Below, piece after piece: positions 1 through 64,000 of a stretch of DNA of 64,000 nucleotides; position 1 is the first letter of the stretch; every line of letters starts with the position of its first letter. The notes beneath the pieces were generated by a model. That model saw only the letters and a program-made list of their open reading frames with translations, did no database searches and was not told the DNA's origin. Source of the stretch: Roseburia sp. AF12-17LB (GTDB taxonomy: Bacteria; Bacillota_I; Bacilli_A; RF39; UBA660); the NCBI GenBank assembly GCA_963607615.1, contig CAVDCT010000005.1, positions 30,754 through 94,753 of the forward strand, given 5' to 3'. The position numbers and the translations under genes were made by a program.

Positions 1-37
1 AATAAGTTGATTGCATATAAGTTAAGGAGTGAAGAAA

Positions 38-1120
38 ATGATTGATGAAATTAAAAGTTTTGAACAAAGAAAAGAAGAGTTGGTAAAACAAGGAAAAGAA
101 AAAGGTTTTATAACTTATGAAGCTCTAGCTAAATCTTTAAAAGGATTAGATTTAGACGCTGATAGTTTGGATGATTTATATAATGCATTTAATCAAAATA
201 ATATAGCTATTGTATCTGAAGATGATGATGAAGAAGGTGGAGGTACTGATAAATTACTTTTAGATGATTCTACGTTAACTAAGGATTTAACAATTAATGA
301 TCCTGTAAGAATGTATCTAAAAGAGATAGGCCAAATAAAACTATTAACTTTAGAAGAAGAATCAAAATTAGCTGATCGAATAATGGAAGGTGATATGGAA
401 GCTAAAAATATTTTAGCTGAAGCTAATCTTCGTTTAGTTGTAAGTATTGCTAAAAGATATGTTGGACGTGGAATGTTATTTTTGGATTTGATTCAAGAAG
501 GTAATATAGGGTTGATGAAAGCGGTTGATAAATTTGATGTTTCTAAAGGATATAAATTTTCAACTTATGCAACATGGTGGATAAGACAAGCTATAACTCG
601 TGCTATTGCTGATCAAGCTAGAACAATTCGTGTTCCAGTACATATGGTAGAGACTATCAATAAATTAGCTCGTGTTCAACGTCAATTAACTTTGGAATTG
701 AATCGTGAACCAACTGAAGAAGAATTAGCTAAGAAAATGAACACTAGTGTAGATAAAATACGTGAGATATATAAAATTAGTCAAGATCCTGTTAGTTTGG
801 AAACTCCTATTGGAGAAGAAGATGATTCACATTTAGGCGATTTTATTAAAGATGAAAGAAGCTTAAGCCCAGAAGAATTTGCTACTAATGAAATGTTAAA
901 GGATGAAATCAGTCAAGTTTTAGAAACGTTAACTGAAAGAGAAGAAAAAGTAGTTCGTCTTCGTTTTGGTTTAGAAGATGGAAAACCTCGTACTTTGGAA
1001 GAAGTTGGACAAATGTTTGGTGTTACAAGAGAGCGTATACGTCAAATTGAAGCTAAAGCACTTCGAAAGTTAAGACATCCATCAAGAAGTCGTAAATTAC
1101 GTGATTATATTGGTGAATAA
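38..1120 (+). CDS. rpoD: RNA polymerase sigma-70 factor RpoD
   Basis: Acidic N-terminal region 1.1 and conserved sigma-70 regions 2-4 ([27 protein letters not shown]; [18 protein letters not shown]). An AAGGAG RBS lies 9 nt upstream of the ATG at 38; the track start at 29 is a GTG with no spacing. Confidence 0.95.
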
Positions 1121-1764
1121 TGAAATTATCAAAAAGATTGCAGACTATTGCTAATATGATTCCAAATGAGAGCAGAGTGATTGATGTTGGATGTGATCAT
1201 GGATTATTATCTATATTTTTAGCACAAGAGAAGAAATGTATTTGTTTAGCTACAGATGTAAATGAAAAAGCTTTAAATAATGCAGTGGTTAATATATCTA
1301 AATATAATGTTAACAATGTTGAAACTATATTAACCGATGGAATTAATGATATAAAAATTAATGATGAAGATTATATTGTAATAGCAGGAATGGGAACAAC
1401 AACTATAAAACATATTTTAAATTCTAAAAAATTAAGTTCGCATTTAATTATTTCTTCTAATAACCAATTATTTGAATTGCGAAATTATATTACACATTTG
1501 GGATATATAATAGTTAAAGAAGAATTTGTTATTGATCATCAAAAAAAATATGTTATTATTGAGTTTTTTAAAGGTAAAAAGAAATACTCTAATTTAGATT
1601 TACGTTATGGACCGATTTTAAAAGGTAATATTGATTATTTAATTTATGAGTTAGAAAAATTATTTAAAATAAAAGAAAGCGCTCAATTTGGAAATTTTAT
1701 TGTTAGGCATAATAACCAAAAAGAAATAAATAAAGTAAAAAAATTAATAGATAAATTGAAATAG
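1120..1764 (+). CDS. SAM-dependent tRNA (adenine22-N1)-methyltransferase TrmK-like
   Basis: N-terminal VIDVGCDHGLLSIFLA Rossmann/SAM motif. Typical position directly after rpoD in Firmicutes, with ATGA start/stop overlap to rpoD. Confidence 0.7.
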   Translation: MKLSKRLQTIANMIPNESRVIDVGCDHGLLSIFLAQEKKCICLATDVNEKALNNAVVNISKYNVNNVETILTDGINDIKINDEDYIVIAGMGTTTIKHILNSKKLSSHLIISSNNQLFELRNYITHLGYIIVKEEFVIDHQKKYVIIEFFKGKKKYSNLDLRYGPILKGNIDYLIYELEKLFKIKESAQFGNFIVRHNNQKEINKVKKLIDKLK

Positions 1765-1780
1765 ATAATTTTTATAATAA

Positions 1781-1816
1781 AACCCGTTGTTTAATAAACA
1801 ATGGGCTTTATTTATT
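1781..1816. terminator. Bidirectional rho-independent terminator between convergent genes
   Basis: Hairpin CCCGTTGTTT-aat-AAACAATGGG (1783-1805) flanked by A-rich and T-rich tracts on either side. Confidence 0.6.
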
Positions 1817-2120
1817 ATATGAAAAAAGTTGGACCTTCATCATTAGTGCTAGTTCTTACATTTTGAGTATTAATTATAGGTTCTATTTCTTTAGTTTGCT
1901 CAGGTAACTCGGTTTTCTTGAATTCGTTCATCACATTGAACATAGTTTTTAAATTTTTCATCATTGGTGATACTTGTTTAACAACTGGAATCGCCTGATT
2001 GACTAAATTCAGTGTTTTCGAGGTACCACTGATAATAGAACTTAAACTTAGTTTACTAAACAAACTTGGAGCACTAGATTCGATTGGAATAGAATATAAA
2101 TATGGGTTATAGAAATTCAT
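1815..2120 (-). CDS. Hypothetical protein (101 aa)
   Basis: Reverse-strand ORF with a strong RBS: the reverse complement of 2121-2135 gives AAGGAGGA + 3 nt + ATG. No recognisable domain. Confidence 0.5.
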   Translation of the reverse strand: MNFYNPYLYSIPIESSAPSLFSKLSLSSIISGTSKTLNLVNQAIPVVKQVSPMMKNLKTMFNVMNEFKKTELPEQTKEIEPIINTQNVRTSTNDEGPTFFI

Positions 2121-2177
2121 AAATCCTCCTTTGTCATTATAATATTATATTCTTTTAGGTTCTAAAGTTGTTAGTAA

Positions 2178-3044
2178 TCAATAAAAGATTAGAATAAAAA
2201 AGCCTGTTAATAATGCGTGAAAAATTCTAGATAAGAGATATGGTAGGTACTTAATTTTTAGATCACTTAATATTCCATAAACTTGAAAATGTATACATAC
2301 TCCACCAAAAGACAGTAAACATCCATATAAAATGGTCTTAAGTTTAATATTTATATCTAAAGTGTTGAGATAATTTAAACCCTGTGATAATTCTAATATA
2401 ATATTGAAAATAGGTAAGTTAATTATTGATGATAAAATATAAAAGCAAACAACTGTACCTAAAATAAAGAGTAAAGTTGTCATAGCTTGATTTATAGCTG
2501 CTGATAGCATTTGTGAAATATTAAAATTATTAGTCATATTTTTTTCATTGGTTATATTTTTTTCAGACGTATATTTATTTCTAATGATTATACCAATTAT
2601 AAAATTACTTAAATAATGCGCTAATAAAACTAAAAAAGTCTTATGTTTAATCATACTCATTATAAATAAGGGATTAGAAAAATGCGAAAATAGTATTACT
2701 TTTTGAACATCATTTTTATCAATTAAATTAGCTGCATACATTTCTTTTGCGATTTTAGCATTACTGGGAAATCCTGATATTATACTCATAAAAAGAATAT
2801 ATGAAGTGTTTTCATTTAACTTAAATAATTTAGTATTGATCTTTTTAAAAATAAAATTTATATATTTAATAAGATTTAAATTTATTAAAATTGATGATAT
2901 AATAAACATAGGAAATAATGATGGAAAAATTTTTGTTAAAAAAAGTTCACATGCTTCTATTATACTAGAAGTAACAATTGGATAATTTTTGAATATTAAG
3001 AAAGTTATTAATAAGACTATAAATAATACAATATTTTTTATCAT
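2178..3044 (-). CDS. Polytopic membrane protein, nucleoside-recognition (Gate) domain, YlbJ/SpmA-like
   Basis: Hydrophobic multi-TM protein. Its composition and opposite-strand position next to a ylbL-like gene mirror the Bacillus ylbJ arrangement. The family assignment is by resemblance only. Confidence 0.45.
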   Translation of the reverse strand: MIKNIVLFIVLLITFLIFKNYPIVTSSIIEACELFLTKIFPSLFPMFIISSILINLNLIKYINFIFKKINTKLFKLNENTSYILFMSIISGFPSNAKIAKEMYAANLIDKNDVQKVILFSHFSNPLFIMSMIKHKTFLVLLAHYLSNFIIGIIIRNKYTSEKNITNEKNMTNNFNISQMLSAAINQAMTTLLFILGTVVCFYILSSIINLPIFNIILELSQGLNYLNTLDINIKLKTILYGCLLSFGGVCIHFQVYGILSDLKIKYLPYLLSRIFHALLTGFFILIFY

Positions 3045-3136
3045 AATAAATTATATTGAAATAAACAATAAAAATTGACAAAATAAAAAAAAAGTGATAA
3101 CATAGTCCACATCTCGTAATGAAGGGGGATATATAT

Positions 3137-4711
3137 ATGAAATTTAAAAATCTTAAAGTAAATTTTGGTGCTTTTAAAGGCTTAAAAGGAAAAGTAAAAA
3201 ATTTTTGGAATGGTAAAAGTAAAAAACAGAAAAAAGCTTTTGTTGTATCAAGTGGTGTATCATTAGCTGTAGTTATAACTATGCTAACGGCTTGTCACAA
3301 TACTGGAAAGCTAAAGGATGAGGTTGGTACTCTTAATATTCCAACTACAACTTCTACATCAGATGAAGTAGATGGATTTGTAGGACCAATGTCTCAAACT
3401 ACAACAACAACTACAGATACAACAGAAATACCAGAAACAACGCAAACAACTCATGGCTTTTTATCAGATATTCTAGATAATATTAGTGTTCAGATTGATG
3501 ACAAACTAAAAACAGAAGAAATTGCAGAACAAATAGCTCAAGACATAAATGATGGAGTTTCAGCTATAGCTGTTGATGAGAATGGAAATGAAATTTCAGG
3601 TTCTGTTGATAGTAATGGTGAAATCGTAGAAGATGTATATTATGATGGTAATTATTATGAGGCTCCAGATGGACTAATATATTCGAATGAGGATACTTAT
3701 AATAATACTAATCAAGATTCAACGACAATAATAGATAATGGTGGATATGATAATCTATATGTAGATGAAAATGGAAACTATTGGACTTCTTATGAAGAAT
3801 ATGTTAATGGAACAGAAGAAAGTACAACTAATATTGAAGTACCATCTGATGATGATAATGGTACAAGTAGTGAAGACGATTCTTATGGTGATGAACCAGG
3901 ATATACTGATCCAGATGGAAATCTTTGGGTAAGTGAAGATGCTTATAATGACGCTGTTAATCCAAATTATGTTGATGATGATTTATTTGTAGCACCAGAT
4001 GGATCACTTTGGGATTCAGAAGAAGTCTATAATGATTATTTGAAGGATATAGAGGAAGTTTATGGACCAAATGATTCTGATGAAATAGAGGATCCTGTTA
4101 CAGAAGAAACTGATGGTTATAAAGCGCCAGATGGTACATATTGGAATTCAGAAGAAGAATATAAAGAACATTTGAATTCACAAGATGAAGAATATTATGA
4201 AGCACCAGATGGATCACTTTGGGCCAGTGAAGAAGAATATAATAATTCTATAAATAATTCAACAGTAACAACTGCACCAGAAGAAGAACAAGAAACTACA
4301 ACAACTACTGTTACAACGGTTGAACCAGAAATTGGAGAACCACCTATAGAAACAACAACAGAAGAAGAAAAACAAGAAACTACAACAACTACTGTTACAA
4401 CTGCTGAGCCAGAAATTGGAGAACCACCTATAGAAACAACAACAGAAGAAGAAAAGCAAGAAAGTACAACAACTACTGTTACAACGGTTGAACCAGAAAT
4501 TGGAGAACCACCTGTAGAAACAACAACAGAACAAGTAACAGAGAAACCCGCAGAAACAACAACTGAAGCAACTGATGATCAGAAAGGCCAAGGTAGTACA
4601 GAAGAAAATAATTATTATATAGCACCAGATGGTTTTGTTTGGGCATCATATGAAGATTATTTAATGTATAATAGTGGTGAATTAGAAAATACTGATTCAA
4701 AGACAAGATAG
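3137..4711 (+). CDS. Acidic tandem-repeat surface lipoprotein
   Basis: Start re-set to the ATG at 3137 (GGGGGA RBS). Long basic N-region, then a hydrophobic segment ending in the lipobox LTAC. Seven or more Y-x-APDG-x-x-W-x-SEEEY-like repeats, a Thr-rich stretch and three 28-aa TTTTVTTVEPEIGEPPIETTTEEEKQE repeats. Confidence 0.7.
   Translation: MKFKNLKVNFGAFKGLKGKVKNFWNGKSKKQKKAFVVSSGVSLAVVITMLTACHNTGKLKDEVGTLNIPTTTSTSDEVDGFVGPMSQTTTTTTDTTEIPETTQTTHGFLSDILDNISVQIDDKLKTEEIAEQIAQDINDGVSAIAVDENGNEISGSVDSNGEIVEDVYYDGNYYEAPDGLIYSNEDTYNNTNQDSTTIIDNGGYDNLYVDENGNYWTSYEEYVNGTEESTTNIEVPSDDDNGTSSEDDSYGDEPGYTDPDGNLWVSEDAYNDAVNPNYVDDDLFVAPDGSLWDSEEVYNDYLKDIEEVYGPNDSDEIEDPVTEETDGYKAPDGTYWNSEEEYKEHLNSQDEEYYEAPDGSLWASEEEYNNSINNSTVTTAPEEEQETTTTTVTTVEPEIGEPPIETTTEEEKQETTTTTVTTAEPEIGEPPIETTTEEEKQESTTTTVTTVEPEIGEPPVETTTEQVTEKPAETTTEATDDQKGQGSTEENNYYIAPDGFVWASYEDYLMYNSGELENTDSKTR
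4289..4540 (+). repeat. 3 x 84-bp near-perfect in-frame tandem repeat inside the lipoprotein gene
   Basis: Units start at 4289, 4373 and 4457 (caagaaactacaacaactactgttacaac...); the third unit diverges near 4531. The antisense ORFs 4259-4591 and 4479-4706 are artefacts of this repeat. Confidence 0.9.
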
Positions 4712-4771
4712 TTTAAATACTATCTTTTTTCTTTTCTTTGTGTTATGATTTATAGTATGGATAGTGATAAT

Positions 4772-5770
4772 ATGAAAATGAAAATTAAATTTATAGTTAA
4801 ATATGTAGTTTTTTTAGCTTTAACTCTGTTTATTTGTTTATATGAGTTTCCATATTATATTGATGCGCCAGGTGGATTAGATAATCTTAATAATAAAGTT
4901 AAAATTGAAGGTGCATATGAAGCTAAAGGAAGTATAAATTTAACTTATGTTAGTGAATTAAAGGCTACATTACCATTTCTTTTTATTGCTTATTTACATC
5001 CGGACTGGAAGATCGAATCTAAAAAAAGTACTAATATAGGAACTTTGGATTATGAGAACTATATGCTACGTGAACAAATTTTGATGAGACAATCATACAC
5101 TTCAGCTATCAAATATGCATATGAAACAGCAAATAAAGATGTATCAGTAGAAGAAGAGAAGTGCTATGTCACTTATGTTTTTGAAGGTTCTAAAACTGAT
5201 CTTCAAGTATCTGATCAAATTATAAGCATAGATGGAGTAAAAATAAATCATTGTAATGAAATAAGTAGTATAGTTAAAAATAAAAAAGAAGGTGACACAT
5301 CAAAATTAGTAGTTGTTAAGAATGATAAAGAAAGTGTTAAAACAGTAGAATATAAAGATTTTGATGGTCAAATAGCAATAGGAATACAATTGGGTATTGA
5401 ATATGTTTTGAAAACTAATCCAGAGTATGAAATGGATTTCAATCAAAATGAATATGGCCCAAGTGGAGGATTGATGATTTCTCTATCTGTATATAATAGT
5501 TTAGTTGAAACAGATATCACAGGAGGTAAAACTATTGCAGGAACAGGAACTTTAGAAGCTGATGGAACTGTTGGTGAAATTGGAGGAATTGATTATAAAT
5601 TAAAAGGTGCTGTTAAGAAACACGCTGATGTATTTTTTGCACCTAGTGGTGAAAATTATGAAGATGCTATTAAATTAAAGGAAGAACGTAATTATAAAAT
5701 TGATATAGTAGAGGTCAAAACTTTTACAGATGCCTTAGAATATCTAGAAAATAACGTTGTTAAAAAATAG
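4772..5770 (+). CDS. PDZ domain-containing Lon-like S16 peptidase (YlbL/SepM family)
   Basis: N-terminal TM segment, a central PDZ-like region (ISIDGVKINHCNEI) and a C-terminal Lon protease S16 signature (GPSGGLMISLSVYNSL...GGIDYKLKGAVK). The start is probably the MKMKIKF methionine rather than the track start at 4745. Confidence 0.8.
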   Translation: MKMKIKFIVKYVVFLALTLFICLYEFPYYIDAPGGLDNLNNKVKIEGAYEAKGSINLTYVSELKATLPFLFIAYLHPDWKIESKKSTNIGTLDYENYMLREQILMRQSYTSAIKYAYETANKDVSVEEEKCYVTYVFEGSKTDLQVSDQIISIDGVKINHCNEISSIVKNKKEGDTSKLVVVKNDKESVKTVEYKDFDGQIAIGIQLGIEYVLKTNPEYEMDFNQNEYGPSGGLMISLSVYNSLVETDITGGKTIAGTGTLEADGTVGEIGGIDYKLKGAVKKHADVFFAPSGENYEDAIKLKEERNYKIDIVEVKTFTDALEYLENNVVKK

Positions 5771-5813
5771 ACTTTTGTCTATTTTTTGTGTTAAAATAAA
5801 CATTGGTGATGTT

Positions 5814-8357
5814 ATGAAAATGTCTGAAGTTGATTTAAATAAGATTACGCCTATGATGCGTCAATATATAGATATAAAAAATAAAAATAAAGATATTATT
5901 ATCTTTTTTCGCTTAGGGGATTTTTATGAAGTTTTCTTTGAAGATGCTGTTACAGTTTCTAGGGAGTTAGAATTAACTCTAACAGGACGTAGTGCTGGTT
6001 TAGAAGAAAGAGTTCCAATGTGTGGTGTTCCTCATCATGCTGTTAGTGTTTATATTGAAAAATTAGTTGATAAAGGATATAAGGTTGGAATATGTGAACA
6101 ACTTGAAGACCCTGCTACTGCTAAAGGAATAGTTGAGCGTGGGCTTATTCAAATAATTAGTCGTGGAACAGTTACTAATGGAGAGTCATTAAGTGAAAAT
6201 GATTTTAATTATATTGGTAGTGTTTTAGATTTTAATAATTCTTACGCTTTAAGTTATACTGATATTACAACTGGAATTATTTATGTTACTTTATTGGGTC
6301 ATAATGCTAATAATTTAGTTAGTGAAATTGTGTCTTTAAATCTAAAAGAAGTTGTTACTAATTCTAAATTGGAACATTCGATTATAAATATATTAAAAAA
6401 TCAATTTAAAATTGTTATTAGTATTAATGATGAAATTATTGAACATGATGAATATAAGTATGTTTATGAAGATTTAACTGATGATAGATTAAAAGATGTT
6501 GTTAAACATTTGTTAACATATATAACAGCAACACAGATGCGTTCACTTGCTCATATTCAAAAAGCAATTCTAAAAGAAGATAATAGCTTTTTAAAAATGG
6601 ATGTACATACTAAAAGAAACTTAGAATTAACGGAAACTCTTAGATTAAAGCAACGTAATTATTCACTTATATGGGTTTTAGATAAAACAAAAACAGCTAT
6701 GGGGGCACGTCTTTTAAAAAATTATATTGAAAATCCTTTAATTAATAAAGAAGAAATTAATCGTCGTTATGACGTTGTCGAATCTTTGATTAAAGAGTTT
6801 ATTTTAAGGGAAGATTTAAAAAACTTATTATATGAAGTTTATGATTTAGAACGTTTATCTGGTCGTATTGCGTTTGGAAATGCTAATGCTAGGGATTTGT
6901 TACAGTTGAAATCAAGTTTAAAAGTTTTACCTGATATTAGTAATATTTTAAATGCACTTAATTATAAAGATATTTTAGTATTAGATGATTTATATTCGTT
7001 ATTAGATAGTAGTATATATGAAAATCCACCAGTTGGGTTAAAAGAAGGCTATTTGATAAAAGAAGGCTATAATAGTGAGCTGGATGAGCTTAAATCTTTA
7101 CGAAAAGGTGGTAAAGATTTTGTAGCACGTTTTGAGACAGAAGAAAGAGAACGTACAGGTATTAAAAATTTAAAGGTAGGTTATAATAAAGTTTTTGGAT
7201 ATTATATTGAAATATCTAAAGGACAAGTATCACAGGTTAAGGATGAGTATGGATATGAAAGAAAACAGACTTTAAGTAATTGTGAACGTTATATTAGTCC
7301 TATTTTAAAAGAAAAAGAAGCATTGATTTTAAATGCGGAAGAACGTATTATTGAACTTGAGTATAATCTTTTTATTTCTATTCGTGATAAAATTAAAGGT
7401 TATATTCCAAAGTTACAAGAGGTTTCTAAAATAATTAGCGAGATAGATGTATTACAATCATTTGCTACTATTGCAGAGGAGAATAATTATATTAGACCTA
7501 CATTAACTGATGACCGCAATTTGCACCTTATAGATAATCGTCATGCAGTAGTAGAAAAAGTTCTTGATACTGAATATGTATGTAATGATATTATATTAGA
7601 TAATGATACTAATATTGAACTTATTACAGGGCCTAATATGGCTGGTAAAAGTACATACATGAGACAATTAGCAATCACTGTAATTATGGCTCAAATAGGA
7701 TGCTTTGTACCTGCAAAGGAGGCTATTATGCCTATATTTGATGCTATATATACTAGAATTGGTGCTAGTGATGATTTAGTTAGTGGAGAATCAACTTTTA
7801 TGGTTGAGATGAAAGAAGCTAATAATGCTATTAGTAATGCAACTAGTAAGAGTTTAGTTTTGTTTGATGAATTAGGAAGAGGTACTGCCACTTTTGATGG
7901 AATGGCTTTAGCACAAGCTATTATTGAATATATTCATGACCATATAAAATGTAAAACACTTTTTTCAACTCATTATCATGAGTTAACAGATTTAGAAAAT
8001 AACCTTAAGTATTTGAAAAATATTCATGTTAGTGCTCATGAGGAAAATGGAGAAATTACTTTCTTACATAAAATAGAACTTGGAAGTGTAGATAAGAGTT
8101 ATGGTATTCATGTTGCTAAATTAGCTAATTTACCAGACAAATTAATTAATCGAGCTTCATCGATTTTAAAAGTGTATGAAGCAAAAGAAGAAAAAAGGGA
8201 TATAAAAATTCAAGAATCCTTACCATTAGACGAGTTATGTGAAAAAACACAATCTCTAGTAGAGGAAAGAATTAAGGAGATAGATCCTTTACGCATAACA
8301 CCAATCGATGCTTTAAATCTACTATGTGAACTTAAAGAGTTAGCTAATAAGAGTTAA
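5814..8357 (+). CDS. mutS: DNA mismatch repair protein MutS
   Basis: Mismatch-binding N-terminus (MMRQYIDIK...GDFYEVFFEDA), Walker A GPNMAGKSTYMRQ, and STFMVEMKEA / DELGRGT motifs. Start re-set to the ATG at 5814, preceded by a GGTGA RBS. Confidence 0.95.
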   Translation: MKMSEVDLNKITPMMRQYIDIKNKNKDIIIFFRLGDFYEVFFEDAVTVSRELELTLTGRSAGLEERVPMCGVPHHAVSVYIEKLVDKGYKVGICEQLEDPATAKGIVERGLIQIISRGTVTNGESLSENDFNYIGSVLDFNNSYALSYTDITTGIIYVTLLGHNANNLVSEIVSLNLKEVVTNSKLEHSIINILKNQFKIVISINDEIIEHDEYKYVYEDLTDDRLKDVVKHLLTYITATQMRSLAHIQKAILKEDNSFLKMDVHTKRNLELTETLRLKQRNYSLIWVLDKTKTAMGARLLKNYIENPLINKEEINRRYDVVESLIKEFILREDLKNLLYEVYDLERLSGRIAFGNANARDLLQLKSSLKVLPDISNILNALNYKDILVLDDLYSLLDSSIYENPPVGLKEGYLIKEGYNSELDELKSLRKGGKDFVARFETEERERTGIKNLKVGYNKVFGYYIEISKGQVSQVKDEYGYERKQTLSNCERYISPILKEKEALILNAEERIIELEYNLFISIRDKIKGYIPKLQEVSKIISEIDVLQSFATIAEENNYIRPTLTDDRNLHLIDNRHAVVEKVLDTEYVCNDIILDNDTNIELITGPNMAGKSTYMRQLAITVIMAQIGCFVPAKEAIMPIFDAIYTRIGASDDLVSGESTFMVEMKEANNAISNATSKSLVLFDELGRGTATFDGMALAQAIIEYIHDHIKCKTLFSTHYHELTDLENNLKYLKNIHVSAHEENGEITFLHKIELGSVDKSYGIHVAKLANLPDKLINRASSILKVYEAKEEKRDIKIQESLPLDELCEKTQSLVEERIKEIDPLRITPIDALNLLCELKELANKS

Positions 8358-8408
8358 TTCTTTTTTGACGAAAAAATTTAATAAATATCAATAAAATAAA
8401 GGATTTGT

Positions 8409-8437
8409 TTGTCAAGCTTGAATTTTTTTGATATAAT
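8409..8437 (+). promoter_or_regulatory. Sigma-A-type promoter upstream of parE
   Basis: TTGTCA, a 17-nt spacer, then TATAAT (8432-8437). Confidence 0.5.
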
Positions 8438-8454
8438 ACGTAGAGGTGAATGAT

Positions 8455-10365
8455 ATGAACAAATATGATGAATCTTCAATAAAAATATTAGAGGGCTTAG
8501 AAGCCGTTCGTAAAAGACCTGGTATGTACATTGGGTCTACAGATAAAAAGGGATTACACCATTTAGTTTGGGAGATTGTTGATAACTCGATCGACGAAAT
8601 TATAAATGGTTATGGAAATAAAATTAGAATAATTTTACATGCAGATCATAGTGTAAGTGTCGAAGACGAAGGACGTGGAGTTCCAGTTGGAAAACACGCA
8701 AGTGGTAAAGACACTCCTGAAGTGATTTATACAGTATTACATGCTGGTGGTAAATTTGAATCTAGCGGATATTCTGTTTCTGGTGGATTACATGGCGTAG
8801 GTGCTAGTGTTGTTAATGCTTTAAGTAAATGGATGGAAGTAACTATTAAAAGAGATGGATATGAGTATTTTATATCGTTTAAAGATGGTGGAAAGGTCTC
8901 ACAGAAACTTACTAAAAGAGATAAAACTTCTAAAACAGGTACTAAAGTTAGATTTATGCCTGATGATGAAATATTTTCAACAACTAACTTTTCTTTTACA
9001 ACTATTTGTGAAAGAATGCAAGAAAGTGCATTTTTGCTTAAGGGACTAACTGTTGAAGTAATTGATGAAGAAGATAAAAAACAGGAAACTTTTCATTATG
9101 AACGTGGGTTGCAAGCTTTTGTTGAATATATAAATGACGATCGTAAAACATTACACAAAGTCGTTGAATTTAATGGATTAAAAGATTCTATTGATGTTTC
9201 TGTAGCATTCCAATATACAGAAACCTATTCAGAAAATATTGTGTCTTTTGTTAACAATGTTAAAACTATTGATGGTGGAACACATGAAGTTGGATTTAAA
9301 ACAGCTTTAACACGTGTTTTCAATGATTATGCTAGATCAAATGGTTATCTTAAACCTAAAGATAAAAATTTAGAAGGTCCAGATACTCGTGAGGGTTTAA
9401 CCGCTATTATTAGTTTGAAAATACCTGAAGCTTTATTACAGTTTGAAGGTCAAACTAAATCTAAATTAGGAACACCATCTGCTCGTACAGTTGTAGAGAG
9501 TATAATTTCTGAAAAACTTCAATTCTTTTTAGAAGAAAATAAAGAGATTGCTACTAAAATAGTAGAAAAAATGGTTAAAAGTAAATCTGTACGTGAAGCT
9601 GCACGAAAAGCTCGTGATGAGGCCCGTAATGGAAAAGACAAGGGTAAGAAAGAGAGAATAATAAATGGTAAGTTAACACCTGCTCAATCTAAAAATCCGA
9701 AAATTAATGAATTGTTTTTAGTCGAGGGAGATTCAGCTGGAGGAAGTGCTAAAACAGGTAGAGATAGAAAGTATCAAGCTATTTTACCATTAAGAGGTAA
9801 AGTATTAAATACAGAAAAAGCTAGCTTGGAAGAAGCTTATAAGAATGAAGAAATTAATACTATGATACATGCTATTGGTGCTGGAGCTGGAAGCGATTTT
9901 GATATTAATGATAGTAATTATGATAAAGTAATTATTATGACCGATGCTGATGTAGATGGTTCCCATATTCAAATATTATTACTTACATTTTTCTATCGTT
10001 ATATGAAACCATTAATTGAACATGGACATTTATATATTGCAATGCCACCATTATATAAGATTGAATGTGGTAAAGAAGGAGAGTATGCCTGGACAGAAGA
10101 AGATAGAAAATTACTGCTAGAAAAGTATAAGGGAAAGCCAACAAAGACTCAAAGATATAAAGGTTTAGGAGAAATGGACGCTACACAACTATGGGAAACT
10201 ACAATGGATCCTAAAACTCGTAGTTTAATTAAAGTTAGTATTAGTGATGCAGCGCTCGCAGAAAAACGAGTTTCTGTTCTTATGGGTGATAAAGTTGATC
10301 CTAGAAAAGAATGGATCGAAGAGAATGTTGAGTTCTCTTTAGAAGATAATTACAAAATTAATTAG
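8455..10365 (+). CDS. parE: Type IIA topoisomerase ATPase subunit, most likely topoisomerase IV subunit B (ParE)
   Basis: GHKL ATPase and TOPRIM motifs (LEGLEAVRKRPGMYIGST, EGDSAGGSAK, PLRGKVLN, IMTDADVDGSHI). Called ParE rather than GyrB because the partner subunit looks ParC-like and there is no GyrA box. Confidence 0.75.
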   Translation: MNKYDESSIKILEGLEAVRKRPGMYIGSTDKKGLHHLVWEIVDNSIDEIINGYGNKIRIILHADHSVSVEDEGRGVPVGKHASGKDTPEVIYTVLHAGGKFESSGYSVSGGLHGVGASVVNALSKWMEVTIKRDGYEYFISFKDGGKVSQKLTKRDKTSKTGTKVRFMPDDEIFSTTNFSFTTICERMQESAFLLKGLTVEVIDEEDKKQETFHYERGLQAFVEYINDDRKTLHKVVEFNGLKDSIDVSVAFQYTETYSENIVSFVNNVKTIDGGTHEVGFKTALTRVFNDYARSNGYLKPKDKNLEGPDTREGLTAIISLKIPEALLQFEGQTKSKLGTPSARTVVESIISEKLQFFLEENKEIATKIVEKMVKSKSVREAARKARDEARNGKDKGKKERIINGKLTPAQSKNPKINELFLVEGDSAGGSAKTGRDRKYQAILPLRGKVLNTEKASLEEAYKNEEINTMIHAIGAGAGSDFDINDSNYDKVIIMTDADVDGSHIQILLLTFFYRYMKPLIEHGHLYIAMPPLYKIECGKEGEYAWTEEDRKLLLEKYKGKPTKTQRYKGLGEMDATQLWETTMDPKTRSLIKVSISDAALAEKRVSVLMGDKVDPRKEWIEENVEFSLEDNYKIN

Positions 10366-10373
10366 GAGGAACT

Positions 10374-11099
10374 ATGAAGAAAACAATCATTGGAATTATG
10401 CCTCGTGCTTGTGAGATTGAAAATAAACCACAATTATATATAAACGATATTATTAGAAGACTAATTATAAAAAATGATTGTTATCCTTTGTTTATAATGC
10501 CACCACAAGATATTAGTTATTTTACTACTAGTAGTGATGATATTAAACCAATTACATCAGAAGAAGCAAAGTTTTTGTTTGAACAAATAAATATGTGTGA
10601 TGGTTTATTGATGCCAGGTGGTGGACGTCAGTTTGAATTTGATCGTTTAGGATATGAGTATGCATTATCTAAAAATATTCCTATACTTGGAATATGTATG
10701 GGAATGCAAGTTATGTGTAATGTAGATAATTCAAGTGCAACTTATTATGATGTTCCAATAAAAAACGGATCTCATATAAATCATAGACAAGTAGATATAT
10801 TAAATGCACATAAAGTATCAATAAATAGAGATTCTAAATTATATAATATAGTTAATCAGGAAATTTTAACTATTAATAGTCTTCATAATTATCATATAGA
10901 AAGAGTAACTAATTTGAAAGTAAGTGCGAGAAGTGAAGATGGATATATTGAAGCAGTTGAAATGCCAGAAAAAAACTTTGTCATAGGTGTACAATGGCAT
11001 CCTGAAACATTAGCATTTAATGATCCTATAAATAATAAAATAATTACTAGCTTTATAAAAGCGACTAAAGAGGTGAAGTATGAAGAAAAAGCAAGATGA
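10374..11099 (+). CDS. Class I glutamine amidotransferase-like protein (peptidase C26 / gamma-glutamyl hydrolase family)
   Basis: GATase1 motifs: catalytic Cys context ILGICMGMQVM and the histidine region VQWHPE. Strong AGGAGG RBS. Confidence 0.75.
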   Translation: MKKTIIGIMPRACEIENKPQLYINDIIRRLIIKNDCYPLFIMPPQDISYFTTSSDDIKPITSEEAKFLFEQINMCDGLLMPGGGRQFEFDRLGYEYALSKNIPILGICMGMQVMCNVDNSSATYYDVPIKNGSHINHRQVDILNAHKVSINRDSKLYNIVNQEILTINSLHNYHIERVTNLKVSARSEDGYIEAVEMPEKNFVIGVQWHPETLAFNDPINNKIITSFIKATKEVKYEEKAR

Positions 11100-13629
11100 A
11101 ACAGATACAATACTAGGTAAAATTTATGATTATACTTTAGAAGAAATAATGGGTGATCGATTCGGTCAGTATGCTAAAGATATTATACAAAATCGTGCTA
11201 TTCCTGATGTAAGAGATGGATTAAAACCAGTTCAAAGACGTATTTTATATGCTATGTTTAGAGATAAAAATACTTATGATAAAGCTCATAAAAAATCAGC
11301 AACAGCAGTAGGTAATGTTATGGGACATTATCATCCACATGGTGATTCAAGTATATATGAAGCAATGGTTCATATGAGTCAATGGTGGAAACAAAATGAA
11401 TGCTATATTGATATGCATGGAAATAATGGTTCTATGGATGGTGACGGACCTGCTGCTATGCGTTATACAGAAGCAAGATTATCAAAAATTAGTGGTGAAT
11501 TACTTAAGGATATTGATAAAAATACAATTGAATGGACACCTAATTTTGATGATACTTTATATGAACCAACAGTATTACCTGCTAAATATCCTAACCTTTT
11601 AGTCAATGGTTCTAAAGGTATTAGTGCAGGATATGCAACAGAAATACCGCCACATAATTTAGGAGAAGTTATAGATGCCACAATTAAGCGTATTGATAGT
11701 CCAAATTGTCATCTTGATACTATTTTAGATATTATTAAAGGTCCAGATTTTCCAACTGGAGCTATTGTTGAAGGTAAAAAACAAATAGTTGAAGCATTAA
11801 CTAAAGGACGCGGGCGTATTATAATTCGTGCCAAATATGAAATAGTAGAAAACAAAGGTAAAAAACAGGTAGTTATTCATGAAATCCCTTTTGAAGTTAA
11901 TAAGGCTTTATTAGTCAAAAAGATTTCAGATATAATTTATGATAAGAAAATCGACGGATTGGTAGAAGTTAGAGATGAATCCGATCGTGAAGAATCTGTT
12001 AGGATTGTTCTTGATTTAAAGAAAGATGCTAATGTAGATAATATATTAAACTATTTATTTAAAAATACCGAATTACAAATTAACTATTCATATAATATGG
12101 TAGCTATTGTAAATCGTAGACCTATGGTAGTAGGTGTTATTGAAATATTAGATGCCTATATTAAACATCAAAAAGAAGTAATTATAAGAAGAACTCAATT
12201 TGATTTGGAACATGCTAAAGCGCGTATGCATATTGTTGAAGGACTTATAAAAGCTTTAGATATATTAGATGAAGTTATTCATACTATTCGTACTAGTAAA
12301 AATAAAAGTGATGCTATTAATAATTTAGTAGAACAATATGAATTTACACAAGTTCAAGCTGAAGCTATTGTTAATTTACAATTATATCGTTTGACAAATA
12401 CTGATGTTAAGGTGTTAGAAGATGAACATAGTAATTTATTATTAATAATAAAAGGATTGGAAGAAATATTAGCAGATGAAAATCGCTTGAAGAGCGTTAT
12501 GAAAGAAGAATTACGTAAAATTAAATCAGAGTATGCAACACCTAGAAAAACAGAAATACGTGATGAAATAACTGAAATTAAAATCGATACAACAGCTATG
12601 ATACCAAAAGAAGATTGTGTTGTAGCAGTTACACGTGAAGGATATATAAAGCGTGTATCACTTAGAAGTTATGCTGCTGCAAGTGATACAACAACCTTAA
12701 AAGATGGTGATTATTTAATTGGATTATATCAATTAAATACAATGGATACAGTATTGCTATTTACAGACTTAGGTAACTATTTATATATACCAGTATATGA
12801 ATTACCAGATCTTAAATGGAAAGAGATGGGTAAACATGTAAGTAATATTATTAAGATAAGTTCTGAAGAAAGCATTATTGGTTGTATGGCTGTTAATAAT
12901 TTTGATAGAGATATGTATATTACAATCTTTAGTGCTAATGGTATGGTAAAACGCACAATGCTATCAGAATTTAAAGTTCAAAGATATACTAAACCTATTA
13001 CTTGTATGAAGCTAAAAGATGATGATAGAGTTATAAGTGTTGAAATTAATAATGGTGAAAATATTTTTATTACTACACATAACGGTTATGGATTAAAATA
13101 TAAAACAGAAGAAATACCAATTACTGGATTACGCAGTTCTGGAGTAAAATCAATATCATTAAAAAATGATTATGTAGTAAGTGCTCATGTTTATAATGAA
13201 GATGAAATGTTAGTGGTTATAACATCTAAAGGAACAGCTAAACGTGTTAGATTAAGTGAGTTTGAAACTACTAGTAGAGCTAGAAAAGGTGTATTAGTTG
13301 TTCGAGATGTAAAAACTAATCCATATTATATCTATCGTACTTTTATTGTTAATAATAAGAGTCAAATTGTATATAAAATTAAGGATGATTTAATTGATAT
13401 AAAAGTTACTGAATTTCCTATAACAGATCGTTTAAGTACTGGTACTCAGTTTACTAAACAACCACTTTTAGATTGTTTTATACCTAAAAAAATGGAAGAA
13501 ACTTCTATCGAAGAAACGGTTGTGCCGCAAGAAGAGGAAGAAATAGTAGAAGAAAATATATCATTAAATAGTATTGATGAAAGAATAATGACAATAGATG
13601 ATTTTTTAGACAATTTTGAAATTGATTAA
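11080..13629 (+). CDS. parC: Type IIA topoisomerase subunit A, most likely topoisomerase IV subunit A (ParC)
   Basis: Conserved catalytic region RDGLKPVQRRILYAM...HPHGDSSIYEAMVHMSQ, which resembles ParC/GrlA (YEAMVRLSQ) more than GyrA. No QRRGGKG GyrA box seen in the C-terminal domain. Confidence 0.75.
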   Translation: MKKKQDETDTILGKIYDYTLEEIMGDRFGQYAKDIIQNRAIPDVRDGLKPVQRRILYAMFRDKNTYDKAHKKSATAVGNVMGHYHPHGDSSIYEAMVHMSQWWKQNECYIDMHGNNGSMDGDGPAAMRYTEARLSKISGELLKDIDKNTIEWTPNFDDTLYEPTVLPAKYPNLLVNGSKGISAGYATEIPPHNLGEVIDATIKRIDSPNCHLDTILDIIKGPDFPTGAIVEGKKQIVEALTKGRGRIIIRAKYEIVENKGKKQVVIHEIPFEVNKALLVKKISDIIYDKKIDGLVEVRDESDREESVRIVLDLKKDANVDNILNYLFKNTELQINYSYNMVAIVNRRPMVVGVIEILDAYIKHQKEVIIRRTQFDLEHAKARMHIVEGLIKALDILDEVIHTIRTSKNKSDAINNLVEQYEFTQVQAEAIVNLQLYRLTNTDVKVLEDEHSNLLLIIKGLEEILADENRLKSVMKEELRKIKSEYATPRKTEIRDEITEIKIDTTAMIPKEDCVVAVTREGYIKRVSLRSYAAASDTTTLKDGDYLIGLYQLNTMDTVLLFTDLGNYLYIPVYELPDLKWKEMGKHVSNIIKISSEESIIGCMAVNNFDRDMYITIFSANGMVKRTMLSEFKVQRYTKPITCMKLKDDDRVISVEINNGENIFITTHNGYGLKYKTEEIPITGLRSSGVKSISLKNDYVVSAHVYNEDEMLVVITSKGTAKRVRLSEFETTSRARKGVLVVRDVKTNPYYIYRTFIVNNKSQIVYKIKDDLIDIKVTEFPITDRLSTGTQFTKQPLLDCFIPKKMEETSIEETVVPQEEEEIVEENISLNSIDERIMTIDDFLDNFEID

Positions 13630-13639
13630 TAACCATAAT

Positions 13640-13672
13640 CCATCACAGAAAATGTGATGGGTTATTTATTTT
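13640..13672 (+). terminator. Rho-independent terminator after parC
   Basis: CCATCACA-gaaaa-TGTGATGG hairpin followed by GTTATTTATTTT. Confidence 0.6.
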
Positions 13673-13783
13673 ACTATCATGTATCAATTGTTTGATATAA
13701 ATTAACTGATTATTATATTGATTTTATAATATTATTAAAATTAATTATTAATTATGTGTTATACTAACTCTAGGTGTTTAATT

Positions 13784-16018
13784 ATGTTTTCTAAATTTGA
13801 TTTATATACACAAGCAAATGATAATGCATTAAATCGAAAAAATTTTTTAAATAATCTTGATGAAGAAAGTTTATATGAGTTATTTCAAATGATTCCTATT
13901 GAAAATATAGTGTTGCTAGATAATCAACATTTATATAAATTAATTAAGTATAATGATATAAAATTAAAAACATTAAATTTAGCTTCAAAATATTTTGAAG
14001 GTGAAACTGCTTTTAATTATTTATTAGCAAATATGTCTGAAGAAACTTTTTTAGAGTATTTAGATCAAGATTTATTAGAGCAAATTATTAACTCTAATAA
14101 AAAAATTTCAATTGTAAGAGCCATATTATTTTCAAATAATTCAAATATTACACGTGCTTTAAACCAGTCTGTTTTTATGAAGTTTTTTGTTGATAATTTT
14201 TTATCTTTTAATTGTTTAATGGGAATATTACCTGATGAAGTAATTATTTCTATGTTTGAATATATTAAAGATAAAAATCCAGATAAATTAGATTTAATTG
14301 TTAATTTAGATAGAAAAAATCAATTAACAGTTATTAAATATTTAGGAATATATGAATTTTACTCAATCGTTACAGACAGAAATTTATTTTTATATTTAGA
14401 TAGTCAAATAATTACATTATTAATAGAAAAGAATCCATTTTATACTTATTTTTTAGAATTGCCTACTAATGTAATAATCTCACTTATAAAACAAGGGCTA
14501 ATATTACCCGCTAACTTTTCACGTAATGAAAAATTTATAAAAAAAATTATGTCTATTTCTAATCCTAATATATATCGTTTTATAATTGATAGAATAATGG
14601 ATACTTCATATAGAAATTATCAACGACATAATTGGAAAAGATTTAATAATTGTTTGGAATATTTCAAAGAGAATAATCGAACTTTTGAATTAAATGATTT
14701 AGGAAGAGTTAAAATTTCTATTGAGATATTACCACCTCGTTTTTTTGTTGATTTATTTACTGATGAATATTTAGAAAAAGAAAGAGAACTTTATTATGAT
14801 AGTCAGGTTAATCTTATCAATACATTTCAAGGGCTGTTACCAGAATTTTATGATTTTTATAAACATCCTAAAGAAGAAAAATTGAACCTTTTAGATAAAG
14901 CTTGTGTAAATGAAAAATTATTAAGAGAATGGTTATGGAAAAAAAATAGAACCAAAGAAGAATTATATGAAATTCTTTACAACTTAACGACTAAGAAATT
15001 CCTAGAAATATTAGTCGATCGATTTTATAAAGATATTACTTATAACTTTCTAGAGAATTTAAATAGTATGCTTTCATTTTTTAAGACCACTTCTGTATCA
15101 CAATTAAATTTAACTGAAGAAGAACAATTACTTTTAGAAGAACGATTGACTAAATATGAAAAAATAAATAATTTTTATGATTTATCACGTGCTGAACAAA
15201 TAATGCTATATGATAGTTTTGATAAAACTAAAAATTATACTACTGAATTTTATGATGATTTTAATTTAGCTAAAAATTTTACGTATAAAAGGTATAATGA
15301 GGTAGTATTTGATTTATCACGTAATGAAAATTTATTGAATGATGAATTATCATCAGAGTTAGGAGTACCTATATATGAATTGAAGGGTGAAGATTATTAT
15401 ATTTATTCACACGTTACTTCTATAAAAAGATCTGATGTTATTAATATTGAACCTTGGGAATCCACAATGGCTCAATATTTAGATAATCCTTTTATCGACG
15501 AATATAAAAAATCGGGTTTATCAATATCTTTGAGTAGTTCGAAGAAAAAAGAGAGCTTTAGACCTATTTCTGAATATGTTTCATTTGGATTTTGTAAATT
15601 ACTTCCACAACGTATTGCGCATGTGTATCATACCGACTCGTATTCTGCATATTATAATCGTGGAATAGGAATGAATAAAATTAATGAAATATATTTACCA
15701 GAAGTATTGATCCAAAAAACTTGTGGGTATAATGAAATATTATATCAAGAAATTTCTGAAATTCTTTTAGATAGAGATATTAGAGAAAAATATGAAGAGT
15801 TAGTACCTGATTATTTATTGTGCTACGACAAGATAGAACCTCATGATTTAATTCTAGCCAAAAGAATGAATATACCCATTTTGGTTATTTATACTCAGTA
15901 TTATTCTATTGAAGAAAAAACATATACTACTCGGGATCATAATAATGAATATTTAACTACAATGAGTGATATTTTAGATGTAAAAACTTATTGTAAAAAG
16001 AATAATTTACAGTATTAA
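13784..16018 (+). CDS. Large orphan cytoplasmic protein of unknown function (745 aa)
   Basis: Long uninterrupted ORF with an extended -10 element (TGTTATACT) and an AGGTG RBS before the ATG at 13784. No TM segments, signal peptide or recognisable catalytic motifs. Composition is rich in L/N/Y/F/E/K. Confidence 0.6.
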   Translation: MFSKFDLYTQANDNALNRKNFLNNLDEESLYELFQMIPIENIVLLDNQHLYKLIKYNDIKLKTLNLASKYFEGETAFNYLLANMSEETFLEYLDQDLLEQIINSNKKISIVRAILFSNNSNITRALNQSVFMKFFVDNFLSFNCLMGILPDEVIISMFEYIKDKNPDKLDLIVNLDRKNQLTVIKYLGIYEFYSIVTDRNLFLYLDSQIITLLIEKNPFYTYFLELPTNVIISLIKQGLILPANFSRNEKFIKKIMSISNPNIYRFIIDRIMDTSYRNYQRHNWKRFNNCLEYFKENNRTFELNDLGRVKISIEILPPRFFVDLFTDEYLEKERELYYDSQVNLINTFQGLLPEFYDFYKHPKEEKLNLLDKACVNEKLLREWLWKKNRTKEELYEILYNLTTKKFLEILVDRFYKDITYNFLENLNSMLSFFKTTSVSQLNLTEEEQLLLEERLTKYEKINNFYDLSRAEQIMLYDSFDKTKNYTTEFYDDFNLAKNFTYKRYNEVVFDLSRNENLLNDELSSELGVPIYELKGEDYYIYSHVTSIKRSDVINIEPWESTMAQYLDNPFIDEYKKSGLSISLSSSKKKESFRPISEYVSFGFCKLLPQRIAHVYHTDSYSAYYNRGIGMNKINEIYLPEVLIQKTCGYNEILYQEISEILLDRDIREKYEELVPDYLLCYDKIEPHDLILAKRMNIPILVIYTQYYSIEEKTYTTRDHNNEYLTTMSDILDVKTYCKKNNLQY

Positions 16019-16050
16019 TAACAAGTGATATAATGAAAAAAGGTGATACT

Positions 16051-17265
16051 ATGAAAATAGGTGTAGTTGGTGGAGGTGCTTCAGGATTAGTTGCCGCCAT
16101 TGAAGCAAAAAATAGTAATAATGATGTTACTATTTATGAAAAAAATTTAACATGTGGTAAAAAAATATTAGTAACTGGTAATGGAAAATGTAATTATTTT
16201 AATGATAATTTTAGTATTGAACATTATCATAGTGAAAATATAAATATTTTAAAAACAATTATTACTGATGAAAATAAACATAAAGTATTATCTTTTTTTG
16301 ATAGTATTGGTATTGTTCCTAAAATTTTAAATGGATATTATTATCCTGTATCTGGACAAGCAGTAACTATTGAACAAGCTTTACTAACAGAAGCTAAATG
16401 TAGAGGGATAAATATTATAACTGATGTTGAAATAAAATCTATAGAATATACTGATAAGTTTATTTTAAAAACTGATAATGGTAAATACTATGCTGATAAA
16501 ATTGTTTTAGCAACAGGTTCTAAATCGGCTCCTAAGACAGGTTCAGATGGTTTAGGTTATGAATTAGCTAAATTATTTAATCATCGTATTATTAAACCTT
16601 TACCAGCTTTAGTTCAATTATTTGGTAAGTATAATTTTCTAAAAGATTGGGCAGGAGTTAGAACTGAGGTTAAGGTATCTCATATGGAAGATAATACTTT
16701 AGTTAAGGAAGTAATGGGTGAGATACAATTAACTAATTATGGTGTTAGTGGTATTTGTATTTTTCAGTTAAGTAGTCAAATTATTAGAAGGCTTTATAAC
16801 GGTAAAAAAGCAACACTTGTTATTAATTTTGTACCTTGGATTAAGAAAGATTGTTTAACATACTTAGAAGAAAGAAATAATTTATTATATGACCGAAGTA
16901 TATCACAAATTTTAGATGGAATTTTAAACTATAAATTAGTTAATTTAATATTAAAGAAAAACAAAATTGATGGCAATATACCTTTTAATAAATTAAGTTA
17001 CAATCAAAAATGCAGTATAGCTAGTGATTTAGAAAACTTTAAATTTGAAGTTACAGGATATAATAATTTTGATGCATCACAAGTATGCTCTGGGGGAATA
17101 CCTTTAGATGAAATTAATATTAATACTATGGAATCCAAATTTCAAAAGGGATTGTATATTATTGGAGAGTTATTAGATGTAGATGGTGAATGTGGTGGTT
17201 ACAATCTTGGATTTGCTTGGCTATCTGGTATATTAGCTGGTAGAGATATTAAGGAGAGTTTATGA
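16051..17265 (+). CDS. HI0933/BaiN-like NAD(P)/FAD-dependent flavoprotein
   Basis: N-terminal dinucleotide-binding motif IGVVGGGASGLVAAIEA, with length and C-terminal region typical of the TIGR00275 family. AAAGGTGA RBS before the ATG at 16051. Confidence 0.8.
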   Translation: MKIGVVGGGASGLVAAIEAKNSNNDVTIYEKNLTCGKKILVTGNGKCNYFNDNFSIEHYHSENINILKTIITDENKHKVLSFFDSIGIVPKILNGYYYPVSGQAVTIEQALLTEAKCRGINIITDVEIKSIEYTDKFILKTDNGKYYADKIVLATGSKSAPKTGSDGLGYELAKLFNHRIIKPLPALVQLFGKYNFLKDWAGVRTEVKVSHMEDNTLVKEVMGEIQLTNYGVSGICIFQLSSQIIRRLYNGKKATLVINFVPWIKKDCLTYLEERNNLLYDRSISQILDGILNYKLVNLILKKNKIDGNIPFNKLSYNQKCSIASDLENFKFEVTGYNNFDASQVCSGGIPLDEININTMESKFQKGLYIIGELLDVDGECGGYNLGFAWLSGILAGRDIKESL

Positions 17266-18851
17266 TAAGATTAAGACAGATAAAGATAAATGTTGATGAT
17301 GATTCTGTTGGTAATATCAAAAGAAAATGTGCTAAAAAGTTACGTGTAAAGGAAGATAAAATAAAAGAACTTGTTATTCAAGAACAATCAATAGATGCTA
17401 GAAGAAAACCAGATTTATATTTTGTTTATACAGTAGATGTTTTAATAGATGATGAAATAGAAATTTTGAGTGGATTACATGATAAAGATATTTTTAAAGC
17501 ACCATTAGAAAAATATGTATTTGATGTATCAGGAACGGATACTTTAAACACTCGTCCTATTATTGTTGGTACGGGTCCGGCGGGTTTATTTTGCGGTTAT
17601 TTATTAGCAGAACATGGATATAAACCGATTTTGATTGAACGTGGTGAAAAAGTAGAAGAACGTGTTAAAACTGTAGAAGAATTTTGGAATACTGGACATT
17701 TAACTGCCAACTCTAATGTTCAATTTGGTGAGGGTGGAGCAGGGACATTTTCTGATGGTAAATTAGTTTCTCAAATAAAAGATACTTGTTATAGAAGAAA
17801 AAAAGTATTTGATATATTTATTGAAGCTGGAGCTGATGAGGAAATCTCTTATGTAAATAAGCCACATATTGGTACTGATAAATTACGTTCTATTATTAAA
17901 AATATTCGTTTAAAAATAATGGAGATGGGTGGAGAGTTTCATTATAATACTTGTTTAACAGATATTAGTATTAGTGATAATAAGATAAATAAAATTGAAT
18001 TAAATAATACAACTTGGATAGATACTGATATATTAGTTTTAGCAATTGGTCATAGTGCTAGAGATACTTTTGAACTTTTAAATAAACGTAATATAAAAAT
18101 GGAACCAAAACCATTTGCTGTAGGAATCCGTATTCAACATCCACAAAAATTAATTAATAAAAATCAATATGGTGTAAGTAATCATCCACGTTTGGGTGCC
18201 GCAAGTTATAAGTTAACTTATAAAGCAAAAAATGGTCGAGGAGTATATAGTTTTTGTATGTGTCCAGGTGGTTTTGTTGTTAATGCTTCTTCAGAAGAAA
18301 ATCGATTAGCTATTAATGGTATGAGTAATAATGATCGTGGTAGTGAAAACGCTAATAGTGCTTTAATAGTTACAATTACTCCTGCTGATTATGGTAATTT
18401 ACCACTTGATGGAGTTGCTTTTCAAAGACAGTTAGAAGAAAAAACATATAGATTAGGTAATGGCATGATTCCTATTCAGTTATATAAAGATTATAAAAAT
18501 GATAAAGTATCTACTGGATTAGGAAGTACTAAGCCTATATTTAAAGGAAGTTATACTTTAACTAATATAAATGATATTTTTCCAGAATATATTAATGAAG
18601 CTTTAAAAGAAGCTATTGAATATTTTGATCATAAAATAAAGGGTTATGCGTTAGATAGTGCTATTTTAGCAGCTGTTGAAAGTAGAACATCATCACCTGT
18701 AAAAATAATTAGAAATGAATTAGGCGAGAGTAATATTTTAGGTATATATCCTTGCGGTGAAGGTGCTGGATATGCTGGTGGTATTACTAGTGCTGCTATT
18801 GATGGAATTAAAACAGCAGAAAATATTGCAAAAAAATATAAGATTAATTAG
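17262..18851 (+). CDS. FAD-dependent oxidoreductase (COG2509-like)
   Basis: IIVGTGPAGLFCGYLLAEHG FAD-binding motif. ATGA overlap with the upstream flavoprotein gene suggests an operon. Confidence 0.75.
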   Translation: MIRLRQIKINVDDDSVGNIKRKCAKKLRVKEDKIKELVIQEQSIDARRKPDLYFVYTVDVLIDDEIEILSGLHDKDIFKAPLEKYVFDVSGTDTLNTRPIIVGTGPAGLFCGYLLAEHGYKPILIERGEKVEERVKTVEEFWNTGHLTANSNVQFGEGGAGTFSDGKLVSQIKDTCYRRKKVFDIFIEAGADEEISYVNKPHIGTDKLRSIIKNIRLKIMEMGGEFHYNTCLTDISISDNKINKIELNNTTWIDTDILVLAIGHSARDTFELLNKRNIKMEPKPFAVGIRIQHPQKLINKNQYGVSNHPRLGAASYKLTYKAKNGRGVYSFCMCPGGFVVNASSEENRLAINGMSNNDRGSENANSALIVTITPADYGNLPLDGVAFQRQLEEKTYRLGNGMIPIQLYKDYKNDKVSTGLGSTKPIFKGSYTLTNINDIFPEYINEALKEAIEYFDHKIKGYALDSAILAAVESRTSSPVKIIRNELGESNILGIYPCGEGAGYAGGITSAAIDGIKTAENIAKKYKIN

Positions 18852-18862
18852 ACTGGAGTGTT

Positions 18863-20071
18863 ATGATTAATAAAAAAGTTTCTAAAAAATTGATTATTGG
18901 TATAACAATCATGACTATTTTAGGTGTTTTTTGTGGTACTAAATTATACCAATATATAAAAATTAAAACTGCTAAAATAGAAGTTGTTTTAAATGAAGAT
19001 TTAACATTAGAATTTAATGATAAGAAGAAAGTATCAGATTATATTCAAAGTATTAATGGTAAAATTGTTGCTGACTATGTTATAGATTCTTCAAAAGTTG
19101 GTTTTCAAAATATAAAATTCTATTTTATTAATGATGATGGGATAAAGGTTAGTTATACTTATAAAATTAACGTTGTTGATACTATAGAACCTGTTATATG
19201 GCTAGGTAATAGTTATAAATTAAAGAAAGGTACTAGATTGTCTATTGATAGTATTTTGTGTGGTGATAATTATGATTCTAATCCACATTGTTATATAGAA
19301 GGCTTATATGATTCTAGTAAAGTAGGAAATTATTCTTTAGTTTTTAAAGCTGTTGATAGTAGTGGCAATGTAGCTACTCAACCATTTACTTTAAATGTTT
19401 ATGAGCCTAGTAATAGTAAAAAAAATAATTCAACTTCTAAACCTCGTACTAAATTTTCTGATGTAATAGTTAACTATAAAAAAAATAATACTAAAATTGG
19501 TATTGATGTTTCTAAATGGCAAGGAGATATTGACTTTAGTAAATTGAAAAAAGCTGGTGTAGAATTTATTATTATTAGAGTAGGGGGTACTAGAGGTACT
19601 AATGGAGAATATTTTTTAGATCCTAAATTTAAACAAAATATCGAGGGGGCTAAAGCGAATAATATACCTGTTGGCTTATATTTTTATTCGTATGCTAATT
19701 CTAAGGAGCATGCAATTCGTGATGCCCAGTGGGTTTTAGATGTTATTAAAGGATATGATATAGAACTTCCAATAGCATTCGATTGGGAAGAATGGTCAAG
19801 TTTTAATGAATACAGTTTAAGTTTCTTTGAATTAACTAGTATTGGAGAAGCCTTTTTAGGTAAACTAGAAGAACATGGTTATCAAGGTATGTTATATAGT
19901 AGCAAATCTTATCTAGAATATATATGGTTTCCAACTAAATATGATATATGGCTTGCACATTATACAGATAAAACTAATTATAAGGGTCCATATAAAATAT
20001 GGCAAATGTGTGATAATGGGTTAGTTGATGGCATAAATGGTAATGTTGATATAGATATTATGTATGATTAA
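18863..20071 (+). CDS. Membrane-anchored GH25 muramidase (lysozyme) with Ig-like middle region
   Basis: N-terminal TM anchor, then a GH25 catalytic region (IGIDVSKWQGDIDFSKLKKAGVEFIIIRVG ... DIDIMYD). Confidence 0.8.
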   Translation: MINKKVSKKLIIGITIMTILGVFCGTKLYQYIKIKTAKIEVVLNEDLTLEFNDKKKVSDYIQSINGKIVADYVIDSSKVGFQNIKFYFINDDGIKVSYTYKINVVDTIEPVIWLGNSYKLKKGTRLSIDSILCGDNYDSNPHCYIEGLYDSSKVGNYSLVFKAVDSSGNVATQPFTLNVYEPSNSKKNNSTSKPRTKFSDVIVNYKKNNTKIGIDVSKWQGDIDFSKLKKAGVEFIIIRVGGTRGTNGEYFLDPKFKQNIEGAKANNIPVGLYFYSYANSKEHAIRDAQWVLDVIKGYDIELPIAFDWEEWSSFNEYSLSFFELTSIGEAFLGKLEEHGYQGMLYSSKSYLEYIWFPTKYDIWLAHYTDKTNYKGPYKIWQMCDNGLVDGINGNVDIDIMYD

Positions 20072-20122
20072 AAAGATAGTCAAAATACTATTTTTTTTTC
20101 ATATAATTATATTGGTGATAAT

Positions 20123-20467
20123 ATGGCTAAAGAAGAATTTAAAAAATTTGTACGTGATAATCCCAGATTAATTAGATATATAAAAAATAAAGAGATGACA
20201 TGGCAATCATTTTATGAAATATATGATATGTATGGAGAAAGCGAAGAAGCGTGGAAACCTTATTTGACAGAAGAAAAAGAAAAGGCAAAAACTGGTAATA
20301 TAGATTTTATGAATTATTTAAAGAATATTGATTTAGACGCTGTACAAGAATCTATTAACAGTATACAAAGAGTATTGGGCGTAGTAGGTGATTTAACAAC
20401 TAAAAATACTACATCTACAACTAATGAATATGAACCTAAACCACTTTATAAACATTTGGATGACTAA
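20123..20467 (+). CDS. YlbD-like small protein
   Basis: Resembles Bacillus YlbD (FKKFVRDNPRLIRYIKNKEMTWQSFYEIY). Confidence 0.5.
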   Translation: MAKEEFKKFVRDNPRLIRYIKNKEMTWQSFYEIYDMYGESEEAWKPYLTEEKEKAKTGNIDFMNYLKNIDLDAVQESINSIQRVLGVVGDLTTKNTTSTTNEYEPKPLYKHLDD

Positions 20468-20688
20468 TGCCTTTAGAAATACAATTTAGATTGAGAGAGA
20501 ATCCTTTATATATTAAATATCTTCGTGAGAATAATATCTGGTATAAAAGATTGATTCGAAATCCTAATTCTTTTAATATATTTGTTGAAGAAATGAAAGC
20601 AAAGTATAAATTACGTACAAGTGATAAAATAAATAAAGTGGTAGATACAATCGATGTTGTTAGCAATTTATTTAGTAGTATGATATAA
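20467..20688 (+). CDS. YlbE-like small protein
   Basis: ATGA overlap with the upstream gene. Small basic protein in the position of ylbE, upstream of rsmD. Confidence 0.45.
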   Translation: MPLEIQFRLRENPLYIKYLRENNIWYKRLIRNPNSFNIFVEEMKAKYKLRTSDKINKVVDTIDVVSNLFSSMI

Positions 20689-20704
20689 TCATTTTGGTGA
20701 TAAT

Positions 20705-29433: not shown

Positions 29434-32094
29434 GTGCAACAATTTATATTTTCTGTTATTATTCCTATATATAATGTTGAAGATTATATTGAAGAAACTA
29501 TTGATAGTATTATTAATCAAACAATAGGATTTAAACATATTCAGTTAATTTTAATTAATGATGGATCTACTGATAATAGTGAAGAAATTTGTCTTAAATA
29601 TAAGACATTATATCCAAATAATGTTATTTATATTAAACAGGAAAATAGCGGTGTATCAAGCGCTAGAAATAATGGTTTAAAGTTTGCTACTGGAAAGTAT
29701 ATTAACTTTTTAGATAGTGATGATAAATGGTCAAAGAACGCTTTTGAAAAAGGATTAAAACAATTTAAAAAATATCCTGATATTGGAGCAGTTATTTATC
29801 CATTAACTTTTTTCGAAGCATCTACTAAACAACATCCATTAAATTTTATGTTTAAAAAAAATGGCATAGTAAATATTTTAAAAGATTATCAATATATAAA
29901 ATTATCTTCATGTTCAACTGTTTTTCGTGCTGATGTTATAAAAAATAGAACATTCAGTGATAAGTTAAAAATATCAGAAGATTGTCGCTTAATTACTGAA
30001 ATATTTTTAGACCATCCAAATATTGGAGTTGTATCTGATGCAATGTATTATTATAGAAAAAGAATTACGCAATCATCAACTATTCAAACATCGACTAAGA
30101 AAAAGACATGGTATGTTGACACTCCTAAACATTGTTATCAATACATTGTTGATTTATCTAAACAAAAATATGGAAGAGTTATTGAATATGTTCAGTTTTT
30201 ATTAATTTATGATCTACATTGGAGAATGGATGTGGAAATGGATAGTTGTTTAAATACTGAAGAAAGAGAACAGTATTTGAATGTTATGCATGAACTTTTA
30301 GCTGAAATTGATGATCGACTTATTATTGATTTTCCAATTATGAAATTAAATCAAAAATTATATATGTTAGCATTTAAACATAATTCTACTAATATTTTTT
30401 CTTTAATTGATAATAATGTGTTTGTAAAAGAAACTTGTTTTGATGCTTCTAAAAATTTTAGTGTTATGATTGATAATATAGTAATTGATAATGATTATAT
30501 AGATATTTATGGACGTATGACACATATCCCTAATGTTCTAGAGAATATTTATTTAAAAACGGATACTGAAAGAATTAACTTTGATTATTATGATTTAGAT
30601 AGAACTCATGCAAATCAATCTTGCTTAGATAATAAGTATCAGTTTTCTATAACAGGTATTCATGCTAAAGTAAACCTTGCAACTACTAATAGCATTAAAA
30701 TTATGAGTGAGCATAATAAAGGAGACTTTTATCTTACACCTGTATTTACTTATTCTTCTATATTGAATAATAATTTTACATCTATTTATTTACGAAGTAA
30801 AAATTATTACTTGAAATATATTAAAAATAATAAGGAGGTGCACATTTATAAAAAAAATATTAAAAATACTTTAGTATTAGAAGGAAAATGTATTTTTAAT
30901 TTGCTTAAAAGGCATAAATGGAAAAGCTTAATTTATCGTATGAGTGCTAATACGTATAAATTATTTAATCATAAACCAATTTGGTTGTTATCAGATCGTA
31001 TTCAGGTTGCTGGTGATAATGGTGAAGCAATGTTTCACTATTTAATGAAAAGAAAGGATGTTCCGGCCAAAGTTTATTTTGTGTTGTCTTCTAAATCACA
31101 AGAATATAAAAAACTTAAAAATAAGTATCCAAATTCTGTTGTTGGATATAATACATTTAAGCACAAAATGTTACATTTAAATGCAAAAAAAATAATATCT
31201 GCTCAAGCTGATAATTATGTTACTAATTTATTTGGTAATGGTAAGGACTTTATTGGCGATTTATATAGATTTCAGTTTACTTTTTTACAGCATGGTATAA
31301 CTAAAGATGATTTATCTCCATGGCTAAATGTTAATTCAAATACAATTAATGTATTCATAACAGCATCTAAGATGGAATACGAATCTTTTATAGATACGAA
31401 GTATCGCTACAATTTTCCTAAACGTTGGATTAGGTTAACTGGTTTTGCTCGTTATGATCGCTTATTAGATAAAGATGTTAAACAGGATAAAAGCATTGTT
31501 ATAATGCCGACATGGCGTAAAAACTTAGTAAGTATTTTAGACAGTAAAACAGGAAAACGTGTTTATGATTCTCAGTTTAAAGAAACTGAATATTTTAAGT
31601 TTTATAACGATTTAATTAATAATGAACAATTATTGAGCTTATTAGAATCTAAAGGCTATAAATTGCGTTTTATTCCACATATAAATATGTCACAACAATT
31701 AAAAGATTTTAAGATTAATCCTTTAGTTGAAATTGTTGACAGTGCGGTTGATTATGCTAAAGAGTTTAAAAGAAATAGTATTCTTATTACTGATTATTCT
31801 AGTGTATTTTTTGATTTTGCTTATTTGAGAAAACCTATAGTTTATACTCAATTTGATTCAGAAAAATTTTTTGAGGGTCAAGCATATGATAAAGGATATT
31901 TTTCTTATGAAAATGATGGCTTTGGACCTGTTTGTAAAACTGTAAGTGAGACAGTATCTGAAATTTCAAAGATTATTGATAATAATTGTCAATTAGAAGA
32001 AAAATATTTAATGCGTGTAAAATATTTTTATTCTTTTCATGATCAGAATAATTGTGAAAGAATTTATGATGAAATAATTAAATATGATAATTAA
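29434..32094 (+). CDS. Bifunctional GT2 glycosyltransferase / CDP-glycerol glycerophosphotransferase (TagF-like) fusion
   Basis: N-terminal GT2 domain (FSVIIPIYNVEDYIEETIDSIINQT...ILINDGSTDNS...DSDD). C-terminal TagB/TagF-family domain (SDRIQVAGDNGEAMFHY ... LQHGITKD ... ITDYSSVFFDFAYLRKP). Start set to the GTG at 29434 after a TATAAT -10 and GGAGA RBS; the track start at 29401 is a TTG inside the promoter. Confidence 0.8.
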   Translation: MQQFIFSVIIPIYNVEDYIEETIDSIINQTIGFKHIQLILINDGSTDNSEEICLKYKTLYPNNVIYIKQENSGVSSARNNGLKFATGKYINFLDSDDKWSKNAFEKGLKQFKKYPDIGAVIYPLTFFEASTKQHPLNFMFKKNGIVNILKDYQYIKLSSCSTVFRADVIKNRTFSDKLKISEDCRLITEIFLDHPNIGVVSDAMYYYRKRITQSSTIQTSTKKKTWYVDTPKHCYQYIVDLSKQKYGRVIEYVQFLLIYDLHWRMDVEMDSCLNTEEREQYLNVMHELLAEIDDRLIIDFPIMKLNQKLYMLAFKHNSTNIFSLIDNNVFVKETCFDASKNFSVMIDNIVIDNDYIDIYGRMTHIPNVLENIYLKTDTERINFDYYDLDRTHANQSCLDNKYQFSITGIHAKVNLATTNSIKIMSEHNKGDFYLTPVFTYSSILNNNFTSIYLRSKNYYLKYIKNNKEVHIYKKNIKNTLVLEGKCIFNLLKRHKWKSLIYRMSANTYKLFNHKPIWLLSDRIQVAGDNGEAMFHYLMKRKDVPAKVYFVLSSKSQEYKKLKNKYPNSVVGYNTFKHKMLHLNAKKIISAQADNYVTNLFGNGKDFIGDLYRFQFTFLQHGITKDDLSPWLNVNSNTINVFITASKMEYESFIDTKYRYNFPKRWIRLTGFARYDRLLDKDVKQDKSIVIMPTWRKNLVSILDSKTGKRVYDSQFKETEYFKFYNDLINNEQLLSLLESKGYKLRFIPHINMSQQLKDFKINPLVEIVDSAVDYAKEFKRNSILITDYSSVFFDFAYLRKPIVYTQFDSEKFFEGQAYDKGYFSYENDGFGPVCKTVSETVSEISKIIDNNCQLEEKYLMRVKYFYSFHDQNNCERIYDEIIKYDN

Positions 32095-32203
32095 AATAAT
32101 CAAATTTTTATAAAAAGTAATATTTTATTGTAAATAGTAATGTAATTTGTTATACTAAAAATAAAGAGAGGTAGTTATTACTATTTAGGGAGAAAGATTG
32201 TAT

Positions 32204-33166
32204 ATGAAAAATGATAATAAAAAAGATGTAATTTTATATTTAGTTATACCTTGTTATAATGAAGAAGAAATGTTAGGTATAACGACTGAAGCATTGAATG
32301 AAAAAATGAAGAAACTTATAAAGGATAAGAAAATATCTAAAAATAGCAAGGTTTTATATGTAAATGATGGTTCTAAAGATAATACTTGGGAGTTAATACA
32401 GAAAATACATGAAGAAAATGACATGTTTGGTGGTGTTAAATTATCTCGTAATAGAGGACATCAGAATGCATTATTAGCTGGATTGATGGTTGCTAAAAAG
32501 TATGCTGACATCACTATTAGTATGGATGCTGATTTACAAGATGATATCAGTGTTATAGATAAAATGTTAGAAGAGTATCAAAATGGTGCTGAAATTGTAT
32601 ATGGAGTTAGAAGTTCAAGAAAAAAAGATACATTTTTCAAAAAATTTACTGCTGAAGGATTTTATAAGTTTATGAAACTTATGGGGGTAGAGATTGTTTT
32701 TAATCATGCTGATTGTAGGCTTATGAGTAAGTTAGCACTTGAGGGATTGGAGCAGTTTGATGAGGTTAATTTATTCTTGCGTGGTATTGTTCCACAAATA
32801 GGTTATAAAACAGCAATTGCTTATTACGAAAGAAATGAACGTGTTGCTGGTGAATCTAAATATCCACTAAAGAAGATGCTTAAATTTGCCGTTGATGGGA
32901 TAACATCTTTTAGTGTTGTACCACTTCGTTTAATAACTTCATTAGGATTTTTTATGTCATTGTTTAGTTTTTGTGTATTAATATATGCTTTGATAGTTAA
33001 AATAATTGGACATACTGTATCTGGCTGGACGTTTATTATATTTTCTATTTGGTTAGTAGCTGGTATTCAAATGTTATCGTTGGGAATTATTGGTGAATAT
33101 ATAGGCAAAATTTACAAAGAAACAAAAAGAAGACCAAAATATATTATTGAAAAGGAATTACTATAA
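32204..33166 (+). CDS. GT2 polyprenyl-phosphate glycosyltransferase (CsbB/GtrB-like)
   Basis: LVIPCYNEEEML ... VNDGSKDNT ... DADLQDD motifs plus two C-terminal TM helices, typical of GtrB/CsbB. Confidence 0.8.
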   Translation: MKNDNKKDVILYLVIPCYNEEEMLGITTEALNEKMKKLIKDKKISKNSKVLYVNDGSKDNTWELIQKIHEENDMFGGVKLSRNRGHQNALLAGLMVAKKYADITISMDADLQDDISVIDKMLEEYQNGAEIVYGVRSSRKKDTFFKKFTAEGFYKFMKLMGVEIVFNHADCRLMSKLALEGLEQFDEVNLFLRGIVPQIGYKTAIAYYERNERVAGESKYPLKKMLKFAVDGITSFSVVPLRLITSLGFFMSLFSFCVLIYALIVKIIGHTVSGWTFIIFSIWLVAGIQMLSLGIIGEYIGKIYKETKRRPKYIIEKELL

Positions 33167-33579
33167 TGCGTTTTATAGAACTTTATAAGGAACATAAAGA
33201 GGGGATAAATTATCTGATTTTCGGGGCTTTAACTACTGTTTTAAGTTTAGCTGTTTATTATATATTAACTATGACGTTTTTATCACCAGAAAATGCTTTT
33301 CAACTGCAGATAGCTAATATTTTGTCTTGGATAGTTGGTTTTCTTTTTGCTTATGTTACTAATCGTAAATTTGTATTTGAAAGTAATAATAATAATGTAT
33401 TTAAAGAATTTATTAGTTTTTTTCTGTCAAGAATATCAACTTTGTTGCTAGATATGTTGATTATGTTTATATTTGTAACTATACTAAAATGTAATAATCA
33501 AATCATGAAATTAGTATCACAAATTCTTGTTATATTGAGTAATTATATTTTAAGTAAATGTTTTGTGTTTAAAAGATAA
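33166..33579 (+). CDS. GtrA-family small membrane protein (flippase-associated)
   Basis: 137 aa with four TM segments and the characteristic LIFGALTT...NRKFVF pattern. ATAATG overlap with the upstream GT2 gene. Confidence 0.75.
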   Translation: MRFIELYKEHKEGINYLIFGALTTVLSLAVYYILTMTFLSPENAFQLQIANILSWIVGFLFAYVTNRKFVFESNNNNVFKEFISFFLSRISTLLLDMLIMFIFVTILKCNNQIMKLVSQILVILSNYILSKCFVFKR

Positions 33580-33594
33580 AATATATTATTAGTT

Positions 33595-33651
33595 AAAGCC
33601 AATAAATTGTTTTAAACTACTATTATTGGCTTTTATTTATATAAATTGTTT
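33595..33651 (+). terminator. Possible intrinsic terminator after the gtrA-like gene
   Basis: AAAGCCAATAA...TTATTGGCTTT long hairpin followed by TATTTAT. AT-rich, so weak. Confidence 0.45.
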
Positions 33652-33679
33652 TTAATATGATTTTAAAAGGGGAGATAGT

Positions 33680-35350
33680 ATGTCTAAATATAAATATGAT
33701 ATAACAATTATTGTTCCATGCTATAATTGTAGTGAATATGTAGATGAGATGATGAAATCTTTGATAAATCAAGATTATGATTATAATAAGATGGAAATTC
33801 TTTTATTAAATGATGGTTCTACTGATGATACACTATCAATTATAAAAAAGTATGAAACAGATAATGTTCGTGTTATATCTAAAAAAAATGAAGGTGTGAG
33901 TGCTACTAGAAATTTGGGCCTTAAAGAGGCTAAGGGTAAATATATTCTATTTTTAGATCCAGATGATTATTTATCAGTTGATGTTGTAAAAAAGATTATA
34001 AAATTTTTTAATGAGCATAGTGATGAAGTGGATTTAGTAACTTATCCTCTTTTATATGTTTATCCAGATAAGAAGCCGATGGTTCATCAAAGATATAAAA
34101 ATTGTTATACGAAAGGTACGGCTGTTTATGATTTGAATGAATATTATTATTTAATTCAACCTACAATAAATGTTTGTATTAAAAATGATTTAAATTTGTA
34201 TTTTGATATTAATCAAAAATATAGTGAAGATGAAAAGTTTAATACGACAATTTTAATGAGAAAGAAGAAAATCGGATATGTAAGTGATATAACATACTTC
34301 TATCGTCGTTATAATAATAGTGTGACTTCTAAACGAGGAGTTATTGATTTAGAAAATATATATAATTATTATGATTCGTTACAAGAAATTTATAATAATC
34401 ATCCTTTTATCCAATCAATAATTATGAATAATTATAATTGGCGTCTTAGAGAAAAATGCTTATTTCCAAATCAAATGAATATTAAAGAAATAGACTCATA
34501 TTTATTACGTGCTTCTGAAAGATTAAATAAAATAGATTTCACATTATTTAAAAATCATGTGCTAGATAATCAAGAAATATTTTATGATTTATTGGCACTT
34601 AGTCGCAAGAATTGTTCTATTAAATCAGTTGGTGATAAATATCAATTATTATGTAATAACCAAGTTCTAGTAGATGATGTTAATACAAAAATGTATATAA
34701 ATTATATATCTATTGATGATAATAATTTAGTTTTTAATGGTTATATAATAACTCCTTTATTTTATACTAATCAAGTAAAGTTATATATGGAATTTGATGG
34801 TAAGAATAAAGAGGTTTCATTATTTAATGAATTGCGTTATCAAAAAAAGTATAAACAGAAATTTGAAATCACTATTAATCCAGCTAAAATTCATGAACTT
34901 AATTTCTTTATAAAATATAAGGATAATATTATTAAACTGAACGTGCAACCAATAGATTGGTGTAGTAGAAAAAAAGCTTATAGCAATTATCAAGTAAATA
35001 TTTCAAAAAAAATCTATATTAAGAAAAGTAATATATTTAATTATCTTAATAATCGTTTTATTTATTGTACTAATTTTAAATTTCTCTTAATCAATATTTT
35101 ATCTTTCTTCACACGTAAAGGAAATAAATGTTCTATTTATTTTGGTGATAAAGATTCTTTAATATATAAGAAATATCAACTTGATAAAAGTAACAATAAA
35201 AAATTTTATAGTAAAGCAATTGGTTATACTTATAAGCTTGAATTATTAAATTGTGATTACTTAATAACAGATAAAAGTGTACAGTTAGTAGTACCATTTG
35301 GAAGAATGCGCAAACATTATATTCAAGCTAGTCATTTTAAAAAATATTAA
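33680..35350 (+). CDS. GT2-family glycosyltransferase with extended C-terminal domain
   Basis: ITIIVPCYNCSEYVDEMMKSLINQDY...LLNDGSTDDT...DPDD N-terminal GT2 signature. The C-terminal ~300 aa have no recognisable motif. Confidence 0.75.
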   Translation: MSKYKYDITIIVPCYNCSEYVDEMMKSLINQDYDYNKMEILLLNDGSTDDTLSIIKKYETDNVRVISKKNEGVSATRNLGLKEAKGKYILFLDPDDYLSVDVVKKIIKFFNEHSDEVDLVTYPLLYVYPDKKPMVHQRYKNCYTKGTAVYDLNEYYYLIQPTINVCIKNDLNLYFDINQKYSEDEKFNTTILMRKKKIGYVSDITYFYRRYNNSVTSKRGVIDLENIYNYYDSLQEIYNNHPFIQSIIMNNYNWRLREKCLFPNQMNIKEIDSYLLRASERLNKIDFTLFKNHVLDNQEIFYDLLALSRKNCSIKSVGDKYQLLCNNQVLVDDVNTKMYINYISIDDNNLVFNGYIITPLFYTNQVKLYMEFDGKNKEVSLFNELRYQKKYKQKFEITINPAKIHELNFFIKYKDNIIKLNVQPIDWCSRKKAYSNYQVNISKKIYIKKSNIFNYLNNRFIYCTNFKFLLINILSFFTRKGNKCSIYFGDKDSLIYKKYQLDKSNNKKFYSKAIGYTYKLELLNCDYLITDKSVQLVVPFGRMRKHYIQASHFKKY

Positions 35351-35439
35351 TATATTATGTTATTACATAACTTTAAAATGAAATATATATATGATATAAT
35401 TTATCTATGTTGTTTAATAATAGAGAATGGTGATGTTAG

Positions 35440-37005
35440 GTGGAAAAATTAACTATTGAATCATTAGAATGGAGTAGAATTTATTTAATAGTAACTTTTA
35501 ATAATGATATAACTGATGATTTATATTTAATTGATGAAAACAAAAATAAACAATTGATATGTAAGGAATATATAGAAAAGAATAAATTGAAAATGCCTAT
35601 TACTTGTGCTTATAGTGATAGTATGATTAGCGAAGGAAAATGGAATTTTTATTATCAAGAAAAATTAGTTATGGTTAATTTATCGTGCGCTAAAACATTA
35701 GATGATAAAAATAAAGTATATTTTTATAAGAATAATGATTATGCATATGTAGTTAGTTTTAATATAGATGAACAATTTAACTTAATTATGTTTATAAACT
35801 ATATGAAGAAAAATAATAAACCTTTAGCAAATGATCGAATTACTAGTAAACATTTTGTATTCCATAAAATATTGGTTATGGTTTTAAATTTGTTTATTGG
35901 ACTATTAAAATTAGAATACAAATTATTCTCATTATTAAGTTTTAAAAAAGGTAATAGGTTATTATTTATGTCTGAAACTAGGGATAAATTAGAAGGTAAT
36001 TTATTAGCTTTAAGAAATCGCTTAGTAGAACGTAATCTGGATAAGAACTATAAATTTTATTATTCATTTAAAAAAGTGTTAAGTTCTAGAAAAAGTATTT
36101 GGTATTATTTTAAAACTGTTGCTTTAATCGCTAGAGTTGATTATATTTTTATTGATGACTATGCTCCAATATTTAGTTTTATTGATTTAAAGAAAACACG
36201 CTTAATACAATTATGGCATGCTGGTGTCGGATTTAAAAGTGTTGGGTATTCACGTTTCGGCAAAAATGGTTCTCCACATCCTTTAGTATCTCCACATCGC
36301 AAATATGATTATGCAGTTGTAGCAAGTGAAAGTCTTATTCCTGTATATCAAGAAGTTTTTGGTTTAACTAGAAAGCATTTTATTGTTCCAGGAATGCTTA
36401 GATTGGATGGCTATCTTGATGAAGAGAGAATAGCTAATGTTAAAGAACGTATTTATCATAGTTATCCAAATATTAAAAATAAAAAAGTTATTTTGTTTGC
36501 ACCTACTTACAGGGGAACTGGTCAAGCTACTGCTTATTATGATAACGATCAAATTGATTTAGATAAATTGTATGAATTATGCGTAAATAATAATTATATA
36601 GTTTTGTTTAAATTTCATCCCTTTATCAAGGATAAAATAACCATAAAAAAAGAATATCAGGAGTTATTAATTGATGTTTCAGATTATTCAGATATCAATG
36701 AATTATTTTATGTTACAGATGTTTTAATTACGGATTATTCATCTAATATTTATGAATACTCTTTATTTGAAAAGCCAATTATATTCTTTGATTATGATTT
36801 AGAACAATATGAAATTTTGCGTGGCGTACATAATTCATTGGAAGATTCACCAGGAAATGTTTGTAAAACATTTGATGAGGTATTAGATATATTAAAAAAT
36901 CAAAATTATGACATAAGTAAAGTTAAAAAATTTAAAAACGAAAATATCGCTTACCAGGATTCTAAATCCTGTGATAGGTTAATTAAGATATTATTTGACG
37001 AATAA
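35440..37005 (+). CDS. CDP-glycerol glycerophosphotransferase (TagB/TagF family)
   Basis: Family motifs LWHAGVGFKSVGY, FAPTYRG and ITDYSSNIYEYSLFEKPIIFF. GTG start at 35440 with a GGTGA RBS. Confidence 0.8.
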   Translation: MEKLTIESLEWSRIYLIVTFNNDITDDLYLIDENKNKQLICKEYIEKNKLKMPITCAYSDSMISEGKWNFYYQEKLVMVNLSCAKTLDDKNKVYFYKNNDYAYVVSFNIDEQFNLIMFINYMKKNNKPLANDRITSKHFVFHKILVMVLNLFIGLLKLEYKLFSLLSFKKGNRLLFMSETRDKLEGNLLALRNRLVERNLDKNYKFYYSFKKVLSSRKSIWYYFKTVALIARVDYIFIDDYAPIFSFIDLKKTRLIQLWHAGVGFKSVGYSRFGKNGSPHPLVSPHRKYDYAVVASESLIPVYQEVFGLTRKHFIVPGMLRLDGYLDEERIANVKERIYHSYPNIKNKKVILFAPTYRGTGQATAYYDNDQIDLDKLYELCVNNNYIVLFKFHPFIKDKITIKKEYQELLIDVSDYSDINELFYVTDVLITDYSSNIYEYSLFEKPIIFFDYDLEQYEILRGVHNSLEDSPGNVCKTFDEVLDILKNQNYDISKVKKFKNENIAYQDSKSCDRLIKILFDE

Positions 37006-37032
37006 TACACAGTAAAAGGAGTTATTGCAGAT

Positions 37033-39723
37033 ATGAAAAGTATAAAATATTCAATCATAGTTATTGTCGATGATACAAATAATTTAGAACATTGTTTAAA
37101 TAGTATTAAGGTACAAACATATGATTTATCTAAAATAGAGGTTATTTTAGTAGATAATAGTCCTGATAAAATACCAGATAGTATTGTTTCGACATATAGC
37201 AAATTTTTTAAAATTAATTGTTTTACTGTGGATGATAGTTCTTGTGATAAATTATATCTAGAAGTTATTAATCAAGCTAAAGGAGAAACCATTACCTTTA
37301 TTAGTTCTAATAATTACTACGCTAATAAAAAAACTTTAAGAAAGTTAGATTCAATTACTAGTACTAATGGTTTAGTTGCTATAAAATCTTGTTATTATGA
37401 TAATGATAATAATGTATTGGTTAATTATAAAATTCAACCACACAAAACAGGATATATAAATTTGGAAGATAATCCTTTTATGCTTGCTTTGAATTTGAAT
37501 GCTTACTTTATTTCTAAAAAAATGTTAACTAACATAGAAATAGAAAATAATCATTTAGAGAATGCTAAAATAGTATTATTAATTAATTTGTTGCGTAAGA
37601 AAAAGAACTATTATTATAATGACTCATTAGCTATTATTTCTTATAGTCCTTTTGAAACTAATTCATCTAAGTATTCAATTCAATATAATAAATGGTGGTA
37701 TACTGAATCTATTGAATATTTTATAAACTATTGTAAAACCTTAAAGGATATTCCATCATATATTCAAGAAATATTGTTATATGTTATATATACGCGTATT
37801 AATTGTAATATATATGATAGAAATAAAGGAGTATTGACAAAACAGGAAGTTGAAATATTTTTTGATAAAGTAGTCCTTTTAACTGAATTTATTGACAATA
37901 GTATTATTTTAAGATATGAACGTGATACAAAAGAGAATTTTAAATATTTGTTTAAATTACCAAGATGGATTTGTTATTATATTGTTGATCGAAAATTAAA
38001 AAATAGAAAAAGTATTAGTTACAACAATAACAAGATTAATTTAGAGTATATGTATAAAAATAAAAAAGAGGTTATTTATAATAATGATACAGTATACGAG
38101 AGAGTAAATGTATATGCAATTAATTATGATAATGGTAAGCTTACATTTGATTGTACAACTTCTTTAAAAGATTATTTAAATGATGATGATTTTGTTATTT
38201 ATGCTAAATATAATGGAAAGAAAATACCTATTACAAGATCATATTTTTATCCTTTATTAAAGGCTTTTGGAAAAACATTACAACAAAAATATTGCTTTAA
38301 TTTTACAATTGATCCTGAAGTTAAAGGAAACCTAAAAGTTTTTGCTTTAATTAATGGTAAAGAGGTTCCTTTATGTTTTAATTATTCAAAAGTACAGGCA
38401 CATCTTAGTAATTCAAAACGTTCGTTTTGGCATTATAAAGACTTTGTTTTATATAATAAAGTGAATCGTATTATTATTAAGAAGGCAAAAACACTTGATT
38501 TATTAAAAGCTGAAGTTTTGTTTGATTTATCAAAGATTAAAAATGTTAAAAATAAATATCGTGCACTAAAGCTTGTGACTTTAAGAATGCTTTATTATAT
38601 AACAAAACCATTCTATAAAAATAAACATGTTTGGTTAACATGGGATAAATTGTATAAGGCAGGGGATAATGGGGAATATATATATCAATATTGTTTGAAA
38701 CAAAATCGAAATATATATTATTTTATAAAAAAAGATTCTCCAGATTTTAAAAGATTAAGAAAACAGAATAAGAAACGTTGTGTAGTGTTTAATTCTTTGA
38801 AAGCTAAATTGTTAAGTCTTCATTCGGAAGTCATTTTAGATACTCATGCTAACGTTATTTCATATTGTGGTTTTGATGGTATTTCTCGTCATTTTGTTAG
38901 TGGATTTTTTAATCCTAATATTATTTGCATTCAACATGGATTAACAATTCAAAAGATTGCTCAATATCAAAATCGTTTATTTGATAATATAAAATATTAT
39001 TGTTGCGCATCACAATTTGAAATTGAAAATATTAAAAGCCCTCTATATGATTATCGTGAAGATCAAATGAGTTTAACTGGATTAGCAAGATATGATGGGT
39101 TAAAGTCAAAAGCTGAAAAATTAATATTAATTACTCCTACATGGCGTAGAAATGTAGTAAATTCTAGTATTGCTTATGTAAAAAAGAAACATAATGATAA
39201 TTTTAAAAAGAGTGATTATTTTAATATTTATAATAGTTTAATTAATAATGATAAACTTATTAATTGCGCTAAAGAGTATGGTTATAAATTAGTTTATTTG
39301 TTGCATCCCGCTATGAGTGGACAATTAGAGGATTTTGTAGGTAATGATTATGTATCAATAATCCCAGCAACTGGCAATATAAATTATGAAGATATATTAA
39401 CTAGAGCATCCTTAATGGTTACAGATTATTCTGGTGTTCAATTTGATTTTGCTTATCAAAGAAAAGTATTGGTTTATTATCATCCTAGTGCTTTACCACC
39501 TCATTATGATGATGGTGGATTGGATTATACTACTATGGGATTTGGACCTATTTGTGAAAATGAAGAACAAATTGTTAATGAATTATGTGAAAATATGAAA
39601 AATGATTGTGTAATTAAAGATTTATATAAAAAACGTGCTGATGATTTCTTTGCATTTGATGATTTTAATAACTGTGAGAGAATATTAAAAAATGTTGATG
39701 AATATTTAAATAAAATAAAGTAA
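37033..39723 (+). CDS. GT2-like N-terminal domain fused to a CDP-glycerol glycerophosphotransferase (TagF-like)
   Basis: Paralogue of 29434-32094. Degenerate N-terminal GT2 (SIIVIVDDTNNLEHCLNSIKVQTY...VDNSPD). C-terminal TagF domain (WDKLYKAGDNGEYIYQY ... IQHGLTIQKI ... VTDYSGVQFDFAYQRK). Confidence 0.75.
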   Translation: MKSIKYSIIVIVDDTNNLEHCLNSIKVQTYDLSKIEVILVDNSPDKIPDSIVSTYSKFFKINCFTVDDSSCDKLYLEVINQAKGETITFISSNNYYANKKTLRKLDSITSTNGLVAIKSCYYDNDNNVLVNYKIQPHKTGYINLEDNPFMLALNLNAYFISKKMLTNIEIENNHLENAKIVLLINLLRKKKNYYYNDSLAIISYSPFETNSSKYSIQYNKWWYTESIEYFINYCKTLKDIPSYIQEILLYVIYTRINCNIYDRNKGVLTKQEVEIFFDKVVLLTEFIDNSIILRYERDTKENFKYLFKLPRWICYYIVDRKLKNRKSISYNNNKINLEYMYKNKKEVIYNNDTVYERVNVYAINYDNGKLTFDCTTSLKDYLNDDDFVIYAKYNGKKIPITRSYFYPLLKAFGKTLQQKYCFNFTIDPEVKGNLKVFALINGKEVPLCFNYSKVQAHLSNSKRSFWHYKDFVLYNKVNRIIIKKAKTLDLLKAEVLFDLSKIKNVKNKYRALKLVTLRMLYYITKPFYKNKHVWLTWDKLYKAGDNGEYIYQYCLKQNRNIYYFIKKDSPDFKRLRKQNKKRCVVFNSLKAKLLSLHSEVILDTHANVISYCGFDGISRHFVSGFFNPNIICIQHGLTIQKIAQYQNRLFDNIKYYCCASQFEIENIKSPLYDYREDQMSLTGLARYDGLKSKAEKLILITPTWRRNVVNSSIAYVKKKHNDNFKKSDYFNIYNSLINNDKLINCAKEYGYKLVYLLHPAMSGQLEDFVGNDYVSIIPATGNINYEDILTRASLMVTDYSGVQFDFAYQRKVLVYYHPSALPPHYDDGGLDYTTMGFGPICENEEQIVNELCENMKNDCVIKDLYKKRADDFFAFDDFNNCERILKNVDEYLNKIK

Positions 39724-39762
39724 ATAATAAAAGATGATTATTTTAGTTATGGGGTGTGTTTA

Positions 39763-41958
39763 ATGAAAAATATTATAAATGGTATATATAAATATTTTTT
39801 GATTTTTATGTTACTACTTTGGATTTTTATTTCGTGGTCCTCTATATTTAATATTTATCCAACTATGGGAAACGATATTGAATTATCATCATTAGTTATT
39901 ATGTTAGGTGTAAGTTTAGTTTTATTATTTTTAGTTTTTATATATAGAAAAATTATTTTATACTCTGAAAAAATGCATAATAAAATAGCATTTTTTCTAT
40001 GTATATTTTCATTTATAATATTATGCGTTTGGGGATTAACTCATAAGGTATTGTTTACCTATGATTTAAATCATATTGTAGATGAAGTTTATGTCTTATT
40101 AAATAATAAAAATCATATAGTTGGTGATTCTTATTATTTTTCATTATACCCTAACCAAATACCTTTATTTATACTTATATATTTTATTAGTTTTTTAGGT
40201 TCATTATTAGGTATTCAACCTGGTGTATCAATGATTATTTATAATTGTTTTATGATTGCATTGTCATTTTTGTTTATGTATAAAATATTAAAAGAGATTT
40301 TCAATAGTAAAATAGCATTAATTGGATTAATATTAATGATGTTAATCCCAGATTTTTATTTGTATTCTAGTTATTATTATACTGATATAATTTCTATTCC
40401 TTTTTCAATAATTGGATTTTATCTAATTATAAAATCTGATAAAGAAGAAGGCAAACTCTCTTTGGTTTTTCGAATTTTAGGAGGAGTATTGTTTGCTATT
40501 GGGTTTAAAATAAGAGTTGTGACAGTTTTCTTATTGCTCTCTTATTTTATAATTATAATATTTAAAGATAAATTTATAACTAATTTAAAGAGATTAATTC
40601 CTATTGCTGTAGCGTTTGTATGTATATTATTATTATATTCTAATGTTGCAGAACCATATTTTAAAATCAATATTAATAATAGTTATACTTTACCGGCAAC
40701 GCACTGGATAATGATGGGATCAAATACAGCTAATGATGGTAGTTATTCTGATGATGATGTTAGATATTCAGTTAATGCTGAAAATAAAATTGATGCTAAT
40801 TTGAGCAAGTTGAAAGAACGTTCTAAAAAAATTGATTTAAAATTTATAAATAACAAAATTAGACGTGTTTGGTCACAAGGTGATCATGATGTGACTAGAA
40901 AATATACTAATATAGAAAAAGTTGACAGTTTATATAAATTAATTATAGGTAGAGGTTCTATTTTTGTTAAATATTTAGAGCAAATAACAAAGGTTACTGT
41001 CTACATTCTTTTCTTGATTGCACTTGCAAACGATTTATTTCTTAAACAATCTATAATTAAAAGTAAAACGTCTGTTATTTTTGTTTCAATATTTGGTGCC
41101 TTTTTATTTTATTTATTTTGGGAGGCTTTATCGCGTTATAGTTTTTCTTTTATGCCATGGATTATTATAGCCGGGGCATATAGCGTTACTTTAATAGATA
41201 ATGCGCTTAAAATAAATACGATCTCTTTTGATCATAAAAAAATATACATTTATCCATTTAGAAAAATGTTAGGAATAGTACTTATAGTTTTCATGTTTTT
41301 AACTCTATTTCTTGGTTTTCTTAATTATTCCGTAAAAAAAAGAAACATTAATTTTATTAGATATAGCCAATATAGTACTAATGATAATGTACATATTGTT
41401 AACAATGAAATAAAACAAGTTTTTAGAGTAGATAAGGATTTTAATACTATTGAATTAGTATTCAATAAAGATAAATTAAATAAAGAAATTGATTATGAGT
41501 TTGAACTATATGATAATGATGACAATCTTATTTATACCAAAACATTTGATACTACATGGGCAACAAAGAATAAATATACTAAATTTAAATTTCCTCGCCA
41601 AAAAGTTAAAGGTAGTCAGGAATATTATTTTAAAATATATTCTAGTGACTCTAGTGAGAATAATTATTTGAATGTGGGGGTATCAACAATTGATAATTGT
41701 AAAAATAAGAATATTTATGAAAAAAATTTAGGATATGATGTTAATCCTAATGGTGAAACATATAGTGATGATAAGTTGTTGTGTAGCGAGTTACGATATA
41801 AAATAATAGATAATAAAAAAGGTAATATTATTAGTAAAAAGGTATTTATTATGATTTCTTTAGTTATATTTATCATAACATTGTATTGTTCTTATACTTT
41901 ATTGATTAATAATAATCGAAGAATTAAAAGAGTAAGAGTTAATAAGGAGGAGTTATAA
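39763..41958 (+). CDS. Polytopic membrane protein, putative GT-C-fold glycosyltransferase (PMT/ArnT/YfhO-like), paralogue A
   Basis: About 11 or more TM helices, an acidic DE-containing first outer loop (DLNHIVDEVYVL), a soluble domain of ~200 aa and a final C-terminal TM. The family assignment is tentative. Confidence 0.45.
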   Translation: MKNIINGIYKYFLIFMLLLWIFISWSSIFNIYPTMGNDIELSSLVIMLGVSLVLLFLVFIYRKIILYSEKMHNKIAFFLCIFSFIILCVWGLTHKVLFTYDLNHIVDEVYVLLNNKNHIVGDSYYFSLYPNQIPLFILIYFISFLGSLLGIQPGVSMIIYNCFMIALSFLFMYKILKEIFNSKIALIGLILMMLIPDFYLYSSYYYTDIISIPFSIIGFYLIIKSDKEEGKLSLVFRILGGVLFAIGFKIRVVTVFLLLSYFIIIIFKDKFITNLKRLIPIAVAFVCILLLYSNVAEPYFKININNSYTLPATHWIMMGSNTANDGSYSDDDVRYSVNAENKIDANLSKLKERSKKIDLKFINNKIRRVWSQGDHDVTRKYTNIEKVDSLYKLIIGRGSIFVKYLEQITKVTVYILFLIALANDLFLKQSIIKSKTSVIFVSIFGAFLFYLFWEALSRYSFSFMPWIIIAGAYSVTLIDNALKINTISFDHKKIYIYPFRKMLGIVLIVFMFLTLFLGFLNYSVKKRNINFIRYSQYSTNDNVHIVNNEIKQVFRVDKDFNTIELVFNKDKLNKEIDYEFELYDNDDNLIYTKTFDTTWATKNKYTKFKFPRQKVKGSQEYYFKIYSSDSSENNYLNVGVSTIDNCKNKNIYEKNLGYDVNPNGETYSDDKLLCSELRYKIIDNKKGNIISKKVFIMISLVIFIITLYCSYTLLINNNRRIKRVRVNKEEL

Positions 41959-44159
41959 TGAGTAATATAAAAAATAAAGCATATAAAATATTATCAGTAA
42001 TTATGCTTTTAATATGGGGATTTATTACTTATTCTTCAATATTTAATGTTTATCAAATCCGTGGTTTTTATGGTAAACCAGTATTACCACTTTTGATTGT
42101 ATTAGGAATTATTGTGTTATTATTGATGTTAGTAATGATTTATAAAAAAATAGAAAATTATAATGAGAAAATTCATAATAAGATTGCTTTAATCATAATT
42201 GGAATTTCTTTTATAGTATTACTTTGTTTTAGTTTAACTTATCAAGCTATTACAACTTATGATCTTAGTCACATTGTTGATCAGGTAAAAATGTTATTAA
42301 ATAATCATACTCATATTGTCGGAGATAATAATTACTTTTCAGTATATCCTAATCAAATCCCTTTATTTGTATTCGTATATTTTATGTCATTACTTGCTAC
42401 TATTATTAAAGTTGATCCAAATAATTTTATGATAATAATAAATTGTATATTAATAGCATTATCCTTCGAATTTACATATAAAATATTGAAAAAATTATTT
42501 GATAGTAGAATAGCATTAATAGGATTAATATTATTAGTTTTATGTCCTGATTTTTATTTATATGCAAGTTATTATTATACTGATATATTATGTATTCCAT
42601 TTTCTATTATTGGTTATTATTGTTTAATAATGTTAGATTATGAACCAAGAAAAAGAGGATATTTATATGGATTAATTGCTGGAATAATGTTTGCAATAGG
42701 GTGTAAGTTACGAGTTGTATCTGTATTTTTATTAATTGCTTTTATTATAGATGTTATATTAAAGAACAATATTAAAAATAGTATTAAAAAAATTGTACCA
42801 GTAATGATATCATTTATTGTTTTGGTATCATTGTATAGTAAGGTACTGGAGCCATACTTTAAAATTAATATTGATGATAAATATACTTTACCGTTTACAC
42901 ATTGGATAATGATGGGAGCTAATACTAATACAGATGGCGGATATGATTCATCTGATATAAATCTTACATTGTCGTATGATAATAAAATTAAAGGAAATAT
43001 AAATGAAATTAATAATCGAATAAAGAATCAAGATTTATTATTTGTAAGCAATAAGATTAGGCGAGTCTGGTCAAGTGGAGAATATGATAGTTTGCATAAG
43101 TATCAAAATGTTTCTAAAATAGATAATACCTATAATTTATTAATAGGTGAAGGTAGTATTGTTATTAGATATTTCCAACAAATACTAAAAGCTACAATTT
43201 ATTTATTATTTTTGATAACTATTGGTAGTCAATTATTAAGTAAAAATAAATATGAAGATAGTAAAGTTTCTAATTTAATTATATCAGTTTTTGGTGCTTT
43301 TATCTTTTATCTATTTTGGGAGGCTTTATCACGCTATAGTTTTTCGTTTTTACCATGGATTGTTATCGGAAGTTCGACAAGTATTAAAGGTATAGAACAG
43401 ATTTTGAAATACAAAACTCTTTCTTTTGATAAGAAAAAAATAAATTTAGTGCCTGCAAAAAAATGTTTGGGTATATTTGTGATTATATCTATGATTTTAT
43501 ATATAGGAATTGGTTTTTTTGAATATTGTATTAAAGAAGAAAAATATCCTCAAATAATTAGTAGGCAATATTCTGCTAATGGAAAATTAAAAATAGAGGG
43601 TAGTGGTTTGAAACAAGAATTTACTATATCTAGAGATTTTAATAATATTTCTTTATTTTTTAAGGCTAGTAAAAAAATGCGTAATCGAGATTATAAATTT
43701 GAACTATATAATGAAGACGATGAACTTTTATATTCTAGAAAGTTTAATACTGATTTGCTCAAAAAACACGATATGGTCGATTTTAAATTTCCTAAAGAAA
43801 AAGTTAATAGTAAGAAAACATATTATTTTAAGATATATCCACTTAAAGAAGCTGAAGAAGATAAAGCTCTATATATAAAAACTTATGTAATTGATAATTG
43901 TACAAGTAGTAAGAAAAAGAATGATGGATATGATGTTAATCCTAATGGTAAAACATATATGGATGATAAATTAGTTTGCGATGAAGTAGCTTTAGTGATC
44001 TCTAATGTTAATAAGCATGCCAAAATTGGGAAAAAATATTATATACCAATGGCTTTAGTAGTGTTATTTATAACATTTATATCAGTTAACTCACTTCTAT
44101 TAAAAAACAATGTAGTTAAATCAAAAACAAGGAAAAAAGTGTTAACTCATAAGAATTGA
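41958..44159 (+). CDS. Polytopic membrane protein, putative GT-C-fold glycosyltransferase, paralogue B
   Basis: Clearly paralogous to the upstream gene; e.g. YPNQIPLF...RIALIGLIL...PDFYLY.SYYYTDI..IPFSIIG.Y are shared. Same architecture. ATAATG stop/start overlap. Confidence 0.45.
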   Translation: MSNIKNKAYKILSVIMLLIWGFITYSSIFNVYQIRGFYGKPVLPLLIVLGIIVLLLMLVMIYKKIENYNEKIHNKIALIIIGISFIVLLCFSLTYQAITTYDLSHIVDQVKMLLNNHTHIVGDNNYFSVYPNQIPLFVFVYFMSLLATIIKVDPNNFMIIINCILIALSFEFTYKILKKLFDSRIALIGLILLVLCPDFYLYASYYYTDILCIPFSIIGYYCLIMLDYEPRKRGYLYGLIAGIMFAIGCKLRVVSVFLLIAFIIDVILKNNIKNSIKKIVPVMISFIVLVSLYSKVLEPYFKINIDDKYTLPFTHWIMMGANTNTDGGYDSSDINLTLSYDNKIKGNINEINNRIKNQDLLFVSNKIRRVWSSGEYDSLHKYQNVSKIDNTYNLLIGEGSIVIRYFQQILKATIYLLFLITIGSQLLSKNKYEDSKVSNLIISVFGAFIFYLFWEALSRYSFSFLPWIVIGSSTSIKGIEQILKYKTLSFDKKKINLVPAKKCLGIFVIISMILYIGIGFFEYCIKEEKYPQIISRQYSANGKLKIEGSGLKQEFTISRDFNNISLFFKASKKMRNRDYKFELYNEDDELLYSRKFNTDLLKKHDMVDFKFPKEKVNSKKTYYFKIYPLKEAEEDKALYIKTYVIDNCTSSKKKNDGYDVNPNGKTYMDDKLVCDEVALVISNVNKHAKIGKKYYIPMALVVLFITFISVNSLLLKNNVVKSKTRKKVLTHKN

Positions 44160-44250
44160 TAATAAGGTTATATTTTATAAATGTTACAAATGTATTGTTG
44201 TATAATGAATTTACATCGTGATATAATTAAGATAATTAATGAGGTGTATT

Positions 44251-45387
44251 ATGACAGTTATAATAAAAATTGGAACTATATTTCTAAATATTATTTACTT
44301 TTTTCTTAAACTTTGTCCTACTCAAAATAAAATTACAATGATTAGTAGACAAAGTGATAAAGAAACAATGGATTTTAAATTACTTAGAAAAGAAATAACT
44401 AAAAGAGATAATAAATTGAAAGTAGTTATACTTTGCCATAAGTTGGATGGTGGAATTAATTCAACAATAATAACTAGATTGAAGTATATTTTTCATATGT
44501 TTAAACAGATGTATCATATTGCTACTTCTAGAGTTGTCATATTAGATTCATATTGTATTGTTGTATCAATTTTAAAACATAAGAAGCGATTAAGGGTAAT
44601 TCAAATATGGCATTCTATGGGAACAATGAAAAAATTTGGCTATGCTGTTTTAGGACTAGAAGAGGGTAGTAACGAACGTGTAGCAAAGGCTATGAAAATG
44701 CATAGAAATTATGATTATATTTTTGCTAGTAGTGAGGCCTATAAAAGTCATTTAGCAAGTGGTTTTAATTATACAACAAAAAATATATTAACATATCCAT
44801 TACCACGATATGATTTGTTGAAAGATAGTGAGTTTCAGCAAAAATGTAAGAATAAAATAGAAAATACTTATCCAAATTTAAAGAAGAATAAAAACATTAT
44901 TTATTGTCCAACATTTAGAAAAGATGAGAGCGAACTTGATGAAGCTATAAAAAAGTTAATAGATTGTGTTGATACTAAAAAGTATAATTTAGTTATAAAG
45001 TTGCATCCTTTATCTAAAATAAAGCTTAGCAATGCTAAAAAGGGAGTTATCATAGATACGAAGTATCCAACGTTTGATATGTTAGCAATAGCTGATTATG
45101 TTATCAGTGATTACTCTTGTGTTATATATGAAGCTGCAATAAAAAATATTCCGTTATATTTTTATAATTTTGATATGAATTTATATACAAATAGTAGGGG
45201 ACTTGCAATAGATTACAATAATGAATTACCAGGAGTAATATCCAGTGATCCGAGAGTTATTATTAATGATATAGAGAAGAATAATTATGATTATCTAGAA
45301 TTAAAGAAATTTACTGATAAATATGTTAAACCTACAAAACATGCTACTGCTGATATAGTTGATTTCATATTTAAAATAATGATATAA
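44251..45387 (+). CDS. CDP-glycerol glycerophosphotransferase family protein (TagB-like, short form)
   Basis: IWHSMGTMKKFGY, CPTFRKDE and ISDYSCVIYEAAIKNIPLYFY motifs of the TagB/TagF family. GAGGTG RBS before the ATG at 44251. Confidence 0.7.
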   Translation: MTVIIKIGTIFLNIIYFFLKLCPTQNKITMISRQSDKETMDFKLLRKEITKRDNKLKVVILCHKLDGGINSTIITRLKYIFHMFKQMYHIATSRVVILDSYCIVVSILKHKKRLRVIQIWHSMGTMKKFGYAVLGLEEGSNERVAKAMKMHRNYDYIFASSEAYKSHLASGFNYTTKNILTYPLPRYDLLKDSEFQQKCKNKIENTYPNLKKNKNIIYCPTFRKDESELDEAIKKLIDCVDTKKYNLVIKLHPLSKIKLSNAKKGVIIDTKYPTFDMLAIADYVISDYSCVIYEAAIKNIPLYFYNFDMNLYTNSRGLAIDYNNELPGVISSDPRVIINDIEKNNYDYLELKKFTDKYVKPTKHATADIVDFIFKIMI

Positions 45388-45413
45388 TGAATATATACGA
45401 TGGGAGAGATAGG

Positions 45414-46280
45414 ATGAGTAAACAAAAAAATATAGCAATTATATTTGCTGGAGGAACAGGACAACGCTTTGGGTCAGAAATACCTAAACAATTTGTTAAT
45501 ATATATGGAAAACAAATTATTGTTCATACATTGGAAGCTTTTCAAAATCATCCAGAAATTGATGAAATATATATTGGGTGTATTAGTGATTGGATTCCAT
45601 ATTTAGAAAAATTAATAGATTATTATGGTATAAGTAAGGTTCCAAAAGATGGTATTGTTTCTGGCGGAGAAAGTGGTCAAGATACAATTTATAAAATTTT
45701 ATGTAAGGCTAGAGAATATAGTAAAGATGAAGACATTGTTTTGATTCATGATGGTGTAAGACCAATTGTTACTAGTGAGGAAATAAGCGCTAATATTGAA
45801 TCAGTGAAAAAGTATGGTTCTGGTATAACTTGTATTCCATTTTCAGAAACACCTGTTTTTAGTGAAAGTGGTCAATTTATTGACAAAACTTTAGATCGTA
45901 AGCAAATGTTCAGGGGTGTAGCACCTCAAAGTTTTAGGTTGAAACATATTTTGGATGCTCATTTAAAAATACGAGAAAATGATCCAGGATATAGTGGGAT
46001 TTATAATGGTGGTACTATTGTTGATTCTGCATCTTTAGTTAAGGCTGCATTTGATGAAAATTGTGCTATTGTTGAAGGAAATCCTAATAATATGAAGGTA
46101 ACTAATATGGGAGATTTCTTTGCTTTGCTTGGAATATTACAAAGTAATGATATAGCTAATTATTTCATAGGACAAAAAGCTAATTCTTTTCCTTTGAATT
46201 CTGCTATGCTTTATTCTCAACAAAAGGAAGAAAAATTAACTGGTAAACGAAAGTTAGGAGATGAAAATAATGATTATTAA
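45414..46280 (+). CDS. IspD/TarI-family cytidylyltransferase (putative CDP-alditol synthase, e.g. ribitol-5-phosphate cytidylyltransferase)
   Basis: IAIIFAGGTGQRFGSEIPKQFVNIYGKQIIVHTLEAF N-terminal signature of the IspD/TarI family. Confidence 0.75.
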   Translation: MSKQKNIAIIFAGGTGQRFGSEIPKQFVNIYGKQIIVHTLEAFQNHPEIDEIYIGCISDWIPYLEKLIDYYGISKVPKDGIVSGGESGQDTIYKILCKAREYSKDEDIVLIHDGVRPIVTSEEISANIESVKKYGSGITCIPFSETPVFSESGQFIDKTLDRKQMFRGVAPQSFRLKHILDAHLKIRENDPGYSGIYNGGTIVDSASLVKAAFDENCAIVEGNPNNMKVTNMGDFFALLGILQSNDIANYFIGQKANSFPLNSAMLYSQQKEEKLTGKRKLGDENNDY

Positions 46281-47373
46281 TGAAGTTATTGATGAGGATA
46301 CACAACAAATAATAGATGAAAATAACGGACTTGAAGAATTAAACAATTGTACTGTGTTAATAACTGGAGCTAGTGGTATGATTGGTAGCTATTTCGTGTA
46401 TACTTTGATGAAATTAAATGAAGACTATGGAAGAAATATTACAATTATTCCTGTGGTTAGAAATTTAAATAAATTGTCTAGTCAAGTTTTAGAAAAGACA
46501 TACGTTTACCCAATTGTTCAAGATGTATGTACACCGCTTACGTATGAAGGTAGTGTTGATTATGTTATTCATGCAGCATCGCCTGCAAGCCCTAAAATAA
46601 TGAAAGAACATCCAGTTGAAACTAATTTTGCTAATACAATTGGAACTGCTAATACGTTGATGTTTTCTTTGAATAAAAAAGTTAAAGGATATTTATATAT
46701 ATCTTCTAGGGAAATTTATGGGCAACCAATGCCTGGACAGGAAGTTTTTACTGAAGACGGTCCTTTAGGTCAAGTTGATCCTTTAGTTCCAAGAAACGGA
46801 TATGCTGAGGGTAAGAAAGCTGCAGAAAATATGTGTAGTGGTTTTAAGGAAGAACATGGTTTAAATACTAAGATTGTTCGTTTAGCACATACATATGGTC
46901 CAGGAATGTCTATTTATGATGGACGTGTACAAGCTGATTTTTTAAAAAATATTGTTAATAATGAAAATATAGTGTTAAAAAGTGATGGTTCTTCAGTTAG
47001 AACTTATACTTATATAAGCGATGCCGTTAGTGCTATGTTTAAAGTTTTACTTTCGAGTAAAGATTTAGTTTATAATATCGCGGATGAACGTAATAAAACA
47101 TCAATTAGAGAGTTAGCTGAAACTTTAGTTAGTATTTATCCAGAAAAAAATTTAAAATTGGTTTTTGATATACCAAAAAGCGATGTTAATCAAGGTACAG
47201 CATCTTTTACTTTGGGAATTTTATCAACGAAAAAGATTAAAAATGAATTGGGATGGCAAGCCAAATATAATACAAAAGAAGGATTTGCTAGGACCTTAAG
47301 ATATTTAAATTTAACTATGGAAAAAGATAAAAATATTGAAAAAGATAGAAATAAAGTTAAATCTTTGCAATAA
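46270..47373 (+). CDS. NAD-dependent epimerase/dehydratase (extended SDR) family protein, possible sugar-phosphate reductase partner of TarI
   Basis: LITGASGMIGSYFV Rossmann motif and a Y...K active-site pattern (NGYAEGKKAAE). Overlaps the cytidylyltransferase gene. Confidence 0.7.
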   Translation: MIINEVIDEDTQQIIDENNGLEELNNCTVLITGASGMIGSYFVYTLMKLNEDYGRNITIIPVVRNLNKLSSQVLEKTYVYPIVQDVCTPLTYEGSVDYVIHAASPASPKIMKEHPVETNFANTIGTANTLMFSLNKKVKGYLYISSREIYGQPMPGQEVFTEDGPLGQVDPLVPRNGYAEGKKAAENMCSGFKEEHGLNTKIVRLAHTYGPGMSIYDGRVQADFLKNIVNNENIVLKSDGSSVRTYTYISDAVSAMFKVLLSSKDLVYNIADERNKTSIRELAETLVSIYPEKNLKLVFDIPKSDVNQGTASFTLGILSTKKIKNELGWQAKYNTKEGFARTLRYLNLTMEKDKNIEKDRNKVKSLQ

Positions 47374-47409
47374 TATTTTTTTATAGACATATATATTATA
47401 GTGTTAGAT

Positions 47410-47438
47410 TTGACAAAAAGACTAAACAATGATAAAAT
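47410..47438 (+). promoter_or_regulatory. Sigma-A promoter driving the non-coding region
   Basis: TTGACA (47410-47415), a 17-nt spacer, then TAAAAT (47433-47438). Confidence 0.55.
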
Positions 47439-47444
47439 TTAATT

Positions 47445-48054
47445 CATTCATGGCGCATTATTCTAGTCAATAATATTTATCATGAGGGCGGGACTAAAAA
47501 ACCGCATAAGAGCATAACTGTGAAACTTCTGGTGTTTGCTTTTTACGCCCAGTTTAGGGTGAATGCTGGAAGGTAGAGTGTTGGGCATCCACAATGGCAT
47601 GTGCAAATGACCCACCATTCATGGAGACCTATTTATGTGTTAAGCCTATACGTTCCATACTGATGGACTTAATACGGAATAGGATTAAACCTATCATGTG
47701 ACGCAAGTTATGGGTAGTGTAGCTTGTCTTGAGTGATTATTGGGGATAATATAGTATTAATAATACAGTAGCTAAGTTTATTAATGATTTCTTGTTTGAA
47801 ACAATAGTTGCAAAAAAGTACTAGTGATAAATTAATTGGGGAGGAAATCTCCTAGAGTGTATTAATATAGGATTATAGTGCGTACTAAGTGGTAATCAAG
47901 CCATATAACCAGTGATGTTATATTAGTTTCCTTAAAGGGGAACCGCAATTAGGTAACGAGTTGTGGAAACTAGAGAAATTCTGCTTGACCTATGACGTAA
48001 AGTTAACTATGTTAAATGCCATTAATGTTCAAAGGACAGATGTCCTTTTTTTTG
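47445..48054 (+). ncRNA. Large (~610 nt) structured non-coding RNA; candidate OLE-like (or other large ornate) ncRNA
   Basis: No ORF longer than 60 aa in any frame. Local GC is clearly higher than the flanking ~28% (GGGCGGG, CGCCC, GGGCATCCACAATGGCATG segments). Many internal complementary segments (GGGCG...CGCCC, GGAGGAAATCTCC, GTTTCCttaaaGGGGAAC). Bounded by a canonical promoter and an intrinsic terminator on the + strand. Lacks tmRNA, RNase P and SRP hallmark motifs. Confidence 0.5.
48031..48054 (+). terminator. Rho-independent terminator at the ncRNA 3' end
   Basis: AAAGGAC-agat-GTCCTTT hairpin followed by TTTTTTT. Confidence 0.7.
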
Positions 48055-48088
48055 TTGCATTAAATATATGCCGAAATTAGTACTTTGA

Positions 48089-48117
48089 TTGACAAAGTTA
48101 TATAAATAAGATAAAAT
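48089..48117 (+). promoter_or_regulatory. Sigma-A promoter for the downstream small membrane-protein gene
   Basis: TTGACA (48089-48094), a 17-nt spacer, then TAAAAT (48112-48117). Nearly the same -35/-10 flavour as the ncRNA promoter. Confidence 0.5.
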
Positions 48118-48144
48118 GATGATGGTTATATATTGGGGGTATTT

Positions 48145-48711
48145 ATGTCGAAGGATGATAGTAAACGGATAGAAAAGAAAAAAAACAAAAAAATAGCTAA
48201 CTTAAAATGGAGTTTTAGTTTAATGGGGATAGCTGCTTTGATATCTATTATATTATCATTTATATCAGAGATTGCTATGCGTGATGTTAGTTTATTAGTT
48301 GGAACTTTTGTTATTATTGTTTTTATCGGTATTGGAGTTTTATTTGATACTATTGGTGTAGCAGTAACTAGTGCAGATGAGGCACCTTTTCATTCCATGA
48401 GTTCTAAAAGAGTTAAGGGTGCTAAAATGGCTGTTATGTTAAAGAAGAATTCTGACAAAGTATCATCTTTTTGTTGTGATGTTATTGGGGATATTTGTGG
48501 AATTGTATCGGGTGCTGCAGGAGTTGCTGTTGCTAGTAAGATGACTTTATTGTTTGGTATATATACTGTTATTAGTGGTTTAATTGTAACTGGATTCATA
48601 GCAGCTCTTACAATCGGTGGAAAGTCATTTGAAAAGGCTATTGCAATAAATAATGGTAATAAAATATTATATGAATTTGCTAAAGTTTTAAGTATCTTCA
48701 GCAAAAATTGA
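48145..48711 (+). CDS. Small four-TM membrane protein (possible OapA-like OLE-associated protein; otherwise unknown function)
   Basis: About 189 aa with roughly four predicted TM helices (IAALISIILSFISEIAM; LLVGTFVIIVFIGIGVLF; ICGIVSGAAGVAVA; TVISGLIVTGFIAALTIGG). GGGGG RBS 5 nt before the ATG at 48145. Confidence 0.55.
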   Translation: MSKDDSKRIEKKKNKKIANLKWSFSLMGIAALISIILSFISEIAMRDVSLLVGTFVIIVFIGIGVLFDTIGVAVTSADEAPFHSMSSKRVKGAKMAVMLKKNSDKVSSFCCDVIGDICGIVSGAAGVAVASKMTLLFGIYTVISGLIVTGFIAALTIGGKSFEKAIAINNGNKILYEFAKVLSIFSKN

Positions 48712-48721
48712 TGGAGGAATT

Positions 48722-49504
48722 ATGAAAAAGTTTATATATAATTTGAAAAAATATTTTAAGTATGCTGTGTATTCAGCCAAAGCTGAATTAAAAAGTGAAG
48801 TTGCTGATTCATATCTAAATTGGTTATGGTGGATAATAGAACCGGTTTGTTTTATGTTAATATACACTTTTGTATTTGGAGTTGTCTTTAAGAATAGTGA
48901 GGAATATTTTGCATCATTTGTATTTGTAGGATTAACAGCTTGGGAGTTTTTTAATCGAATGATTAATGGTAGTGTTAAATTGATTATTAATAATCGTGAT
49001 TTAGTTACTAAAGTATATATTCCTAAATATATATTATTGTTGTCTAAATCATTTACTTATCTGTTTAAGATGGGAATATCTTTAATAATTACTTTCATTT
49101 TAATGGCTGTTCAACATGTTCCTTTTTCATGGCATATTATTTTATTTATTCCTATTCTTATAGTACTGTATATATTGTCATTTGGAATTGGTTTAATATT
49201 GATGCATTATGGTGTTACTTTTAATGATCTTGGAAATTTGACTAATATTGGGCTTAAAATGATATTTTATCTATCAGGAGTATTCTATAATATATCAAAT
49301 CGTTTAAAAGGACGATTAGCTAATATATTGTTGTTTGCTAATCCTATAGCATTTTGTATGAATGAACTTAGAAAAGTATTAATATATGGACAGTTACCTA
49401 ATTTCTTATGGTTAGGCTTTTGGTTACTAATTGGTTTAGGATTATGCGCAATAGGTATTCATGTTATTCATAAAAATGAAAATAGTTATGCGAAGGTGAT
49501 ATAA
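48722..49504 (+). CDS. tagG: ABC-2 type transporter permease (TagG-like teichoic acid exporter)
   Basis: Six-TM ABC-2 permease. Immediately upstream of, and overlapping, a TagH-like ATPase gene inside a WTA locus. Confidence 0.8.
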   Translation: MKKFIYNLKKYFKYAVYSAKAELKSEVADSYLNWLWWIIEPVCFMLIYTFVFGVVFKNSEEYFASFVFVGLTAWEFFNRMINGSVKLIINNRDLVTKVYIPKYILLLSKSFTYLFKMGISLIITFILMAVQHVPFSWHIILFIPILIVLYILSFGIGLILMHYGVTFNDLGNLTNIGLKMIFYLSGVFYNISNRLKGRLANILLFANPIAFCMNELRKVLIYGQLPNFLWLGFWLLIGLGLCAIGIHVIHKNENSYAKVI

Positions 49505-50253
49505 TGGGAGATAAGAATAAAACTAAAAAAAATATTGCTATAACAGTTAAAGATTTACATATAACATATCGTGGGTTGAAGAAGACATCGATTCGTGCAT
49601 CTTGGAAGAAGCTGGGTGATAAAGTTGAACTTTTTAAAGCTTTAAAAGGTGTTAATTTCGAGGTTGAAGAAGGAAAAATATTAGGTATAATTGGTAAAAA
49701 TGGTTCGGGTAAATCTACTATGTTGCGTGCTATCGCAGGTATTTTTTCACCAGACAAAGGGACGATAGATTTACATGGAAATTCAATATCTTTATTGTCT
49801 ATTGGTGTTGGTTTCAACAAAAAATTAACGGGTAAAGAAAATATTTATTTATCAGGTATGTTACTAGGATTTTCAGAAGAAGAAATAGCAAGAAAAGAAA
49901 AAGAAATAATTGCTTTTGCAGATATTGGAAATTTTATTGACAAACCTGTAAAAACTTATTCATCAGGAATGTATTCTAAATTGGCTTTTGCTATAACAGC
50001 GATACTAGAAACAGATATTATGTTAATAGACGAGGTATTATCTGTTGGAGATGCTAAATTTAAAGAAAAAAGCTATAATAAGATGAAAGAACTTATTTCA
50101 GATGAACATCGAACAGTTATAATTGTTTCACACAGTTTAGGAACAATTAAAGAATTGTGCAATGAAGTTTTATGGCTAAATGATGGTGAAGTTATTATGA
50201 TGGGGTCACCAAATGAAGTTTTGCCAAAGTATGAAGAATTTATGAAAAAGTAG
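49504..50253 (+). CDS. tagH: ABC transporter ATP-binding protein (TagH-like teichoic acid export ATPase)
   Basis: Walker A GKNGSGKST, signature YSSGMYSKLAF, Walker B MLIDEVLSVGD, and H-loop VSHS. Confidence 0.85.
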   Translation: MGDKNKTKKNIAITVKDLHITYRGLKKTSIRASWKKLGDKVELFKALKGVNFEVEEGKILGIIGKNGSGKSTMLRAIAGIFSPDKGTIDLHGNSISLLSIGVGFNKKLTGKENIYLSGMLLGFSEEEIARKEKEIIAFADIGNFIDKPVKTYSSGMYSKLAFAITAILETDIMLIDEVLSVGDAKFKEKSYNKMKELISDEHRTVIIVSHSLGTIKELCNEVLWLNDGEVIMMGSPNEVLPKYEEFMKK

Positions 50254-50270
50254 GTTATCCTACTTTTTCT
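50248..50270 (+). terminator. Intrinsic terminator after tagH
   Basis: AGTAGG-ttat-CCTACT hairpin followed by TTTTTCTTT. Confidence 0.5.
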
Positions 50271-50398
50271 TTACATAAAAAAATGTAAAATTTAATAAAA
50301 ATATAATTTTTTGTTTGAAATGCACCTAAATTTGTTATAATTAGGGTAATGATAGGGAAAATCAATTCTCTATTACAATTATAATGGGGTGAAATATA

Positions 50399-51238
50399 AT
50401 GAGTGTAATTATAGATGGAACTGAATTAAGTAATAAAATTCAAGAAGGGATAAAAGCAGACATAAAGGGTTGCATGATAAGACCTAGTGTGGCTGTTATT
50501 CAAGTTGGTGAAAATTCAATAAGTGAATCTTATACTAATCTTAAAGAGAAGACTTGCAGTTCAGTAGGAATTTATTTTAGATTATGTAAATTTGAGGATG
50601 GAACACCAGAATTGACTATTATTAATAAGATTAAGGAATTAAATAATGATGAATATGTTAATGGTATTATGATTCAATTACCATTACCACCACAATACAA
50701 CGAGAAACGTTTGTTGAATGCTATTAGTAATGGTAAAGATGTAGATGGTTTAACTGATATAAACACAGGACGTTTTATGAATGGTAAGAAAACTTTAATA
50801 CCTTGTACAGCTTTAGCTATTATGCATATTTTAGAAAAAAATGATATTGATGTAACAGGTAAAAATGTAGTTATTGTGGGACGCAGTAAATTAGTTGGTC
50901 GCCCTTTAGCACAATTAATGTTAAATGGTGATGCTACTGTTACAATGTGTCATAGTATGACAGAGAATCTAAGTGAACATACCAAAAGAGCTGATATTGT
51001 TGTTACTGCTTGTGGTGTCCCAAATTTAATTAAAGAAGATATGATAAAAGAAGGCGCTATTGTAATTGATGCTGGCGTTTCAAGAGAAAATGATAAATTG
51101 GTTGGAGATGTCGATTTTGATAAGGTTTCTAAGAAAGCATCATATATAACTCCAGTACCTGGTGGAGTAGGGCCTGTAACTGTTGCTATGTTACTTGAAA
51201 ATATTATATTATGTTATAATGCAAAAAATTCAAAATAA
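50399..51238 (+). CDS. folD: Bifunctional methylenetetrahydrofolate dehydrogenase/cyclohydrolase FolD
   Basis: Length and motifs (VVIVGRSKLVGRPLAQLML, TPVPGGVGPVTVAML) match FolD. Confidence 0.95.
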   Translation: MSVIIDGTELSNKIQEGIKADIKGCMIRPSVAVIQVGENSISESYTNLKEKTCSSVGIYFRLCKFEDGTPELTIINKIKELNNDEYVNGIMIQLPLPPQYNEKRLLNAISNGKDVDGLTDINTGRFMNGKKTLIPCTALAIMHILEKNDIDVTGKNVVIVGRSKLVGRPLAQLMLNGDATVTMCHSMTENLSEHTKRADIVVTACGVPNLIKEDMIKEGAIVIDAGVSRENDKLVGDVDFDKVSKKASYITPVPGGVGPVTVAMLLENIILCYNAKNSK

Positions 51239-51239
51239 A

Positions 51240-51262
51240 AAGAGGATTAAACCTCTTTTTTA
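51240..51262. terminator. Bidirectional terminator between folD and the convergent LysM gene
   Basis: AAGAGG-attaaa-CCTCTT hairpin followed by TTTTT. Confidence 0.55.
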
Positions 51263-51976
51263 GTATGTTTTAGGTAAATCATTATCGTTTGTTTTTAGTG
51301 ATTCATTTAAACTTTCTTTTAATTTGAATATTTCTTTTTTTAAATCACCAATTTCAGGATTAATTATATAAATTGTATCTCCAGCATATATATTAGCATT
51401 ATTCATTTTATTATATTCCATTATTCTTTTCGCAATAGCATATGCCTCATCGTCGTCTCCAGCACCTTTATATGCTAAACTAGATATAGTATCCCCAGCT
51501 TTAATTTGATATTGAACCCATACATCTAATGATTCTATTTGTTGGTTAATATTTTCAATTCTTTCCAAATATATATTGTTTTGTGTAGTAAGAGCTGGAA
51601 TAATTAAATCTTGAAAAGGAGTAATATTATTTTTACTTATATTATTTATTTTGGCAATCTCTTCTATATAATCATCAAGTGTTCTATAGTAAGTTGAATA
51701 TATATCTTTATTATAATATTTTTCTGCTATAGTTGTTAATGTATCATTTTTTTCTACTTGTTCAGTTGTATATACTTGAACATATCCAGTTGGAATACTA
51801 GTTGCATATTCTTGAGCACTTGGCTTTGACATCCCTGCACCAATAATAATAGCTGATGTTACAAGCAATACAAAGCAATTTGCCTTTCTTAATTTTAATT
51901 TTTTCTTTTTATTCTTTAGTTTTGGATAATTAATATTATTAATTCGTAATCTATTATCATTTATTGCATTATTCAT
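51260..51976 (-). CDS. LysM-domain membrane-anchored protein
   Basis: N-terminal basic region and TM segment. Two LysM-like segments (YVQVYTTEQVEKNDTLTTIAEKYY...; YQIKAGDTISSLAYKG...YAGDTIYI). AGAGGTG RBS. Confidence 0.6.
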   Translation of the reverse strand: MNNAINDNRLRINNINYPKLKNKKKKLKLRKANCFVLLVTSAIIIGAGMSKPSAQEYATSIPTGYVQVYTTEQVEKNDTLTTIAEKYYNKDIYSTYYRTLDDYIEEIAKINNISKNNITPFQDLIIPALTTQNNIYLERIENINQQIESLDVWVQYQIKAGDTISSLAYKGAGDDDEAYAIAKRIMEYNKMNNANIYAGDTIYIINPEIGDLKKEIFKLKESLNESLKTNDNDLPKTY

Positions 51977-52011
51977 ATGTACACCTCTATCTTTATATAT
52001 ATTATATAATA

Positions 52012-53337
52012 TTATAAAGTCTTATAAAAGGTTTTTTTTATTTTTTTCTCTTTTAATAAAATAGAATTTATTTTTATCCATGAATAACAACAAGTAAAAA
52101 CTATATTTAAAGATAAAGCTATTAATAGACCATACATTTTGATATTTAAACTACAGAAAATAGCTAAACCAATAGTTCGAATGAACATATTTATTAGAGA
52201 TATTCTCATATTTATTTTTGCTTTGTTCATCGCTTGTAAGCAACTTAAAAGTGGTTGTTCTAAATAATGAAAAATGAAAATAGGCGCTAATAGTTTTATA
52301 TAGTTACTTCCTTCATGTGTTTTGTATAAAAAGCTTAATAGAAAGTCTCCACCAAGAATAAATACGCATGTAAAAAACAAACCTAATAGTAGTGAGATTA
52401 TTAAAGCTTGATTTATTTTTCTTTTGAGATTTTTAAAGTCTTTATTAGCATAGCTGTGACTAATACTAGGTATTAAAGCTTGTGAAATAGCACTTGTAAA
52501 GAATGATGGTAGTAAAATTATAGGTAATACATAACCATTAATAATTCCATATTCGGACACAATAAAATTGTTATCATATCCTATTTTAGTTAATACGAAA
52601 GTTAGTATTATTGGTTCTAGAAAGTAGGTAATAGATCCAATTAATCTTGATATTGTAGTTGGTATTGCAATATTTAAGATTGCTTTTATATTACGAATGT
52701 TTAGCTTTAGATCAGATTTTGTTATAGAAAATTCAGGAAAACAACGAAGAAATATAATGATTGATGATAATTCACTGAAAATGTTAGTTGTGATTATAAA
52801 TGTCAATGTTTTTTCTTGACTATTTAGGAAACCCTTAATAAAAATAATAATTAATATTAGCTTGATTAAATCTTCTAGAATATTACTTATAACATGTGGT
52901 AGCATGCGTTCTTTGGAAAAATAATAACTTCTAAAAATATTTGAAATTGTTATAAATGGTAATACAAATCCCATAGATAAAATAGGGTAGTATAAATTAG
53001 AATTATTTAAAAGATTAATAGCAATACTTTTAGCAAATAAAAATAAAAATATAATAATTATGAAATCAATAGATAAAGATATTAATAATGAATATATCAT
53101 AATATTTTTCGTGTTATATTTCTTTGAAGATATTAAAACATTAAGTGCTGTAGTAAGTCCCATACCACTTATAGATATTAGCAGTAAAAAAGTTGGACTT
53201 ATTAAGGAATATAAACCTATTCCTTGTGTTCCTATTTTTCTAGTTAAGATAATTTTTGTTAACATTCCTAGTACTTTTGTACAAAAACCGCCAATAATTA
53301 ATATGATACTAGATCTAATAAATTTGCTTTTTTTCAT
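52012..53337 (-). CDS. MOP-superfamily polysaccharide/lipid-linked oligosaccharide flippase (Wzx/MurJ/SpoVB-like)
   Basis: 441 aa with about 12-14 TM helices and an N-terminal pattern typical of polysaccharide biosynthesis protein flippases. AAAGGAGA RBS. Confidence 0.75.
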   Translation of the reverse strand: MKKSKFIRSSIILIIGGFCTKVLGMLTKIILTRKIGTQGIGLYSLISPTFLLLISISGMGLTTALNVLISSKKYNTKNIMIYSLLISLSIDFIIIIFLFLFAKSIAINLLNNSNLYYPILSMGFVLPFITISNIFRSYYFSKERMLPHVISNILEDLIKLILIIIFIKGFLNSQEKTLTFIITTNIFSELSSIIIFLRCFPEFSITKSDLKLNIRNIKAILNIAIPTTISRLIGSITYFLEPIILTFVLTKIGYDNNFIVSEYGIINGYVLPIILLPSFFTSAISQALIPSISHSYANKDFKNLKRKINQALIISLLLGLFFTCVFILGGDFLLSFLYKTHEGSNYIKLLAPIFIFHYLEQPLLSCLQAMNKAKINMRISLINMFIRTIGLAIFCSLNIKMYGLLIALSLNIVFTCCYSWIKINSILLKEKKIKKTFYKTL

Positions 53338-53404
53338 TATTCTCCTTTAAAATTATGGTTATTTGATATATAATATTGTATGTGAAAAGTTGAGGGAATA
53401 GTAT

Positions 53405-53638
53405 ATGGATTTAAAATTTAGTAATAAACAAGAGTTGTATGAATTATTATTACCAGCTTTAGAAACAAAAGAGATTCAGTTAAGGAGAAATGACTATTTG
53501 GGATTATCTAAAAAACATATTTTTGAATATATGCGAAAAGTCGTTTGGGTGGATGAAAATAATTTGCATTTACACCAAATGGTTTCTGATATTTTGAATG
53601 CTGATAATAGTGCAATAAATAGTTATGATGAGATGTAG
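53405..53638 (+). CDS. ComN-like post-transcriptional regulator (small protein upstream of secDF)
   Basis: 77 aa. Its position directly upstream of secDF matches Bacillus comN (yrzD). GAGGGA RBS. Confidence 0.45.
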   Translation: MDLKFSNKQELYELLLPALETKEIQLRRNDYLGLSKKHIFEYMRKVVWVDENNLHLHQMVSDILNADNSAINSYDEM

Positions 53639-53652
53639 ATGGGAAGGTTTTT

Positions 53653-56034
53653 ATGAGTAAAGAAAATACAAAAAAATCGACTACTAAGTCTAAAGAAGTA
53701 GTCAAAAAAAATAGTATAGATACAGAAAAGAAAAATACTATATTAAAAAAAGATATACGTGAAAAAAAGCAAAAAAAAGCACAACGTAAAAAGTTTGTTT
53801 CAGGTTTACTTATATCTTTAGTTGTTTTAATTATTTCAGGCTGCTTATTATATCCAATGATAAAATATACAAAATTCGGTTTGGATTTAAAAGGTGGTTT
53901 TGAAATATTGTATGAAGTTCAGGATGTAGATGGTAAAGAAGTAAGCAAAGAATCTGTTACTAATACTTATAAGACAATATTAAAACGTATTGATATTTTA
54001 GGAGTAAGTGAGCCTGAGATATCAATTGAAGGAAATAATATTAGAATTCAATTAGCTGGTGTAACTGATAAAAATCAGGCTAAGGAAACATTGAGTTCTA
54101 TGGCAAATTTGACTTTTAGAAATAGTAAAGATGAATTAGTTATGACTTCTGATGTTTTAAAACCTAATGGTGTTAAGGTTGTAAGCGATGATAAGAATGT
54201 TGGTAATTATTATTTAACATTAGATATAGCTGATGTTGATACTTTTCACGAACAGACAGAAAAAATTAGAAAAGCTGGAGATGTTTTGGTTATTTGGTTA
54301 GATTTTGATGAAGATAATGATTCCTTTTCAAAAGAACAAGATAGTTGTGGTTCGTTAAATGATTCAAGATGTATTTCTTATGCATCTATAAATGATGAGT
54401 TAACAACAAATACAGTAACTTTATCAGGTAGTTTTACTCAAGAAGAAGCAACTAGTTTATCTGAATTGATTAATTCTGGTAGTTTGCCAACTAAATTGGT
54501 AGAATTATCTAGTAAAACAGTTGATGCTTCTTTTGGTGAAGATGCATTGCGTAATACTTTTATAGCAGGTGCTATTGCCGTTGCTTTAATTATACTTTTC
54601 ATGATTATTGTATATCGTTTTTGTGGCTTTGTTGCCTCAATTGGAATGATTGCTTATACAATGTTAACATTTGCAATATTTAATTTAGTTGGTGGAAGAT
54701 TAACTTTACCTTCAATAGCGGCAGCTGTTATTGGTATAGGTATGGCTGTTGATTCAACCGTTTTAAGTTTTGAGAGAATTAAAGATGAATTAAGACAAAA
54801 GAGTAATTTAGAACATGCATATAAAGTGGGAAGTAAGAATGCATTTGCATCTATTATCGATGCTAATATTACAACCTTTATAGCAGCTATTATTTTATTT
54901 ATTTTTGGAGAGAGTAGTATTAAAGGATTTGCTACTATGCTAATAATTAGTGTTATAGTTACTTTAATTGTTATGGTTTATTTAGTTAGATATTTACTAA
55001 AACGTTTTGTAGATAGTAAAAAATTTGATAATCACACTAATGCATTTATAGGCCTTAAGAATTTAGAACATAAATCATTTATTGCACGTTTTGATTATGT
55101 TAAATATGGACCTGAATTTATAATTTTAACTATTATTCTTTTAGTAGTTGGCTTTGTAGGATTATATAAAAATGGTCTTTCTTTGAGTATTGATTTTAAG
55201 GGTGGCTCTAGTGTAACTTTAAGTTCTAGTGAAAAACTAGAGGCTTCAAAAATAAAAGAAGATATGGAAGAGTTAGGATACAAAATTGCTAATATTGACA
55301 ATATTAATGATGAAACTGTTTATGTTACTATTAGTGATACATTAGATGCTGATGATACTGAAAAAATAGAGAAACATTTTAGTGATAATTATAAAGACTC
55401 TACTACAAGTATTGGTTCTGTTTCTAACACCGTTAAAAAGGAGTTAATTAAGAATGCTATTAAGTCTTTAGTTTTAGCTATGCTAGGAATTATGATTTAT
55501 GTATCATTAAGATTTACTTCTAGATATGGTATTTCAACACTTGTTACTTTATTCCATGATGGATTAATGGTTTTATTAGTATTTAGCATTTTAAAATTAG
55601 AAATATCAACTATATTTATTGCTGCAATATTATCAATTATAGGTTATTCTATTAATGATACGATTGTTACTTTTGATCGTATTAGAGAGAATAAAAAGAA
55701 AATGTATAATGATAAATTAAAATCTTACGATGAGTTAAAACAACTTGTTAATATAAGTTTACAAGAAACAATAACTAGAAGTTTGGTTACATCATTTACA
55801 ACTCTTATTCCTGTTATTTGTTTAATGATTTTAGGGTCACATGAGATTATTAACTTTAATTATGCTTTATTAATTGGTTTAATTGCAGGTACTTATTCAT
55901 CAGTCTTTATAGCAGCTCAATTATGGATGTTATTAGAGAAAAAACATATTGGTAAAACTGAAAAAAAGAAATGGTATGAAGTTGACGATAAGGATGAATT
56001 AGAAGAATTAAAAGTTAAAGGAATTAATTGTTAA
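53653..56034 (+). CDS. secDF: Fused protein translocase subunit SecDF
   Basis: SecD periplasmic domain followed by two 6-TM RND-like bundles (GLDLKGG ... DFKGGSSVTLSS ... ). Confidence 0.9.
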   Translation: MSKENTKKSTTKSKEVVKKNSIDTEKKNTILKKDIREKKQKKAQRKKFVSGLLISLVVLIISGCLLYPMIKYTKFGLDLKGGFEILYEVQDVDGKEVSKESVTNTYKTILKRIDILGVSEPEISIEGNNIRIQLAGVTDKNQAKETLSSMANLTFRNSKDELVMTSDVLKPNGVKVVSDDKNVGNYYLTLDIADVDTFHEQTEKIRKAGDVLVIWLDFDEDNDSFSKEQDSCGSLNDSRCISYASINDELTTNTVTLSGSFTQEEATSLSELINSGSLPTKLVELSSKTVDASFGEDALRNTFIAGAIAVALIILFMIIVYRFCGFVASIGMIAYTMLTFAIFNLVGGRLTLPSIAAAVIGIGMAVDSTVLSFERIKDELRQKSNLEHAYKVGSKNAFASIIDANITTFIAAIILFIFGESSIKGFATMLIISVIVTLIVMVYLVRYLLKRFVDSKKFDNHTNAFIGLKNLEHKSFIARFDYVKYGPEFIILTIILLVVGFVGLYKNGLSLSIDFKGGSSVTLSSSEKLEASKIKEDMEELGYKIANIDNINDETVYVTISDTLDADDTEKIEKHFSDNYKDSTTSIGSVSNTVKKELIKNAIKSLVLAMLGIMIYVSLRFTSRYGISTLVTLFHDGLMVLLVFSILKLEISTIFIAAILSIIGYSINDTIVTFDRIRENKKKMYNDKLKSYDELKQLVNISLQETITRSLVTSFTTLIPVICLMILGSHEIINFNYALLIGLIAGTYSSVFIAAQLWMLLEKKHIGKTEKKKWYEVDDKDELEELKVKGINC

Positions 56035-56046
56035 TTCCTTTTTTTT
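56020..56046 (+). terminator. Intrinsic terminator overlapping the secDF stop
   Basis: GGAATTAA-ttg-TTAATTCC hairpin followed by TTTTTTTT. Confidence 0.6.
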
Positions 56047-56103
56047 ACATTTCTTTTGTGATATAATTTTTTTATGGATTGATGAAAGATAGGGTGTGGT
56101 AAT

Positions 56104-58272
56104 ATGCGTAAGGATAATCCAAATATAACTTTTGATGAATTACATGCTAAAGTAGTTAAATATATTACTGATGAGAAAGAATTAAAATTGTTATCAAGTG
56201 CTTACTTGTTTGCCTTTGAAAAACATTTTGGTCAAACTAGGTTAACTGGTGAAGCTTATATAACACATCCTTTGAATGTTGCTTATATATTAGCTGAAAT
56301 AAATGCTGATATCAGCACACTATGTGCAGCTTTGTTACATGATACTATTGAAGATTGCGATGTTACTAAGGAAGAGTTAGAGAAAAAGTTCGGACGTGAG
56401 ATAGCTTCTTTAGTTAATGGTGTAACGAAAATTAATAAATTAAAGTTTACTTGTGATAATGAAGCTGTTATTGCTAATCATCGAAAGATATTGGTTGGTT
56501 TATGTGAAGATGTTCGTATTTTGATTTTAAAACTTGCTGATCGCTTGCATAATATGCGTACTTTATGGATTTTATCAGAAAAAAGTCAAAAAGCTAATGC
56601 AAAAGAAACTTTAGATATTTTAACACCGATAGCTCATCGCCTTGGTATGAATAAAATTAAAAGTGAATTAGAAGATTTATCTTTACGTTATTTGAAACCT
56701 GATGTATATTTTTCGATTGTTGAGAAATTAAATCAAACACGTAGAGAAAGAGATAGAATTGTTAATGAGATGCTTGAAGATGTATCTAAACTTTTAACTA
56801 GTCACAATATTAAACATGAGATTAAAGGACGCGCTAAAAGTATCTATAGTATTTATAAAAAGTTAGATAAAGGAAAACGCTTTAGTGACATTTATGATTT
56901 ACTTGCATTACGTGTATTTGTTGATGATGTTTCTGAGTGTTATCAAAGTTTAGGAATTATTCATTCTAAATATCGTCCTATTCCTAAGCGTTTTAAAGAT
57001 TATATTGCTATGCCTAAAACTAATATGTATCAGTCATTACATACAACAGTCTTTGGTTTAGAGGGTTATTTATTTGAAATACAGATTCGTACTTATGAAA
57101 TGGATCAAATAGCTGAGCATGGTATAGCATCTCATTGGTCATATAAAGAACATGGTAGTAATGTTAAGGCTAGTATGCAAGATGCTATGGAACAAAAGTT
57201 ACAATTCTTTAGGGAAATTATGGAATTAAAAGATGAAAAAAGTGATGAATTATTTGTTCATAATGTTCAGGAAGAAGTTTTAAATAATACAATTTATGTC
57301 TTTACTCCAAAAGGCGATGTTATTGAATTACCTCAGGGAGCGACACCAATAGATTTTGCTTATCGTGTACATAGTGGTGTTGGTAATACTATGGTTGGCG
57401 CTTTGGTAAATGGAAATATTGTTTCTTTAGATTATAAATTAAATGATGGAGATATTGTTAAAATTAATACTAATAAAAATTCATCAGGTCCATCGAGAGA
57501 ATGGATGGATATGGCTTTCACTGCACAAGCTAAAAATAAGATTAGAAGTTTTTATAACAAGATTGATAAAGAAGGCTATTTGAAAAAAGGTACAGAAGCC
57601 TTACAAAAAGAAGTCAAGAAACGTAAGATTCCATATTCAGAATTTTATAGCAATGAAACTATCGAAAAATTATTAACAGAGTTAAAATTTGGAGATATGA
57701 CAGAGTTACATATAAATATTGGTAATGGAAAAATAACTCCAACTCAAGTTATTAATGTTTTATATGGTAATGCAAAATCAAAACAAGAGAAGATACTAGA
57801 ACGCGTAATAAATAATGAGGATAAAAAATTACCTGTAAAGGGTGATATTATTGTTGAAAATATTAATGATATTAAACTTAATGTAGCAGGTTGTTGTAAA
57901 CCAATACCAGGAGATGACATTGTAGGATATATTAGTAAAGGGCATGGTATAAATGTTCATAGAACTATTTGTCCTAATATTGCTGAATTAGATGAGCGAA
58001 TGATCGAGGTTAAATGGAATGACAATATATCTAAAAAATATACAACAAATATTTTGATTACCGCAAGTGAAAACAATAATTTACTTATTAATATTATTAA
58101 CAAAACATCTAATCATGATATTTCTATTCAAAGTATTAATACACTTTCTACATCTGGAAGATATATGTTTGATATAAATGTTTTAGTTGATAACGTTAGT
58201 AAATTAAATAAATTTATGAATGAGTTAGAGCAGCTAAATGGAGTTGTTAATGTCGAAAGGATTATTAAATAA
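56104..58272 (+). CDS. rel: Bifunctional (p)ppGpp synthetase/hydrolase Rel (RelA/SpoT family)
   Basis: HD hydrolase motif (HPLNVAYILAEI...LLHDTIEDC), synthetase motifs (DLLALRVFV; YQSLHTTV), and TGS/ACT C-terminus. Confidence 0.95.
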   Translation: MRKDNPNITFDELHAKVVKYITDEKELKLLSSAYLFAFEKHFGQTRLTGEAYITHPLNVAYILAEINADISTLCAALLHDTIEDCDVTKEELEKKFGREIASLVNGVTKINKLKFTCDNEAVIANHRKILVGLCEDVRILILKLADRLHNMRTLWILSEKSQKANAKETLDILTPIAHRLGMNKIKSELEDLSLRYLKPDVYFSIVEKLNQTRRERDRIVNEMLEDVSKLLTSHNIKHEIKGRAKSIYSIYKKLDKGKRFSDIYDLLALRVFVDDVSECYQSLGIIHSKYRPIPKRFKDYIAMPKTNMYQSLHTTVFGLEGYLFEIQIRTYEMDQIAEHGIASHWSYKEHGSNVKASMQDAMEQKLQFFREIMELKDEKSDELFVHNVQEEVLNNTIYVFTPKGDVIELPQGATPIDFAYRVHSGVGNTMVGALVNGNIVSLDYKLNDGDIVKINTNKNSSGPSREWMDMAFTAQAKNKIRSFYNKIDKEGYLKKGTEALQKEVKKRKIPYSEFYSNETIEKLLTELKFGDMTELHINIGNGKITPTQVINVLYGNAKSKQEKILERVINNEDKKLPVKGDIIVENINDIKLNVAGCCKPIPGDDIVGYISKGHGINVHRTICPNIAELDERMIEVKWNDNISKKYTTNILITASENNNLLINIINKTSNHDISIQSINTLSTSGRYMFDINVLVDNVSKLNKFMNELEQLNGVVNVERIIK

Positions 58273-58718
58273 TGCGTGTATTAGTACAAAGAAGTAAATA
58301 TTCTAGTGTTTCAGTTAATAATAATATAGTAGGAGAAATCGATAAAGGATTAGTACTACTTGTTGGATTTACACCAGGTGATACACTTGATGATGTATCT
58401 CGATTAGCAAAAAAGATTGTTAATCTTAGAATATTTGATGATGAAAATGGTATTATGAATAAATCTTTGATAGATATTCATGGAGCAATATTGTCTATTT
58501 CTCAGTTTACTTTATATGGCGATGCATCTAAAGGAAATCGTCCTAGTTATATTCATGCCATGAAAAGTGAAGAAGCTGATAGACTATATAGAGCATTTAA
58601 TATGACATTAAGAACATATAATGTTGTTGTTGAAACAGGTATTTTTGGTGCTGACATGTTAGTTAATATTAATAATGATGGACCAGTTACAATTTGGTTA
58701 GAAAGTGGGCAAAAATGA
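58272..58718 (+). CDS. dtd: D-aminoacyl-tRNA deacylase
   Basis: MRVLVQRSK...GLVLLVGF...SQFTLYGD motifs. Overlaps the rel stop (ATAATG). Confidence 0.9.
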   Translation: MRVLVQRSKYSSVSVNNNIVGEIDKGLVLLVGFTPGDTLDDVSRLAKKIVNLRIFDDENGIMNKSLIDIHGAILSISQFTLYGDASKGNRPSYIHAMKSEEADRLYRAFNMTLRTYNVVVETGIFGADMLVNINNDGPVTIWLESGQK

Positions 58719-59797
58719 TAAATGATAAAAAGGTTGATTATAAGTTAGTGAATATTGCTATTTTAGCTCTTATAGTTTATTTAATGTATCATACAGGACA
58801 TTTATGGATTGGTATATTTAATAAAATAGTATCAATATGTATGCCATTTTTGATAGGTTTTGGTGTTGCTTATTCTGTTTATCCTTTAGTACAAAAGATT
58901 AGAAGAAAAAATATTCCTAAAAGTTTAGCAATTTTTATTGTTATAGCAGTTTTACTTTTGCTTATTATTTTTGTTGGATATGTAATAAGTACTACTTGTG
59001 TTAGTCAGATATCAGCTTTATTTAATAGTGTAAACACATTTATTAATCAACTAGCTGATTTTGATTTTAATATAAACATTAGCGGCTTGCAGGAGACTTT
59101 AAATAAAAACTTTAAAGAAATATTAGATGGATTAACTAAATATGTATCTGATGGTGCCATTAATTTAGTTTCTTCATCTATTGATTTTCTAGGAGATCTA
59201 TTTATTGGTTTAGCGGCTTTTATATATTTTTTAATAGATATGGATAAGATTCGGAAAGGCGTAAAAAAATTTTTTAAGAAGAAAAGCAATAAAACTTATC
59301 GCTTTGTAAAATTATTAGATGGCGAAATGCGTAATTATTTAAGCGGTTTAGTACAGATAATGGTAATATCTATCTTTGAATATGGCATTGTCTATTTACT
59401 TATAGGTCATCCTAATGCTATTGTTTTAGGGTTATTAGCTGGTATTGCTAATTTAGTACCTTATTTTGGCGGTATTGCTAATAATGTTATAGCAGCTATA
59501 ACAGCTTTTATTATTAGTCCTGCTTTGTTTGTTAGAACTGTATTAGCTTTTTTCTTATTATCTAGTTTGGATAGTTATATTATAAATCCACATGTATATG
59601 GAAAAACTAATTCAATGCATCCGTTAGTAACAATATTTGCTTTATTTGCTGGTGGTATAATTTTTGGTATTATGGGAGTTCTTATTTCTTTTCCTTTGGC
59701 AATTATTATTGTTTCTTTATTTAAGTTCTATAAGGATGATATTAGTGAAGGAATTGAAAAACTTAAAGAAAATAATAAAAAAGGAGCTGCAGCTTAA
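58715..59797 (+). CDS. AI-2E family transporter (PerM/YueF-like)
   Basis: Eight-TM protein with AI-2E-like organisation. Start set to the ATG at 58715 (AAAGTGGG RBS); the track start at 58694 is a TTG. Confidence 0.75.
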   Translation: MINDKKVDYKLVNIAILALIVYLMYHTGHLWIGIFNKIVSICMPFLIGFGVAYSVYPLVQKIRRKNIPKSLAIFIVIAVLLLLIIFVGYVISTTCVSQISALFNSVNTFINQLADFDFNINISGLQETLNKNFKEILDGLTKYVSDGAINLVSSSIDFLGDLFIGLAAFIYFLIDMDKIRKGVKKFFKKKSNKTYRFVKLLDGEMRNYLSGLVQIMVISIFEYGIVYLLIGHPNAIVLGLLAGIANLVPYFGGIANNVIAAITAFIISPALFVRTVLAFFLLSSLDSYIINPHVYGKTNSMHPLVTIFALFAGGIIFGIMGVLISFPLAIIIVSLFKFYKDDISEGIEKLKENNKKGAAA

Positions 59798-59810
59798 TGC
59801 AGCTTTTTTA
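59786..59810 (+). terminator. Intrinsic terminator after the AI-2E transporter gene
   Basis: GCTGCA-gcttaa-TGCAGC hairpin followed by TTTTTTA. Confidence 0.6.
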
Positions 59811-59871
59811 TGTGTCTCTAGTTGTCAAATAATAAAAAAAATGATATGATATAACAAGTGGAGATGAACTT

Positions 59872-61197
59872 ATGACAAAAAGAATACAACCTAAGACATT
59901 ACCAGGTTTTATGGAACTATTACCTGAAGATCAGATATTATTCAATAAAATCATTGATACGATACGTGCTGTTTATGAAAAATTTGGCTTTTTACCACTA
60001 GATACACCTGTTATCGAATATTCTGAAATATTATTGGCTAAAGCTGGTGGAGAAACAGAAAAACAAATATATCGTTTTAATAAGGGAGATAATGATTTAT
60101 CATTACGATTTGATTTAACTGTTCCACTTGCTAGATATGTTGCTGAGCATTATCCATATTTAACTTTTCCTTTCAAAAGGTATCAAATAAGTAAAGTTTT
60201 TAGAGGAGAAAGACCTCAAAAGGGAAGATATAGGGAATTCTATCAATGTGATATTGATATTATTGGCAATGAAACTTTACCTTTAATTTATGATGCTGAA
60301 ATTCCTGCTATAATATATGAGATATTTAATCAATTGAACTTTGGACCTTTTGTTATTAAAATTAATAATCGAAAAATATTAAATGGATTTTTTAAGTCTT
60401 TAAATTTAATTGATGAAGCAACAGATATATTAAGAATAATAGATAAAATAGATAAAGTAGGAATAGATAATGTTCGAAAAGAACTAGTTGATTTAAATAT
60501 TTCTGATGGTAATATAGATATGATAATAAAGTTCATTGGAATTACTGGCAATAATCATGATATTCTTGAATCATTAAAAAATAGTAATATATTAGATAAA
60601 ACTTATGTTGAAGGTATAAATGAGCTTGAGGAAGTAATTAGACAGATTGAAAATTTTGGGATAAAAGAAGAGTATTACAAAATTGATTTAACGATAGCTA
60701 GAGGTTTAGATTATTATACGGGGACTGTGTATGAAACTAATTTAATAGAATATCCTAAATTGGGAAGTATTTGTTCAGGTGGGCGTTATGAAAATTTAAC
60801 TGGCTTTTATACAGAACAAAATTTGCCGGGAATTGGAATTTCTATTGGATTAACTAGGTTATTTTCTCAACTGAAGGCTGAAAATATAATTAGTTCTTCT
60901 AGAAAGAGTCTTATTGATGTATTAATCGTACCATTAGAGCAAAATAATCTTAATTATATTATGAAGGTTGCTACTAAATTGAGAGAAAACGATATTAAAA
61001 CAGATGTTTATTATGGAGATAATAGTATAAAGAAAAAAATGAAATATGCTAATAAATTAGGTGTTCCATATGTTATTATAATTGGTGAAGACGAAATTAA
61101 TAGTTGTAGTGTTTGTTTGAAAAAAATGGCAACAGGCGAACAAATAAATGTTTCAGTAGATCAAATTGCTGATATAATTAAACAAAAAGAGTCGTAA
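59872..61197 (+). CDS. hisS: Histidine--tRNA ligase
   Basis: Class II aaRS motifs (LRFDLTVPLARY; FKRYQISKVFRGERPQKGRYREFYQCD; GGRYENL) and a C-terminal anticodon-binding domain. Confidence 0.95.
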   Translation: MTKRIQPKTLPGFMELLPEDQILFNKIIDTIRAVYEKFGFLPLDTPVIEYSEILLAKAGGETEKQIYRFNKGDNDLSLRFDLTVPLARYVAEHYPYLTFPFKRYQISKVFRGERPQKGRYREFYQCDIDIIGNETLPLIYDAEIPAIIYEIFNQLNFGPFVIKINNRKILNGFFKSLNLIDEATDILRIIDKIDKVGIDNVRKELVDLNISDGNIDMIIKFIGITGNNHDILESLKNSNILDKTYVEGINELEEVIRQIENFGIKEEYYKIDLTIARGLDYYTGTVYETNLIEYPKLGSICSGGRYENLTGFYTEQNLPGIGISIGLTRLFSQLKAENIISSSRKSLIDVLIVPLEQNNLNYIMKVATKLRENDIKTDVYYGDNSIKKKMKYANKLGVPYVIIIGEDEINSCSVCLKKMATGEQINVSVDQIADIIKQKES

Positions 61198-61217
61198 AAT
61201 TTGAATGGAGGATAAGT

Positions 61218-61730
61218 ATGGTAAAATTAGTTCACCAACCAGGAGTGAAAAACAAAGAAGGTAAAAAACATACAATAAAAAGTAGAACTAAGGCTACTAC
61301 AGCATTTGCTCTTAGACAAGTTAGAGATGCTATAGTGGCTGGAGGAATAATAGCTGCAGCTCAAAATATGGTTTCTGTTCCAACGGTTGGAATAGCTGCT
61401 GTAACTGGCGCTGCAGCACCTGGAATACCAGCTGTTGGTTTAGCCGTAATTGGTGTGGCTTCTTTTCTAGGCTCAAAATTCATATTTAAGGGTGCAGAGA
61501 AGCATATTATAAAGCATCGTGAGAATGGTAAATTAACAAAGAAAGATGCTGTAACGGAAGCGTTGGCTGTAGCAGCACCTATAACAGCACTTTTGTTAGG
61601 TGGTTTTACACCTGCTGCAGTTGTTAGTATTGGTGTAGGCTCTATTGCATTAGCAAAGAAACTTCATGGTCGTAAGAAAAATAAAAAGGCTGAAAAAGAG
61701 TCTGAAAATACTGAAACAAAAACAAGATAA
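61218..61730 (+). CDS. Ala/Gly-rich small membrane protein of unknown function
   Basis: 170 aa with a basic N-terminus and two to three Gly/Ala-rich hydrophobic segments (AGGIIAAAQNMVSVPTVGIAAVTGAAAPGIPAVGLAVIGVASFLG). GGAGGA RBS. Noticeably higher GC than neighbouring genes. Confidence 0.5.
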   Translation: MVKLVHQPGVKNKEGKKHTIKSRTKATTAFALRQVRDAIVAGGIIAAAQNMVSVPTVGIAAVTGAAAPGIPAVGLAVIGVASFLGSKFIFKGAEKHIIKHRENGKLTKKDAVTEALAVAAPITALLLGGFTPAAVVSIGVGSIALAKKLHGRKKNKKAEKESENTETKTR

Positions 61731-61742
61731 TAGGAGGATAGA

Positions 61743-61976
61743 ATGATAGAACAAGGGGAAATATTAACTTTAGAAGATGATAAGGAATATGTAGTTGTTG
61801 CAACAACTATATTAGATGGAATTAATTATGTGTATTTGATTAATTCTGTAGATTATAGTAATTTCTTATTTTGTGCATATGATCAGACAGATGGATTATA
61901 TGAGATTGAAGATCCAGATTTGTTAGATGAATTGTTAAAAATATTTAATGATCAATTAAAAAGTACTGATAAATAG
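61743..61976 (+). CDS. DUF1292-like small acidic protein
   Basis: 77 aa. The pattern ILTLEDDKEYVVVATTILDGINYVYLI...DPDLLDEL matches the DUF1292 layout. AGGAGGA RBS. Confidence 0.5.
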   Translation: MIEQGEILTLEDDKEYVVVATTILDGINYVYLINSVDYSNFLFCAYDQTDGLYEIEDPDLLDELLKIFNDQLKSTDK

Positions 61977-62005
61977 AGTCTACTATATAGATTCTTTTAT
62001 TTTTT
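61977..62005 (+). terminator. Possible intrinsic terminator before aspS
   Basis: AGTCTA-ctatat-TAGATT(c) hairpin with one wobble pair, followed by TTTTATTTTTT. Confidence 0.4.
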
Positions 62006-62069
62006 GTGGACATTATTTTTTTTGTGGTGTAAAATAGTTATGTTAATAAAATTTATGAAGGAGAGTTTT

Positions 62070-63815
62070 ATGAAGATAATAGATAATAATAGTTTGTCTC
62101 TAAAAGATCTTGAAAAACAAGTAGAATTATATGGATTCGTTGCTAGGAAGAGAAATTTGGGTGGTTTAATATTTATAGATTTACGTGATCGTAGTGGCAT
62201 TATCCAATTAGTTATTAGACCAGAAGACGAATCTTATTCTGTAGCAGAGACATTACGTAATGAATATGTTATAAAAGTTAATGGAATTATAAAGGAACGT
62301 GAAAGTAAAAATGATAAGTTAGCAACTGGATCAATAGAAGTGGCTGTTAATAATTTAGAAATACTTAATACATCGTTAGAAACACCTTTTACTATAACTG
62401 ATGATACTACTGCATTAGAAGATACACGTTTGAAATATCGCTATTTAGACTTGCGTCGTTCTACTTTGCAGAATAATTTAAAAATACGTCATAAAATTAT
62501 GATGGCAACCAGAAATTACTTAGATAGTATTGGCTTTTTGGAAGTAGAAACACCTGTACTTTGTAAATCGACTCCAGAAGGAGCTAGAGATTATTTAGTA
62601 CCATCAAGGGTTAATGAGGGAAAATTTTATGCTTTACCACAATCTCCTCAATTATTTAAACAATTGTTAATGGTAGGTGGAATAGAAAAGTATTTTCAAA
62701 TTGCAAAATGTTTCAGAGATGAAGATTTACGTGCTGATAGGCAACCAGAATTTACACAAATTGATATTGAAGCAAGTTATGTAGACGAAGATGATGTTAT
62801 GTCTATTGGTGAAGGATTAATATCTCATGTTTTTAAAGAAGTAAAAGGAATTGATATTGAACTCCCTTTAAGAAGAATGACTTACAACGAAGCAATGAAA
62901 TTATATGGTTGCGATAAACCTGATTTGAGATTTGATATGCTTATTCAAGATATAACTGATTTATTTGTTAAAACTAATGTGCCTTTTTTTAAGTCAACGA
63001 TTGAAAATAAAGGCGTTATTAATTGCATAGTTGCTAAAAATTGCGCTTCATCATATTCTCGTAAAGAATTAGATAAGTTAACAGCTTTTGTTAAAAATTA
63101 TAAAGCATCTGGTTTAGCTTATATGAAATTTATTGATAAAGAACTTACTGGTAGCGTTAAAGGACTTTCTTCTATTGAAATTGAAAACTTAATAAAGGTT
63201 CTATCTTTGAAGGATAATGATTTAATTCTTATTGTATGTGGAGAGTATAGTATAACAAAAACTAGTTTAGGAGCTTTAAGATGTAAATTAGGACATGATT
63301 TAGATTTGATTAAAAAAGGTGATTATAAGTTACTTTGGGTAACTGATTTTCCAACATTTGAGTATAGTGAAGAAGAGAGACGCTATGTATCTTGTCATCA
63401 TCCTTTCACTTCACCTAAAGATAGTGATATTGATAAATTAATATCAGATAAAGCTAATTGTTATTCAAAAGCCTATGATATAGTTATTAATGGCTATGAA
63501 GCAGGTGGAGGTAGTATAAGAATTCACGATCAAAATATTCAATCAAAAGTATTTGAAGCTCTTGGCTTCAAAGATGAAGAAATTAGAGAAAAGTTTGGAT
63601 TCTTTGTTGATGCTTTAAAATATGGAACTCCACCACATGGCGGAATGGCTTTTGGATTAGATCGTTTAACTATGTTATTTGCTGAAACTGATAATATTAG
63701 AGATGTAATTGCATTCCCTAAAACTGCATCAGCATCTTGTTTGATGTCAGAAGCACCTAATATTGTATCTGAAGAGCAATTAAAAGAATTACATATTAAA
63801 TTAATAAATAATTAA
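62070..63815 (+). CDS. aspS: Aspartate--tRNA ligase
   Basis: OB-fold N-terminus, class II motifs (FYALPQSPQLFKQLLMV; FRDEDLRADRQPEFTQID; GGGSIRIHD; GLDRL). Start set to the ATG at 62070 after a GGAGAG RBS; the track start at 62004 lacks an RBS. Confidence 0.95.
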   Translation: MKIIDNNSLSLKDLEKQVELYGFVARKRNLGGLIFIDLRDRSGIIQLVIRPEDESYSVAETLRNEYVIKVNGIIKERESKNDKLATGSIEVAVNNLEILNTSLETPFTITDDTTALEDTRLKYRYLDLRRSTLQNNLKIRHKIMMATRNYLDSIGFLEVETPVLCKSTPEGARDYLVPSRVNEGKFYALPQSPQLFKQLLMVGGIEKYFQIAKCFRDEDLRADRQPEFTQIDIEASYVDEDDVMSIGEGLISHVFKEVKGIDIELPLRRMTYNEAMKLYGCDKPDLRFDMLIQDITDLFVKTNVPFFKSTIENKGVINCIVAKNCASSYSRKELDKLTAFVKNYKASGLAYMKFIDKELTGSVKGLSSIEIENLIKVLSLKDNDLILIVCGEYSITKTSLGALRCKLGHDLDLIKKGDYKLLWVTDFPTFEYSEEERRYVSCHHPFTSPKDSDIDKLISDKANCYSKAYDIVINGYEAGGGSIRIHDQNIQSKVFEALGFKDEEIREKFGFFVDALKYGTPPHGGMAFGLDRLTMLFAETDNIRDVIAFPKTASASCLMSEAPNIVSEEQLKELHIKLINN

Positions 63816-64000
63816 TTAATATAGCTTAATACTTATAAAGTGTTGGGCTTTTTTTATGGATATTTGTTAGAGTGTAATCTGAATATTGTTTTTAACTTTA
63901 TCCTTGTAATACACTTTAATTTATGATAAACTTAATATGATATAGAATATTGGGGATGGTAGTTGACTATGACTAGTATTGTTTTTGAATTTTTGAGATT

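What the first reader, a model, noticed from the sequence alone, without database searches (positions are those of the whole stretch)
47410..48117. ~610-nt GC-rich, ORF-free, promoter-to-terminator transcript inside the teichoic-acid locus: candidate large structured ncRNA (OLE-like?)
This is the longest non-coding stretch in the window (47374-48144). It is not a simple intergenic spacer. It has a textbook sigma-A promoter (TTGACA, 17-nt spacer, TAAAAT at 47410-47438) and a clean intrinsic terminator (48031-48054). No ORF longer than 60 aa occurs in any frame. Its GC content is visibly well above the surrounding ~28% (runs such as GGGCGGGACT, TTACGCCCAGTTTAGGGTGAATGCTGG, GGGCATCCACAATGGCATGTGC). 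It contains many mutually complementary segments (GGGCG/CGCCC about 60 nt apart; GGAGGAAATCTCC; GTTTCCTTAAAGGGGAAC; CCACCATTCATGG palindrome). That is the signature of a highly structured RNA in an AT-rich genome. About 600 nt is far larger than riboswitches, 6S, SRP or tmRNA, and no RNase P or tmRNA hallmark motifs are present. Known ~600-nt bacterial ncRNA classes in Firmicutes include OLE, ROOL and GOLLD. OLE RNA is characteristically followed by oapA, a small ~21-kDa four-TM membrane protein. Here a separately promoted 4-TM protein of ~189 aa follows immediately, and folD (part of the classical OLE neighbourhood) lies 2.3 kb downstream. The canonical ispA/dxs neighbours are missing and the element instead sits between WTA synthesis genes and tagGH. 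If it is not OLE, it could be a new large ncRNA class associated with cell-envelope polymer synthesis.
Basis: partly seen in the sequence, partly recalled or inferred. Interest (0 to 1): 0.88.

Follow-up and report, generated by a model that had tools for sequence, protein, structure and literature searches.

The report
OLE RNA gene with oapA
The 610-nt non-coding stretch is a full-length copy of the already described OLE RNA, a large structured bacterial RNA that works at the membrane with its partner protein OapA (encoded just downstream); the only unusual point is that the pair sits inside a teichoic-acid gene cluster.

Summary
Window 47434-48038 (+) matches the Rfam OLE model (RF01071) end to end at 362.9 bits, against a gathering score of 50 (E 5e-103). 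It is the only Rfam hit in the window. The promoter, the terminator, the lack of ORFs and the raised GC are all real. In a structure-blind alignment of 70 homologues, 87.8% of cells in the OLE helices are paired (37-46% in slid controls), and 123 of 151 pairs show compensatory changes. The long-range P3 helix also covaries. The OapB-site GNRA loops and the palindromic dimerisation loop (AGCU) are present.

The host is an uncultured gut-type Bacilli lineage. The usual ispA/dxs neighbours are replaced by teichoic-acid synthesis genes upstream and an apparent oapA-tagG-tagH operon downstream. Only 3 of 81 lineages examined show this. It is a known family and a textbook member, so interest is low, apart from a weak, untested hint of a cell-wall link.

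The parts
47410..47438 (+). Sigma-70/sigma-A type promoter of ole: -35 TTGACA (47410-47415), 17-nt spacer with an extended -10 TG (47430-47431), -10 TAAAAT (47433-47438). The predicted start is near 47445.
   Evidence: 11/12 match. A promoter of 10/12 or better sits at the same place in 53 of 69 homologous loci, against 1 of 69 control segments. B. halodurans OLE has an experimentally active proximal promoter (PMC3413148).
47445..48053 (+). OLE RNA gene (ole). The predicted transcript is about 609 nt. The Rfam match covers 47434-48038 and the conserved core about 47451-48021.
   Evidence: RF01071, 362.9 bits, model positions 1-616. (137 of 152 model pairs are canonical here). (covariation).
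47475..47483 (+). 5' strand of the long-range helix P3. It pairs with 47824-47832 and encloses P4-P9 (domain 1). A possible P3.1 (CAAT 47468-47471 with ATTG 47835-47838) was seen by eye only.
   Evidence: 9 of 9 pairs. (82.6% paired against 36-64% when slid; all 9 pairs show double changes). The name follows J3/4 and J9/3 in PMC12265935.
47824..47832 (+). 3' strand of the long-range helix P3.
47487..47506 (+). P4-region hairpin, GGCGGG / ACCGCA, with the conserved CUAAAAA loop.
   Evidence: helix 1, 90% paired.
47526..47572 (+). P5/P5.1 hairpin with the invariant GCCCA loop (47547-47551). The flanking junctions form the published OapC k-turn region.
   Evidence: helix 2, 91% paired. The name follows the numbering in PMC9723947. 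The k-turn itself was not tested.
47576..47620 (+). P6 with the conserved AAUGGCAU loop.
   Evidence: helices 3-4.
47628..47717 (+). P7 (47628-47683) and P8 (47691-47717). Both are present, so this is the 'full-length' type and not the RF39-type variant 2.
   Evidence: helices 5-6. Variant definitions are in PMC11332333.
47726..47821 (+). Long P9 stem. Its tip carries the palindrome AGCU (47770-47773), the kissing-loop position that bridges the RNA dimer.
   Evidence: 66 of 70 homologues carry GGCC, AGCU, GAUC or GUAC at this tip. GGCC/GAUC/AGCU covariation is reported in PMC12286853.
47841..47851 (+). P10 hairpin, GAG-GAAAU-CUC.
   Evidence: helix 13, 100% paired.
47861..48017 (+). 3' domain. 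P12 (47861-47870/48007-48017), P12.1 (47879-47883/47995-47999), P12.2 (47896-47901/47983-47988). P13 (47903-47923) with a GUGA loop at 47912-47915 and a 1-nt bulge, which is the OapB site. P14 (47924-47931/47965-47972). P14.1 (47945-47964) with a GUAA loop.
   Evidence: helices 15-20, 90-100% paired. OapB determinants are in PMC7936274.
48031..48053 (+). Intrinsic terminator of ole: AAAGGAC-AGAT-GUCCUUU followed by a U run.
   Evidence: A similar terminator is present in L005. By a strict definition it occurs in 17 of 70 loci, against 1 of 70 controls.
48089..48117 (+). Second sigma-70-type promoter (TTGACA-17-TAAAAT), in front of oapA.
   Evidence: 11/12 match.
48145..48711 (+). oapA: OLE-associated protein A, 188 aa, four TM helices, DxxxD motif at D112-D116.
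48722..50253 (+). tagG (48722-49504, ABC-2 permease) and tagH (49504-50253, teichoic-acid export ATPase). They start 10 nt after the oapA stop with no terminator between, so an oapA-tagG-tagH operon is likely. This is context, not an established part of the OLE system.
   Evidence: The same order is found in L005.

Best explanation
The region is the gene for an OLE (ornate, large, extremophilic) RNA, and the next gene is its membrane partner oapA.

Shown here:
- The RNA has its own strong sigma-A-type promoter and an intrinsic terminator, giving a transcript of about 609 nt.
- Its sequence fits the full OLE covariance model.
- All the major helices (P3-P10, P12-P14.1) are present and covary among homologues.
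- It retains the GNRA loops and the bulge that form the OapB site, and a palindromic P9 tip used for RNA dimerisation.
- The 188-aa downstream protein has the OapA hallmarks.

Inferred from work on Halalkalibacterium halodurans and from the Clostridium cryo-EM structures:
- The RNA is abundant and stable and forms a homodimer.
- It is bound by OapA, a CNNM/CorB-like putative divalent-cation transporter, and so is held at the membrane. The P3 helix possibly passes through the membrane.
- The ribonucleoprotein helps the cell cope with stresses such as cold, short-chain alcohols, excess Mg2+ and poor carbon sources. Its precise biochemical activity is still unknown in the field.

In this uncultured gut-type Bacilli lineage the ole-oapA pair has lost the classical isoprenoid/DNA-repair neighbourhood and sits between wall-teichoic-acid synthesis genes and tagGH. 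oapA is probably co-transcribed with tagGH.
For: - Rfam OLE hit: 362.9 bits against a gathering score of 50, E 5e-103, model positions 1-616, the only family hit in 64 kb.
- 137 of 152 model pairs are canonical in the window sequence.
- On a structure-blind MAFFT alignment of 70 homologues, 87.8% of cells are paired against 37-46% in slid controls. 123 of 151 pairs have double changes. The covariation score is 0.48 against about 0.1, and 0 of 500 shuffles reach it.
- The P3 long-range helix covaries.
- GUGA and GUAA tetraloops and the P13 bulge are present, matching PMC7936274.
- The P9 tip carries AGCU, matching PMC12286853.
- Promoter and terminator are present. The promoter is conserved in 53 of 69 loci, against 1 of 69 controls. 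This is consistent with the active proximal promoter in B. halodurans (PMC3413148).
- OLE lies upstream on the same strand in 75 of 80 reference-genome loci that encode this protein family. Some of those loci have the classical xseA-ispA | ole-oapA | dxs-tlyA-nadK-argR-recN order.
Against: - Nothing contradicts the identification.
- The small hairpin between P10 and P12 (Rfam model positions 424-435, presumably P11) is deleted. The same is true of most gut-Bacilli relatives in alignment A2.
- The distal part of P9 pairs poorly in the MAFFT alignment (27-62% of cells). This is most likely misalignment of a length-variable tip.
- Expression, transcript ends, dimerisation, OapA binding and any phenotype are untested for this organism.
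- Whether OapB and OapC exist in this genome cannot be seen from a 64-kb window.
Confidence: 0.97

Rival explanations
1. It is an OLE RNA, and in this lineage the OLE-OapA particle is also functionally coupled to wall-teichoic-acid synthesis or export. For example, it could sense or modulate TagGH-dependent export, rather than merely lying next to those genes.
For: - The oapA stop (48711) is 10 nt from the tagG start, and tagG and tagH overlap. No terminator lies between them.
- TagF-like, TarI-like and epimerase genes lie directly upstream.
- The same order is kept in L005 at only 66% OapA identity.
- The more distant L044 has MBOAT/DHHW | ole | acyltransferase | oapA | GT2-TagF | tagG | tagH.
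- Published speculation holds that OLE domain 2 reaches the cell wall, and that dltE and yqhY are frequent neighbours (PMC12265935).
Against: - Only 3 of 81 lineages examined show teichoic-acid adjacency.
- Neighbours of ole-oapA in gut Bacilli are highly variable, so rearrangement by chance is the simpler reading.
- Envelope genes are common in any genome, and no enrichment statistic was computed.
- There are no functional data.
Confidence: 0.12
2. The structured region is mainly a cis-acting 5' leader that controls oapA-tagGH through its terminator (attenuation), rather than a free-standing RNA.
For: - It lies directly upstream of oapA on the same strand and ends in a terminator.
- In most relatives OLE ends a median of 62 nt before oapA, and 53 of 70 lack a strict terminator, so co-transcription is plausible.
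Against: - It matches the full 616-position OLE model. OLE is known as a stable trans-acting RNP component with a half-life of about 3 h (PMC3413148).
- A separate near-consensus promoter stands between the terminator and oapA.
- In several relatives ole and oapA are separated by 1-4 kb of other genes.
Confidence: 0.02
3. It is a decaying, non-functional OLE remnant.
For: The P11-like hairpin is missing, and 15 of 152 model pairs are non-canonical.
Against: - The window shares all 107 alignment columns that are invariant across the 70 homologues.
- The same deletion is shared by most of the clade.
- The promoter, terminator, protein-binding loops and an intact oapA are all retained.
- All four independent metagenome contigs carry an equally strong OLE match, nhmmer E 1e-184.
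Confidence: 0.01

Closest known systems
OLE RNA (Rfam RF01071), as characterised in Halalkalibacterium (Bacillus) halodurans and solved by cryo-EM for Clostridium acetobutylicum and C. botulinum
   Same: - Length of about 600 nt and a full match to the model.
- The same helices (P3-P10, P12-P14.1).
- The same invariant loops: GCCCA, AAUGGCAU and the UAAAGGGGAACC junction.
- GNRA loops of the OapB site and a palindromic P9 kissing loop.
- Its own proximal promoter, with oapA immediately downstream.
   Different: - The small hairpin between P10 and P12 is absent.
- The P9 tip is AGCU rather than the majority GGCC.
- The host is an uncultured, AT-rich, gut-type Bacilli lineage rather than a classical extremophile.
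- The neighbourhood is teichoic-acid genes and tagGH instead of xseAB-ispA / dxs-tlyA-recN.
OLE 'variant 1' (TANB77) and 'variant 2' (RF39) forms from reduced-genome gut bacteria (Fernando and Breaker 2024)
   Same: It comes from an uncultured, gut-associated Bacillota lineage and has lost a small substructure.
   Different: P7 and P8 are present, P9 is long, and the P13 OapB site is intact. So it belongs to the full-length type and not to either variant.
OapA / MpfA-CorB-CorC (CNNM) family
   Same: - It gives a weak PF01595 match.
   Different: - It is OapA-type: 188 aa with a TM domain only and no CBS or CorC domains.
- It has four TM helices rather than three.
- It has the DxxxD motif.
Other large ornate bacterial RNAs (ROOL, GOLLD, raiA)
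   Same: They are large, structured and non-coding, and are also found in Bacillota.
   Different: No gathering-level match to any of them anywhere in the window.

Membership tests
OLE RNA (RF01071) | Covariance-model score above the curated gathering threshold over the full model | tested here: met
   362.9 bits against 50, E 5e-103, model positions 1-616 of 616, not truncated.
OLE RNA (RF01071) | Conserved multi-stem secondary structure supported by covariation among homologues | tested here: met
   87.8% of cells paired against 37-46% slid. 123 of 151 pairs have double changes. 0 of 500 shuffles reach the observed value. The alignment was structure-blind MAFFT.
OLE RNA (RF01071) | Long-range P3 helix enclosing P4-P9 and linking the two domains | tested here: met
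   47475-47483 pairs with 47824-47832, 9 of 9 pairs. 82.6% paired across homologues, and all 9 pairs covary.
OLE RNA (RF01071) | P13 hairpin with a GNRA tetraloop and single-nucleotide bulge (OapB site), plus a second GNRA loop on P14.1 | tested here: met
   GUGA at 47912-47915 with a 9/8-nt stem (1-nt bulge), and GUAA at 47953-47956. The criteria come from PMC7936274.
OLE RNA (RF01071) | Palindromic tetranucleotide at the P9 tip (intermolecular kissing loop of the dimer) | tested here: met
   AGCU at 47770-47773. 66 of 70 homologues carry GGCC, AGCU, GAUC or GUAC there. Reported in PMC12286853.
OLE RNA (RF01071) | K-turn at the base of P5 (OapC site) | not tested
   The flanking junction sequences are conserved in alignment A2, but the k-turn geometry was not examined.
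OLE RNA (RF01071) | oapA as the immediate downstream neighbour | tested here: met
   oapA lies at 48145-48711, 92 nt after the terminator T run ends at 48053. OLE is upstream in 75 of 80 homologous loci.
OLE RNA (RF01071) | Host belongs to Bacillota | tested here: inconclusive
   The source is not given. The closest reference loci are all MAGs labelled Bacilli, Bacillales or Bacillota, best at 66% OapA identity. The gene content (tagGH, TagF, LysM/YneA-like) fits a Gram-positive host.
OLE RNA (RF01071) | Abundant stable transcript, membrane localisation, stress phenotypes | not testable with these tools
   Known only from H. halodurans experiments (PMC3413148; PMC11332333).
OapA | Small protein of about 21 kDa with four transmembrane helices | tested here: met
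   188 aa, 20.0 kDa, four hydrophobic segments. The AlphaFold model has long helices at 3-44, 50-76, 103-137 and 141-169, pLDDT 84.
OapA | DxxxD motif | tested here: met
   D112-V-I-G-D116. D112 and D116 are invariant in 23 homologues. The feature is described in PMC11332333.
OapA | Distant CNNM similarity: sequence match below the Pfam threshold and a CorB-like fold | tested here: met
   [not shown]
OapA | No CBS or CorC domains (this distinguishes it from MpfA) | tested here: met
   Only the weak CNNM match is found, and the protein ends at residue 188.
OapA | Cooperative binding to OLE RNA and membrane recruitment | not testable with these tools
   Biochemical property (Block et al. 2011, cited in PMC12265935).
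ROOL / GOLLD / raiA / riboswitch leaders | Match to the respective Rfam model | tested here: not met
   The only gathering-level Rfam hit in the whole window is OLE.

The most novel reading that the evidence does not exclude
In this lineage and a few other gut Bacilli lineages, the OLE-OapA particle has been recruited into a wall-teichoic-acid operon (oapA-tagG-tagH, with the synthesis genes directly upstream). It may act on, or sense, teichoic-acid export. That would be the first concrete genomic link between OLE RNA and a specific cell-envelope polymer pathway. It would fit the 2025 proposal that OLE spans the membrane and contacts the wall.
Probability: 0.1. Interest if true: 0.55.

Novelty: already known. 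Interest (0 to 1): 0.2.

Why it matters
As an identification it changes nothing. OLE RNA has been known since 2006, and more than 2,800 representatives have been catalogued across Bacillota (PMC11332333). This copy would be annotated by any Rfam-based pipeline.

Two things have modest value. First, the result shows that reading raw sequence alone can correctly flag a large structured RNA and its partner gene. Second, the teichoic-acid and tagGH context, with a probable oapA-tagG-tagH operon, is a rare arrangement. It could be added to the neighbourhood evidence (dltE, yqhY) that the field uses to argue for a cell-wall connection of this still-enigmatic RNA.

Tried and rejected
- A first attempt at the long-range P3 helix used arms mis-indexed by one base each. 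It gave 41.9% pairing, while the '+2 slide' control gave 80%. The corrected register was confirmed.
- My first terminator detector missed even the window's own terminator, because the T run overlaps the 3' arm of the stem. I replaced it with the definition used.
- A profile of OapA homologues finds no solved structure by sequence. Only the fold comparison shows the CorB/CorC relationship.
- A literature search for 'OLE RNA' plus 'teichoic' returned nothing. A search with 'folD' was useless because it matched the word 'fold'. So the claim that folD belongs to the classical OLE neighbourhood rests on my own recollection of Puerta-Fernandez et al. 2006. In my data folD lies within about 6 kb of oapA in only 4 of 80 reference loci, plus the window.
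- Small-ORF reading rejected: the 51-, 35- and 39-aa ORFs stay open in only 5, 12 and 17 of 69 relatives.
- Cis-regulatory leader and pseudogene readings were considered and rejected; see the rival explanations.
- The NCBIfam and Pfam searches failed because the start coordinate was off by one. They were repeated.

Full report
**Observation**

The region was read directly and scanned.
- A near-consensus sigma-70/sigma-A promoter lies at 47410-47438: TTGACA, 17 nt, TAAAAT, with an extended -10 TG.
- The only terminator-like site in 47000-49000 lies at 48031-48048 and is followed by a T run.
- A second promoter with the same hexamers lies at 48089-48117.
- No ORF of 60 aa or more overlaps 47430-48132 on either strand. 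This 703-nt stretch is the longest ORF-free stretch in the window. The next is 185 nt, at 63816-64000, and is cut by the window end.
- GC is 36.2% for 47445-48054 and 41% in the 5' half, against 26.6% for the window.

'GC-rich' holds only relative to a very AT-rich genome.

**Identity of the RNA**

A scan of the whole window against Rfam 15 at gathering thresholds gives a single hit. It is OLE (RF01071) at 47434-48038 (+), with 362.9 bits against a gathering score of 50, E 5e-103, covering model positions 1-616 without truncation. When the model's structure is projected onto the window sequence, 137 of 152 pairs are canonical or G-U. The only missing element is a 12-nt hairpin between P10 and P12 (model positions 424-435).

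**Independent test of structure**

- I collected loci that encode homologues of the downstream protein from one genome per GTDB species. I located the OLE homologues with nhmmer, using the window sequence as query.
- I aligned 70 of them with MAFFT, which knows nothing about structure.
- On that alignment 87.8% of cells in the Rfam helices form standard pairs, against 37-46% when the 3' partners are slid by 1-3 columns.
- 123 of 151 pairs show changes on both sides. The covariation score is 0.48 against about 0.1. None of 500 shuffles reaches the observed values.
- Only the distal, length-variable part of the long P9 stem pairs poorly. This is probably misalignment.
- A long-range helix that is not in the Rfam structure line, 47475-47483 with 47824-47832, pairs perfectly in the window. 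Across homologues it is 82.6% paired against 36-64%, and all nine pairs covary. Its position, between the 5' leader and P4 on one side and between P9 and P10 on the other, identifies it as P3. This is the helix that recent work proposes spans the membrane (PMC12265935).

**Published functional determinants**

- The P13 hairpin has a GUGA tetraloop (47912-47915) and a one-nucleotide bulge. P14.1 has a GUAA loop (47953-47956). These are the features needed for OapB binding (PMC7936274).
- The P9 tip carries AGCU (47770-47773). It is one of the covarying palindromes (GGCC, GAUC, AGCU) that form the intermolecular kissing loop of the OLE dimer (PMC12286853). 66 of 70 homologues have such a palindrome.
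- P7 and P8 are present and P9 is long. The RNA therefore belongs to the 'full-length' type, not to the shortened variants described for TANB77 and RF39 gut lineages (PMC11332333).
- The small internal ORFs are not conserved.

**The downstream protein**

- The ORF at 48145-48711 encodes 188 aa (20.0 kDa) with four hydrophobic segments.
- It has only a sub-threshold match to the CNNM domain, 20.4 bits against a cut-off of 28.4. This is how OapA behaves according to Fernando and Breaker.
- It carries the OapA-specific DxxxD motif, D112-VIG-D116. Both aspartates are invariant in 23 homologues.
- In 75 of 80 reference loci that encode this family, OLE lies upstream on the same strand.
- In the Clostridia among them the order is the classical xseA, ispA | ole, oapA | dxs, tlyA, nadK, argR, recN. 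This ties the family to the published definition of oapA.

**Transcription units**

- A promoter of 10/12 or better lies just upstream of the conserved OLE 5' end in 53 of 69 loci, against 1 of 69 control segments. Its -10 hexamer mostly ends 5-9 nt before the position aligned to 47445.
- This agrees with the experimentally active proximal promoter and the highly stable transcript in B. halodurans (PMC3413148).
- A strict terminator follows OLE in 17 of 70 loci, including the window and its closest relative, against 1 of 70 controls. Elsewhere ole and oapA are probably co-transcribed.
- In the window, oapA has its own promoter. tagG follows 10 nt after the oapA stop, tagH overlaps tagG, and no terminator lies between them. 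An oapA-tagG-tagH operon is therefore likely. This is inferred.

**Context**

- Upstream are two PMT_2-family glycosyltransferases, a TagF-like glycerophosphotransferase, a TarI-like cytidylyltransferase and an epimerase.
- Downstream are tagG, tagH, folD, a LysM/YneA-like gene on the other strand, a MurJ/flippase-like gene, secDF, relA and dtd.
- The same arrangement occurs in four independent metagenome contigs. It also occurs in the closest reference genome, 'Bacillales bacterium UBA5578' (L005), at 66% OapA identity.
- One more distant MAG (L044) has MBOAT/DHHW | ole | acyltransferase | oapA | GT2-TagF | tagG | tagH.
- In the other gut-Bacilli loci the neighbours vary. Recurrent ones are a glucosaminidase-like protein (16 loci), a polysaccharide deacetylase (6) and a phosphodiester glycosidase (6).
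- The literature lists dltE and yqhY as frequent, cell-wall-related neighbours and speculates that OLE domain 2 contacts the wall. No paper in the library mentions OLE together with teichoic acid.
- With 3 of 81 lineages and no enrichment test, I treat the teichoic-acid context as a lineage-specific rearrangement with at most a weak functional hint.

**Mechanism**

Shown here: the gene, its signals, its fold-defining helices and its partner gene.

Inferred from H. halodurans genetics and Clostridium cryo-EM: the RNA dimerises, binds OapA, localises to the membrane, and contributes to tolerance of cold, alcohols, Mg2+ and poor carbon sources. The biochemical activity of the particle remains unknown in the field.

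**Verdict**

This is a correct first-stage call of a known RNA family. It is a canonical member with a minor structural deletion shared by its clade and an unusual but rare genomic neighbourhood. Novelty: already known. Interest: low.

Noticed in passing
L008, L025, L061, L078 (whole loci); L007, L009, L018, L026, L042, L044: Four reference loci (L008, L025, L061, L078) encode a clear oapA homologue but show no OLE within the roughly 6 kb held upstream (nhmmer E<=1e-3). A fifth, L080, also shows none, but only about 180 nt of upstream sequence is held. In six others ole and oapA are separated by 1-4 kb of inserted genes. So the tight ole-oapA pairing is sometimes broken in gut Bacilli MAGs.
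   Followed up: partly
L047:4361-5062 and 15 other loci; L016:3037-4329; L070:2149-3417: Cell-envelope enzymes recur next to ole-oapA in the gut-Bacilli relatives. They are a glucosaminidase-like protein upstream (16 loci), a polysaccharide deacetylase upstream (6) and a phosphodiester glycosidase (NAGPA) downstream (6). No enrichment test was done.
   Followed up: partly
window 47973-47981: GAGAAAUUC between P14 and the 3' strand of P12.2 can form a 3-bp mini-hairpin, presumably P15, which is not in the Rfam structure line. The window has A-U where most homologues have G-C (GGGAAAUCC), which suggests covariation. This was seen by eye in alignment A2 and not formally counted.
   Followed up: no
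window 47468-47471 with 47835-47838: CAAT/ATTG could extend P3 as P3.1 across a small internal bulge. That would give about 13 bp in total, close to the roughly 12 bp quoted for P3 plus P3.1. It was not tested for covariation.
   Followed up: no
window 41958-47373 and upstream (L001:1-9229): There is a wall-teichoic-acid-type cluster: a large TagF-domain protein (896 aa), two tandem PMT_2-family glycosyltransferases that are 48% identical to each other, a TagF-like protein, a TarI-like cytidylyltransferase and an NAD-dependent epimerase/dehydratase.
   Followed up: partly
window 51260-51976 (-): A LysM-domain protein gives a sub-threshold match to the cell-division suppressor YneA model (49.8 bits against a cut-off of 60). 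It converges on folD.
   Followed up: no
A2 columns 133-153 and 322-366 (rows L052, L062, L066, L073, L077, L081): The Oscillospiraceae-type OLE RNAs carry extra GC-rich hairpin insertions after P5 and at the tip of P8. These are absent from the window and from the gut-Bacilli sequences.
   Followed up: no
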